Below, in pieces: positions 1 to 38,776 of a stretch of DNA of 38,776 bases. Made by a program: the position numbers and the translations under genes. A model generated the notes under the pieces. The model saw only the letters and a program-made list of their open reading frames with translations. It was not told the DNA's origin and searched no databases. Numbering within the stretch: position 1 is the first letter of the stretch; every line of letters starts with the position of its first letter. Source of the stretch: an uncultured Candidatus Saccharibacteria bacterium (GTDB lineage: Bacteria > Patescibacteriota > Minisyncoccia > Phycocordibacterales > Zambryskibacteraceae); the NCBI GenBank assembly GCA_964648835.1, contig CAZYLR010000002.1, positions 1-38,776 on the forward strand, read 5' to 3'.

Positions 1-2
1 CC

Positions 3-185
3 GAGGATGGCAAGTTCCGAGTTGAGGTGAAACAAGACGGCACTCTCCGTGTGAATATAGAGTCGGAAGATGATGACAATAATGATGAGGTGGAGGATCG
101 TGTCAGTCGCTCAGATGATACGAATAATTCTAACGACGATAGCGACGATAACGATGACGACTCAGACTCTTCGGATGATGATTGA
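3..185 (+). CDS. 3' end of a CDS truncated by the window edge; extremely acidic Asp/Ser/Asn-rich C-terminal tail
   Basis: An open frame runs in from the left edge and stops at TGA 183-185. Translation ends ...ESEDDDNNDEVEDRVSRSDDTNNSNDDSDDNDDDSDSSDDD*. There is too little sequence to assign a family. Confidence 0.4.
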   Translation, partial: EDGKFRVEVKQDGTLRVNIESEDDDNNDEVEDRVSRSDDTNNSNDDSDDNDDDSDSSDDD

Positions 186-258
186 GTCTTATTCTTGCCC
201 TGATTAATGGGCGAATTCAGAACTCTTGATTGGAGACATATTCAGCAGGAATTAGAAT

Positions 259-666
259 TTAGCGGTTTATTAAGTCAGCGTAGTGTTCTAGCATAAAGTT
301 GTGATAGAACTTGTTGTCTGAAATATATTTGTAGACATTAGCAGTCTTATCTGTTGGTTCATTATTAAACTCGGCACATAACTTATCTATTTCCTGCTCA
401 TTTTCTGCCGATAGTCTGTATTCCTTGTTTGAGCCATTCTTGAACTGAAAGATAAAAATTATCTCCTCTGCTCCAATAACTTCATTCCAGAATCCGCTGT
501 CTAGCTTGGCCTTAATCAGTTCAATGTATTGAGATAACTTTTCTTCTGGTATTTTCAAGGTTCTATCCCCATCAACCATTGTCTTCTCAATACTGATACC
601 CAAATCTGTAAGATCTTGGTTCTCAATCTGGTTTGCTCCCATTAAATAGCTTAGATAGTGACTCAT
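259..666 (-). CDS. hypothetical protein (135 aa)
   Basis: ATG-initiated ORF from the track. Composition is protein-like, but I recognise no family motif. Confidence 0.5.
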   Translation of the reverse strand: MSHYLSYLMGANQIENQDLTDLGISIEKTMVDGDRTLKIPEEKLSQYIELIKAKLDSGFWNEVIGAEEIIFIFQFKNGSNKEYRLSAENEQEIDKLCAEFNNEPTDKTANVYKYISDNKFYHNFMLEHYADLINR

Positions 667-730
667 AGATTTTTATCTAAAACCCCTTTAGAATGATTTT
701 CATACAATTAGTTTTTAATGAAATCCTGAG

Positions 731-802
731 CTCCGCGGGTAGGATTCGAACCTACGACCAAGCGCTTAACAGGCGCCTGCGCTACCACTGCGCCACCGCG
801 GA
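731..802 (-). tRNA. tRNA-Asn (anticodon GUU)
   Basis: The minus strand folds as a canonical 72-nt cloverleaf:
- acceptor TCCGCGG/CCGCGGA
- D arm GCGC-AGTGGTA-GCGC
- anticodon stem GGCGC/GCGCT with loop CTGTTAA
- T arm GTAGG-TTCGAAT-CCTAC
- discriminator G; CCA not encoded. Confidence 0.9.
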
Positions 803-918
803 GCTCAGGATTTCATCTTAAATTTGAGCTCTACTTCACCCCGCCACGGCGGGGCAAGCTGAGCTATCGCGGAATATGAAGCACTTTATCATGAAATTTT
901 GTATGTTAAAATAGGGGA

Positions 919-1809
919 GTGAAAACGTCTATCCGCTATAAACTAAATATTCAACTAGTCACCTTGATCTGTACTGTTGTGGCCTTAATTCTCGCTGGTT
1001 ATGTAGCTTACGAGTATTGGCTTCTTAGCAATGAACTTAAGTTAACAGAAAAAGTGAGTTTAGAACAAAGAACTCAATTAGAAAAAGAATTAGAAGAAGT
1101 TGAAAAAGACAGACTTAATCTCTCGGAATTATCTAAATATCAGCAATCTATCATTGATTCATTCCAGGGCCAGATTAGTAGTATAGGCAATACTGTCGGT
1201 ACGCTCGAGAAACTTGCCCAGACGGATAAGGAACTTCTCAAGAAGTATTCGAAAGTGTATTTCTTGAACGAGAATTACGTTCCCGCCAAACTTACCCAAG
1301 TAGAAGATATATATATATCGGAAAAAAATGGTGGCAACCTTCTGATCCACGCCGATGTCTGGCCATTTCTTAAAAGGCTTTTAGAAGATGCACGATTGAG
1401 GGACACAGAGTTGCTCGTTGCTTCCGCCTTTCGTTCTTTCGATACTCAAGCGTCTCTGAAGTCTGAATACAAGGTTATCTATGGAGCCGGTACGGCTAAT
1501 CAGTTTTCTGCCGACCAAGGATACTCTGAACATCAACTAGGTACTTCCATGGATTTCACCACGGCGTCTGTAGGGGGCATATTCTCGAAGTTTAAATCAG
1601 ACCCTGCTTACCAGTGGCTAAAAGATAATGCCCATAAGTATGGCTTCGTACTTTCTTATCCGGAAGGAAATACTTATTATAAATTCGAGCCCTGGCACTG
1701 GAGATTTGTCGGTGTCTCACTGGCAGAATTTCTCCACAAAGAAAATAAATATTTCTATGACCTCGACCAGCGCGAGATAGACACTTATCTTATAAAGTTA
1801 TTCGAATAA
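919..1809 (+). CDS. membrane-anchored D-alanyl-D-alanine carboxypeptidase, peptidase M15B (VanY-like)
   Basis: N-terminal TM helix (LVTLICTVVALILAGYVAY) followed by a coiled-coil segment. Zn-peptidase motifs SEHQLGTSMD (SxHxxGxAxD) and EPWHWR (ExWH) are present. The start is GTG and is uncertain. Confidence 0.8.
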   Translation: MKTSIRYKLNIQLVTLICTVVALILAGYVAYEYWLLSNELKLTEKVSLEQRTQLEKELEEVEKDRLNLSELSKYQQSIIDSFQGQISSIGNTVGTLEKLAQTDKELLKKYSKVYFLNENYVPAKLTQVEDIYISEKNGGNLLIHADVWPFLKRLLEDARLRDTELLVASAFRSFDTQASLKSEYKVIYGAGTANQFSADQGYSEHQLGTSMDFTTASVGGIFSKFKSDPAYQWLKDNAHKYGFVLSYPEGNTYYKFEPWHWRFVGVSLAEFLHKENKYFYDLDQREIDTYLIKLFE

Positions 1810-1814
1810 TCCAT

Positions 1815-2195
1815 ATGAAAATAAATATCAAGGCGACTAGCATAGAACTTACCCAAGCCATTTCGGATTACGTGTATAAAAAAATTTCTTCAATTGAAAA
1901 ATATCTTGATAAAAGTAACACAGACATCATCGCTCAAGTGGAAGTGGGCAGGAGTACGCGCCACCACAAGACCGGCAATATCTTCCGCGCGGAAGTGCAT
2001 ATAACCGGTGTGGGCTTGGATTTATATGCTGTCTCCGAGATGGAAGACCTATATGCGGCTATCGATGTTGTCAAAGATGAGATAGTACACAACGTAGTAC
2101 AATCGAAAGGCAAGCGACAGACGCTTGCTAAGAAAGGCGCCGGAATGATGAAAAATATTATGAAGGGTTTAAATTTCTTTAAGAAAAAGAACTAA
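1815..2195 (+). CDS. hpf: ribosome hibernation promoting factor / RaiA family (short form)
   Basis: 126 aa. MKINIKATSIELTQAISDYVYKKI...AEVHITGVGLDLYAVSEMEDLYAAIDVVKDEI matches the HPF/YfiA fold pattern. Confidence 0.85.
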   Translation: MKINIKATSIELTQAISDYVYKKISSIEKYLDKSNTDIIAQVEVGRSTRHHKTGNIFRAEVHITGVGLDLYAVSEMEDLYAAIDVVKDEIVHNVVQSKGKRQTLAKKGAGMMKNIMKGLNFFKKKN

Positions 2196-3433
2196 GCATT
2201 ACCTCTTAAAAAATCTTGCCAGTCCATTTCTCTCTTACCGGCTGGAATAACACGGGTGGGGGAGAATTGGCCATCTTTAATTACAGCATCTTTAATTATT
2301 ACCCGAGTCTCTTGGCCCGTCTTCTTTTTGAAAAACATATAAGCGCCTGGCCAAGTGCTGTACGCCAAAACTTTTTTTAGATTGAGCTCGGCCGGGTCAT
2401 TGAGATTCAAAAGACCGTCCTCTTTTTTAATTAGTTTAGTGTAACTAGCCTTGGCATCATTTTGGGGCGCTTCCTCTATTTCACCACTTACCCACTTCGG
2501 AAGCAATGCTCCGAGTATCTTGCCGCTGGCTCGTCCGAGTTTCTCCTCCACCACATGGTAATGGTCTGGCCAAGGAGTGATAAGGACTTTTGCCCGTGCG
2601 AGTATCGGTCCATGGTCCACCTTCTCGTCCATCCTTATTATCGTGATGCCCAGCTCCTCTTCTTCAAGAATTGCGCCTTGAATTGGCGCCGGGCCGCGCA
2701 GTCGTGGCAGGAGCGAAGGATGAACGTTAAGAGTCTTATATCCCGGCAGTTCAATTAATTCTTTCCGCAAAATTTTGCCGAAGGATGCCACCACGAATAC
2801 GTCCGCTTGGATATTCTTCAATTCTTCTATCGGTAGAGGATCCCTAGCCGAGGTGATGTTAAGCGCGGGAGAAAAACCTGCGAGTTCAAGTTCTTCGAGC
2901 ACATAGCGAGAGAACTGAGAGCTACCGAAAAAGACGAACTTGATATTTTTTGCCGGGGGTATCTCTCGAAGATTTTCGGCTTTGTCGATAAAGAGAATAC
3001 CGTCCAGATGATCCATCTCGTGTTGGAAGATTTGAGCCAAGAGCCCTGATGCCCCTCTTTCGAACTGTTTGCCGGTCTCGCCATACGCCCTGATGGTCAC
3101 TTTCTCGCTCCTTTTAACCTGTCCATATAGCCAGCGGATAGATAAACAGCCCTCTTCCACTTTCTTTTTTTTCTTCGAGGCCTTGATTATCTCCGGATTG
3201 ATAAAGACTAGATCTTTTGTCTTCGTGATTTTCTTGCTTACTACAAATATCCGCAGACTCTCTCCGATTTGCGGCGCGGCGATAGCCGCGCCGTCTTCTT
3301 CGGCATGGAGTGCCTCTCTCATTCTATACAAAATATCTCGAATCTTCTTTGATCCAATACTTTTAATAGGCACAGACTTTGCCTTCTCTCTCAATAAGGG
3401 GGCATTTCTCTCTAAAATTTCAGTTTTTATCAT
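2192..3433 (-). CDS. def-fmt: bifunctional peptide deformylase / methionyl-tRNA formyltransferase (single fused ORF)
   Basis: - The N-terminal ~165 aa carry the three PDF motifs: GAAIAAPQIG, EGCLS and QHEMDHLDG.
- The remainder is Fmt: KFVFFGSSQFS..., NVHPSLLPRLRGPAPIQGAI, and a C-terminal Fmt_C-like part.
- There is no stop between the two halves.
- I prefer the ATG at 3433 (MIKTEILERNAPLLREKAKSV, a typical PDF N-terminus) over the TTG at 3454 in the ORF track. Confidence 0.85.
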   Translation of the reverse strand: MIKTEILERNAPLLREKAKSVPIKSIGSKKIRDILYRMREALHAEEDGAAIAAPQIGESLRIFVVSKKITKTKDLVFINPEIIKASKKKKKVEEGCLSIRWLYGQVKRSEKVTIRAYGETGKQFERGASGLLAQIFQHEMDHLDGILFIDKAENLREIPPAKNIKFVFFGSSQFSRYVLEELELAGFSPALNITSARDPLPIEELKNIQADVFVVASFGKILRKELIELPGYKTLNVHPSLLPRLRGPAPIQGAILEEEELGITIIRMDEKVDHGPILARAKVLITPWPDHYHVVEEKLGRASGKILGALLPKWVSGEIEEAPQNDAKASYTKLIKKEDGLLNLNDPAELNLKKVLAYSTWPGAYMFFKKKTGQETRVIIKDAVIKDGQFSPTRVIPAGKREMDWQDFLRGNA

Positions 3434-3689
3434 TTCGTATTTTAAGGCTGCCAAAAAAACAGCGTGAGAAGTTTGAGCTCTGGGAGCACCTTTTCAAAAA
3501 GAAAGCCAGGTCTTGAAGAGAGAGATGGGAGGTTTTTATGGCCACCGCTCTCATGGGTAATTCTTTCATATCCGCGGCCTTCCTTTCGGCATTGATTCGC
3601 CTATGGAATTCGTCGAGCATCTTCAGGCGTGGATGCTTGAAGAGCCCTTTAACATTGCGATTTTTTAGATTTTCGTCAATAGATTTCAT
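3420..3689 (-). CDS. hypothetical small protein (89 aa), weakly supported
   Basis: ATG ORF upstream of def-fmt and overlapping it by 14 nt. The N-terminal half is plausibly helical and basic, while the C-terminal half is low in information. No family recognised. Confidence 0.3.
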   Translation of the reverse strand: MKSIDENLKNRNVKGLFKHPRLKMLDEFHRRINAERKAADMKELPMRAVAIKTSHLSLQDLAFFLKRCSQSSNFSRCFFGSLKIRNDKN

Positions 3690-3720
3690 CCTAATATAGA
3701 ACTATAGTATCATAGCGTTA

Positions 3721-4725
3721 ATGATGGCGAAAAAACTTGGTATAGATCTCGGTACCACTAATACGCTGGTATTCGTGCCAGGTAGGGGTATTGTTTTAAA
3801 TGAACCTTCGGTCGTCGCGGTTTCCGAAGACAATAAAATTCTTGCCATCGGCGCGGAGGCTAAGATTATGATTGGTCGAACACCTGAAGGCATTTCTGCC
3901 TACCGGCCGATGAAGGATGGAGTGATCGCAGACTATCGAGTGACGGAAGCAATGCTTCGTTACTATATAAACAAAGCACTCGGGAAATGGAACATCTTCA
4001 AGCCCGATGTCTTGATCTCGGTACCGGCAGGGGTGACCTCTACCGAAAGACGGGCAGTGGTCGAAGCGGCTATCAAAGCAGGAGCTAGGAATGCTTATGT
4101 GGTCAAGGAACCGATTCTCGCCGCCATCGGCGCCGGTATTCCTATCCAGGAAGCGGCTGGTCACATGATTGTAGATATCGGTGGTGGAACCACGGACGTG
4201 GCGGTTATCGCTCTCGGAGGCATTGTTGCTTCTACTTCTGTCAAAGTGGCCGGCAACAAAATTGATGCCGCCATAGCCGACTATATCAAGAAAAATTTTA
4301 ATTTGGTTATCGGAGACAAGACAGCCGAAGATATCAAGATTACCATTGGTTCCGCCACACCGATTGACGACGAACTTGTCATGGCGGTGAAGGGTAGGGA
4401 TTTCGTACTCGGCCTACCTCGCACTATCGAAGTCAAGACCAATGAAGTAGTCAAGGCGATATCAAAAGAGTTGCGCGAGATGATTAAGGCGGTTAAAGAG
4501 GTACTTCAAGAAACTCCGCCGGAGCTCTCCTCCGACATCATCGACCGGGGGATTATTATGACCGGCGGTTCCTCCCAGTTGCGCAATTTCCCGGAACTCA
4601 TGATGCGTCGTACCGGCGTAAAGGCTGTCATGGCCAAAGATGCCTACTTTTGTGTGGCCAAAGGCACTGGCGTAGCGCTGGAGCATCTCGATATGTACAA
4701 AAAGAGCATAATTGCAAAGAGGTAG
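3721..4725 (+). CDS. mreB: rod shape-determining protein MreB
   Basis: LGIDLGTTNTLVFV, DIGGGTTDVAVI and IIMTGGSSQLRNF are the actin-fold phosphate/adenosine motifs. Length is 334 aa. Confidence 0.95.
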   Translation: MMAKKLGIDLGTTNTLVFVPGRGIVLNEPSVVAVSEDNKILAIGAEAKIMIGRTPEGISAYRPMKDGVIADYRVTEAMLRYYINKALGKWNIFKPDVLISVPAGVTSTERRAVVEAAIKAGARNAYVVKEPILAAIGAGIPIQEAAGHMIVDIGGGTTDVAVIALGGIVASTSVKVAGNKIDAAIADYIKKNFNLVIGDKTAEDIKITIGSATPIDDELVMAVKGRDFVLGLPRTIEVKTNEVVKAISKELREMIKAVKEVLQETPPELSSDIIDRGIIMTGGSSQLRNFPELMMRRTGVKAVMAKDAYFCVAKGTGVALEHLDMYKKSIIAKR

Positions 4726-5936
4726 TGGCTATAAAATTTTCTGTAGAAAAAGAGCTTGAGGGAAAGCTCGGCAGAGCAGGAATATTAGAGACATCCCACG
4801 GAGTGATACATACTCCAGCTTTTGTGACGGTCGGAACTAAAGCATCTGTCAAAGCGCTTACTCCTGAACAAGTTAAAAGTTTGGGTGCGGAAGTAGTATT
4901 AGCCAATACTTATCATCTTTATCTTGAGCCGGGTGCGGAACGTATAAAAAGTTTTGGCGGGTTACACAAGTTTATGAATTGGAGCGGTCCTTTGATGACT
5001 GACTCGGGTGGCTTTCAAGTCTTTTCTCTTGGTGCCGCGTACGGTAAAGAGTTATCAAAGATTACTAAGATTGCCGACCCTTCCCAGATGATTACCGAAA
5101 GGTCTCTAGATTCTGAAGTGCCGCGCCTTGCAACTATTGGCGCCGATGGCGTCTCATTTCGTTCCCATATCGATGGTTCTCTTCACTACATCACGCCGGA
5201 AAAATCAATTGAGATACAGCATAATCTCGGCGCCGATATCATTTTTGCCTTCGACGAATGCACTTCCCCGGCAGAAAGTTTTCGTTACCAGGAGGAAGCT
5301 TTAGAGCGTACGCATCGCTGGGCCAAGCGTTCCCTCGATTATCATCATTCCAATGTTCTCAAGAACATTGGAATGAAAAAGCAGGCATTGTTCGGTATTG
5401 TGCAGGGTGGTAGGGAAGAATCACTCCGCAAGAGGTCGGCAGAATTTATTGGCAGGCTAGATTTTGACGGCTTCGGCATAGGTGGTTCATTCGCAAAAGA
5501 AGATATGGAGACCGTGGTGAGGTGGGTCAATGAAATATTGCCGAAAGAGAAGCCAAGACATCTTCTTGGTATCGGCGAGCCGGAAGACTTATTTATGGGA
5601 GTGGAAAATGGTGTGGACCTCTTCGACTGCGTGGCTCCGACAAGAAATGGTCGTGGTGGTACCTTATACACTTCGAAAGGAAAAATAAATATTAGGAACG
5701 CAGAATTCAGAGAAGATACTAAGCCAGTGGATGAAGAATGTGGGTGCGAAGTGTGTCAAAAATATTCTCGCGCGTATCTTTGTCATCTCTACCGCGCGCA
5801 TGAAATGCTCGGTGGCACGCTCGGCTCGATGCATAATCTCTATTTCATTATCAACCTTGTCAAACGCATGCGTGACAGTATTCTCAACGATACTTTTGCC
5901 GAATTTAAAAAATCTTTTTTAGAAAAGTATTCATAA
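4725..5936 (+). CDS. tgt: queuine tRNA-ribosyltransferase
   Basis: - Family motifs: GRAGILETSHGVIHTPAFVTVGT, MTDSGGFQV and Zn site CGCEVCQKYSRAYLCHL.
- The track ORF begins inside mreB.
- The family N-terminus aligns with the GTG at 4725 (VAIKFSVEKE), which overlaps the mreB TAG by 1 nt.
- AAGAGG lies just upstream at 4717-4722. Confidence 0.9.
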   Translation: MAIKFSVEKELEGKLGRAGILETSHGVIHTPAFVTVGTKASVKALTPEQVKSLGAEVVLANTYHLYLEPGAERIKSFGGLHKFMNWSGPLMTDSGGFQVFSLGAAYGKELSKITKIADPSQMITERSLDSEVPRLATIGADGVSFRSHIDGSLHYITPEKSIEIQHNLGADIIFAFDECTSPAESFRYQEEALERTHRWAKRSLDYHHSNVLKNIGMKKQALFGIVQGGREESLRKRSAEFIGRLDFDGFGIGGSFAKEDMETVVRWVNEILPKEKPRHLLGIGEPEDLFMGVENGVDLFDCVAPTRNGRGGTLYTSKGKINIRNAEFREDTKPVDEECGCEVCQKYSRAYLCHLYRAHEMLGGTLGSMHNLYFIINLVKRMRDSILNDTFAEFKKSFLEKYS

Positions 5937-5943
5937 AAAGTCG

Positions 5944-5981
5944 AGAGCCCGCCTAGTTGCAATAGCAACTAGGCGGGCTCT
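5944..5981. terminator. 17-bp perfect hairpin between convergent tgt and the YkgJ-like gene
   Basis: agagcccgcctagttgc-aata-gcaactaggcgggctct. There is a T-run on the minus-strand side (cgacttttta) and none on the plus side. It overlaps the last codons of the minus-strand ORF. Confidence 0.7.
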
Positions 5982-6457
5982 GAGAACATCTCAGGACGGG
6001 CTCGGATTACAACAACCTTCTGTTTCGAGTCGCCGAAGCGAAACTCCAGCTCCGGATCCCACTTATTTTCTGGGACGAAAAGCTTCGCCCGGCCGACAGT
6101 CGGCACATGAAGCACCGCATTACCGACCTCCAGGTTGAGACGTGTCTGCCTTCTTGCGAACTTCGAGAGGAGCTTGCCGCTCTTGACCTCGTAGAGCCAG
6201 AGGGCAATGCCCAGACCGGGTATATCCACATGATCCGGGACAACTCCCATTTTATCCGGTCGGTACTCCAGAAGTCCCAGACCTATAAGCCAAGAGCATT
6301 TGTACGTTCGACAGGCCTGTGGACGCTTGGAGTAAACACGACATCCTGAACCAACGTCGCAGTGAAAGCAAATGGTACCACTAGGTTTCTTGAGCTCGGC
6401 GACGCCGTGCGTTTTGCAACAAGCCGTGCATCCTCCACAGGTACGTTCTTCGAGCAT
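5969..6457 (-). CDS. YkgJ/UPF0153-family CxxCxxCC zinc/iron-sulfur cluster protein (GC-rich cassette)
   Basis: Contains CGGCTACCK (CxxCxxCC) plus further Cys pairs. The strong SD AAAGGGGGTGG lies 5 nt upstream of the ATG at 6457. The track's GTG at 6466 abuts the SD, so ATG is preferred. Confidence 0.7.
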   Translation of the reverse strand: MLEERTCGGCTACCKTHGVAELKKPSGTICFHCDVGSGCRVYSKRPQACRTYKCSWLIGLGLLEYRPDKMGVVPDHVDIPGLGIALWLYEVKSGKLLSKFARRQTRLNLEVGNAVLHVPTVGRAKLFVPENKWDPELEFRFGDSKQKVVVIRARPEMFSEPA

Positions 6458-6551
6458 ATTTACCACCCCCTTTCCGAACAGGATCTTACGTCATTTTTAA
6501 ATAAAGAACAAGACATTTAAAATGGCGAAATACCTAAAAGAGTTATAATCT

Positions 6552-8570
6552 ATGTTTCTTATGGGAATCTTTAAGATCAAAAGAGAGTTCAAACCGGCGG
6601 GGGATCAGCCCAAAGCCATAAGGGAACTCTTAGATGGCCTCAAGAAGGGCCTGCGGTACCAGACTCTTTTAGGCGTGACTGGCTCGGGCAAAACTTTTAC
6701 TGTTGCTAATGTGATAGACAAAATCGGCAAGCCGACGCTTGTGATTGCGCACAACAAGACTTTGGCGGCACAACTGGCGCAAGAGTATCGAGAATTTTTT
6801 CCCAACAATGCGGTGCATTATTTCGTTTCCTATTATGATTATTACCAGCCGGAGGCTTATATGCCTGTAACAGATACTTACATTGAGAAAGAAGCGATGA
6901 TCAATGAGGAGATAGAACGCTTGCGCCACGCTTCCACACAAGCACTTCTAACTCGTAAAGACGTCATCATCGTCGCTTCAGTCTCTTGTATCTATGGTCT
7001 CGGTAATCCGGAGGAATATGAGAAAGTAAACCTCAAGTTGGAATTTGCCCAATACATTTCTCGCTCGGATCTTATACGCGATCTTATAAATATTCATTTC
7101 ACACGTACGAATTCTGATGTGAATCCGGGCACTTTTCGAGCACTTGGAAATACTGTGGAAATTATGCCGGTTTCTGAGCGCATGATCTACAGAATTGAAA
7201 TTGATAATGAGAGGATTCAGAAAATCCAGAAAATAGATGACGTCTCTCGCGCTGTCCTCAAAGAGCTTCAAGTTTTCTACCTCTTCCCAGCGAAACATTT
7301 CATCACCGCCGATGATTCTGCCAAACGCGCGCTTACAAGCATTAAACTAGAGCTCGAAGAGAGATTAGAGGAGCTCAAGAGAGCGGGCAAACTCCTCGAG
7401 GCCGAGAGACTTAAACGTCGCACTAGCTATGACCTAGCCATGATTCGCGAGGTTGGCTACACCAACGGTATTGAAAATTATTCGAGACATTTCTCTGGTA
7501 AATCTGCCGGCGAGGCGCCTTATACTCTGCTCGACTATTTCCCCAAGAAACCAGATGGTAGCCCTAATTTTCTGACTATTATAGATGAGTCCCATGTGAC
7601 CGTGCCGCAAATCGGTGGCATGTACGCTGGAGATAAGTCTCGCAAAGATGTTTTGATCGAACACGGTTTCCGCCTACCGTCTGCTCGAGACAATAGGCCA
7701 CTGCGGTTTGAAGAATTTGAAGAGCGCATTGGACAAGTAATCTTTACTTCCGCAACGCCATCTAAGTACGAAAAAGAACATAGTGAACAAATCATAGAAC
7801 AAGTTATTCGTCCCACCGGACTGGTTGACCCAGAAGTTTCGGTTAAACCAATTCAATCGAGAGGAACTTACAAAGGTCAAATTCTTGATTTCATAGTAGA
7901 AGCCGAAAAGGCGATAGAAAAAGGCGGGCGTGTGATTGCTACTACGCTGACTAAAAAGATGGCGGAAGATTTGTCGGAGTTTTTGAAAGACAAAAATATT
8001 AAAGCGCGATATCTGCATAGTGAAATAAAAACTTTAGAACGTATCGAGATTCTCACAGACTTCCGTCGCGGAGAGTTCGACTGTCTAGTAGGAGTGAATC
8101 TCTTGAGAGAAGGTTTGGATTTGCCAGAGGTCACTCTGATAGGGATTTTAGACGCGGACAAAGAAGGCTTTTTGCGTTCTGACACTTCTCTCATTCAGAT
8201 TATTGGGCGGGCGGCACGCAATGTGGAGGGTAGAGTAATTCTCTACGCCGATATTGTCACCGGTTCAATGGAGCGAGCCATAGGCGAGACCTCGCGCCGT
8301 CGTACTCTTCAAACCGCTCACAACAAGTCGCATGGCATCACCCCCAAAACAATTATCAAGAAGATTAAAGATATTACGGATACCCTCGAGCGTGAACACC
8401 GATCCGCAGTTAATCTGTTGCTCGAGACGGACGAGAAATTTTTTACCAAAAGTCCGAAGAAATTGATTAAAAATAAGAAAAAAGAAATGGAAGAAGCGGT
8501 GCGCGATCTTGACTTCGAATCGGCCGCCATTCTGCGAGATGAGATAAAGGCACTTGAAGGACGTTTGTGA
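6552..8570 (+). CDS. uvrB: excinuclease ABC subunit B
   Basis: [27 protein letters not shown] and a C-terminal UVR domain ([16 protein letters not shown]). The second ATG at 6561 (MGIFKIK...) is the likelier start, because a TATAAT box sits at 6544-6549. Confidence 0.95.
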
Positions 8571-8618
8571 TACCATAGTATCCTCACCCTATGGGTTGAC
8601 TCGGGGTGTATTTCGTAT

Positions 8619-11216
8619 ATGGATAAAAAAGATTCAAAGGAGGATTTAATTATCGTCAAAGGTGCGCGGACGCATAATCTTAAAAATATTACGGTTGAGA
8701 TGCCGCGTAATAAAATGATTGTTTTTACTGGTCTTTCCGGTTCCGGCAAGTCGTCACTTGCTTTCGACACTATCTTCGCCGAGGGACAAAGGCGCTACGT
8801 AGAGTCACTTTCCTCCTATGCTAGGCAGTTCTTACGCCAGATGCAGAAGCCTGATGTAGATGAGATTATCGGTCTCTCACCAGCTATTTCCATAGATCAG
8901 AAGTCCCGTTCGAACAACCCTCGTTCGACGGTGGCGACCATCACCGAAATTTACGACTATCTCCGTATTCTCTACGCGCGTATTGGTCGACCGCATTGTT
9001 TGGTTTGCGGTAATGAAATAAAGAAGCTCTCAAACGAAGAAATTAAGAATTTCGTATTGGAAAAAATTGCCGAAAAGAGAGAATTATTTCCGAAAAGTCA
9101 GATTGAAATTTTCTCTCCCATTGTTCGAGGTAGGAAAGGTGAATATTACCAGCTTCTCTATGACCTGTTAGGCAGGGGTTACAGCTATGTGCTGGTGGAC
9201 GGAGTACGGAAGTCACTTCGGGAGAGAATTATTTTGACCAAGACCAAGAAACATGAAATCTCGGTACTGGTGGATTCCTTGAGTCTTGCTGAATTCAAAA
9301 CGGATGAAAAAAATGCCAATGAGCGTCTGGCGGAGGCGATAGAAAAGGCCATTGGTGAATCGGAGGGGCTTTTGGTGGTTAGATTTAAAGATATGTCTCC
9401 CGCTTCGCATAAAGCTACGCAGGATGCTGAAAGCAAGAATGAGTTTTTGCTATCAGCAAAATGGGCATGTCCTAAAGACGGTTTCTCTTTCCCAGAGATA
9501 GAACCGCGCCTTTTTTCTTTCAATTCTCCCTATGGCGCTTGCCCTGATTGTAATGGTCTCGGTACCAAGTATTTTTTCGGTACTGAACCGTGTGAACGCT
9601 GTAAGGGCAATCGTCTCCGACAAGAGGCTTTGAGTGTGTTAATCGGAGGTAATAATATTGTTGAACTGACGTCGCTTTCTATCAAAGATTGCGATGAATT
9701 TTTTAAAAAGCTTAAATTAACTATCCGTGAGAAAAATATTTCTAAAGTAGTGACAAAGGAAATAGAAGCGCGGCTCTCTTTCATGAATGACGTCGGTATC
9801 GAATATCTCTCGCTTGATCGCAGGGCCCACACACTCTCTGGCGGGGAAGCTCAGCGTATTCGCCTGGCTAGTCAACTCGGCTCCGGTCTAGTTGGCGCGC
9901 TCTATGTACTCGACGAGCCGACCATTGGTCTCCATGCTCGGGACAATGCTCGTCTCATCAAGACACTTCTTAATCTACGCGACCTGGGTAACACTATTAT
10001 CGTGGTCGAACATGATGAAGAGACCATTTATTCTTCCGATTTTCTGGTCGATATCGGTCCGGGAGCAGGTATTCATGGCGGGAAAGTGGTTGTGACTGGA
10101 GATCTCAGCGAACTTTTGCTTAAAAAAGCGAATGAAAGCAAATCTCTGACTCTTGCTTATCTGCGCGGTGAGAAAAATATCGAGACACCAAAGAAGCGCA
10201 GAAGCGGAGAGAAAGGCAAAATTGCTATCCGGGCAGGTAAAATTTTCAATATTAAGCATCTCAATGTTGACATTCCGCTTGGCCGATTGGTGGCGGTTAC
10301 CGGTGTCTCCGGTTCTGGCAAGTCCTCTTTTATCTATGAAATTCTTCACAAGAATCTCCAAGCTCGACTTGACCGACGTTACCGGAGCGCCGAGACTCAT
10401 AACTGCCAATCTTTTACTGGTTCGGAATATCTAGGTCGCTCAATCTTGATAGACCAATCACCAATCGGCCGGACTCCGCGTTCCAATCCCGCTACTTACA
10501 CTGGGGCTTTTACCTTCATCCGTGAACTTTTCGCCGAAACATCAGAGGCCCGGGCGCGCGGTTGGAGAGCGAATAGATTTTCTTTCAATGTTAAGGGTGG
10601 TCGATGCGAAACTTGTCAGGGTAATGGCATGATTGAAGTAGAAATGCACTTTTTGCCAACGGTTTACGTCCCGTGCGATGTCTGTAACGGCAAGCGCTTT
10701 ATGAAGGAAACTTTCGAGATAAAATATAACAAAAAGAATATCTACGACATTCTCGAGATGACTGTTGAAGAAGCACTTACGTTTTTTGAAGACATTCCGG
10801 CCATTTTTGATAGATTGAAAAGTTTAAACGACGTCGGTCTTGGCTATCTTTGCCTTGGCCAGTCCGCCACCACACTCTCCGGTGGGGAAGCGCAGAGAGT
10901 CAAAATTGCTTCCGAACTCTACCGCCCACACTTACAGAAGACTATCTATCTCCTCGACGAGCCGACTATTGGTCTCCACTACGAAGATGTAAAAAAGTTG
11001 ATTGAAATTCTACAGAAGCTGGTGGACAAGGGCAACACCGTGGTGGTCATCGAGCACAACCTCGATTTTATAAAAAGTGCTGACCATGTGCTCGACATCG
11101 GCCCAGAGGCCTGTGATGATGGAGGTAAACTGGTGGCTCAAGGTACTCCAGAAGAAGTGGCAAATACTGACACGCATACTGGCAGATACTTAAAGAAAAC
11201 TTTGCGTAAGAAGTGA
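8619..11216 (+). CDS. uvrA: excinuclease ABC subunit A
   Basis: Two ABC ATPase modules: [10 protein letters not shown] and GVSGSGKSS Walker A motifs, and LSGGEAQR signatures twice. Zn modules CxxC...CxxC are present. Length is 865 aa. Confidence 0.95.
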
Positions 11217-11225
11217 GAATCAAAA

Positions 11226-11255
11226 TGGCGCCGCGGGACAAGCCCCGCGGCGCCA
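11226..11255. terminator. GC hairpin between convergent uvrA and a small GC-rich ORF
   Basis: tggcgccgcggg-acaagc-cccgcggcgcca, a 12-bp stem. The flanking U-tracts are weak. Confidence 0.55.
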
Positions 11256-11268
11256 CAGTCTCGTCACC

Positions 11269-11532
11269 TCATGTGCTGAAGATCTCGTCCACTCGCGACT
11301 TGGTCATGGATGGTTGTTGACAGATGGAGCACGTCCCGACCTGATATCCGCGGTACTCCTCCCGTCCTTTATGCTTGCACTGATCCTGTACTGCGTCGAG
11401 TGCAATCTTGAGGCTGGATATTTCTGCTTCGTGTCCCCTGATCTGTATTGTCAGTAGCACAGCCAGATCTCGGGTCTCTTCGGTCGTCCACCGTGTCGAC
11501 CAAAGCCTTTCTTGGGTCGTGACCCGCTTCAT
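11269..11532 (-). CDS. hypothetical small protein (87 aa), GC-rich cassette inserted between uvrA and uvrC
   Basis: ATG preceded by the canonical SD AAGGAGGA (11539-11546). Composition is visibly GC-rich relative to the neighbours. Contains CKH...CSIC. No family recognised. Confidence 0.55.
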   Translation of the reverse strand: MKRVTTQERLWSTRWTTEETRDLAVLLTIQIRGHEAEISSLKIALDAVQDQCKHKGREEYRGYQVGTCSICQQPSMTKSRVDEIFST

Positions 11533-11600
11533 TTGGGATCCTCCTTGTCTCGTTGTTTTGCATTGTACAACCTGTCTGACTCGAATACTATACTCACTAT

Positions 11601-12794
11601 ATGGATAGTCAAGATCTAAAAAGATTTACCTTGCCCGATGCGCCAGGGATCTATTTCTTCAAAAATGGTCCTAAGATTCTCTACATCGGCAAGGCGACGA
11701 GTCTCAAAGATAGGGTTAAGAGTTACTTCGCCCGTGATATTCTCATGACGAGAAGTCCCTTGATAGTCAAGATGCTTGCAGAAGCAAAAAAGATTGAGTT
11801 CATAGAAACAGATTCAGTACTTGAAGCATTGATTCTCGAAGCCAATGAGATTAAAAAACATCAACCATTCTATAATTCTAGAGAGAAGGATGATAAAAGT
11901 TATAATTATGTCACAATAACGCGAGAAGATTTCCCGAAGGTAATAGTCACGCGCGGTTATGGAACGTATGGCCCGTTTCCTTACGGAGGAGGGTTGAAGG
12001 AGGCGCTCAAAATTATCCGGAAAATTTTCCCATTCAGAGATAAATGTCTATTAGGAAAAGGCCGCCCGTGTTTCAATGCGCAGCTTGGTCTATGCCCCGG
12101 ACCATGCGCTGGATGGATATCGAAAAAGAATTATAGAAAAATTATCTACCATCTCAGACTTTTCTTTGAAGCTAAGAAACCTCAACTTATAAAATCTCTT
12201 GAGAAAGAGATGAAATTATTTGCCAGAGAACAAAAATTTGAAGATGCCGAAAAGGTCAAAAGACAAATCTTTTCTCTGAAACATATCCAAGACATTGCGC
12301 TTATCAAAGAACAATATCAGAGCCCCTCGACTACGCTCGGGGCGATTCGCTCAACGCGAATCGAGGCATATGATATTGCTCACATGTCTGGCACGAATGT
12401 GGTTGCTGTGATGACGGTAGTTTTAGACGGAGAATTGGCAAAGAGTCAGTATAGAAAGTTTAAAATTCGGCTTGATAGCAATGACGATATTCTCAGCTTG
12501 AAAGAAGTGCTTACAAGAAGGCTTGCTCATCCGGAGTGGAGATTTCCCAATCTCATTGTGGTGGATGGCGGCAGGGGGCAGTTGAATGCCGCCAGAGAAG
12601 TTCTTAAAAAAGTTGGTTTGGATATCGCTGTGGCATCTGTAGTCAAAGATGAGAAACACAAAGCCCGAGAGATTCTAGGTAAAAATGTGCAAAATTCGCT
12701 TTTGCACAAAGCAATATTTTTGGCAAATGCTGAGGCTCATCGTTTCGCAATCGGTTTCCACCGCAGGCTTCGTGGCAAAGAATTTCGTATCTAG
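11601..12794 (+). CDS. uvrC: excinuclease ABC subunit C, short form lacking the C-terminal (HhH)2 domain
   Basis: - GIY-YIG domain: GIYFFKNGPKILYIGKATSLKDRVKSYF.
- UVR motif: EKEMKLFAREQKFEDAEKVKRQI.
- RNase H-like endonuclease domain: RIEAYDIAHMSGTNVVAVMTV.
- It ends after 397 aa, whereas typical UvrC is about 600 aa. Confidence 0.85.
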   Translation: MDSQDLKRFTLPDAPGIYFFKNGPKILYIGKATSLKDRVKSYFARDILMTRSPLIVKMLAEAKKIEFIETDSVLEALILEANEIKKHQPFYNSREKDDKSYNYVTITREDFPKVIVTRGYGTYGPFPYGGGLKEALKIIRKIFPFRDKCLLGKGRPCFNAQLGLCPGPCAGWISKKNYRKIIYHLRLFFEAKKPQLIKSLEKEMKLFAREQKFEDAEKVKRQIFSLKHIQDIALIKEQYQSPSTTLGAIRSTRIEAYDIAHMSGTNVVAVMTVVLDGELAKSQYRKFKIRLDSNDDILSLKEVLTRRLAHPEWRFPNLIVVDGGRGQLNAAREVLKKVGLDIAVASVVKDEKHKAREILGKNVQNSLLHKAIFLANAEAHRFAIGFHRRLRGKEFRI

Positions 12795-12809
12795 TGCTAT
12801 AATTTTGTT

Positions 12810-13715
12810 ATGGCAATTTTTTCTCCACATACTCGGGTGGCAGTAATCCGGGGAGGGCAGTCTAGCGGCTATGATGATTCCCTTAAGACGGGCGAACACA
12901 TCCTTTCAGCCTTGCGGGATATGTCGGAGACCTACGAACCATTAGATATTTTTATCTCCAAAGATGGCGAATGGCACCGCGGAGGGTTGGTACATGAGCC
13001 ACATCGCGCTCTAGAGTATGTGGATATAGTTTGGAATGCGCTTCATGGCTTGTACGGAGAAGATGGCCAAGTACAGAGGATTCTTGAGAGTTTGCAAATT
13101 CCTTTCACCGGCTCGAGCGCCGTAGCCTCGGCACTTGCCATGAACAAAGATATGGCCAAACGTCTATACCAAGAGCATTCTCTCTTAACTCCCGCGCACG
13201 AACTTATTACCGAAGATAACTTGAACGAAGATCGACTGATTGACATTTTCAGAAGCTATCTTCCTCCGATGGTAGTCAAGCCTACCCGTCGATCTGGTAT
13301 GTCTCTAGTACATACCTTCGATGAGCTCAAACAATCAATCAAGGAAGCTTTCTCTCACTCGCCACGAGTGTTAGTTGAGGAGTTTATCAAAGGTGACGAG
13401 ATATCTTGTACTGTGATTGAGGGCGCTAAGGGGGAAAAATTTTACGCTCTTCTGCCATCGAGCAAATTTGAATTGAAATTAGCAGTAGAAGAAAATAAGC
13501 AGATAGAAAGGATGGCGAGGCAGGCACATGAAGTGCTTGGACTCTCCCACTACTCCAGTTCTAACTTCATCATTACGCCTCGAAAGAAGATTTATATATT
13601 GAAAACTAACTCATTGCCGGCGCTTCATAAAGATTCTTTGACGCATGGCTCACTTCACGCTGATGGTTGGCATCCTCGCGACTTCGTCAGCCATGTGCTA
13701 AAGCTTGCGATATAA
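12810..13715 (+). CDS. ddl: D-alanine--D-alanine ligase
   Basis: VAVIRGGQSSGYDDSLKTG, NALHGLYGEDGQVQRILESLQIPFTGS, and an ATP-grasp core. Length is 301 aa. Confidence 0.9.
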   Translation: MAIFSPHTRVAVIRGGQSSGYDDSLKTGEHILSALRDMSETYEPLDIFISKDGEWHRGGLVHEPHRALEYVDIVWNALHGLYGEDGQVQRILESLQIPFTGSSAVASALAMNKDMAKRLYQEHSLLTPAHELITEDNLNEDRLIDIFRSYLPPMVVKPTRRSGMSLVHTFDELKQSIKEAFSHSPRVLVEEFIKGDEISCTVIEGAKGEKFYALLPSSKFELKLAVEENKQIERMARQAHEVLGLSHYSSSNFIITPRKKIYILKTNSLPALHKDSLTHGSLHADGWHPRDFVSHVLKLAI

Positions 13716-13743
13716 ATACAATCTATATGTTTGACAGAGCGCG

Positions 13744-13772
13744 TTGAATTTAGATACACTCTACAATAGAAT
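13744..13772 (+). promoter_or_regulatory. candidate sigma70-type promoter for the GC-rich island
   Basis: TTGAAT (13744-13749), a 17-nt spacer, then TAGAAT (13767-13772). The predicted transcription start is near 13779, at the beginning of the GC-rich segment. Confidence 0.4.
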
Positions 13773-13817
13773 CTCGGCGGGGGAAAACGGTGAACTCTTC
13801 GAGAGAGCGGGGGAAAA

Positions 13818-14057
13818 ATGACGGCCGTCCTGAACAGGAGCGTCGTTTCGCCAGGAGTCGTTTGCATTGCGTGTTATACCATGCTTGGGTCCGCCGAGGA
13901 GTCGGTGCGGGGTGTGCGCGACCACAAGGAGGGGCCGCTTCACCACTTCTGCGCCACACCGGCGGAGAGGCGGGTGAATTCCGCAAGAGCTTCTCGGTTT
14001 CACTTGATCTTGATGAACGGCAACGGGAACGGCGCTTCAGCGAACCCGAACCAGTAG
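13818..14057 (+). CDS. candidate small CxxC protein (79 aa) inside a GC-rich island; could instead be part of a structured RNA
   Basis: The ATG is preceded by GCGGGGG with 4-nt spacing. By hand count about 60 of 79 codons end in G/C, clearly higher than in the overlapping frames. Contains CIAC...HHFC. No family recognised. Confidence 0.4.
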   Translation: MTAVLNRSVVSPGVVCIACYTMLGSAEESVRGVRDHKEGPLHHFCATPAERRVNSARASRFHLILMNGNGNGASANPNQ

Positions 14058-14172
14058 ATGTAACACGGGCCGTAGACACTTCGACGAAGGGAGGATAGAG
14101 TAGTAAAGCGAAATGGCTCGTCGCACCCCCGCCGAGCCAGAGGCAGCTGCCCAAGTACAAGGCCGCTGTCGA

Positions 14173-14210
14173 CCCCGGGGAGGACATCCACTCCTCGGGG
14201 CTTTCTTTTT
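14173..14210 (+). terminator. intrinsic terminator closing the GC-rich island
   Basis: 10-bp stem ccccggggag / ctcctcgggg (one G:U pair) with loop gacatcca, followed by ctttcttttt. Confidence 0.75.
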
Positions 14211-14225
14211 CGGCAATTTCCTGTT

Positions 14226-14299
14226 TGGTGGACCTAGCGAGAATCGCACTCGCGACTCGTCCATGCCATGGACGCGTGTTACTACTATACCATAGGCCC
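14226..14299 (-). tRNA. atypical tRNA-Ala(GGC)-like gene with encoded CCA
   Basis: Minus strand reads GGGCCTA-TG-GTAT-AGTAGTA-ACAC-G-CGTCC-ATGGCAT-GGACG-AGTC-GCGAG-TGCGATT-CTCGC-TAGGTCC-A-CCA.
- Canonical features: G3:U70, U33, A37.
- Deviations: no GG in the D-loop, one A:C mismatch in the D-stem, a T-loop starting UGC rather than UUC, and a 4-nt variable loop. Confidence 0.6.
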
Positions 14300-14356
14300 T
14301 TTTTCCATATTTTAATTGATTTTTTGGTTTCTGTCCTCTATACTTTCGTTTTATTA

Positions 14357-14466
14357 GGCCCTTAGCTTAGTTGTCCCGATTTTTCATAACCTAAGGTTAT
14401 AGGAAAATCGAGGATCCGCGTCCACGATTCGTAACGAATCAGGACGGGAGTAGAGCGCCTCATTTG
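14357..14466 (+). pseudogene. duplicated 5' half of tRNA-Ala(UGC), from the acceptor 5' strand to anticodon position 35, with a ~77-nt twin-hairpin insertion in the D-loop
   Basis: - 14357-14367 is identical to 14762-14772 (GGCCCTTAGCT).
- 14451-14466 is identical to 14781-14796 (TAGAGCGCCTCATTTG).
- The 14374-14450 insertion folds into two hairpins, each closed by tcc/gga and capped by a taa triloop. Confidence 0.6.
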
Positions 14467-14484
14467 TTCCGATTATGATTTTAA

Positions 14485-14736
14485 ATGTTTTATACATATA
14501 TACTGCAATCAGATAATAATTCGTTTTATATCGGGAGTTGCAAAAATATTCCTAAGCGGTTGCTGTTGCATAATAAACTAAAAGTTAGATCAACAAAGCG
14601 GTATGCGCCTTGGCAACTAGTATATTTTGAAGTCTATGAAAAATTGAGCGATGCTCGACATAGAGAGAAGCAGATAAAATCATGGAAGAAGCGAGAAAAA
14701 GTTGCAAAATTGGTAAAAACATTTAAAATTGCATAA
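14485..14736 (+). CDS. small GIY-YIG nuclease family protein (COG2827/YhbQ-like, 83 aa)
   Basis: FYTYIL...SFYIGSCKNIPKRLLLHN...YAPWQLVYFEVY...ARHREKQIKSWKK carries the GIY, YIG, Arg and Glu signature positions. Confidence 0.8.
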   Translation: MFYTYILQSDNNSFYIGSCKNIPKRLLLHNKLKVRSTKRYAPWQLVYFEVYEKLSDARHREKQIKSWKKREKVAKLVKTFKIA

Positions 14737-14760
14737 TCGAGAATCCTCGAAAACAAAGGT

Positions 14761-14834
14761 GGGCCCTTAGCTCATCTGGCTAGAGCGCCTCATTTGCAAT
14801 GAGGAGGTGGCAGGTTCGAGTCCTGTAGGGTCCA
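14761..14834 (+). tRNA. tRNA-Ala (anticodon UGC)
   Basis: GGGCCCT-TA-GCTC-ATCTGGCTA-GAGC-G-CCTCA-TTTGCAA-TGAGG-AGGTG-GCAGG-TTCGAGT-CCTGT-AGGGTCC-A. G3:U70 is present. The D-loop GG and the TTCGA T-loop are canonical. Confidence 0.9.
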
Positions 14835-15197
14835 CCTTTGTTTTCGGGACAATGCTGAAAGTTCTATCTGGTGGGAAATTATGAACCTTGAACGAAACTA
14901 TTTTGAGGGAAACTGACTCGCCTCCGCTTGGTTCGACCAAGCTCACCACAAGTCTCTCCGGCGGGACGCTCAGGCGCGGCGGAAGGAATGGAATTAATTG
15001 TATCTACTTATCCATATGAATGTTTATGTATGATTATTAAACTTAGGAGACTAATCGTAAATTTTTCTAGTTAAAAACTAAGTGCAAAAATAGGCCTATA
15101 TATCGATCTATATATCTCTCAATACTCTTTACATTCTTTGCTATGGTGGTAGTTGGAAGTATGTTAAAATTATTTAGAGGACCGAACATAAAATATT

Positions 15198-18100
15198 ATG
15201 ATAAAATATTTCACGAGTTATAAACAAATTCTACTCCTTGCTTTCTTTTTCTTTGTTCTATTTGGGGGTTATTTTTTGACTGCAGAGGCACAAGTGGTTG
15301 CTCCAAAAGGGCTCTATTTTCTTGAAATCACTTCTCCGAGAGATTCTCCTTTTGGCAGCTACAAAAGGTATCACGATTTTCATAAAATAAATGGAACCTA
15401 TTTTATTCAGGCTTGGCTTTTCACTCCACCTGGCGGCACCATACCTTGCTATCCGGGTAGAACCGATTGTCCAGTAAACAAAAGACTTAACCCATGGCCA
15501 ACAATATGGCTCACCCTGGATGGCGTTAGAATCACTGGCCCGATAAATGCGCCTCCTTATCAGACTTCTCTGAATACAAGACTCTATGAGGATGGAAGCC
15601 ATGTTGTGGGCGCAGATGTCATAGCGAATGATGGATCTGACATACAGGTGGTTGCAGCTACAGTCACCATAGACAATACAATAGGTGGCAGAACAGGACC
15701 TCAAAGGGTAGCAGCCTGCCCGGTTAAGTATGATTTGGAAAAAGGATTAAGACCCGGCTGTGACTGGTCCACTTATCCTGGCAGTTATCCGGGGCTTTCA
15801 GGCTTTCCTCTTCCAGATACAAGGCCAGGAACGCTATATACTTCGCTTGTCTCTTCAAAAGATTTGTGGGTAGAAAGAATGACCACGACAGGAAATTTTC
15901 TTTACAAATTCTATGAAACTCCCGGAAACCATATAACAATCTTGCCCAGGCAAAGATATGCCCATGCAGACCTGAATTATCCATTAATTCCATTAGTCGA
16001 CGGGCCTAGAAACGTAAATCAGGAAGGTTACCTTGTAGGCGGATATGTTGACAAAACCAACGGCGACTTATATGCCATTGCCACCCAAGGTAATTTCGTA
16101 CAGATAACAACTAGAGGGGACATAATAACCCATGCGGGCCAAAGATTGAAATTAGGAGTTAATCCATATTTTTGGAATTCAGGGTTCGTTAATTTGTTTG
16201 GTTCGTCCGGTCCTCCATTCGCCGGCAGCAGAAGTGAGATAATCGGCAATTTTGTGGATGGGCCGAAAGGCTTGAAAGAGCCATGGGACGTTGTGCAAGA
16301 TCCTTTAGATCCTACAGGCAAAACAGCTTACATTTCTGATACGTTGAATCACAGAATTGTAAAAGTAGATATGAAGACTTTGCCGGCAACAGTAACCACA
16401 TATGCGGGTAGCTTAATAAAGACAAGAGGTTACAAAGATGGCGTTGGAACGGAAGCACTATTCAACGAGCCTTGGGGGCTTGCAATTGATGCAAGCGGCA
16501 ATCTTTACGTTACTGACAGATTGAATCACGCTTTGAGAAAGATAGATACAAGCAGAAAAGTCACAACTATTATAAAATCTGCAAAAAATCCTGGAAACGC
16601 AGGAATTACAGACAACTACAGAACGGTTGGAACATCGGGCTTGTCTTTGGCAGCAAGACAATCTATGTACATGATAAATGGCAATTTGAGTAGCGCCTCA
16701 TTAATATTTCCTGAAGGGCTTGAATTTAATTCTGAGGGAAAACTGATTGTTGCAGAGAATTTCATGATGACTCTGAGAAAAATTGATCTGGCAACCAACA
16801 ACATTAGCGCCATGGGCACGATACCATCGGCAAATGATGCAAATCTGAAAAATATCAATATAAACATCGATACAGAAGGCACATGCGGTCCCAAAGATGA
16901 TATTTTAATTGCTACATTTGCGCAAACAGGACCCTGGAGATTGAATGCCAATGGCGGGTACAGGGGAAATTTGTTCACTATTAGCAATAAAATAGAATTG
17001 CCGACAGGAAGGGCCAATACGATGGTTGATGTTCAGTATCCTTGGCTTGCTATTTGCGGAAACGGCGCAATATGGACGAATGGAGCAGCAACCCAGGGTG
17101 TTTTCAGAACAACGCTTGCAAAAACAACCGATCCTGTTATGTCAGCCAGCGATATTGGAAGATATAGTTCAGGGAGACAGATTTACAAATCAGGAGGTTT
17201 GAGTACCTTTCCACCAAGGCCTTCGTTTGAATTAACGCATGGAGTAGACGGGATAAATCATAACGGCAATTTTCCGTCATTTGATGAACTAAACAGCGCA
17301 AGCGATGATGAACTGAAAACACAGATACAAGCAGGATGGGGAAGCTCAACAGGCCCGAGGCCGGAGATAAGCGGCAGAGACTTGGACAACCTGATCTTTT
17401 ATATAAGATGGAACTGCGTGCCTTGCATAAGATCGGGCAACATCAGAGCTACTCCTTTGCCGGGCGATATAACAGCGCCAATAATAAGTGGCATTACGAT
17501 TGAAGAAAGAGCACTTACAAGCGCCAAAATAAAATGGACAACAAGTGAGCCGACAGTCGGATTTATAAAATTCTGGCGGACTGCGCCACATGGGGGATTC
17601 TCCAATGTCGAAGATAGTTATAAAACTAATCATGAAGTTACAGTAACAGGATTGTCGCCCGGCATTACTTATTTCTATACGATACGATCCAAAGATGAGC
17701 CGGGCAATCAGGCTGTAAGTTCGGTTCTGGTTTTTACCACCATCAATGACGGCAGTACTGATACAGTTAAACCCTCCGTGACAATTACAAATCCGATAAA
17801 CGATTCCACCGTGACAGGAACAATAACGATTTCAGCAGTAGCCAGCGATGACAAAGGTGTTGCGGGCGTGCAATTTCAAGTAGATGGTGTAAATTTCGGC
17901 AGCGAAGATCAAACAGCGCCATATTCTGTTTCGTGGGATACTGCAACAGCACTGGCTGGTATACACAGGATAAATGCGATTGCAAGAGATGCGGCGGGTA
18001 ATACAGCGGGTGCAATACCCGTCTTTGTAAAAATTAATGTGATTTCCCCATCAACACTAATCAAAGCTGTTAAAAGTGGTTTGTGGAGCAACATGACGAC

Positions 18101-20927
18101 ATGGGACAGGGGGAGGATACCTAACGCAACGGATGACGTGGAGATCTCTAACTCCATTGTGACATACGATATGGGGCCTTCGAGTATGGCTGCTGAGGCA
18201 AAGACAATTACCATTGCGGGTAGCGGAGTTTTATCGTTTTCACGAACCAAATCAACCCAGCTTGATATGGACGGAAGTATTATGGTTCTCGAGGGAGGAA
18301 AACTTGATGTGGGAACAACAAGCTCGCCGATTCCTGCGGGTATTAATGCCAGGATTGGTTTCAATGTTCCCAACGACCGGTTGTTTCTCGGCGGCAACGC
18401 AACCGGGCCCGACCCGATGATGCCTATGCTTATCCCGGCAGATATTGGCGTGTGGACGATGGGGACAGGCTCACGAGCTGATTTCTATGGAGCCCCGAAA
18501 CCAAAAGTGTGGACTAAACTTGTCGGAGACTCGAGTGCGGGTTCTCTAGTGGTTACATTGAAAGATACGCCACTCGGGTGGCGCGTGGGGGATAAAGTAC
18601 TTGTGACATCATCGAGTAATAATGCTGATCAGTCAGAGGTCAAGTCAATTAGTGCGATTAATGGCAATAAAATTACTCTCAATGTTCCACTGCTTTTTGA
18701 GCACAAAGGAACTTTGCGTGCATACAATACAGTAACAAAAAATAGCCGCATTGTTCCTCTTTCTGGGGGATTGCTTGCTGATGAAATTTTTGTGCGCGAG
18801 CAGGCAGAAGTTGCCTTGCTAACCCAAAACGTGCAAGTAGTTTCAAATTTGGTAAAAGAGAACGACCCCAATCACCGTGCTCACCTCGCCTACATGATGG
18901 GAGCAAGAGGATCACTCGCGTATACAGAGTTCAGGGACCTGGGGCCAAGGGGCAAGATGGGGCGCTACCCTGTTCATCTCCATAAACTTGGGGATGCAGC
19001 TGTTGGAACATTGATCAAAGGCATTTCTATCTGGAGCTCTGTATTGTCACCAATGAATAAATGCATAGTCATCCATTCCTCAAATGGCATAACTGTTCAG
19101 GATTCTGTGGGGTTCAATGCGCAAGGAACATGCTATTATTTTGAAGAAGCGGATGAACTGGGCAATACACTGGAAAATAATCTCGGCGTGCTGGTGCATT
19201 TCCCGGAAGAATTATTCAACACTGCCGTGGCTTCCGCTTTCAGTTATGATCCACGATCGAGTTCTGTTTTCTGGTACCGAGAGGGTAATACGTTTCGAAA
19301 CAATGTTGCGGTTAGCGGCAAAAAGGATGTAGCGGGATTCTGGCTTACGCCGAATTTAGGAGCAAAAGGTTCAGCCCCGACAATTTTTGACGGCAATGAA
19401 TCTCATTCAAATAATTTTGGTTATATCTATTCTGGCGATGATAAGTTGACTGCATCACTCACCCGCGGATTTCTCTGGCGCAATACCGTTGGCCTGGATT
19501 CGCAAGGCTCTCTTGTTAAAACAACAACAAGCAATACGCTTTTCTATCAAAATGGGACGTATTTTCTACCGCCCATGCCTGGCGTACTCGACTCAAATAT
19601 AGTGATTGAGTCGTTTCTTTCGCCAACCGTCAAATTTAATATCAATGATCGTGTACAAACCACCGCGACCTTAAATGTTCGTTTTTCTCCAAGCATATCA
19701 GGAATAATCATAGGTACACAGCCGACAGCGGCTTTGGGCACGGTTATTGGCGGCCCAACCGTAGCAGACGGATACAACTGGTGGCAGATTAACTATGACA
19801 ACGCGCCTGATGGCTGGTCTGTGGGGGATTACCTCCAAACGTATGTCGCGCCTTCTCCAACCGCTCCCACTCTCACCCTTTCCGCAAGTCCCACAACAAT
19901 TACTTCCGGAAGTTCTGTGATACTAACATGGTTTTCAACTAACGCTACATCCTGCACCGCTTCCGGCACTTGGTCAGGAAATAAGGCAATATCAGACACG
20001 CAAGGCACGCAAGTTGTAAATCCTGCAGTAACTTCCACATATACACTTACATGTACCGGAGCCGGAGGAAGCGCTACGAAGTCCGTGATCGTGACCGTAA
20101 CCGTGAGTACGGCAACCGACTCTGTTCTTCCCACTGTTTTCATCACTACTCCCACATCAGGCGCGACTGTCTCCGGCTCGTCAGTCGCAGTGAGCGCGAA
20201 TGCTTCAGATAACGTTGGTGTCACTAAAGTAGGGCTTTGGAAAAATGGTAACCACTTTCTCACTGACGTTGTCTCGCCCTTTGTATTTTATTGGGATACC
20301 ACTTCTGAAGTAAATGGTTCATACTCCTTACAAGCAAGAGCCTATGACGCGGCAGGAAATATTGGCCTGTCGCCAACTATTGCCGTGATAGTAAATAATA
20401 TAGCTACTAATCCGGTTCTCGGATTCCCACTTATTCTTCAAGGTCCGAATGTTCCAGAATCAAAGATCGCAGTAGTCTCGACAGGCTCGGTTGACCCGAG
20501 GATCTATCAGGATGTTGTTCTCGAACTGTCAGCCTATGATGCTAATATTGCCGACGAAGGAGAGCTCTATGTTAACGGGAATGGTCCCATCCCTCTTTTT
20601 GGCAACAGCGCAAAGGGAGCGAATGTATACAATGTAGTTATGATACGTGTCTCGACACCAGCAAGTTGGTGGAAGGCAGGCGATAACACTCTGCGATTCA
20701 CCCACACAAAGACAGCCGGCTATAGGGTTGATGCTATCCAACTTAACTTCATAGGCGTACCACAGACGACAAGCGCACGACCATCAGACTCTTTATGGGC
20801 CAGAAGCATAGCTAGTGTCCAATCAGGTATTGGTGAGTGGTTGTCTATCGGTCGCCATGCTCTGGGAAGTGTCGTTGCGTCATATCAAAATCTTATCTCC
20901 GAGCTTGTAGGATGGCTTGTCAGGTAG
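15198..20927 (+). CDS. giant secreted/surface multidomain protein (1909 aa)
   Basis: Domain assignments are by motif only; coordinates are approximate.
- N-terminal signal/anchor: LLLAFFFFVLFGGYFLTAEA.
- NHL-type repeats at ~16250-16800: YISDTLNHRIVKVD, LYVTDRLNHALRKID.
- FN3 at ~17465-17745.
- Ig-like domains at ~17765-18040, ~19850-20100 and ~20110-20390.
- G8-like segment at ~18060-18420: GLWSNMTTWDRGRIPNATDDVEI.
- Right-handed beta-helix repeats at ~18900-19560.
- SH3b-like domain at ~19640-19840. Confidence 0.85.
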   Translation: MIKYFTSYKQILLLAFFFFVLFGGYFLTAEAQVVAPKGLYFLEITSPRDSPFGSYKRYHDFHKINGTYFIQAWLFTPPGGTIPCYPGRTDCPVNKRLNPWPTIWLTLDGVRITGPINAPPYQTSLNTRLYEDGSHVVGADVIANDGSDIQVVAATVTIDNTIGGRTGPQRVAACPVKYDLEKGLRPGCDWSTYPGSYPGLSGFPLPDTRPGTLYTSLVSSKDLWVERMTTTGNFLYKFYETPGNHITILPRQRYAHADLNYPLIPLVDGPRNVNQEGYLVGGYVDKTNGDLYAIATQGNFVQITTRGDIITHAGQRLKLGVNPYFWNSGFVNLFGSSGPPFAGSRSEIIGNFVDGPKGLKEPWDVVQDPLDPTGKTAYISDTLNHRIVKVDMKTLPATVTTYAGSLIKTRGYKDGVGTEALFNEPWGLAIDASGNLYVTDRLNHALRKIDTSRKVTTIIKSAKNPGNAGITDNYRTVGTSGLSLAARQSMYMINGNLSSASLIFPEGLEFNSEGKLIVAENFMMTLRKIDLATNNISAMGTIPSANDANLKNININIDTEGTCGPKDDILIATFAQTGPWRLNANGGYRGNLFTISNKIELPTGRANTMVDVQYPWLAICGNGAIWTNGAATQGVFRTTLAKTTDPVMSASDIGRYSSGRQIYKSGGLSTFPPRPSFELTHGVDGINHNGNFPSFDELNSASDDELKTQIQAGWGSSTGPRPEISGRDLDNLIFYIRWNCVPCIRSGNIRATPLPGDITAPIISGITIEERALTSAKIKWTTSEPTVGFIKFWRTAPHGGFSNVEDSYKTNHEVTVTGLSPGITYFYTIRSKDEPGNQAVSSVLVFTTINDGSTDTVKPSVTITNPINDSTVTGTITISAVASDDKGVAGVQFQVDGVNFGSEDQTAPYSVSWDTATALAGIHRINAIARDAAGNTAGAIPVFVKINVISPSTLIKAVKSGLWSNMTTWDRGRIPNATDDVEISNSIVTYDMGPSSMAAEAKTITIAGSGVLSFSRTKSTQLDMDGSIMVLEGGKLDVGTTSSPIPAGINARIGFNVPNDRLFLGGNATGPDPMMPMLIPADIGVWTMGTGSRADFYGAPKPKVWTKLVGDSSAGSLVVTLKDTPLGWRVGDKVLVTSSSNNADQSEVKSISAINGNKITLNVPLLFEHKGTLRAYNTVTKNSRIVPLSGGLLADEIFVREQAEVALLTQNVQVVSNLVKENDPNHRAHLAYMMGARGSLAYTEFRDLGPRGKMGRYPVHLHKLGDAAVGTLIKGISIWSSVLSPMNKCIVIHSSNGITVQDSVGFNAQGTCYYFEEADELGNTLENNLGVLVHFPEELFNTAVASAFSYDPRSSSVFWYREGNTFRNNVAVSGKKDVAGFWLTPNLGAKGSAPTIFDGNESHSNNFGYIYSGDDKLTASLTRGFLWRNTVGLDSQGSLVKTTTSNTLFYQNGTYFLPPMPGVLDSNIVIESFLSPTVKFNINDRVQTTATLNVRFSPSISGIIIGTQPTAALGTVIGGPTVADGYNWWQINYDNAPDGWSVGDYLQTYVAPSPTAPTLTLSASPTTITSGSSVILTWFSTNATSCTASGTWSGNKAISDTQGTQVVNPAVTSTYTLTCTGAGGSATKSVIVTVTVSTATDSVLPTVFITTPTSGATVSGSSVAVSANASDNVGVTKVGLWKNGNHFLTDVVSPFVFYWDTTSEVNGSYSLQARAYDAAGNIGLSPTIAVIVNNIATNPVLGFPLILQGPNVPESKIAVVSTGSVDPRIYQDVVLELSAYDANIADEGELYVNGNGPIPLFGNSAKGANVYNVVMIRVSTPASWWKAGDNTLRFTHTKTAGYRVDAIQLNFIGVPQTTSARPSDSLWARSIASVQSGIGEWLSIGRHALGSVVASYQNLISELVGWLVR

Positions 20928-20966
20928 AAAAAACCTCGAAGTCACAAACGCGACGTTTTTTAATCC

Positions 20967-21941
20967 TTACTTCCACCGCGTCTTTATGTACTCCTCTGTT
21001 TCGCTCATGGAAAATGGTTGGGTTGAATTGCCTACACGGACAAAGAAGTCTTCTTTTTGACCGCCGTTAGAAAGATATGCTGGTCGGTGACTTTCTCCCA
21101 CAGACACTAGGCAGATCTCAACGCCCTTTATTTTTTCAAACTTCACGCTGACATATTTCGCAAACGGCAGTCCAATCATAGTTTTTACAAGCATACTTAG
21201 GTGGTTTTCGAATCCGTCACGGTTTTTCTTTGGCAGAGTTTTATAATCATCTTCCAACCCTACGACACTTCCGTCATCGCTGACACCAATGAGAATCGTC
21301 CCGCCCTTGGCGTTGAGAAAGGCCACAATAGTTTTCATAACCATCCGCTCTACTTCCTTATTGACTATCTTTCTACGCCTATCATAGCGGAGAGTTTCTT
21401 TGAATTCAGTCAGAAATCCTTCTCCTTCTTCGATAATATGAGAAACATTATACATGGGCAACCGTCCAGATGAGTTATGCGACATTTGCTTTATAACATG
21501 CACATACTCATCTGCGTTTGAGACGTTTTTTATTTTTGTAGTTCCGCCGGCGTTATGGTGGATGATAATAGTGGCATGGCGCATCATCCGACCGAGCGGG
21601 GAATGATATGTTTCAATCGATACCACATCGGAAAGGGTGACTGACTTGCGATGGCGAAACAAGAGACCGGATTTTTTGGTAATTTCCTTTTCGGTTATCT
21701 CAAAATGCGCAAAATACCAATCGAGAAAAAGTAGTGAGACATAAACTAATTGGAAGAGAGAGAAAACAAGGATTAGAAATATGTCGTAGCGGACGAACTT
21801 GTCCAGACCCCAGCTCCTGTATAGCATCTCATAGTTTTGAAGAAACGATATGGCATAAAGAAAGACGGCAGCCATAGTTTCCATCACCAGCACATTCCTT
21901 AGAAAAACTAAAGGCCCTTCTTTGAGTATTACCCTACGCAT
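20967..21941 (-). CDS. membrane protein fusing a YdbT/bPH (DUF304-like) domain to an AlbA_2 (Schlafen-type) putative nucleic-acid-binding domain
   Basis: Two TM helices are followed by FEITEKEITKKSGLLFRHRKSVTLSDVVSIETYHSPLGRMMRHATIIIH (bPH-like). The C-terminus has EGEGFLTEFKETL...IVAFLNAKGGTILIGVSDDGSVVGL (AlbA_2 signature). Confidence 0.7.
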   Translation of the reverse strand: MRRVILKEGPLVFLRNVLVMETMAAVFLYAISFLQNYEMLYRSWGLDKFVRYDIFLILVFSLFQLVYVSLLFLDWYFAHFEITEKEITKKSGLLFRHRKSVTLSDVVSIETYHSPLGRMMRHATIIIHHNAGGTTKIKNVSNADEYVHVIKQMSHNSSGRLPMYNVSHIIEEGEGFLTEFKETLRYDRRRKIVNKEVERMVMKTIVAFLNAKGGTILIGVSDDGSVVGLEDDYKTLPKKNRDGFENHLSMLVKTMIGLPFAKYVSVKFEKIKGVEICLVSVGESHRPAYLSNGGQKEDFFVRVGNSTQPFSMSETEEYIKTRWK

Positions 21942-21987
21942 AATGACATTTTAACATAACAAGCTCTACTGATATAATTACTCCACC

Positions 21988-22449
21988 TTGTTTGAGATAA
22001 TTCACGTTCTCGTTATATCCATGCTTCCGGTCGTCGAGCTTAGGGGGGCGATTCCTTTTGCCATAGCGACTTATGGTTTCTCCGCATGGGAGGCTCTCTC
22101 GGTGGCCGTGATTGGAAACATCATTCCCGCGTTTATTCTCGTCCCATTTATCGGCAGGGCAAGTGTTTTTCTTTCCGAAAAATCCGATCTCTGGAAAAGT
22201 TTTTTTTCCTACTTTCTAGCGAGAACCAGAAATAATCACGCGAAGAAATTTGAGCTATTAAAAGAATTCGCGTTGGTGGTGTTAGTGGCGATACCCCTGC
22301 CACTTACCGGCGTTTGGACGGCGTCATTAGTCGCCTACATTTTCGATATACCATCCCGTAAGGCAATTCCTCTGATATTCATCGGCGTCATCATCGCTGG
22401 GATGATTGTAACTCTCGCCACCTTGGGATTAATCACAATTTTCTTCTAG
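21988..22449 (+). CDS. small multidrug export family membrane protein (COG2426-like)
   Basis: LPVVELRGAIPFAIA motif and 4 predicted TM helices. The start is TTG, 9 nt after the extended -10 TGATATAAT (21970-21978). Confidence 0.65.
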   Translation: MFEIIHVLVISMLPVVELRGAIPFAIATYGFSAWEALSVAVIGNIIPAFILVPFIGRASVFLSEKSDLWKSFFSYFLARTRNNHAKKFELLKEFALVVLVAIPLPLTGVWTASLVAYIFDIPSRKAIPLIFIGVIIAGMIVTLATLGLITIFF

Positions 22450-22516
22450 CACTGATATTTAAAAATTTTGTTATCCACACCTATTTTATTTATCAGGATG
22501 GCATATAATTTTTGCT

Positions 22517-22870
22517 ATGGCATCTGGAATACGAATTGCAATTAACCTTAACAACTGCGCCGGACCACTGACTGTCAAAGATGGTGCACTTCTTGAACTT
22601 GAAAAAGCGATCGGTTCGGTTGAAGTTACAGTTCTTGGGCAGTATCATCGTATTTTCTCTGACGATACAGTAACGTGGGTTGCGGTTCTACAAGAATCTC
22701 ATGTTACTGTTAGCGCGTATCTTGACGCTCGACATGTGACGATCGATGTTCATATGTGCAACGAAACAAAAGATAACACCGAACTCGCGCGACAGGTTGC
22801 TCATGCTCTCTCCGATATATTTAAAACTAAAAATGTCAAATGGGGCGAAGAGAAATGGGTATCAGAATAG
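22517..22870 (+). CDS. pyruvoyl-dependent S-adenosylmethionine decarboxylase-like proenzyme (class 1 AdoMetDC fold), divergent
   Basis: VAVLQE|SHVTVSAYLDARHVTIDVHMC aligns with the family self-cleavage site (E|SH) and the xDxxxC motif. The usual HTWPE/HTYPE motif is replaced by SAYLD. Confidence 0.65.
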   Translation: MASGIRIAINLNNCAGPLTVKDGALLELEKAIGSVEVTVLGQYHRIFSDDTVTWVAVLQESHVTVSAYLDARHVTIDVHMCNETKDNTELARQVAHALSDIFKTKNVKWGEEKWVSE

Positions 22871-22875
22871 CAGGT

Positions 22876-22904
22876 TTGACTTTAACTATCAACTGTAGTA
22901 TACT
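22876..22904 (+). promoter_or_regulatory. near-consensus sigma70 promoter upstream of the receiver gene
   Basis: TTGACT (22876-22881), a 17-nt spacer, then TATACT (22899-22904). A ~45-nt leader follows, with SD AAGGGAG (22935-22941). Confidence 0.6.
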
Positions 22905-22948
22905 GCTAAGCAGACTGGAGTTAAATTGAACAAGAAGGGAGAATCCTG

Positions 22949-23335
22949 ATGAGGATATTGGTGGTGGAAGACGATGACATGGTCCGCAACTTGGTGGAGG
23001 AGGTGCTTCACGAAGCTCGCCACACGGCTGTGTTGGTTAGCAACGGTCAAGAGGCAGGGGAGCTTCTTGACCGGGGGGAAAAGTTTGATCACATCATCTC
23101 CGCCGGGATGAACGGGGCCGAGCTTCTCCGGCGGGTGAGAGGGGACAGCCAGACCGCCGGCGTCCCCTTCATCCTCATGAGTGGGGCCGATCCGGCTCCA
23201 TTCAAGGAGGTCTGCGCTCGGTATTCCGCCGAGTTCCTCGCGAAGCCCTTCTCAATCGATGGGCTGCTTGCTCTGGTGGGAGCGGGAGAGGGAGTGGAAG
23301 TGGGGGTGGCGCCGGACATCTTGGATCTTCTGTAA
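22949..23335 (+). CDS. stand-alone response-regulator receiver domain lacking the phospho-acceptor Asp (pseudo-receiver), GC-rich cassette
   Basis: MRILVVEDDD (acidic pocket), LMSG (Thr/Ser position) and AKPF (Lys) are conserved. The expected ..D..MP.MdG segment reads FDHIISAGMNGAEL, which is Ala in place of Asp and is shortened. Confidence 0.8.
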   Translation: MRILVVEDDDMVRNLVEEVLHEARHTAVLVSNGQEAGELLDRGEKFDHIISAGMNGAELLRRVRGDSQTAGVPFILMSGADPAPFKEVCARYSAEFLAKPFSIDGLLALVGAGEGVEVGVAPDILDLL

Positions 23336-23357
23336 ACTCCCCAACCCTGGGCCCAAC

Positions 23358-23397
23358 GCCCCGCGCTGACCTTCTCGGTCTGGCGCGGGGCTTTTTC
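23358..23397 (+). terminator. intrinsic terminator after the receiver gene
   Basis: gccccgcgc...gcgcggggc stem, with an inner gacc/ggtc pairing, followed by ttttt. Confidence 0.75.
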
Positions 23398-23447
23398 TAT
23401 GCTATAATAATAGCCGGTATAACATTTAACCATTAGAATCATAATTT

Positions 23448-23636
23448 ATGGATGAAAAAGTTATTGGATATTGTGTGAAGTGCAGAGTTAAACCAGGGCG
23501 AGAGATGAAAGATGTCAAAGTAGTAGAAATAAAGCCTGGCCGACCGGCAGCCAAGGGTGTTTGCACGGTATGCGGTACAGGTATGTACAAAATTCTCAGT
23601 AAGGATGGTGCCGCCAAGCTAAAGAAGTCAGTCTAA
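23448..23636 (+). CDS. small zinc-ribbon protein (DUF5679-like, 62 aa)
   Basis: CVKC...(24)...CTVCG, i.e. two CxxC knuckles in a Lys-rich 62-aa ORF. The family name is from memory. Confidence 0.55.
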   Translation: MDEKVIGYCVKCRVKPGREMKDVKVVEIKPGRPAAKGVCTVCGTGMYKILSKDGAAKLKKSV

Positions 23637-23650
23637 TTTAGAGCGATTAA

Positions 23651-24247
23651 ATGAAGAAGGTTTGTTCGTGGCCCAAGGGCGAACCCTTGATGGTGAAGTA
23701 CCACGACAAGGAGTGGGGTAAGCCGGTTCGAAGGGACCGGAAGATTTTTGAATTTCTTGTTCTTGAGAGTGCTCAAGCCGGGCTCTCTTGGCTTACAATC
23801 TTGAGGAAGAGGGAGGGTTATAGACACGCTTTCGCCGACTTTGAACCTTCCTCGGTGGCGCGGTTTAGCGCGCAAGACATTTCCAGACTCACGAAGAATC
23901 GCAATATTATTAGAAACCGGCTGAAAATCGAAGCGGCCATCAACAACGCCAAAAGATTCCTGGAAGTACAGAAAGAATTTGGCACTTTTAGTAAATACAT
24001 GTGGAGTTTTGTTAAGGGACGACCAATTGACGGCAAACGTCAGAGCTTAAAAGATTTGCCTGCTACAAGTAAGGAGTCGGAAACTTTTACTAAAGATTTG
24101 AAAAGGCGTGGCTTCAAGTTTCTTGGCCCAATTGTCATCTACGCGCATATGCAAGCGGTCGGGATGGTGAATGACCATGTCCTGTCCTGCTTCCGCCATA
24201 AAGAATTAAAAACAGTAAAGTCTTGCTTTATGTCTACACGTGAGTAG
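23651..24247 (+). CDS. tag: DNA-3-methyladenine glycosylase I
   Basis: CSWPKGEPLMVKYHDKEWGKPVRRDRKIFEFLVLESAQAGLSWLTILRKRE is the Tag signature N-terminus. Confidence 0.9.
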   Translation: MKKVCSWPKGEPLMVKYHDKEWGKPVRRDRKIFEFLVLESAQAGLSWLTILRKREGYRHAFADFEPSSVARFSAQDISRLTKNRNIIRNRLKIEAAINNAKRFLEVQKEFGTFSKYMWSFVKGRPIDGKRQSLKDLPATSKESETFTKDLKRRGFKFLGPIVIYAHMQAVGMVNDHVLSCFRHKELKTVKSCFMSTRE

Positions 24248-24315
24248 TATTCCCAATAGAAACGTAAAGATGTTCCTAACTTCGAACCCAGTAATCTAGA
24301 GGAAAGGGGAATCAC

Positions 24316-24912
24316 ATGGCGACCGCTCTTTTGTGGGAGTGCGATACACGAGACCTTGTTTCATTTGCTGAGAGTCTCCGCGCGCTGGACTGGGACATTC
24401 TCGCTTCGGCGGGAACGGCCAAGTATCTCAACGGACAGGGGGTTTCGGTTCGAGATGTCGCGGAGTTGGTAAGACTGCCCGCCCCCGGCCATAAGGACGT
24501 ACTTTCCTCCGAGATTCAAGCCGCCCTCTTGGCGGGTGATTCGCTGGAAGACCGGGCAGAGCTCGCAAGGACCGGAGTACCGAGGATTGACCTGGTCTAT
24601 GTCAATCTCTACCCGCTAGCAGAAGAGGTAGGGAACCCGAATTGCACACTGGAATCGGTGATCAAGAAGACCGACATCAACAGCCTTATGTTGTTGCTTC
24701 TCGCCGCCCAGGGTCGCCGATTCGTGATATGTTCTCGGGAACAGATCTCGGAGATCCTGGACTACCTTATGGAACAGTTGCAATCACCGAAGCCTCCCGA
24801 CGAGCATGAGCGGTTCATCTCTTCGCTGGTCTGGCGTGCTGAAGTGACGGTAGCCCGATACTGCCGTGTTTCCGCGGACTGGCATTACAGTTACGCGGAG
24901 GCTCATCGCTAG
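24316..24912 (+). CDS. stand-alone MGS-like / IMP-cyclohydrolase (PurH N-terminal)-like domain protein, apparently degenerate; GC-rich cassette
   Basis: ILASAGTAKYL, IDLVYVNLYPL and CTLESVIKKTDIN parallel PurH STGGTAK, IDLVVVNLYPF and CTLEEAIENIDIGG. No AICAR transformylase half is present. The KTLHP-type segment is replaced by HKDVLSS. Confidence 0.55.
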   Translation: MATALLWECDTRDLVSFAESLRALDWDILASAGTAKYLNGQGVSVRDVAELVRLPAPGHKDVLSSEIQAALLAGDSLEDRAELARTGVPRIDLVYVNLYPLAEEVGNPNCTLESVIKKTDINSLMLLLLAAQGRRFVICSREQISEILDYLMEQLQSPKPPDEHERFISSLVWRAEVTVARYCRVSADWHYSYAEAHR

Positions 24913-24929
24913 GAGGTGGTCGGTATCAA

Positions 24930-24970
24930 GGGGGTGTCCGCCTGCTGGCGGCGCCCCCTTTTCTTTTTTT
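24930..24970 (+). terminator. intrinsic terminator
   Basis: gggggtgtccgcc-tgct-ggcggcgccccc hairpin followed by ttttcttttttt. Confidence 0.75.
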
Positions 24971-25000
24971 AGGTTGATTTTTTGATGGTAATATCAATCT

Positions 25001-25927
25001 ATGGATTTGAGAAAGATAGCCATTGCTCTTGTTGTCTTTGCGGCAGTTTTAATCACCTGGAATTATCAGAGGTCAGCCAAGACTCTCTTTCCGTGTCAAG
25101 AACCAATCGCTTATACCATCGGCGCTTTCGATAGAAAATTTGGTATTTCACAAAAATATTTTCTAGACGCGCTTAGCGAAGCGGAAGCAATTTGGGAAGA
25201 TTCGATTGACAAAGAACTCTTTGTCTACGCGCCGGAAAATGGTGAATTGCTAGTTAATCTTATTTACGACTATCGCCAAGAAGTGACGGGCACTCTCTCC
25301 GGTCTCGAGGATGTACTAGAAGAAAATGAGGCTACGTATAAAGCACTTCAGAATAAATACGCTGGATTGAAAGTGGAATATAACAATGAAAAAAGCATCT
25401 ACGATGCGCGTGCCTCTGCCTTTAACGAACGAGAAGCCTCCTACCAACAAAAGGTTGAGACTTGGAATTCTGGCAAGAGAACTTCCAGAGAACAATTTGA
25501 TGAGTTAGAGAGAGAAAAGAGAGCACTCGAAACGGAAGTCCGAGAATTGAAGGTCTTGGAGACACGGCTCAATGAAATGGTTAGAGTTATCAATACCCTC
25601 GTGGGAACACTTAATCGTCTTGCTAAATCACTCAACCTTAGTGTAGAAAAATATAATACTATCGGCGCCTCGCGTGGCGAGACATTCACTGGAGGAATCT
25701 ATCATAGCGCTGAAGGAGTCCAAGAAATTGATGTGTACGAGTTTAGTAGTCGGGATAAATTGGTGCGAATTCTAGCGCATGAGTTTGGTCACGCGCTTGG
25801 ACTGGAGCATAACGATGACCCGAAGGCTGTCATGTATCGTTTGAATGAGGGCGATACTAAAGTCTTGACTGCAAGTGATATCGCAGCACTCCAGACACTC
25901 TGTTATACTAAAGATATTAAAAATTGA
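25001..25927 (+). CDS. membrane-anchored matrixin-like zinc metalloprotease (M10 family) with a coiled-coil linker
   Basis: N-terminal TM helix, then a long heptad-like Glu/Lys/Leu segment. The HEFGHALGLEH (HExxHxxGxxH) motif is followed by a Met-turn (AVMY). Confidence 0.75.
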   Translation: MDLRKIAIALVVFAAVLITWNYQRSAKTLFPCQEPIAYTIGAFDRKFGISQKYFLDALSEAEAIWEDSIDKELFVYAPENGELLVNLIYDYRQEVTGTLSGLEDVLEENEATYKALQNKYAGLKVEYNNEKSIYDARASAFNEREASYQQKVETWNSGKRTSREQFDELEREKRALETEVRELKVLETRLNEMVRVINTLVGTLNRLAKSLNLSVEKYNTIGASRGETFTGGIYHSAEGVQEIDVYEFSSRDKLVRILAHEFGHALGLEHNDDPKAVMYRLNEGDTKVLTASDIAALQTLCYTKDIKN

Positions 25928-26054
25928 TAAATAAAATTTATGGCAAAAGGCAATAACGCTCGAAAGAAAGAGAAGAAGAAACCAAAGCAAGAAAAGAAGA
26001 AATAGTTCGACCCTTCAACAAGCTCAGGATAAACAAGCTCACTATAAATAGCAA

Positions 26055-26285
26055 ATGGGAGTATTCAAGAGTTTTCTGCTCAAGCAGGCACTGAAGGCGA
26101 AGATGAAAGACGTACCGGAAGCGGAGCGGGAGAAAATGCTAGCGCTTATGGAAAAGAATCCGGATTTTTTTAAAAAAATCGGCGAAGAGGTGCAAAAGCG
26201 AGTAAAAAAGGGTCAAAGCGAGATGGCTGCCACGATGGTGGTGATGCGGGAGCATCAGGCCGAATTGCAGAAATTAATGAAGTAG
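26055..26285 (+). CDS. hypothetical helical protein (76 aa)
   Basis: ATG ORF with a TATAAA box 6 nt upstream. Lys/Glu-rich. No family recognised. Confidence 0.45.
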   Translation: MGVFKSFLLKQALKAKMKDVPEAEREKMLALMEKNPDFFKKIGEEVQKRVKKGQSEMAATMVVMREHQAELQKLMK

Positions 26286-26311
26286 TTCGATAAACTCACC
26301 ATAAATAAAAA

Positions 26312-26908
26312 ATGTTTGGATTCGGAAACAAAAAGAAAAAAATTTTCATCCTGCTTGGCCATCCGGACAACGACAGCCTGAATTGTACCCTAGCTGATGA
26401 GTACCAGAGAGGGGCGGAGGAGATGGGACATGAAGTGCGGCGAATGAATATCAGCGAGATACAATTTGACCCGATTCTTCATCATGGGTACAGATTGATA
26501 CAGGAACTTGAACCAGATTTACTTGCGTTCCAAGAGAATGTCAGGTGGTGCGAACACTTTGTCATCTTTTATCCATCTTGGTGGTCTACTATGCCAGCGA
26601 TTCTCAAAGGTCTCATTGACCGCACGTGGTTACCGGGCTTCGCTTACCAATTTACTCACGGAGGCAATCTATGGAAAAGACTTTTAGGAGGCAGGAGCGC
26701 TACTATGCTCATCACCTCTGATACGGCTCCGCTTATCCAACGCATTGTCTTCGGCGATACGACCAATGAGTTAAGAAAAGGAATCCTGTGGTTTGCCGGT
26801 TTCTCTCCTATCCGTGTCTACAAATTTGGCTATCTCAAACACTTCGGTATATGGCGACGTGAACGTATGAAGCGCAAAGTTTATAACCTTGGGAGGAAAG
26901 CGAAATGA
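26312..26908 (+). CDS. flavodoxin-like fold NAD(P)H dehydrogenase (quinone), KefF/MdaB/NQO-like
   Basis: KIFILLGHPDNDSLN...HFVIFYPSWWSTMPAILKGLIDRTWLPGFAY matches the Flavodoxin_2 pattern. Confidence 0.8.
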   Translation: MFGFGNKKKKIFILLGHPDNDSLNCTLADEYQRGAEEMGHEVRRMNISEIQFDPILHHGYRLIQELEPDLLAFQENVRWCEHFVIFYPSWWSTMPAILKGLIDRTWLPGFAYQFTHGGNLWKRLLGGRSATMLITSDTAPLIQRIVFGDTTNELRKGILWFAGFSPIRVYKFGYLKHFGIWRRERMKRKVYNLGRKAK

Positions 26909-26912
26909 AAAA

Positions 26913-26939
26913 AGGCCAGGCGCGCGGTGCGCCTGGCCT
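26913..26939. terminator. 11-bp GC hairpin between convergent genes
   Basis: aggccaggcgc-gcggt-gcgcctggcct. An A-run lies upstream, which is a T-run for the minus strand. Confidence 0.7.
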
Positions 26940-26952
26940 CCTGTTTCCTGTT

Positions 26953-27303
26953 TCAGCTCACCATCCACTCGTCGGGGTCGGGCTGTTTGAATTGCCCCGC
27001 TGTGGGGCCATCCTTGCGGGGCGATTCATGCTTGCGGTGAGGGACTATCAGCTCGCCCAGGTCCCGGAGGATCTGGTGAACCTGGGACGCATCACATGGG
27101 CGGGTCTCAACACCGAACTTCCGACCGAGGTGCAACACAAACGCCTCGGTGTTTCCCATCCGGACATTGCCGTCCTCCTCCCAGAGGAAGACTCGCCTCA
27201 TCACCCCGGGGTTGTCCGGCACCGGTGCAACCCCTTCGTACGAGTTAATAATGTATCCGAGCACATCGTCGCGGGTCATCCAGCCATTAGCCGGCTTGGG
27301 CAT
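26953..27303 (-). CDS. hypothetical protein (116 aa), GC-rich cassette
   Basis: ATG with SD GGAG (27308-27311). Third-codon-position G/C is very high by inspection. It is preferred over the overlapping plus-strand 157-aa ORF. No family recognised. Confidence 0.6.
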   Translation of the reverse strand: MPKPANGWMTRDDVLGYIINSYEGVAPVPDNPGVMRRVFLWEEDGNVRMGNTEAFVLHLGRKFGVETRPCDASQVHQILRDLGELIVPHRKHESPRKDGPTAGQFKQPDPDEWMVS

Positions 27304-27511
27304 CTGTCTCCGTCCTTTCGTGATGAATGGGTGGGACTTCCGCTTGGTTTCTATCCTAGATTATATTACAAGATATAGGCATATGTCAAGTAGCGTATAA
27401 AAATGATTCGCTATTTTTGTTAAATCTCACTATGATTTAGTGAGAGGTAGATTATCTACCAAGATATCAACCAGCTCTTTAACCAGTTCTTTTTAGAGAG
27501 GGGAGGGTCTC

Positions 27512-28921
27512 ATGAATCGATCCATTATTCAAGGCGGAATGGGGATCTACATATCGAGCCCTCATCTCGCCAACACGTGCTCTCGGGCCGGTGTTCTTGG
27601 CACAGTGTCGTGCACCGGGGCTGAGCGTGTCCTAGTGCACCTTCTCCAACTTGGAGACATAGGAGGTCACTATCGCCGGGCGTTGTCACACTTTCCGTTT
27701 CCGGAAATCACGGAGCGGATCTTGGCAAAGTACTTCATCGAAGGTGGTAAGCCCGTCGATCAAGATTTCAAGGAGGTGCCGCTGTTTTCTATGCGGCCAC
27801 GCCGTGACTTGATCGAGCTTGCCATCGCGGCTAGCTTCGTTCTCGTCTGGCTTGCCAAAGAGGGGCATGATGGTCCGATAAGCGTCAACTATCTGGAGAA
27901 GCTCCAAATCGGGCACATCTACCATCTTACGGGGGCGGCACTCGCGGGCGTCGACTTCGTGACGATGGGGGCCGGGCTTACACTTCAAATCCCGGGAGTA
28001 CTCGACGCGATAGTATCGGGAGGAAATCCTTCCTATCGGGTGTCTGTGGAAAGGAGCACAAGGGGAAATGAAACGATCAGCTTCAATCCGCGCGAATTTC
28101 TCGGGGAGAAATTTCCCCGAGAACTCAAACGGCCCGGCTTTCTGCCGATCGTCTCTACAGATGTACTGGCGAAACTCATGGTCGCGAAGTTGCCCTCCGG
28201 AAGTATTCAGGGTTTCGTCATTGAACTGCCGACTGCCGGTGGCCACAACGCGCCTCCTCGCAGAAAGGGTGTGTTCGACGAAACTGGCCAGCCCGTCTAC
28301 GGAGAGAAGGACGAAGTAGCCTTCAATGTACTTCGTGACCTCGGTATCCCGTTCTGGGTCGGTGGTTCATTCGCTTCACCCGAAGGTCTCGCGAGAGCGC
28401 AAGCACTTGGCGCAGTCGGTATCCAAGCCGGTTCAATCTTTGCCCTTTCGGAAGACTCCGGCATGGACCCATTCTATCGTGCAGAGATGAGGCGCCTTGG
28501 CTATCGAGGCGAACTCGCAGTGCGTACGGACCCAAGTGCTTCGCCGACAGGTTTTCCGTTCAAAGTCCCGCAACTCGCCGGTACGATGTCTGAACCGGAA
28601 GTGTACGCCGCGAGAGAACGGAACTGCAGCCGCAAGGCCTTGCAGTTTCCGGCGGAGTTGGTGGACGGCAAGATTGTGTTTCGATGTGCGGCTGAACCCG
28701 TCGACGATTTTCTGAAAAAGGGTGGCAGGCTCGAAGACACGGTCGGCGCACGATGTCTCTGCAACGGGCTCTTCTCGGCTGCCGGACTCGGCGACCCGAA
28801 GGAGCTTCCCATCTTCACGATGGGGGATGACGTGAGTTTCTTGCGTCATCTCATGCGTGGTGAGAACGACTCCTATACCGCGGCAGATGCCATCGCGTAT
28901 CTGTTGTCCCGGCAAAAATAG
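27512..28921 (+). CDS. nitronate monooxygenase / 2-nitropropane dioxygenase family FMN oxidoreductase (FabK-like TIM barrel), GC-rich cassette
   Basis: IIQGGMGIYISSPHLANTCSRAGVLGTVS and VIELPTAGGHNAP are typical NMO motifs. SD GGGAGGG lies at 27501-27507. At 469 aa it is longer than typical family members. Confidence 0.75.
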   Translation: MNRSIIQGGMGIYISSPHLANTCSRAGVLGTVSCTGAERVLVHLLQLGDIGGHYRRALSHFPFPEITERILAKYFIEGGKPVDQDFKEVPLFSMRPRRDLIELAIAASFVLVWLAKEGHDGPISVNYLEKLQIGHIYHLTGAALAGVDFVTMGAGLTLQIPGVLDAIVSGGNPSYRVSVERSTRGNETISFNPREFLGEKFPRELKRPGFLPIVSTDVLAKLMVAKLPSGSIQGFVIELPTAGGHNAPPRRKGVFDETGQPVYGEKDEVAFNVLRDLGIPFWVGGSFASPEGLARAQALGAVGIQAGSIFALSEDSGMDPFYRAEMRRLGYRGELAVRTDPSASPTGFPFKVPQLAGTMSEPEVYAARERNCSRKALQFPAELVDGKIVFRCAAEPVDDFLKKGGRLEDTVGARCLCNGLFSAAGLGDPKELPIFTMGDDVSFLRHLMRGENDSYTAADAIAYLLSRQK

Positions 28922-28938
28922 CAACGCAGAATTGCTCC

Positions 28939-28978
28939 CCCCGCACCGAGCGCAAGCTCTGGTGCGGGGTTTTTCTTT
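28939..28978 (+). terminator. intrinsic terminator after the NMO-like gene
   Basis: ccccgcaccgag...ctctggtgcgggg hairpin followed by tttttctttt. Confidence 0.75.
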
Positions 28979-28992
28979 TCCGAAATGCTAAA

Positions 28993-29030
28993 CCCCCACA
29001 CCTAGACTATGCATAGTCTAGGTGTGGGGG
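28993..29030. repeat. perfect 38-bp palindrome (19+19, no loop)
   Basis: cccccacacctagactatg|catagtctaggtgtggggg. It is flanked by direct AAATGCT copies at 28983-28989 and 29033-29039, and it abuts the TAAAAT box at 29031-29036. Confidence 0.9.
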
Positions 29031-29042
29031 TAAAATGCTTTC

Positions 29043-30200
29043 ATGAAGAAAGTAAAAGGTAAGTACGCAAGTGACGGTGTGGATGTGGATGAAGAATCTC
29101 TCTTTAGCCAGTATGCTGCCTCTATTTGCAAGGCAAGTTACAAGAATTCTCTCTATATCGAAGTCCAGGATTTTTCAGCAGGGCATTTTCGGGGCCCGAG
29201 ACCTTTCATTCTAAAAGGATTACCAAAGGGCGTGAGTATCGAAGCTTCAACTGATGGTATCGGTACTAAGGGAATAATTATTGATGCCGCCAAGACTCAT
29301 GAGGATACGGCTTACGATATTATTGCCATGACTGCAAGCGATATTACAAGGTTTGGAGGATTGCCACTAGTTTTTGTAAATGTTCTAGATGCTGTCTCTA
29401 TTGGTGAAGTGGGAGACAAAGTGAGCGAAACATATAAAAAAGTTTTAAGAGGTCTGGGTAAGGTGGCCAAGAAAGAAAAGATTGTTGTTTTAAAGGGGGA
29501 GACAGCCCAGATGGGCGTCTGTCTTGGTTCGGAAATAACTAGTTCTAAAACAAAAATAAATTGGTCCGGGACTATGATAGGTGCCTATCATAAAGATAAA
29601 ATGATTACGGGTGATACCCTAAAGAGCGGGCAAGTAGTCATTGCTTTGAAAGAAAATGGATTCAGATGTAATGGCATCAGTTCGTTACGGAAAGCTCTAG
29701 CGTTAAAATTTGGCAAAAAGTGGTGGAATAATCCGCGAGCTCGAAAGAGCATAAAAGAAGCAGCCGCTCCATCAGTGCTCTACGACCCACTTCTTACGAC
29801 TCTAAATGGATGGTTTAAACCCGGTTTCAAGCAAGAGATAAAAGTGCATGCCATCGTGCATCTTTCTGGTGGTGCTATTAAAGAAAAATTTGCCAAAGAT
29901 ATTTTATTCGCTCGAGGATTATCAGCTAATCTAAACGATTTGTGGGAACCCCCAACTATTATGAGAAATTGCGCCGCATGGAGAGGTTTGTCTGATAAAG
30001 AATTTTACGAGACATGGCATGGCGGCCAAGGAATGCTTTTGGTTATTGATGAGAAGGACGTAAAACATTGTTTAAGGCGCGCCAAGCAATTTTCGATAAA
30101 AGCTAAGATAGCCGGTCGCATCACAAAAGAAAAAATTCCCCAGGTTAAAATTATTTCCAAATTAACGAAAGGAAAAGAAACAATTTATAAAAAAATTTAA
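29043..30200 (+). CDS. AIR synthase (PurM)-like protein
   Basis: YASDGVDVDEE... and STDGIGTKGIIIDAAKTHEDTAYDIIAMTASDITRFGGLPLVFVNVLD match the PurM N-domain pattern (DGVGTK...D.VAM.VND). Length is 385 aa. Confidence 0.7.
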   Translation: MKKVKGKYASDGVDVDEESLFSQYAASICKASYKNSLYIEVQDFSAGHFRGPRPFILKGLPKGVSIEASTDGIGTKGIIIDAAKTHEDTAYDIIAMTASDITRFGGLPLVFVNVLDAVSIGEVGDKVSETYKKVLRGLGKVAKKEKIVVLKGETAQMGVCLGSEITSSKTKINWSGTMIGAYHKDKMITGDTLKSGQVVIALKENGFRCNGISSLRKALALKFGKKWWNNPRARKSIKEAAAPSVLYDPLLTTLNGWFKPGFKQEIKVHAIVHLSGGAIKEKFAKDILFARGLSANLNDLWEPPTIMRNCAAWRGLSDKEFYETWHGGQGMLLVIDEKDVKHCLRRAKQFSIKAKIAGRITKEKIPQVKIISKLTKGKETIYKKI

Positions 30201-31019
30201 ATGTCCAAACTTTCTGTTGGAATTGTGGGGTTGCCGAATGTGGGGAAGTCAACGCTCTTCAATGCGCTAACTAAGCAGAGCGTGCCGGCAGAGAATTATC
30301 CTTTCTGCACCATTGACCCGTCGGTCGGCATTGTGCCAGTACCGGACGAGCGGCTTGAGACACTATCCGCTTTGTCCAAGTCGAAGAAAACTATTCCGGC
30401 GGTAGTTGAGTTTGTTGACATCGCCGGACTGGTTAAAGGCGCTTCGGAGGGCGAAGGACTGGGCAACAAATTTCTCTCCCACATCCGCGAAGTTGATGCC
30501 ATTATCGAGATGGTGCGGACTTTTGAAGACTCTGACATCATCCATGTGCACGAGAAAGTCGACCCACTTTTCGATATCGAGATTATCAATCTGGAACTTG
30601 AAGCCGCTGGGATCAAAAAGCCGATTTTATATGTATTGAACGTGTCAGAAGTCAGCCCTTCGACTTCGCTCAGGGTAACAGACTTACCCGGGCCGTCTGT
30701 TAAGGTCGATCCGGTTTTTGGAACAGGACTTGATAAGTTGATAATAGAGGCGTACAAACTGCTCGACCTGATTACTTTTTTCACCACAGGGGAAGATGAA
30801 TCAAGGGCTTGGACAACGCGGCGCGGCTCAAAGGCACCGGAGGCGGGTAAGTCAATTCATACCGACTTTCGAGATAAGTTTATCCGCGCGGAAGTGATTC
30901 ATTACGATAAGCTTATCGAGGCGGGCTCTTATGCTAAAGCAAGAGAAAGAGGTTGGCTTCGGATAGAAGGTAAGGAGTACGTAGTCCAAGATGGTGATAT
31001 CATCGAATTCTTGATATAA
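30201..31019 (+). CDS. ychF: Obg-like ATPase YchF, shortened (272 aa)
   Basis: GIVGLPNVGKSTLFNALT, NYPFCTIDPSVG and DIAGLVKGASEGEGLGNKFLSHIREVDAI, with a C-terminal TGS-like domain (EGKEYVVQDGDIIEF). The central helical insertion seen in ~363-aa homologues is missing. Confidence 0.85.
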   Translation: MSKLSVGIVGLPNVGKSTLFNALTKQSVPAENYPFCTIDPSVGIVPVPDERLETLSALSKSKKTIPAVVEFVDIAGLVKGASEGEGLGNKFLSHIREVDAIIEMVRTFEDSDIIHVHEKVDPLFDIEIINLELEAAGIKKPILYVLNVSEVSPSTSLRVTDLPGPSVKVDPVFGTGLDKLIIEAYKLLDLITFFTTGEDESRAWTTRRGSKAPEAGKSIHTDFRDKFIRAEVIHYDKLIEAGSYAKARERGWLRIEGKEYVVQDGDIIEFLI

Positions 31020-31040
31020 TAGTTATATAATTATAAAAAT

Positions 31041-31973
31041 ATGGAAACAAAATCAACAGTAAAACATTTCTTCCTGCAGATAGGTGCTTTGGTGTGTCTG
31101 TATGCAGGAGTAGGCGCGCTCTTAAATCTTCTGTTTAGAGTAATCAATGTAGCCTTTCCTCAAGTTGGTGCTAAAAATTTATACTACTATTTTTCTAGTG
31201 GTAGTTCCATTAGTTTTCCTATAGCGACTTTAATAGTTGTCTTTCCGCTCTTTCTGGTTCTATCAGCTATTGTTCAGAAGTCGTTTGTAACCGACCCGAA
31301 TTTACGAGAGGGGGGTTTGCGTAAGGCACTTCTATATTTCACCCTTTTTGTCGCTGGGGCCGCTATCTCGGGTGATTTAATTACACTTGTCTTCTTCTTC
31401 TTGGATGGTAGAGACATTACTACAGCTTTCTTGCTTAAAGTTCTCTCAGTCTTAGTAGTGACTGGCGGAATTTTTGGCTATTATCTTTCTGATCTCCGCG
31501 GTCGTCTCACTCCTCAAAGCAGAAATATCTGGCGCATCTTTGCTATCTTGCTTATTCTTGTCTCTGTCATTCTGGGTTTTGTTGTAATTGGTTCTCCTCG
31601 CACCCAGCGCATGTTGCGCTATGACGGTGAAAAAATTACTGATCTACAAAATATCCAGGGGCAAATCTTGTCATATTGGCAAAACAAAGGTACTTTGCCG
31701 AAGAATCTAGACGACATGAAAGATTCGCTATCCTACTACACCGTACCGGTAGATAGTCAAACTCAAGAACAGTATGGTTACAGAGTATTGAACCAAAATT
31801 CTTTCGAACTTTGCGCTGATTTCAACGAAGCTTCCCCTTCTGATGTGGCGGTCTACCCATCCTCTTACAGTTATGGTTATGGAAACAATGGCGAAAATTG
31901 GCAACACGAAGCCGGAAACAAATGTTTCTCCCGCACTATTGACCCAGAACTTTATCCGGTGAGGCCGAGATAG
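31041..31973 (+). CDS. multi-pass membrane protein (DUF5671-like N-terminal domain)
   Basis: About 6 hydrophobic helices followed by a soluble C-terminal domain. The family name is from memory only. Confidence 0.55.
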   Translation: METKSTVKHFFLQIGALVCLYAGVGALLNLLFRVINVAFPQVGAKNLYYYFSSGSSISFPIATLIVVFPLFLVLSAIVQKSFVTDPNLREGGLRKALLYFTLFVAGAAISGDLITLVFFFLDGRDITTAFLLKVLSVLVVTGGIFGYYLSDLRGRLTPQSRNIWRIFAILLILVSVILGFVVIGSPRTQRMLRYDGEKITDLQNIQGQILSYWQNKGTLPKNLDDMKDSLSYYTVPVDSQTQEQYGYRVLNQNSFELCADFNEASPSDVAVYPSSYSYGYGNNGENWQHEAGNKCFSRTIDPELYPVRPR

Positions 31974-32000
31974 TTCAAAGCACCGGCGAATTTTTCGTTA

Positions 32001-32504
32001 ATGAAGAAAAATCCTCCAAAAGTTTATTTGGCCAGTCCATTTGGGTTTTCTGAATCTGGCAGACTTTTTTATTATGAAAAATTAGTTCCTTTGGTGGTTG
32101 AGGTAGGTTTCGAAGTACTTGATCCATGGGTTTTAACAACGGATAAAATTCTTAAGCCTGCGATTGCATTGCCTTATGGTCAGAAAAAGAAAGACAAGTG
32201 GCAGAAAATAAATAAAATAATCGGTCAAAACAATGCCAAAGCTATCAAAAATTGTAATCTAATTCTTGCTGTCGTTGATGGTACTGATGTTGATAGCGGT
32301 ACTGCATCAGAAATTGGTTATGGGGCTGCACTTGGTAAAGCTGTTATCGGGTATCGTAGTGATTTTCGCTTGAGCAGCGATAATGAAGGGTCTACTGTAA
32401 ATTTACAAGTAGAGTATTTTATTAAACTGAATGGGGGAATTATAACTACCAATTTAAGTGACCTAAAAAATATTCTAAAACTCCACTTTAAGAGATATAA
32501 GTGA
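32001..32504 (+). CDS. nucleoside 2-deoxyribosyltransferase family protein
   Basis: KVYLASPFGFSE...NCNLILAVVDGTDVDSGTASEIGYGAALGKAVIGY is typical of the family. Confidence 0.8.
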   Translation: MKKNPPKVYLASPFGFSESGRLFYYEKLVPLVVEVGFEVLDPWVLTTDKILKPAIALPYGQKKKDKWQKINKIIGQNNAKAIKNCNLILAVVDGTDVDSGTASEIGYGAALGKAVIGYRSDFRLSSDNEGSTVNLQVEYFIKLNGGIITTNLSDLKNILKLHFKRYK

Positions 32505-32534
32505 AATAACTAACTTTTTGTTATACTAGCCAGT

Positions 32535-34709
32535 ATGGCTGGGGAATATAATCCTAAAGAAATTGAGGGGAAGTGGCAGAAGAAATGGGAAGAATCCGGT
32601 CTTTATCGGGCGGAAAATGATTCCAAGCAACCAAAATATTACGCGCTCATAGAATTTCCGTATCCATCCGGAGATGGGCTTCATGTTGGCCATCCTCGAC
32701 CTTATATAGGTTTGGATATCATCGCTCGCAAGCGGCGAATGGAGGGATTCAATGTTTTGTATCCCATCGGTTGGGATGCTTTCGGCCTGCCGACGGAGAA
32801 CTATGCTATCAAGACTGGCAAAAATCCGCGCGTGGTGACTAAGGAGAATTCCGACACCTTTCGTCGACAGATCCAGTCTCTCGGAGTATCTTTCGATTGG
32901 TCGCGAGAGATTAATACTACTGACCCGAAATATTATAAATGGACGCAGTGGATATTTTTAAAATTTCTTGAGAAAGGCCTTGCGTACAAGGCGAAGATGG
33001 CTATCAACTGGTGTCCCAAATGTAAGATTGGTTTGGCGAACGAAGAGGTAGTGGATGACAACTGTGAACGGTGTGGCACACCAGTAGAGCAGAAAGAGAA
33101 AGAACAGTGGATGCTTGCCATCACTAAGTACGCTGACCGACTCTATTATGATTTAGATACTGTTGATTACCCGGATAGGGTCAAGATCCAACAGAAGAAC
33201 TGGATCGGTCGAAGTGAGGGTGCGTTAATTAAGTTTGACGATATCGAGATTTTTACCACCAGACCCGATACGATATTCGGCGCGACATTTGTCGCGATAG
33301 CTGGGAAAGAAGATAAATTTACTGGACGCTATGTAACTAATCCAGCTACTAAAGAAAAAATTCCTGTCTGGGAGGCGGAATACGTGATGTCGGAAGTGGG
33401 TACGGGAGCAATTATGGGCGTGCCAGCCGATGATGCGCGGGACAAGGAATTTGCAGGGAAATTTAATTTGCCGGTTGTTGAGAATTATACCCCTGCTGGA
33501 TTTGAAGACTATGGACAAAGGGTAACGAAGTACAAACTCCGAGATTGGATCTTCTCCAGACAACGCTACTGGGGGGAGCCTATACCGGTGATTCACTGTG
33601 ATGAATGTGGAATAGTGCCAGTGCCGGAGAAAGATTTGCCGGTGGAATTGCCGAAAGTAGAGAAATACGAGCCAGGACCAGACGGCGAGTCACCTCTTGC
33701 CAATATAACAGAGTGGGTGAATACAAAATGTCCGCAATGCGGCGGGAAGGCCAAAAGAGAAACAGATGTCATGCCCAACTGGGCCGGTTCTTCATGGTAC
33801 TTTCTACGCTATTGTGACCCGCACAATGACAAAGAATTTGTATCAAGGGTAGCCCTTGATACATGGATGCCGGTGGACTGGTACAACGGTGGTATGGAAC
33901 ACACGGTACTTCACCTTCTATATTCGCGTTTCTGGAATAAATTCCTCTATGATTTGAAGCTTGTTCCCACCAGTGAGCCGTACAAGAAGCGTACTTCCCA
34001 CGGTTTGATTCTTGCCGAAGGCGGAGAGAAGATGAGCAAGTCAAAAGGCAATGTCATTAATCCTGACACGATAGTAGAGCAATTTGGCGCGGACACCCTT
34101 CGGCTCTACGAGATGTTTATGGGTCCTTTTGAACAGGCTATTGCTTGGAGCGAGGAGGCGCTCATTGGTCCACGCCGGTTTTTGGAGAAAGTGTGGAGAT
34201 TACAATCCAAAGTTTCAAAAGGTCTCACGGGAAAAGGTCTGACCTTAAAGAGCGAGACCTTGGTGCATCAGACTATCAAAAAAGTTTCAGAAGATATCGA
34301 ATCAATGGGATTCAATACTGCCGTCTCGACTCTGATGATTTTCGCCAACGCTCTAGATAAACAGGAGAAAATCTCCCAAAAAGAATTTGAAATACTGCTT
34401 CTCCTCTTAGCGCCTTTCGCTCCGCATATCACGGAAGAGTTATGGAGTAATCTAGGGCATCTTGATTCGATCCACAAAACACCATGGCTGCAATATGATG
34501 AAACAAGATTAGTGCCAAGCGAAGTTACAATCGTGGTGCAAGTCAATGGCAAGGTACGTGCTAAGTTTAACGCCCCCTCACATATCTCAGAAGTTGAGGC
34601 TACGAATAAAGCCGAGAATCTACCAGAAATTCAAAAATGGCTTGAGGATAAGGGCATTCATGGATTCATCTATATTCCCGGAAGACTAGTCAATATAGTA
34701 GCTTATTGA
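32535..34709 (+). CDS. leuS: leucine--tRNA ligase (compact, 724 aa)
   Basis: Contains HVGH, KMSKSKGN, TTRPDT and GTGAIMGVPADDARD. The segment between TTRPDT and GTGA (CP1 editing domain) is much shorter than in E. coli LeuS. Confidence 0.95.
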   Translation: MAGEYNPKEIEGKWQKKWEESGLYRAENDSKQPKYYALIEFPYPSGDGLHVGHPRPYIGLDIIARKRRMEGFNVLYPIGWDAFGLPTENYAIKTGKNPRVVTKENSDTFRRQIQSLGVSFDWSREINTTDPKYYKWTQWIFLKFLEKGLAYKAKMAINWCPKCKIGLANEEVVDDNCERCGTPVEQKEKEQWMLAITKYADRLYYDLDTVDYPDRVKIQQKNWIGRSEGALIKFDDIEIFTTRPDTIFGATFVAIAGKEDKFTGRYVTNPATKEKIPVWEAEYVMSEVGTGAIMGVPADDARDKEFAGKFNLPVVENYTPAGFEDYGQRVTKYKLRDWIFSRQRYWGEPIPVIHCDECGIVPVPEKDLPVELPKVEKYEPGPDGESPLANITEWVNTKCPQCGGKAKRETDVMPNWAGSSWYFLRYCDPHNDKEFVSRVALDTWMPVDWYNGGMEHTVLHLLYSRFWNKFLYDLKLVPTSEPYKKRTSHGLILAEGGEKMSKSKGNVINPDTIVEQFGADTLRLYEMFMGPFEQAIAWSEEALIGPRRFLEKVWRLQSKVSKGLTGKGLTLKSETLVHQTIKKVSEDIESMGFNTAVSTLMIFANALDKQEKISQKEFEILLLLLAPFAPHITEELWSNLGHLDSIHKTPWLQYDETRLVPSEVTIVVQVNGKVRAKFNAPSHISEVEATNKAENLPEIQKWLEDKGIHGFIYIPGRLVNIVAY

Positions 34710-34755
34710 CATTACTTGACATATATTTGGATGGGTGATACAAATACAGTAAGTC

Positions 34756-35793
34756 ATGAGTGAAAAGATTACTTTAAACTTCAAGCCCAAGGAAGCCACC
34801 CGACGTCTTTTGTCGAGTCTGGCCAAGCGCAGTCAGGATGTTCTTGTTAGTCGATATGGGTTGGGATCCAAGGCCACTAGACTCACTCTCGACGCTATCG
34901 GCAAGAAGTATAATATCACTCGCGAACGTGTTCGCCAGATTGAGAACCACTCGCTGGCCGCTATTCGTAAATCAAAAGTATATAAAGATTCTGAACCAAT
35001 TTTTACCGAACTGAAAGAGACTATCATCGGTCTGGGTGGTCTGGTTTCTGAAAAAGACCTTTTAAAACATTTGAGCGAAGATTTGAACACCCAAAACCAT
35101 TTTCATTTTCTTCTAGTCATTGGTGAAGAGTTTAAGCGTGAGAAAGAGGATGAAGAATTCAGGCACCGCTGGCACGTTGATGCAGCTTTATCCGACAATA
35201 TTAAGACCGCTCTTCGCAAACTGTATTCCAAGCTTTCTGATGATGAGTTAGTGTTTGAAAGTGACTTAATCACTTCTTTCCTCGATGAAGTTAAGGATTT
35301 AAACGAGAAATATAAAAATGATGAGGTTATCAAGCGCTGGCTCTCCATTTCTCGCAAAATTGGCAAGAATCCATTGGGTGAGTGGGGTCGGTCCTCTTCT
35401 TCAAATGTTAATGCCAAGGGTATGCGTGATTTCGCTTTCTTGGTTATCAGAAAGCATGGTTCCCCCATACATTTCAAAGATGTGGCCAAGGCTATTACCC
35501 AATACTTCAAAAAGAAAGCGCATGTGGCAACTACTCACAACGAACTCATTAAAGATCCACGATTTGTCCTGGTTGGTCGCGGGCTCTACGCTCTCTCTGA
35601 ATGGGGATATATGTCAGGTGTAGTCAAGGATGTTATCAGGAAAATTCTAGAAAAAGAAGGTCCTTTGCTGAAGGAGAAAATTATCGAAAAGGCTCTAAAA
35701 GAACGTTACGTTAAAGAGAACACTATCTTGGTCAACCTTCAAAACCCCAAGTACTTCAAGAAAGATAAAGATAATCGCTATCATAACGTCTAG
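34756..35793 (+). CDS. sigma-70 region 4-like HTH fused to a HARE-HTH (RNAP delta-like) domain
   Basis: The N-terminus RSQDVLVSRYGLGSKATRLTLDAIGKKYNITRERVRQIENHSLAAIRK is a region 4.2 pattern. The C-terminus AFLVIRKHGSPIHFKDVAKAI...HNELIKDPRFVLVGRGLYALSEWG is a HARE-HTH pattern. Confidence 0.6.
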   Translation: MSEKITLNFKPKEATRRLLSSLAKRSQDVLVSRYGLGSKATRLTLDAIGKKYNITRERVRQIENHSLAAIRKSKVYKDSEPIFTELKETIIGLGGLVSEKDLLKHLSEDLNTQNHFHFLLVIGEEFKREKEDEEFRHRWHVDAALSDNIKTALRKLYSKLSDDELVFESDLITSFLDEVKDLNEKYKNDEVIKRWLSISRKIGKNPLGEWGRSSSSNVNAKGMRDFAFLVIRKHGSPIHFKDVAKAITQYFKKKAHVATTHNELIKDPRFVLVGRGLYALSEWGYMSGVVKDVIRKILEKEGPLLKEKIIEKALKERYVKENTILVNLQNPKYFKKDKDNRYHNV

Positions 35794-35814
35794 ATTCCGT
35801 GTAGAATTAAAGTC

Positions 35815-37059
35815 ATGATCAATGACTTCATTTCTCTTTTCCAAACCGATTTTTACCTGAAGGTCTGGCGGTTCGCTTTCGCGACATGGCCTGTCTGGTT
35901 GCCCATCTCTCTGGTCAGCTTGCTCTTACAAACATGGTTCTCTTATAAGCGCCGGGAGTGGCTGAAAAACACAGGGAGCATACTTCTGGAAATAAGAATT
36001 CCGAAAAATACGGACAAATCGCCAGCCGCCATGGAGATGGTGATAGAAGGAATTTGGGAAGACGTCATAGGTTCGCTTACAGGTGCTTATTTGGAGGGTG
36101 AGGTTAGAGACGTTTTTTCTCTTGAAATAGTTTCAATCGGCGGCGAAGTGAAATTTTTTATCTGGGCATTTCCTAAGTGGAAAAATATTATAGAGTCGAG
36201 AATTTATACCCACTATCCCGGCGCTGAAGTTATAGAAGTAGAAGATTATGCTGTCAAAGTTATTTTTGACCCCGAGAAGATGAATTTGTGGGGTATCACT
36301 ACTAGACTTGTTAAACCGGATGCTTACCCGATTAAGACTTATATAGAATTTGAGCTTGATAAAGGCAATAAAGAACAAGAAGAAATAGTGGACCCGCTTG
36401 CCCCGGTTCTTGAACATCTTGGTATGCTTAAGCCAGGAGAACAAGCGTGGATTCAGATTTTGATTCAAGGTCACCGCAAGGAAGGCCTTCAAGATATACG
36501 TCTATTCTCGAAACCGGATTGGCAAGAAGGTATCAAAAAGGAAATAAAGAAAATCATTGAGACAGAATCACTTGTCACGCCGAAGCCCGATAAACCTCTG
36601 CTTATCCCGTACCTCACCAAGACTCAAGATGATACGATTAAGGCCATTCAACGTAATTCTGCCAAACTCGCCTTTGATACCATGATGAGGGTGGTTTATG
36701 TGGCACCCAAGGAAATATATGTCAAGACGAGAGGCGTGGGGATTATCGGCAGTATGCGCCAATTTGGTTCAAAAACTCTCAATGGTATCCGGCCACACAA
36801 ATTTATTCCCGGTATTGTCTATCCCTGGGAAGATTTTCTTAATATCAGAAGAAGATATAGGCAAAAAACACTACTCGAAGCATATAAGAGACGTTCTTTC
36901 TTTAATGTTCCTTTCAAGCACGTTTTTGGCAAGCCGTACGTTCTGACAACCGAAGAACTGGCCACTCTCTTTCACTTTCCCGGCACGACTGTTACTACCC
37001 CGACCCTTACGCGTGTACCTTCGAAGAAAGCGGAAGCCCCGTCGAATTTACCTTTATAA
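35815..37059 (+). CDS. hypothetical membrane-anchored protein (414 aa)
   Basis: An N-terminal TM helix is followed by LLEIRIPKNTDKSPAAMEMV and a C-terminal LTTEELATLFHFPG. These motifs resemble, from memory, the N-terminal module of CPR/archaeal HerA/VirD4-like ATPases, but no ATPase domain is present. Confidence 0.55.
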   Translation: MINDFISLFQTDFYLKVWRFAFATWPVWLPISLVSLLLQTWFSYKRREWLKNTGSILLEIRIPKNTDKSPAAMEMVIEGIWEDVIGSLTGAYLEGEVRDVFSLEIVSIGGEVKFFIWAFPKWKNIIESRIYTHYPGAEVIEVEDYAVKVIFDPEKMNLWGITTRLVKPDAYPIKTYIEFELDKGNKEQEEIVDPLAPVLEHLGMLKPGEQAWIQILIQGHRKEGLQDIRLFSKPDWQEGIKKEIKKIIETESLVTPKPDKPLLIPYLTKTQDDTIKAIQRNSAKLAFDTMMRVVYVAPKEIYVKTRGVGIIGSMRQFGSKTLNGIRPHKFIPGIVYPWEDFLNIRRRYRQKTLLEAYKRRSFFNVPFKHVFGKPYVLTTEELATLFHFPGTTVTTPTLTRVPSKKAEAPSNLPL

Positions 37060-37922
37060 TGTTGAGGCCTCGCCTTTTTTTCATAGGGATAGTTTTATTT
37101 ATTATCTTTTTCTTTCCGACTACTCCTCCATTTTCTTTCCCTTCCGGTTCCATTGTTACTATCCCGGAAGGGGTTGGACTCTATACGCTCGCAGAAAGAC
37201 TACGGGAAGATAGGGTAATACGTTCTCCGTTTTGGTTCCGAGCGGTTGCTATCATACTTGGCGGAGAACGCGATATGAAAGCCGGCCAATATCTGATGTC
37301 CGGCCCGCAAAACGTTTTTTTTATCGCCTGGCGAGTCTTTCATGGAGATTACGATATAGAGACGGTCAAGCTGACTATTCCAGAAGGCTTTACAGTCAGG
37401 GAGATTTCCAAGCTTTTTGACGAGAGATTTGTATTCTTTGACCACGCGGACTTCGTAGAACACGCACCGGAGGGCTATCTTTTCCCAGACACTTATTTCA
37501 TACCGGTAATCGCTACGGCCTCTTCTACTATTAAGCTACTTGGCGATAACTTTACCCACAAAATTGTCTCAAGCATGCCAGATATAGAATCTTCCGGCAG
37601 AACCCTAAAAGAAATTATTATCATGGCTTCGCTTCTCGAAGCAGAAACCAAAACAAAAGAAGATAGGGAAATTGTTTCCGATATTCTCTGGAAACGACTC
37701 AAGCTTAGGATGCCCTTGCAAGTCGATTCAGACATGGGAACTTATGAATTTGTTGGTTTACCGGAAAATCCAATCAATAATCCAGGATTAGTCTCGATTG
37801 ATGCCGCGCTCCATCCAACTTCAACGCCGTATCTCTATTTCTTGACAGGAGATGACGGTACCATGCATTATTCTCGCACCTTCGATGAACATGTGGCGAA
37901 GAAACTTAAATATATTAAATAA
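37059..37922 (+). CDS. mltG: endolytic murein transglycosylase MltG (YceG-like)
   Basis: IPEGFTVREISKLF, EGYLFPDTYF, ASLLEAETK and NPGLVSIDAALHP. The ATG overlaps the upstream TAA by 1 nt. Confidence 0.9.
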   Translation: MLRPRLFFIGIVLFIIFFFPTTPPFSFPSGSIVTIPEGVGLYTLAERLREDRVIRSPFWFRAVAIILGGERDMKAGQYLMSGPQNVFFIAWRVFHGDYDIETVKLTIPEGFTVREISKLFDERFVFFDHADFVEHAPEGYLFPDTYFIPVIATASSTIKLLGDNFTHKIVSSMPDIESSGRTLKEIIIMASLLEAETKTKEDREIVSDILWKRLKLRMPLQVDSDMGTYEFVGLPENPINNPGLVSIDAALHPTSTPYLYFLTGDDGTMHYSRTFDEHVAKKLKYIK

Positions 37923-38776
37923 ACCCCTCGACTCCGCTCGGGGCAAGAAAGTATTTGTCGGGCTTTCGGGAGGTGTTGATTCTGCGGTGAGCGCAGCGCT
38001 TTTAAAACAGCGCGGATTTAACGTTACCGGCGTTTTTATCAAGGTCTGGCAACCCGATTTTTTGCCTTGCAGTTGGAGAGACGAACGGCGTGACGCCATG
38101 AAAGTAGCAATCGCGCTCGATATCCCATTCCTCTTTTTTGATTTTGAAGAGGAATATAAAAAAGGTGTAGTGGACAAGATGATAGCCGAATACAAGGCCG
38201 GTCGAACTCCGAATCCCGATGTACTCTGTAACAAAGAAGTTAAGTTCGGCGCGTTTTGGAAGAAAGCTAGAGAAATGGGAGCGGATTATATCGCAACTGG
38301 ACACTATGCAAGAATTGAAGAGGGAATGCTAAAAGAAGGAAAAGATAAAGAGAAAGACCAAAGCTACTTTCTCTGGACTCTGAATCAAAGTGACCTTCCG
38401 CGCATTCTTTTTCCAGTCGGTAATTTGGAGAAAAGCGAAGTGCGTAGATTGGCTCGAAAATATAACCTGCCAGTCTCCGAAAAGAAAGACAGTCAAGGTA
38501 TCTGTTTTATAGGCGATGTCAGCATGGAAGAATTCCTTTCTCATTTCATTTCGGCTAAACTAGGTGATGTATTGAATACGAAAGGCGAGGTCATAGGTAC
38601 CCATAAAGGAGCCTTGCTTTATACAATTGGGGAAAGACACGGTTTCGAAATTACCAAGAAACAGCCGGAAGATGGAGCCTTTTATATATTATCCAAGGAT
38701 ATGGGTGCAAACACCATTACCGTTTCAAACAAAGAGCCAGAAATAATTTCTCTATCGCCAATTAAGATTACAGTTA
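37891..38776 (+). CDS. mnmA: tRNA 2-thiouridine(34) synthase MnmA, 3'-truncated by the window edge
   Basis: KKVFVGLSGGVDSAV (PP-loop), NPDVLCNKEVKFG and DSQGICFIG. The frame is open to the window end. The only canonical in-frame start upstream of the PP-loop is the ATG at 37891, which overlaps mltG by 32 nt, so the start is uncertain. Confidence 0.85.
   Translation, partial: MWRRNLNILNKPLDSARGKKVFVGLSGGVDSAVSAALLKQRGFNVTGVFIKVWQPDFLPCSWRDERRDAMKVAIALDIPFLFFDFEEEYKKGVVDKMIAEYKAGRTPNPDVLCNKEVKFGAFWKKAREMGADYIATGHYARIEEGMLKEGKDKEKDQSYFLWTLNQSDLPRILFPVGNLEKSEVRRLARKYNLPVSEKKDSQGICFIGDVSMEEFLSHFISAKLGDVLNTKGEVIGTHKGALLYTIGERHGFEITKKQPEDGAFYILSKDMGANTITVSNKEPEIISLSPIKITV

Follow-up and report, generated by a model that had tools for sequence, protein, structure and literature searches.

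A conserved tRNA-Ala(GGC) of Patescibacteria with A18 and G55 in the elbow

The window, by which we mean the whole 38.8-kb stretch of DNA that was analysed, carries a real, working-looking tRNA-Ala of a groundwater Patescibacteria (CPR) bacterium (Paceibacteria, Zambryskibacteria-like), in which two nucleotides of the elbow have been exchanged, A18 and G55 standing in place of G18 and U55. Positions 18 and 55 covary between tRNAs, the two prevailing states being G18/U55 and A18/G55, and the gene is vertically inherited in Patescibacteria. As the odd elbow is conserved across CPR, the molecule most likely serves ordinary translation and is not set aside for cell-wall synthesis; very probably, it is a functional elongator tRNA-Ala(GGC), passed on vertically, with an alternative elbow. 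G18 and pseudouridine 55 are regarded as near-universal tRNA nucleotides; here A18 and G55 jointly take their place, in a conserved tRNA of the CPR superphylum, in archaea of the DPANN group, and in the majority of the tRNAs that certain phage arrays encode. A limited search of the literature returned no description of the A18/G55 covariation or of this tRNA variant.

Gene identity and cloverleaf

The gene is called as tRNA-Ala(ggc) by ARAGORN, and the Rfam model RF00005 matches it at full length (14229-14299, minus strand; model positions 1–71 of 71) with 51.3 bits (E = 2.7e-08), above the gathering score of 29 (Table 1). Both results agree with the 74-nt minus-strand cloverleaf that had been proposed from the letters alone, together with a scoring by this Infernal model, in an earlier sequence-only reading. 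The two other tRNAs of the window, tRNA-Asn and tRNA-Ala(UGC), score 70.7 and 62.9 bits, respectively. Low scores with standard models (51 versus 63–71 bits) could lead to A18/G55 tRNAs being mis-flagged as pseudogenes.

All four stems are intact. The acceptor stem (GGGCCUA/UAGGUCC) has G3:U70 and A73, the D stem (GUAU/ACAC) holds an A12:C23 mismatch, and the anticodon stem (CGUCC/GGACG) and the T stem (GCGAG/CUCGC) have five base pairs each; the variable loop is AGUC (4 nt), and CCA is encoded at the 3′ end. The sequence-only reading had described G3:U70, the two 5-bp stems, the A:C mismatch, the 4-nt variable loop and the CCA correctly, and its GUGC at positions 53–56 is borne out by the T loop UGCGAUU. 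Its D loop without GG stands as far as the dinucleotide is concerned; one G stays, however, as Infernal aligns the loop with A18 and G19. Of the canonical elbow set, G19, U54, C56 and A58 are present, with A for G at position 18 and G for U at position 55. As had also been claimed, tRNA-Asn and tRNA-Ala(UGC) have canonical loops (GG in the D loop, UUCGA in the T loop) and no full CCA, their 3′ ends being followed by CUC and CCU, respectively.

Compared with an elongator tRNA-Ala(GGC) of the E. coli type, the window tRNA has the same cloverleaf, G3:U70, A73 and anticodon loop (A32-U-GGC-A-U38), including the pair on which decoding fidelity depends, and it shares G53:C61 and G51:C63 of the T stem, U54/A58 and G19/C56. 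It differs in having A18 and G55 for G18 and U55 (psi55), a 7-nt D loop, a 4-nt variable loop, a 71-nt body and the A12:C23 mismatch, which is conserved.

Table 1. Coordinates of the tRNA-Ala(GGC) gene, its elements and its neighbours in the window.
Feature	Position	Strand	Basis and remarks
tRNA-Ala(GGC) gene	14226..14299	-	71 nt + encoded CCA (14226-14228); ARAGORN, RF00005, CPR homologues
AlaRS identity pair G3 (14297) + U70 (14232), plus A73 (14229)	14232..14297	-	sequence, Infernal
Anticodon loop A32-U33-G34-G35-C36-A37-U38	14263..14269	-	sequence
D loop AGUAGUA; A18 = 14283, G19 = 14282	14280..14286	-	Infernal alignment
T loop UGCGAUU; U54 = 14248, G55 = 14247, C56 = 14246, then G57, A58	14242..14248	-	sequence, Infernal
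tRNA-Ala(UGC)	about 14761-14836	opposite strand to tRNA-Ala(GGC)	ARAGORN/Rfam
ddl (D-Ala-D-Ala ligase)	12810..13715	+	convergent neighbour, context only; Pfam, NCBIfam
Promoter-like site (AGGACA, 17 nt, TAAAAT)	14309..14337	-	consensus scan; ends 10 nt upstream of tRNA 5′ end
G+C-rich hairpin	14173..14200		26 nt downstream of tRNA; T run follows on + strand

Conservation in Patescibacteria and the elbow contact

A pattern search returned the same 71-nt tRNA-Ala(GGC) from at least 55 Patescibacteria species or loci, among them Zambryski-, Kaiser-, Nomura-, Taylor-, Portnoy-, Wolfe- and Falkowbacteria, Paceibacterota and Saccharibacteria. The sequence is identical in L057, L084 and L085; L001–L006 are identical strains and carry no comparative information. 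In 41 distinct CPR homologues, 95.6% of the cells are paired and 12 of the 21 stem pairs change on both sides. None of 500 shuffles reached the observed values, and slid controls were 27–51% paired. Because its stems are kept by compensatory change in relatives, the gene is not a pseudogene; the decaying, unconserved copy that would have refuted the sequence-only reading is rejected on these changes and on the conservation at 55 or more loci.

It had been suggested that the tRNA may be chargeable, and G3:U70 and A73 in the window gene agree with this; both are invariant in the homologues (a GU pair at 3:70 in 41/41), where the search pattern demanded them, so that only their presence in the window gene is independent. 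A32 and U38, which the pattern left free, are likewise invariant (41/41), as are G19 and C56, and the D loop of the homologues reads A-G-Y-A-G-Y-A, with A17/G18 in alignment numbering invariant. Within the T stem, 51:63 is G:C in all 41 homologues, 50:64 is G:C in 31, C:G in 8 and A:U in 2, and 49:65 is C:G in 22, G:C in 16, A:U in 2 and U:A in one. The encoded CCA is not a conserved feature (16/54 homologues). None of the 55 CPR loci was found to have a second Ala(GGC). Within CPR, the elbow change is limited to Ala(GGC), to part of the Ala(CGC) tRNAs and to a Cys or Leu tRNA now and then. The deviation, which had been described as gene-specific and not lineage-wide, is indeed specific to the isoacceptor within the genome, but it is conserved across Patescibacteria.

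Among 385 tRNAs that were not selected by pattern, and that are not phylogenetically independent, G18/U55 was found in 212, A18/G55 in 76, G18/G55 in 24 and A18/U55 in 7; most of the G18/G55 class is due to AGGA loops that can be read in more than one way or to T loops that were parsed wrongly. The compact CPR scaffold also exists with canonical loops (AGCGGUA/UUCAAUU in L188). Of its 71 positions, 7 are different in the variant L078, 18 and 55 among them, and L216 differs from L031 at 8; the metagenome matches listed include at least 13 tRNAs that combine the CPR scaffold with canonical loops. A GG together with G55 occurs in only one of 55 CPR matches (L074, with a canonical D arm), which was left out of the 54-member ARAGORN set of CPR homologues.

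In the usual elbow, G18 is intercalated into a UUCRA T loop and bonded to pseudouridine 55. It slots in between nucleotides 57 and 58 of that loop, forming a single hydrogen bond with psi55, and the G19:C56 face is what RNase P, T-boxes and the A, P and E sites of the ribosome use (PMC4810234). T loops outside tRNA are mostly UGNRA, with an intercalator that is almost exclusively adenosine (bioRxiv 10.1101/2022.12.26.521914). The T loop of the window tRNA, UGCGA, fits UGNRA, and A18 falls, in the alignment, where the intercalating nucleotide is expected. Judging from sequence and analogy, the G18/UUCRA contact would be replaced by one between A18 and a UGCRA T loop. A reverse-Hoogsteen U54:A58 pair and an outer G19:C56 pair would still be possible, and therefore the L-shape and the flat recognition face should be preserved. 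Since UGNRA with an intercalating adenosine is standard in riboswitches and introns, the tRNA appears to have swapped one known solution for another. The likeness to the T-loop motif of introns and of riboswitches (FMN, cobalamin) includes both the UGNRA loop and the predicted intercalator between 57 and 58, the adenosine A18. The context, a tRNA elbow whose outer face has the Watson-Crick pair G19:C56, is different, and from the covariation and this analogy we infer that A18 and G55 are in contact in three dimensions. The family would then be a natural demonstration, at the level of sequence, that a tRNA elbow can use the riboswitch-type combination of UGNRA and adenosine.

Translation and alternative roles

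GCU and GCC make up 26% and 27% of the alanine codons in the window (n = 726; 53% in sum), and these are the codons that the tRNA would decode on the ribosome; a second tRNA-Ala(GGC), of canonical type, may be encoded elsewhere in the genome, and tRNA-Ala(UGC) might cover the GCN codons alone. AlaRS would charge the tRNA through G3:U70 and A73, as the conserved identity elements suggest, and the tight T stem with G51:C63 predicts binding by EF-Tu. The pair A32-U38 is reported to be essential if tRNA-Ala(GGC) of E. coli is to decode accurately (PMC7293025); its invariance in CPR, like that of G51:C63, points to use in translation.

The same double change is found in DPANN archaeal tRNA-Ala(GGC), in which 13 of 21 pairs covary, and in tRNA arrays. 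UGC T loops are carried by 13 of 19, 16 of 18 and 18 of 22 tRNAs on three IMG/VR viral contigs with such arrays (L127, L129 and L146, respectively). Arrays of the Chthoniobacter type are identical to viral ones, and in that of L038 every isoacceptor except Met has a UGC T loop; loci of this kind come from IMG/VR contigs, Chthoniobacter, Planctomycetota and Myxococcota. The array tRNAs of phages and prophages resemble the window tRNA in having D loops with A18-G19 and T loops of the form UGCRA, and the Ala(GGC) of Chthoniobacter and phages also in its length (71 nt) and in the sizes of its D loop (7 nt) and variable loop (4 nt). They are unlike it in their stem sequences and in being densely clustered, with up to 26 or more genes per array for many amino acids, whereas the window gene is chromosomal and solitary, in a synteny common to its relatives; the sole tRNA gene nearby, on the opposite strand and at a distance of 460 bp, is that for tRNA-Ala(UGC).

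These occurrences bear on the possibility that the elbow change is itself adaptive. G55 removes the substrate of TruB (U55) and alters the T-loop/D-loop surface, and it could enable the tRNA to evade some enzyme, toxin or defence nuclease that acts on the elbow or the T loop, while still translating. We consider this unlikely, although it would explain why the change is fixed in CPR and DPANN, both episymbiotic, and used throughout phage tRNA arrays. The preponderance of UGC T loops in the three IMG/VR arrays, the identity of the Chthoniobacter-type and viral arrays, with the all-but-Met set of L038, and the presence of the elbow, independently, on scaffolds of bacteria, archaea and phages are consistent with it, and one report describes phage tRNAs that evade tRNA-targeting defences, though via the anticodon loop (PMC10264068). 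However, the analysis turned up no enzyme or toxin as a candidate, both elbow states exist on one CPR scaffold, which near-neutral drift via a compensated double change would fit as well, and the change in CPR is confined to the few alanine, cysteine and leucine tRNAs given above. A bolder proposal, which we hold to be quite doubtful, is that A18/G55 defines a distinct class of tRNAs, which translate and are insulated from enzymes, toxins and nucleases directed at U55 or the elbow, fixed in the Ala(GGC) of CPR and DPANN and adopted wholesale in large phages. If true, phage arrays would constitute a second, ‘orthogonal-elbow’ tRNA set. In a narrower version, the Ala(GGC) copy may be partitioned towards non-ribosomal alanine transfer.

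That the tRNA is chargeable and kept off the ribosome, as the alanine donor for peptidoglycan branching of the Fem/MurM type or for alanyl-phosphatidylglycerol, seems to us improbable. Such a diversion to cell-envelope aminoacylation had been suggested in the sequence-only reading on the basis of a staphylococcal precedent with GUGC and an altered D loop. The precedent is real: in the non-proteogenic tRNA-Gly genes of staphylococci, TGC or TGT replaces TTC in the T loop, there is no pseudouridine, and position 19 is D (PMC7826273); a UGC T loop with loss of G18 is the mark of these tRNAs. The window tRNA resembles them (NP1-3; S. epidermidis Ia/Ib; FmhB/FemAB) in having UGC for UUC, no psi55 and a broken GG in the D loop. 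In contrast to them, it keeps G19 and with it G19:C56, the face of the elbow on which the ribosome and RNase P rely. Their T stem is weak for EF-Tu (A49-U65, U50-A64, A51-U63), whereas that of the window family is predicted to be strong, its G51:C63 being invariant. They are extra gene copies restricted to staphylococci, and the window tRNA is conserved across a superphylum; they co-occur with Fem transferases, and none was found near the window gene.

The genomic neighbourhood lends the cell-wall role some colour, as VanY and YceG are also encoded within the window and at 15 of 55 CPR loci ddl is found 0.14–4.2 kb from the tRNA, in two orientations and with Ddl identities of 72% to 26%. The synteny with ddl for which a check had been suggested is therefore recurrent, and nothing but this proximity speaks for a link to the cell wall. 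The search for FemABX, MurM and MprF homologues that had likewise been suggested was run on the window and on the ORFs near the tRNA. It revealed no FemAB or MprF domain in the 38.8 kb, lenient thresholds included, and none among the 25 commonest of the 124 families formed by the 150 ORFs nearest the tRNA at the 55 CPR loci. Moreover, a special elbow is not needed for such a role, because recognition of an ordinary tRNA-Ala by the FemX of Weissella is confined to the acceptor end (PMC2175331). The same elbow is present in DPANN archaea and in many isoacceptors of phage arrays, and the same scaffold is found with a canonical elbow. A32-U38 is invariant, even though the anticodon loop is not read by AlaRS. 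The idea of a diversion to the cell wall is not supported, and a UGC T loop alone is not to be taken as the sign of a non-ribosomal tRNA.

Genomic surroundings

The remaining reading, in which a foreign or mobile tRNA came in recently and is tied to the adjacent G+C-rich stretch, or else the gene is a decaying pseudogene, is extremely improbable and effectively refuted by the conservation and covariation: an adjoining 480-bp stretch of 54–65% G+C that is absent from relatives, an Rfam score below those of the other two window tRNAs, and GIY-YIG elements that insert beside or into this tRNA gene in the relative L085 are outweighed by the four intact stems, the identical tRNA in three relatives, a family that extends over many CPR classes with compensatory changes, and the synteny uvrA-uvrC-ddl-tRNA, common to relatives and partly conserved in CPR. 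A recent phage or mobile origin was also rejected on the evidence of the virus collections, since the window tRNA-Ala(GGC) has no match in GenBank phages and the 24 IMG/VR matches are of other sequence types, with no CPR-type tRNA among them. Together with the CPR-wide inheritance and the shared synteny, this leaves the foreign or mobile tRNA that the sequence-only reading had considered without support.

The G+C-rich segment itself (13750-14225) was considered as a structured RNA and as a gene, and both were discarded: it has no Rfam match at E ≤ 1 and fold z-scores of +0.66 and -1.35, and its ORF translations are of low complexity without a Pfam match. It shows no similarity in related loci and no match to GenBank phages. 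The hairpin downstream of the tRNA is terminator-like only if read on the plus strand, and its role is uncertain. The segment upstream with the promoter-like site, which may, from its sequence, serve as the promoter of the tRNA gene, is 95% identical in L085 and 84% identical in L028.

A conserved tRNA-Ala(GGC) gene

The genes of the window are small, as is typical of Patescibacteria (CPR), and include a def-fmt fusion, mreB, tgt, uvrB, uvrA (865 aa), uvrC (397 aa), ddl (301 aa), DUF5671, leuS and yceG. The Ddl protein was found on Rifle-type groundwater metagenome contigs, all 100% identical across the region, and the nearest species-level relatives are Zambryskibacteria and Paceibacterota genomes (UvrA 83-88%, Ddl up to 72% identity). 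ARAGORN detects three tRNAs, and the Rfam tRNA model matches tRNA-Ala(GGC) over its full length with 51.3 bits (threshold 29); tRNA-Asn scores 70.7 and tRNA-Ala(UGC) 62.9. The sequence, GGGCCUA-UG-GUAU-AGUAGUA-ACAC-G-CGUCC-AUGGCAU-GGACG-AGUC-GCGAG-UGCGAUU-CUCGC-UAGGUCC-A-CCA, bears out every feature listed in the sequence-only reading: G3:U70, a D-stem A12:C23 mismatch, a D loop of 7 nt that lacks GG, a variable loop of 4 nt, G53-U54-G55-C56 and an encoded CCA, with canonical loops and no full CCA in the other two tRNAs. Infernal aligns an A opposite model G18 and a G opposite model G19, so one guanine of the D-loop pair is retained. A promoter-like site (AGGACA, 17 nt, TAAAAT), conserved in comparison loci L085 and L028, ends 10 nt upstream of the gene; a G+C-rich hairpin lies downstream, followed by the G+C-rich stretch.

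Coordinates of the tRNA-Ala(GGC) gene and of other features in the window
Feature	Position	Strand	Remarks
tRNA-Ala(GGC)	14226-14299	-	Rfam match 14229-14299
tRNA-Ala(UGC), intact	14761-14836	+	
tRNA-Ala(UGC), 5' fragment	14357-14465		nt ~2-35, with ~78-nt hairpin-rich insert in D loop
GIY-YIG ORF	14485-14736	+	83 aa; PF01541, 5.6e-16
G+C-rich stretch	13750-14225		~480 bp, 54-65% G+C, within ~45% G+C region between ddl and tRNA
Promoter-like site	13731-13760	+	flanks G+C-rich stretch
Terminator-like hairpin with T run	14173-14210	+	flanks G+C-rich stretch
def-fmt fusion	2192-3454	-	one 420-aa ORF; peptide deformylase domain at residues 12-162, methionyl-tRNA formyltransferase N- and C-terminal domains at 202-391
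1909-aa protein	15198-20927	+	after tRNA-Ala(UGC); NHL, Big_7, G8 and CEMIP beta-helix domains
414-aa ORF	35815-37059	+	beside yceG; no Pfam/NCBIfam match even at E<=1
Segment missing in strain L005 (Logan SRR29904084), otherwise identical	~14835-14940		~105 bp, directly downstream of tRNA-Ala(UGC)

The window gene is a conserved CPR tRNA-Ala(GGC). A scan of GTDB representatives, one genome per species, for tRNA-Ala(GGC) whose T loop reads G53-U54-G55-C56-R57-A58 returned at least 119 matching loci. Among the matches listed are 55 CPR loci (by titles Zambryski-, Kaiser-, Nomura-, Taylor-, Portnoy-, Wolfe- and Falkowbacteria, Paceibacterota and Saccharibacteria), 29 DPANN archaea, 16 Verrucomicrobia, Planctomycetota or Myxococcota, 10 scattered bacteria whose tRNAs are canonical in other respects, and 9 chance matches that are not tRNAs. 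The CPR sequences belong to a single family (GGGCCYRURGUAUAGYAGUAACACGCGUCCAUGGCAUGGACGAGUC, variable T stem, UGCGAYU), and three loci (L057, L084, L085) carry a tRNA identical to that of the window. Across 41 distinct CPR sequences, 95.6% of stem cells are paired and both sides have changed in 12 of 21 pairs; 0 of 500 shuffles reach these values, and shifted pairings are 27-51% paired. The 12:23 mismatch is conserved (35 of the 41); the encoded CCA, present in 16 of 54 homologues, is not.

Covariation of positions 18 and 55 in the elbow

In the tRNA elbow, G18 is intercalated between T-loop residues 57 and 58 with one hydrogen bond to psi55, and G19:C56 presents the exposed flat face that RNase P, T-boxes and all three tRNA sites of the ribosome (A, P and E) use (PMC4810234). 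tRNA-Ala(GGC) keeps U54, C56, R57, A58 and G19. The T loops of FMN and cobalamin riboswitches read UGNRA in 88.7% of cases, where tRNA has UUCRA, and the nucleotide that intercalates between their positions 4 and 5 is nearly always an adenosine (bioRxiv 10.1101/2022.12.26.521914), so that the CPR tRNA matches a general T-loop solution. The variant elbow would thus still fold, with A18 and G55 probably making the contact in place of G18 and psi55.

When ARAGORN was run on all loci, 385 tRNAs fell outside the pattern selection. These gave 212 G18/U55, 76 A18/G55, 24 G18/G55 (for the most part AGGA loops whose register is ambiguous, or T loops that were misparsed) and 7 A18/U55 (mostly parsing artefacts), an association with p = 2.6e-43 in Fisher's test on sequences that are not independent. 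Among the matches listed from a metagenome scan, 13 contigs carry the same compact 71-nt scaffold with canonical loops (D loop A-N-Y-G-G-Y-A, T loop UUC), several with the GUAU/ACAC D stem and AGUC variable loop; where their ORFs match reference loci, the best matches are mostly CPR. Canonical L188 and variant L078 differ at 7 positions, canonical L216 and variant L031 at 8, and in each such comparison with the nearest variant both 18 and 55 differ. GG and G55 occur together in one of the 55 listed CPR matches (L074), whose D arm is canonical and which alone among the CPR loci is absent from the ARAGORN isoacceptor tally. Judged from these sequences, the elbow change is an apparent compensated change at two near-universal tRNA positions, recurring in CPR, DPANN and phage tRNA arrays; no description of the A18/G55 pattern was found in the literature searched.

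Within CPR, 18 of 19 tRNA-Ala(UGC) have the canonical form, Ala(CGC) shows a mixture of T loops (UGC 4, UCC 8, UUC 3), and departures are rare in the remaining isoacceptors, where UGC-type Cys and Leu tRNAs turn up occasionally. CPR tRNAs also depart from U55 in another way, through a UCC T loop (C55); this loop accompanies a normal GG D loop in 8 of 15 Ala(CGC) and also in some Arg and Lys tRNAs (L023, L031, L057, L065, L073, L102, L106, L125; L171 and L197).

The Verrucomicrobia, Planctomycetota and Myxococcota matches belong to dense tRNA arrays made up mostly of UGC-type isoacceptors, as in L038, where this holds for all 26 tRNAs except Met. The same T-loop pattern, searched in IMG/VR, gave 24 viral contigs with such arrays, many of 100-275 kb. 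In three of them (L127, L140, L142) the Ala(GGC) sequence is identical to that of Chthoniobacter, and these arrays therefore look phage-borne. Arrays in which most isoacceptors have A18-G19 D loops and UGC T loops, with Met canonical, occur in L038, L040, L069, L027, L072, L079 and viral L127-L149, hosted by IMG/VR contigs up to 275 kb and by Chthoniobacter, Planctomycetota and Myxococcota genomes; some of their Leu tRNAs are only 74-77 nt and thus without a long variable arm. Scattered tRNA-Ala(GGC) genes combine a GG D loop with G55 and are otherwise canonical (L013, L015, L059, L091, L101, L119, L026, from Bdellovibrionota, Planctomycetia, Pseudomonadota, Blastocatellia, Bipolaricaulota and Firmicutes); either genuine single changes or errors in assembly could explain them.

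Probable ribosomal use and the cell-wall alternative

A32 and U38 are invariant in 41 of 41 sequences, although both positions were free in the search pattern. In E. coli, accurate decoding by tRNA-Ala(GGC) depends critically on A32-U38, whose mutation leads to miscoding and toxicity (PMC7293025). Since AlaRS depends on G3:U70 alone (PMC7293025), this anticodon-loop conservation is hard to explain in a tRNA that never decodes. EF-Tu affinity is determined by pairs 49:65, 50:64 and 51:63, which are weak (A-U, U-A, A-U) in staphylococcal non-proteogenic tRNA-Gly (PMC7826273); in the CPR family all 41 sequences have G:C at 51:63, and 49:65 and 50:64 are nearly always G/C. Codon usage, a check proposed with the sequence-only reading, gives GCU and GCC 53% of 726 alanine codons in the window ORFs. 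Together A32/U38, the EF-Tu T stem and codon demand point to ribosomal use, and tRNA-Ala(GGC) is most likely an ordinary elongator with an A18/G55 elbow.

The sequence-only reading had instead proposed a non-ribosomal alanine donor for the cell wall or envelope, which is unlikely and finds no genomic support beyond the proximity of ddl. The staphylococcal precedent that it named is correct (TGC or TGT for TTC, D at position 19; PMC7826273). However, those tRNAs have D19 and a weak T stem, whereas the CPR tRNA has G19 and G51:C63; the resemblance is real and limited to the T-loop triplet, and the proposal fails on two of the features that define its model family, the EF-Tu T stem and the loss of G19. 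The search for Fem- or MprF-type homologues gave no FemAB/MprF domain in the window ORFs, even at lenient thresholds, and none among the commonest families of the 150 ORFs nearest the tRNA in CPR loci (124 Pfam families; YchF GTPase, Ddl and UPF0020 methyltransferase lead with 5 each). Synteny with ddl held in part: the gene lies 0.14-4.2 kb from the tRNA in 15 of the 55 listed CPR loci, above chance expectation, in convergent and co-directional arrangements and with Ddl identity from 72% to 26%. Ddl, however, is not a tRNA-using enzyme, and common descent of the loci inflates this count. Recognition of ordinary tRNA-Ala by Weissella FemX is confined to the acceptor end (PMC2175331), and DPANN tRNA-Ala(GGC) has the same AGYAGYA D loop and UGCGA T loop, with 13 of 21 pairs covarying. 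A decaying pseudogene or a recently acquired foreign or mobile tRNA, the remaining alternatives, is ruled out by the stem pairing with its compensatory changes and by CPR-wide conservation, with no match to the window tRNA in GenBank phages and no CPR-type tRNA among the 24 IMG/VR viral matches.

Neighbouring elements

The G+C-rich stretch contains no convincing gene, Rfam match or significant fold and has no counterpart in related loci; the 145-aa ORF that public assemblies place in it gives a low-complexity translation without a Pfam match. The GIY-YIG ORF lies between the tRNA-Ala(UGC) 5' fragment and the intact gene, and looks like part of a homing-endonuclease-type element targeting tRNA genes that leaves a complete copy downstream. 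L085:166-556 has the same layout for tRNA-Ala(GGC), with its first 21 nt, an insert, a GIY-YIG ORF and the full tRNA, and its insert begins TTCGTCCCGAT, resembling the window insert TTGTCCCGAT. The layout recurs with tRNA-Met at L079:~3840-4460.

Follow-up and report, generated by a model that had tools for sequence, protein, structure and literature searches.

A GIY-YIG nuclease cassette with a complete tRNA-Ala in one hairpin arm that has split the resident tRNA-Ala gene of an uncultured Candidatus Saccharibacteria bacterium

Organisation of the tRNA-Ala locus

The analysed stretch of DNA, hereafter the window, comprises 38,776 nucleotides of contig CAZYLR010000002.1 from an uncultured Candidatus Saccharibacteria bacterium (assembly GCA_964648835.1). 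A tRNA-Ala(UGC) gene of this window is split at the anticodon by a 383-bp element, which carries a small GIY-YIG nuclease gene and a complete tRNA-Ala(UGC), each in one arm of a double hairpin. The locus consists of the following parts.

14316-14344 (+): native promoter of the resident tRNA-Ala(UGC) gene, TTGATT, 17 nt, TATACT; it now sits upstream of the relic, the ORF and the cargo tRNA.
14356-14373 (+): relic of the resident tRNA-Ala(UGC), linear positions 1-18, with G1 mutated to A and with the acceptor 5' strand and the D-arm up to G18 present.
14374-14449 (no strand assigned): miniature element of 76 nt with no ORF and no tRNA, between the two D-loop G's (18 and 19) of the relic, with TCCCGAT at the left end, CGGGA at the right end (a degenerate form of the consensus ATCGGGA) and the centre ATCGAGGA followed by TCCGCG.
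14450-14466 (+): relic of the resident tRNA-Ala(UGC), positions 19-35, ending at anticodon G35.
14467-14849 (+): full element of 383 bp, consisting of left inverted end, arm 1 with the ORF, palindromic centre, arm 2 with the cargo tRNA and right inverted end, inserted at TTG^CAA without target duplication.
14467-14473 (+): left inverted end TTCCGAT (family consensus TCCCGAT).
14467-14743 (+): arm 1, with a closing stem of about 25 bp pairing 14467-14491 with about 14719-14743, which includes the ATG start codon and the last codons of the ORF.
14485-14736 (+): gene for an 83-aa GIY-YIG nuclease of the UPF0213/SLX1-like clade, catalytic domain only.
14736-14751 (no strand assigned): palindromic centre, ATCGAGAA followed by TCCTCGAA (family consensus ATCGNGGA followed by TCCNCGAT).
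14744-14849 (+): arm 2, in which the stem strand TCCTCGAAAACAAAGGT (14744-14760) pairs with ACCTTTGTTTTCGGGA (14834-14849) and extends the acceptor stem of the enclosed tRNA.
14761-14836 (+): complete cargo tRNA-Ala(UGC), with D-loop CUCAUCUGGCU, the only tRNA-Ala(UGC) in the window, foreign relative to the resident gene.
14843-14849 (+): right inverted end TTCGGGA (family consensus ATCGGGA).
14850-14854 (+): remnant of the resident tRNA 3' half, CAATG, positions 36-40; the rest is lost.

The observations of the preliminary description, which had been made from the sequence alone, were all confirmed. The 11-mer GGCCCTTAGCT (14357-14367 = 14762-14772) and the 16-mer TAGAGCGCCTCATTTG (14451-14466 = 14781-14796), shared by the relic and the cargo tRNA, are exact, colinear and occur nowhere else in the window. 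The tRNA-Ala(UGC) was called at 14761-14836 by ARAGORN and at 14761-14834 by Rfam with 62.9 bits, and the promoter was located by a promoter scan. The segment 14357-14466 folds into two hairpins at -42.9 kcal/mol (z = -5.2), and none of 200 shuffles folds as well. The 12-mer AATCGAG(G/A)ATCC, occurring in the twin hairpin and after the ORF, had been regarded as a weak match; it is however real, being the conserved palindromic centre motif ATCGNGGATCCNCGA of the element family, found in 30 of 53 tRNA-linked loci. The 16-17-nt stem flanking the intact tRNA on both sides, the right inverted end downstream of it, and the five following bases CAATG, which continue the interrupted gene at position 36, had been overlooked.

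A single-strand DNA fold of the full element gave exactly two arms (z = -7.75). A pattern search found the miniature once in the window, against 0.00 expected. Rfam searches of the whole window at the gathering threshold and of 13600-15200 at E <= 1 returned only the three tRNAs, with no intron, riboswitch or other family matching the hairpins. No integrase gene lies between the tRNA pieces, and the repeated pieces represent the 5' half and not a 3' att repeat.

The encoded protein

The 83-aa protein matched Pfam PF01541 (GIY-YIG) at E = 5.6e-16, with 59 bits against a cut-off of 22.6. All 17 invariant family columns are retained, and Y5, Y15, G17, R25, H29, N30 and E61 are invariant in 33 relatives. 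The AF2 model (pLDDT 92.5) showed the element order strand, strand, two helices, strand, two helices, in concordance with the GIY-YIG superfamily. Profile searches against the PDB placed the protein closest to the single-domain YhbQ/BH0048-type (UPF0213) proteins and the Slx1 nuclease domain rather than to I-TevI or UvrC: 1zg2 was matched at 6.2e-9, 1ywl at 3.6e-7, Slx1 from 4e-5 to 8e-4 and I-TevI only at 2e-3. Foldseek likewise ranked 1zg2, Slx1 and 1ywl first. Searches against PHROGs gave nothing, and those against NCBIfam gave nothing above its cut-offs.

The protein occurs on 20 contigs. The five longest aligned (L001, L002, L003, L005 and the window; L-numbers here and below denote the contigs and loci compared) are identical across 14300-15200, and apparent length differences came from gene-start calls.

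Empty and decayed sites in relatives

Comparison of tRNA-Ala loci in relatives had been proposed at the outset as a test of the insertion, with the absence of empty sites counting against it. An empty site was found: the relative L098 has the same promoter and an uninterrupted tRNA-Ala. Removal of 14374-14449 and 14467-14849 from the window gives 72/80 identity to it, and 39/39 within tRNA positions 2-40. The first relic segment is identical to L098 native tRNA positions 2-18 and the second is 17/17 identical, excision of the miniature restores the native D-loop of L098, and CAATG continues the L098 sequence exactly. By contrast, the cargo tRNA differs from the L098 native tRNA at 8 alignment columns (7 substitutions plus one extra D-loop base), in the D-loop and T-stem.

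Another relative, L100, shares 121/122 nt of the arm 1 remnant, arm 2, cargo tRNA, right end and CAATG, but lacks the ORF and the 5' relic. Its cargo tRNA is identical to that of the window, and it keeps CAATGAG of the resident 3' half. Occupied, empty and ORF-less states of the same site therefore exist among relatives.

Distribution and conservation of the element family

Association of such ORFs with tRNA genes was a further criterion set beforehand, and it was found to be strong. In representative genomes, 45 of 80 homologous ORFs have a same-strand tRNA starting -40 to +60 nt from the end of the ORF match (Ala 27, Glu 13, Gly 2, Ile 1, Thr 1 and one unassigned call). Both ends and the centre motif were present in 22 elements, namely that of the window and 21 further loci, with lengths of 375-424 bp. 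Arm 1 strands are complementary within loci more than between loci (0.72 against 0.53, ungapped). Arm 2 stems covary strongly: in 19 elements 98.4% of cells are paired, 12 of 16 pairs changed on both sides, a number reached by 0 of 500 shuffles, and 63 cells changed on both sides against 13.9 in shuffles.

In-silico excision of the element restored a tRNA across the junction in nine loci. L015, L030, L038, L042, L047, L050 and L051 (Ala cargo) and L052 (Thr cargo in a Thr gene) gave an ARAGORN tRNA, which was the cargo's own isoacceptor in all of these except L015, whose mutated relic is called tRNA-Cys(gca); L022 gave only an unassigned call. No bases are duplicated at the restored junctions. 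In many loci a full 3' relic follows the right end. Full elements with tRNA cargo were found only in tRNAs of the cargo's amino-acid family, always at the same position. Nested or serial invasions occur in L016, L027 and L032, and nested and tandem invasions of cargo tRNAs in L012, L016 and L027. The tandem copies in L012/L013 are better explained by recombination between the 27-nt repeats than by end-dependent insertion, because that copy has degenerate ends. ORF-bearing copies without a tRNA lie inside protein genes in L029, L031, L035, L036 and L076, and protein-gene insertions show a duplicated 5' gene segment; the same chassis is also found in intergenic DNA. In the tRNA-Glu-linked relatives the ORF abuts tRNA position 26, and no downstream relic is seen in L063; the architecture of these and of the non-Patescibacteria relatives was examined only briefly.

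A search for further copies of the twin-hairpin module, also suggested in advance, revealed it in other loci and in at least 129 distinct copies in metagenome contigs. The inverted ends TCCCGAT/ATCGGGA are shared by the 22 full elements and the miniatures. The flanks of 129 miniatures gave T.49, T.49, G.66 before and C.64, A.53, A.44 after the insertion point, against a background of 0.21-0.29, i.e. a TTG^CAA consensus, which is the anticodon-loop sequence of tRNA-Ala(UGC). Miniatures do not always sit in tRNAs: excision of 130 metagenomic miniatures restored no ARAGORN tRNA across a junction, and only 16 of 130 lie within 150 nt of a tRNA, although this is still about four times the expected 3.3%. 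Only 12 of 130 lie near a GIY-YIG gene. We also considered recognition of a folded target, with insertions confined to tRNA loops; this was rejected, since miniatures also lie in stems between positions 11 and 12, 28 and 29, and 40 and 41, and the sequence target TTG^CAA fits better. A scan of viral contigs for the centre motif gave 38 matches, of which only one (L138) looks like a real miniature, the rest being chance hits in GC-rich coding DNA, and there was no sign that phages carry the element.

Interpretation

We interpret 14467-14849, with good though not full confidence, as a compact selfish mobile cassette belonging to a family of double-hairpin elements with inverted ends that is common in Patescibacteria. 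The analysis shows that the element inserted, without target duplication, at the palindromic sequence TTG^CAA formed by U33-U34-G35 and C36-A37-A38 of the resident tRNA-Ala(UGC) gene and thereby destroyed that gene; that its first arm carries an 83-aa GIY-YIG nuclease of the UPF0213/SLX1 type and its second a complete foreign tRNA-Ala(UGC); and that the old gene then decayed, with G1 changed to A, a miniature element landing in the D-loop and the 3' half being lost.

The remainder is inferred. The host would keep alanine decoding because of the cargo tRNA, so that the insertion was tolerated. ORF and cargo tRNA would be transcribed from the captured resident promoter, the arm 1 stem would hide the start codon and keep nuclease expression low, and the arm 2 stem would be removed during tRNA processing. 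The nuclease would break uninterrupted TTG^CAA-type sites or act on the element's own hairpin bases; no nuclease activity, cleavage site or mobility has been shown, and cleavage of the empty allele was not assayed here, only the TTG^CAA flank consensus being available. The full cassette would then spread between tRNA-Ala genes by repair copying, with the split tRNA halves as homology arms (homing), whereas the cargo-less miniatures would be non-autonomous relatives moved in trans through the shared ends. The window copy is probably fixed and no longer able to home, because its right homology arm is gone.

Several points sit uneasily with homing. An 83-aa catalytic domain has no obvious DNA-recognition module, and sequence-specific cutting of TTG^CAA would need dimerisation or a partner. 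The cargo tRNA carries the same anticodon loop TTGCAA and recreates the target site, in contrast to classical homing endonuclease genes, whose insertion destroys the site and gives self-immunity. The miniatures at many unrelated sites cannot be explained by homology-driven homing, and a second, end-dependent mechanism has to be assumed. The conserved inverted ends and covarying hairpins are not needed for simple homing. In this population, moreover, the arrangement is fixed and the 3' homology arm is missing.

The interpretation given in the preliminary description was partly supported. It was right that a small GIY-YIG cassette invaded the anticodon loop after position 35 of a tRNA-Ala gene, that the upstream half is the relic of the original gene, that the twin hairpin is the trace of a separate, related insertion, and that no integrase is present. 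It was wrong in a key respect, namely that the cassette brought only a replacement 5' half and ended at 14796: it ends at 14849 and carries a complete foreign tRNA-Ala inside its second hairpin, the almost wholly eroded resident 3' half lying beyond it. Moreover, the twin hairpin, given there as about 77 nt and 76 nt by our boundaries, is not a scar but an intact miniature, cargo-less member of the same family.

Alternative explanations

The alternative that survives best, although we consider it less likely than not, is that the double-hairpin elements are true transposons with the small GIY-YIG protein as their transposase-like enzyme. It would act on the inverted ends or hairpin bases to excise or copy the element, which would then be inserted at TTG^CAA sites anywhere; tRNA-Ala would be hit because its anticodon loop is that sequence, and only copies that had captured a tRNA would survive there. 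The conserved ends, centre and arms of full and miniature copies, the miniatures at unrelated sites with a common flank consensus, the ORF-bearing copies inside protein genes and the relation of the protein to the structure-specific SLX1/UPF0213 clade all favour this reading. On the other hand, GIY-YIG enzymes are hydrolytic nucleases with no known strand-transfer chemistry, there is no target duplication, the only ORF of the element is a GIY-YIG domain and no recognised transposase (DDE, HUH, serine or tyrosine), few miniatures lie near a GIY-YIG gene, and the restriction of full tRNA-bearing elements to one position in tRNAs of the cargo's amino-acid family is what homology-driven copying predicts.

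A bolder reading is not excluded, and we put it forward only tentatively. The double-hairpin elements would be a previously unrecognised class of bacterial mobile DNA, whose only protein is an 83-aa SLX1-like GIY-YIG nuclease working on the element's own hairpin or cruciform ends and on the palindromic target TTG^CAA. At about 0.38 kb they would be among the smallest autonomous elements known, with miniature derivatives spread through Patescibacteria genomes, and their lineages would persist inside essential genes by carrying a spare copy, either a whole tRNA in a hairpin arm or a duplicated 5' end for protein genes. Related GIY-YIG plus tRNA cassettes in Chloroflexota, Acidobacteriota and Bacteroidota would make this a general, overlooked way in which tRNA genes are replaced horizontally.

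The model of a cassette of about 0.33 kb (14467-14796) that carried only a replacement 5' half, leaving a hybrid tRNA with the host's 3' half, is very unlikely. Deletion of 14467-14796 does rejoin a continuous tRNA, and the tRNA-Glu-linked relatives and the duplicated 5' segments in protein genes are in its favour. It is nevertheless contradicted by the arm 2 stem, right inverted end and CAATG downstream of the tRNA, by the full 3' relics in many loci, and by the T-stem, which differs from the native gene of L098 and is identical in L100 together with the flanking stem.

Also very unlikely is a non-mobile, conserved operon in which the GIY-YIG protein has a housekeeping role linked to tRNA genes, the hairpins are RNA processing or termination signals and the half-tRNA comes from a local tandem duplication. 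The arrangement is identical in all strain contigs aligned, the ORF is intact and conserved, and the hairpins could act in RNA, because the start codon is paired and the arm 2 stem extends the acceptor stem. This reading is contradicted by the empty and ORF-less sites, the foreign type of the cargo tRNA, the relic halves that restore a tRNA in other genomes, the nested invasions and the occurrence of the same chassis in protein genes and intergenic DNA. Intron-like removal of the element and miniature from the transcript, suggested by their anticodon-loop and D-loop positions and by hairpins that bring the junctions together, can be all but dismissed, since the resident gene has lost its 3' half and has G1 changed to A, no Rfam intron family matches, and miniatures also lie inside stems and in non-tRNA DNA.

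Implications

A parasite can destroy a tRNA gene at no apparent cost by delivering a replacement inside itself, and then leaves the host dependent on the foreign copy; L100, with the ORF gone and the cargo tRNA kept, shows this end state. tRNA genes in Patescibacteria can be replaced horizontally, and half-tRNA relics and odd hairpins next to tRNA genes are footprints of such events, not assembly errors or introns. The very common small "GIY-YIG nuclease family protein"/UPF0213 genes have no settled role, and the present data give a concrete, testable one. Furthermore, a 0.38-kb element with a defined palindromic target and a structured chassis could become a compact insertion tool, if its mechanism proves to be end-dependent.

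Comparison with known systems

Literature searches on GIY-YIG with tRNA or Patescibacteria, and on palindromic repeats in Patescibacteria, found no description of this element. SegB of phage T4 is a free-standing GIY-YIG homing endonuclease encoded in a tRNA gene cluster, whose recognition site lies in a conserved tRNA motif and which spreads together with neighbouring tRNA genes at the expense of the recipient's tRNA region (PMC2330249). It is a larger enzyme recognising a 27-bp site and lives in a phage, not a bacterial chromosome, whereas the protein here is an 83-aa UPF0213/SLX1-type domain; the abstract mentions no inverted ends, double hairpin, miniature derivatives or insertion inside a tRNA gene.

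Mobile endonuclease ORFs of fungal mitochondria create hybrid genes, as in Glomus atp6, atp9, cox2 and nad3 (PMC3630166). Allomyces atp6 is another example. There too a selfish endonuclease ORF inserts into an essential gene and carries a foreign copy of the disrupted part, so the gene stays functional and the original part is left as a relic. However, only a terminus of a protein gene is replaced, and the abstract of that paper mentions no inverted ends, hairpin chassis or miniature derivatives, while here a whole tRNA gene is carried inside a hairpin arm. The protein-gene insertions in L029 and L031 are the closer parallel.

Dada DNA transposons of eukaryotes insert at one specific position inside tRNA genes, including tRNA-Ala, and snRNA genes (PMC3706591). 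They use a DDE transposase, make 6-7-bp target duplications and rely on their targets being multicopy, with no replacement gene mentioned in the abstract; here there is no DDE enzyme and no duplication, and a spare tRNA is carried.

REP/REPIN elements with RAYT transposases, and other bacterial palindromic repeats such as RPE or Correia, are short, hairpin-forming palindromic doublets of high copy number, presumably mobilised in trans by a single-copy enzyme gene. REP classes are covered in PMC3733652. REPINs depend on HUH/Y1 RAYT proteins and the enzyme gene is not inside the repeat, whereas here the candidate enzyme is a GIY-YIG nuclease encoded in one arm of the repeat itself, and some copies carry a tRNA. 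IS200/IS605-type elements have TnpA (Y1 HUH) or TnpB genes and subterminal hairpins without inverted ends; no such ORF is present here, the ends are inverted repeats, and the only shared trait is the absence of target duplication.

Finally, integrase-driven islands and prophages target tRNA genes and keep the tRNA functional by carrying a copy of the displaced segment. They use tyrosine or serine recombinases, duplicate the 3' part as att direct repeats and are kilobases long, whereas here there is no integrase and no direct repeat, a whole tRNA is replaced, and the element is 383 bp.

Confirmation of the tRNA-Ala locus

All of the sequence features that had been reported in the preliminary description were recovered at their coordinates, and its observation is therefore confirmed. 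Two blocks of the tRNA-Ala(UGC) gene are repeated upstream as exact and colinear copies which occur nowhere else in the window, and the stretch between them folds into two hairpins with an energy of -42.9 kcal/mol and z = -5.2, none of 200 shuffled sequences folding as well. The open reading frame (ORF) between the half-tRNA and the intact tRNA encodes a clear GIY-YIG domain (E = 5.6e-16), and the intact tRNA was called both by ARAGORN and by Rfam (62.9 bits). The features of the locus, including those that had previously been overlooked, are as follows.

14226-14299, opposite strand: tRNA-Ala(GGC)
14316-14344: sigma-70-type promoter, TTGATT-17-TATACT, facing the half-tRNA
14357-14367: 11-mer of the half-tRNA, exact copy of 14762-14772
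14374-14449: 76-nt insertion in the D-loop of the relic, TCCCGAT...ATCGAGGA/TCCGCG...CGGGA
14451-14466: 16-mer of the half-tRNA, exact copy of 14781-14796
14467-14849: element with beginning TTCCGAT, end TTCGGGA and centre ATCGAGAA/TCCTCGAA
14485-14736: GIY-YIG ORF of 83 aa
14744-14760: TCCTCGAAAACAAAGGT, left strand of the stem flanking the intact tRNA
14761-14836: intact tRNA-Ala(UGC), as called by ARAGORN
14834-14849: ACCTTTGTTTTCGGGA, right strand of the same stem, overlapping the last three called bases of the tRNA
14850-14854: CAATG, positions 36-40 of the tRNA

The flanking strands at 14744-14760 and 14834-14849 pair perfectly and extend the acceptor stem, and the CAATG which follows them resumes the tRNA exactly where the upstream half stops. 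Folding of 14467-14849 as one strand gave exactly two arms (z = -7.75). Arm 1 is closed by about 25 bp that include the ATG and the last codons and holds the ORF, while arm 2 holds the tRNA cloverleaf at its tip. The insertion in the relic D-loop has the same plan, with short loops instead of cargo. The 12-mer shared by this insertion and the region after the ORF stop, which had been considered a weak match, is therefore the centre motif of two related elements.

In the vicinity of the element, GCTTGGTTCGACCAAGCTCACCA (14924-14946, + strand) forms an isolated T-arm-like hairpin followed by ACCA, about 75 nt after the element. It does not match the native tRNA-Ala 3' half seen in the related locus L098 (see below); its origin is unexplained, and it may be the remnant of another tRNA. 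Directly after the neighbouring D-alanine ligase gene lies a GC-rich, conserved non-coding stretch of about 440 nt (13731-14209, + strand) with its own conserved promoter, TTGACA-18-TACACT (13731-13760), and a strong intrinsic terminator at its end (14173-14209). This stretch is conserved with substitutions and indels in the loci L094 and L097 of relatives, whereas Rfam gave only noise-level matches, all far below their gathering scores, even at E <= 10, and the 145-aa minus-strand ORF called there is probably spurious. It is a candidate unknown or very divergent structured RNA. Further upstream, the UvrC-like gene (11601-12794, + strand), with 397 aa, is short for UvrC and has only UvrC_M, UVR (weak) and UvrC_RNaseH_dom hits, although its N-terminus carries a GIY-YIG-like sequence by eye. 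It is unrelated to the ORF of the element, and a tblastn search found no second copy of the small nuclease in the window.

Empty and decayed sites in relatives

The organism is a Patescibacterium, and the closest named hits to the D-alanine ligase gene neighbouring the element are Zambryskibacteria. Loci of relatives (numbered with the prefix L, as are all retrieved loci) were obtained through this ligase gene. A comparison with related tRNA-Ala loci in search of empty sites had been put forward in advance as a test of mobility, and such a site was found in L098 (ligase 74% identical), where the same promoter is followed by an uninterrupted tRNA-Ala(UGC). Deletion of 14374-14449 and 14467-14849 from the window gave 72/80 identity to L098 across promoter and tRNA, and 39/39 across tRNA positions 2-40, the only change of the relic there being G1 to A. 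So the upstream half is the native gene, and both insertions are precise and leave no target duplication.

L100 (ligase 77% identical) represents a decayed site, where a promoter is followed directly by ttcgtaatcgagaa, then by ttctcgaaaacaaaggt, the same cargo tRNA, acctttgttttcggga and CAATGAG. This is 121/122 identical to the window, but the ORF and the 5' relic are gone. The cargo is foreign, as it differs from the native tRNA at 8 alignment columns in the D-loop and T-stem, one of them being an extra D-loop base. Within the population of the window itself, the arrangement is fixed.

Distribution of the element family

We found 79 close homologues of the ORF, all short and all from Patescibacteria-type sources. 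A scan of one genome per species revealed 438 loci encoding a relative, of which the best 80 were kept. Lack of association between the GIY-YIG ORFs of the genome and tRNA genes had been named beforehand as evidence against the proposed invasion. In 45 of the 80 a same-strand tRNA starts -40 to +60 nt from the end of the ORF match, namely Ala(CGC) in 18, Ala(UGC) in 9, Glu in 13, Gly in 2, Ile in 1, Thr in 1 and one unassigned call. In 8 more, a tRNA ends just upstream of the ORF.

Among 53 loci with a nearby downstream tRNA (52 retrieved loci plus the window), 35 have the left end, 30 the centre and 28 the right end. All three motifs are present in 22, the copy in the window and 21 others, with lengths of 375-424 bp, and most of these show both halves of a split resident tRNA on either side. 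In-silico excision restored an ARAGORN tRNA across the junction in L015, L030, L038, L042, L047, L050 and L051, all with Ala cargo, and in L052, where a tRNA-Thr(CGT) cargo sits in a tRNA-Thr(CGT) gene. The restored tRNA matches the isoacceptor of the cargo in all of these except L015, whose mutated relic is called tRNA-Cys(gca), and L022 gave only an unassigned call.

Older relics pushed outward by newer invasions are visible in L016, L027 and L032, and tandem copies occur in L012 and L013. The closest homologue (72% identical) lies in a 16S-type spacer after tRNA-Ile, with degenerate element ends (L011, 2871-3343), and two other assemblies contain the whole 399-nt unit of relic, miniature and ORF twice in tandem (L012, 2871-3694, and L013). 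In several elements (L015, L017, L020, L041, L046 and L050), the cargo tRNA is followed on the 3' side of arm 2 by a few bases and then by a second copy of the acceptor 3' strand (for example, GGGTCCAC agttcac GGGTCCACCA) before the arm 2 stem, which may be the trace of an earlier exchange of the cargo tRNA.

The sequences of the hairpin stems differ between elements, but pairing is kept. For arm 2 in 19 elements, 98.4% of cells pair and 12 of 16 pairs change on both sides, with double changes in 63 cells against 13.9 in shuffles; no shuffle reached this value, and slid controls reached at most 52%.

Two further groups depart from this plan. A tRNA-Glu-linked subfamily (L063, L044, L056, L070, L078 and L084) differs from the Ala type in that the ORF stop abuts or overlaps the tRNA 5' end; in L070, ORF and tRNA both lie in arm 1 and arm 2 is short, and relic tRNA-Glu 5' parts carry miniatures with TGCCGA-type ends between positions 11 and 12. 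In Chloroflexota, Acidobacteriota, Bacteroidota and Ignavibacteria-type genomes (L058, L060, L074, L075, L086, L091, L092, L068 and L090, around 1860-2400), homologous small GIY-YIG ORFs lie 9-60 nt after an intact tRNA and are followed downstream by a relic 3' part of the same tRNA, up to 100% identical over 27-39 nt, some of them in tandem arrays (L086). This is the mirror image of the arrangement in Patescibacteria.

Miniatures, target sequence and insertions in protein genes

A strict pattern for cargo-less double hairpins detected at least 120 stretches in metagenome contigs, with at least 129 distinct copies of 39-90 nt. Most of them are not in tRNAs, since 16 of 130 lie within 150 nt of a tRNA, against 3.3% expected, and only 12 of 130 lie near a GIY-YIG gene. 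Their flanks give a palindromic consensus with the element at the dyad, T.49, T.49 and G.66 on the left and C.64, A.53 and A.44 on the right. The anticodon loop of tRNA-Ala(UGC) reads U33-U34-G35 followed by C36-A37-A38, which is exactly TTG^CAA, and this explains why this tRNA is a recurrent target without invoking recognition of tRNA structure.

ORF-bearing elements without a tRNA also exist and lie in the first codons of protein genes, with a second, intact gene start a few bases downstream, as in L029 (atpG-like, about 1900-2420), L031 (rpmE-like, about 1900-2420) and L035, L036 and L076 (a CQNC-motif protein, around 1900-2300). With L201 (3587-3760) included, double-hairpin elements with or without the GIY-YIG ORF were found inside the first codons of atpG-like, rpmE-like and topA-like genes and of the gene for the CQNC-motif protein. 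In each case the order is a relic gene start, the element, 11-21 nt of the relic continuing, where this could be read (L029, L031, L201), and a second, diverged, intact gene start. Gene-segment replacement therefore seems to extend to protein genes, the common theme being insertion into an essential gene combined with a compensating copy.

The GIY-YIG protein

The protein is a bare catalytic domain. Its profile found the UPF0213 proteins BH0048 (6e-9) and EF2693 first, followed by Slx1, with I-TevI only marginal, and a confident structural model (pLDDT 92.5) gave the same ranking by fold. No PHROG family matched, and no NCBIfam family reached its cut-off. Slx1 is a structure-specific nuclease for branched DNA, and GIY-YIG enzymes hydrolyse DNA rather than transfer strands.

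Probable mode of propagation

The analysis demonstrates a precise insertion between G35 and C36 of the native gene, a complete foreign tRNA carried as cargo, the decay of the split gene and the loss of the ORF in a relative, together with arm 2 stems conserved by compensatory change, arm 1 strands more complementary within loci than between them, a TTG^CAA flank preference, and cargo and target of the same tRNA type in two separate cases (Ala and Thr). What we deduce beyond this is that transcription runs from the captured promoter, that the paired start codon limits expression, that the nuclease makes the initiating break and that full cassettes spread between tRNA-Ala genes by repair copying with the split halves as homology arms, which would account for the constant site and the cognate cargo. 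Miniatures at unrelated sites would need an additional mechanism that depends on the shared ends. The main alternative is that all copies move by an end-dependent transposition and that the tRNA-linked copies are simply the survivors; the sequence data do not separate the two models. The copy in the window has degenerate ends (one mismatch each) and no right homology arm, and is thus probably immobile.

The interpretation given in the preliminary description is partly supported: it was right on an invasion at the anticodon that left a relic 5' half, but wrong on the boundaries and on the cargo, as it had proposed a cassette of about 0.3 kb that brought a replacement 5' half.

Comparison with known systems

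Full-text literature searches on this element or its setting found no description of it, and one paper only notes GIY-YIG domain genes among predicted transfers from Patescibacteria to other bacteria (PMC12455944). There is a substantial chance that the element represents a new class of transposable element, but it is best placed among nuclease-encoding selfish elements that compensate for the gene they disrupt. The nearest precedents are T4 SegB, the fungal mitochondrial mobile endonuclease ORFs, Dada transposons, REPIN/RAYT systems and integrase-driven islands. Each of them shares one or two traits with the element, and to our knowledge none combines a GIY-YIG-only coding capacity, inverted ends, a covarying double hairpin, no target duplication, miniature derivatives, and a whole replacement tRNA inside one arm.
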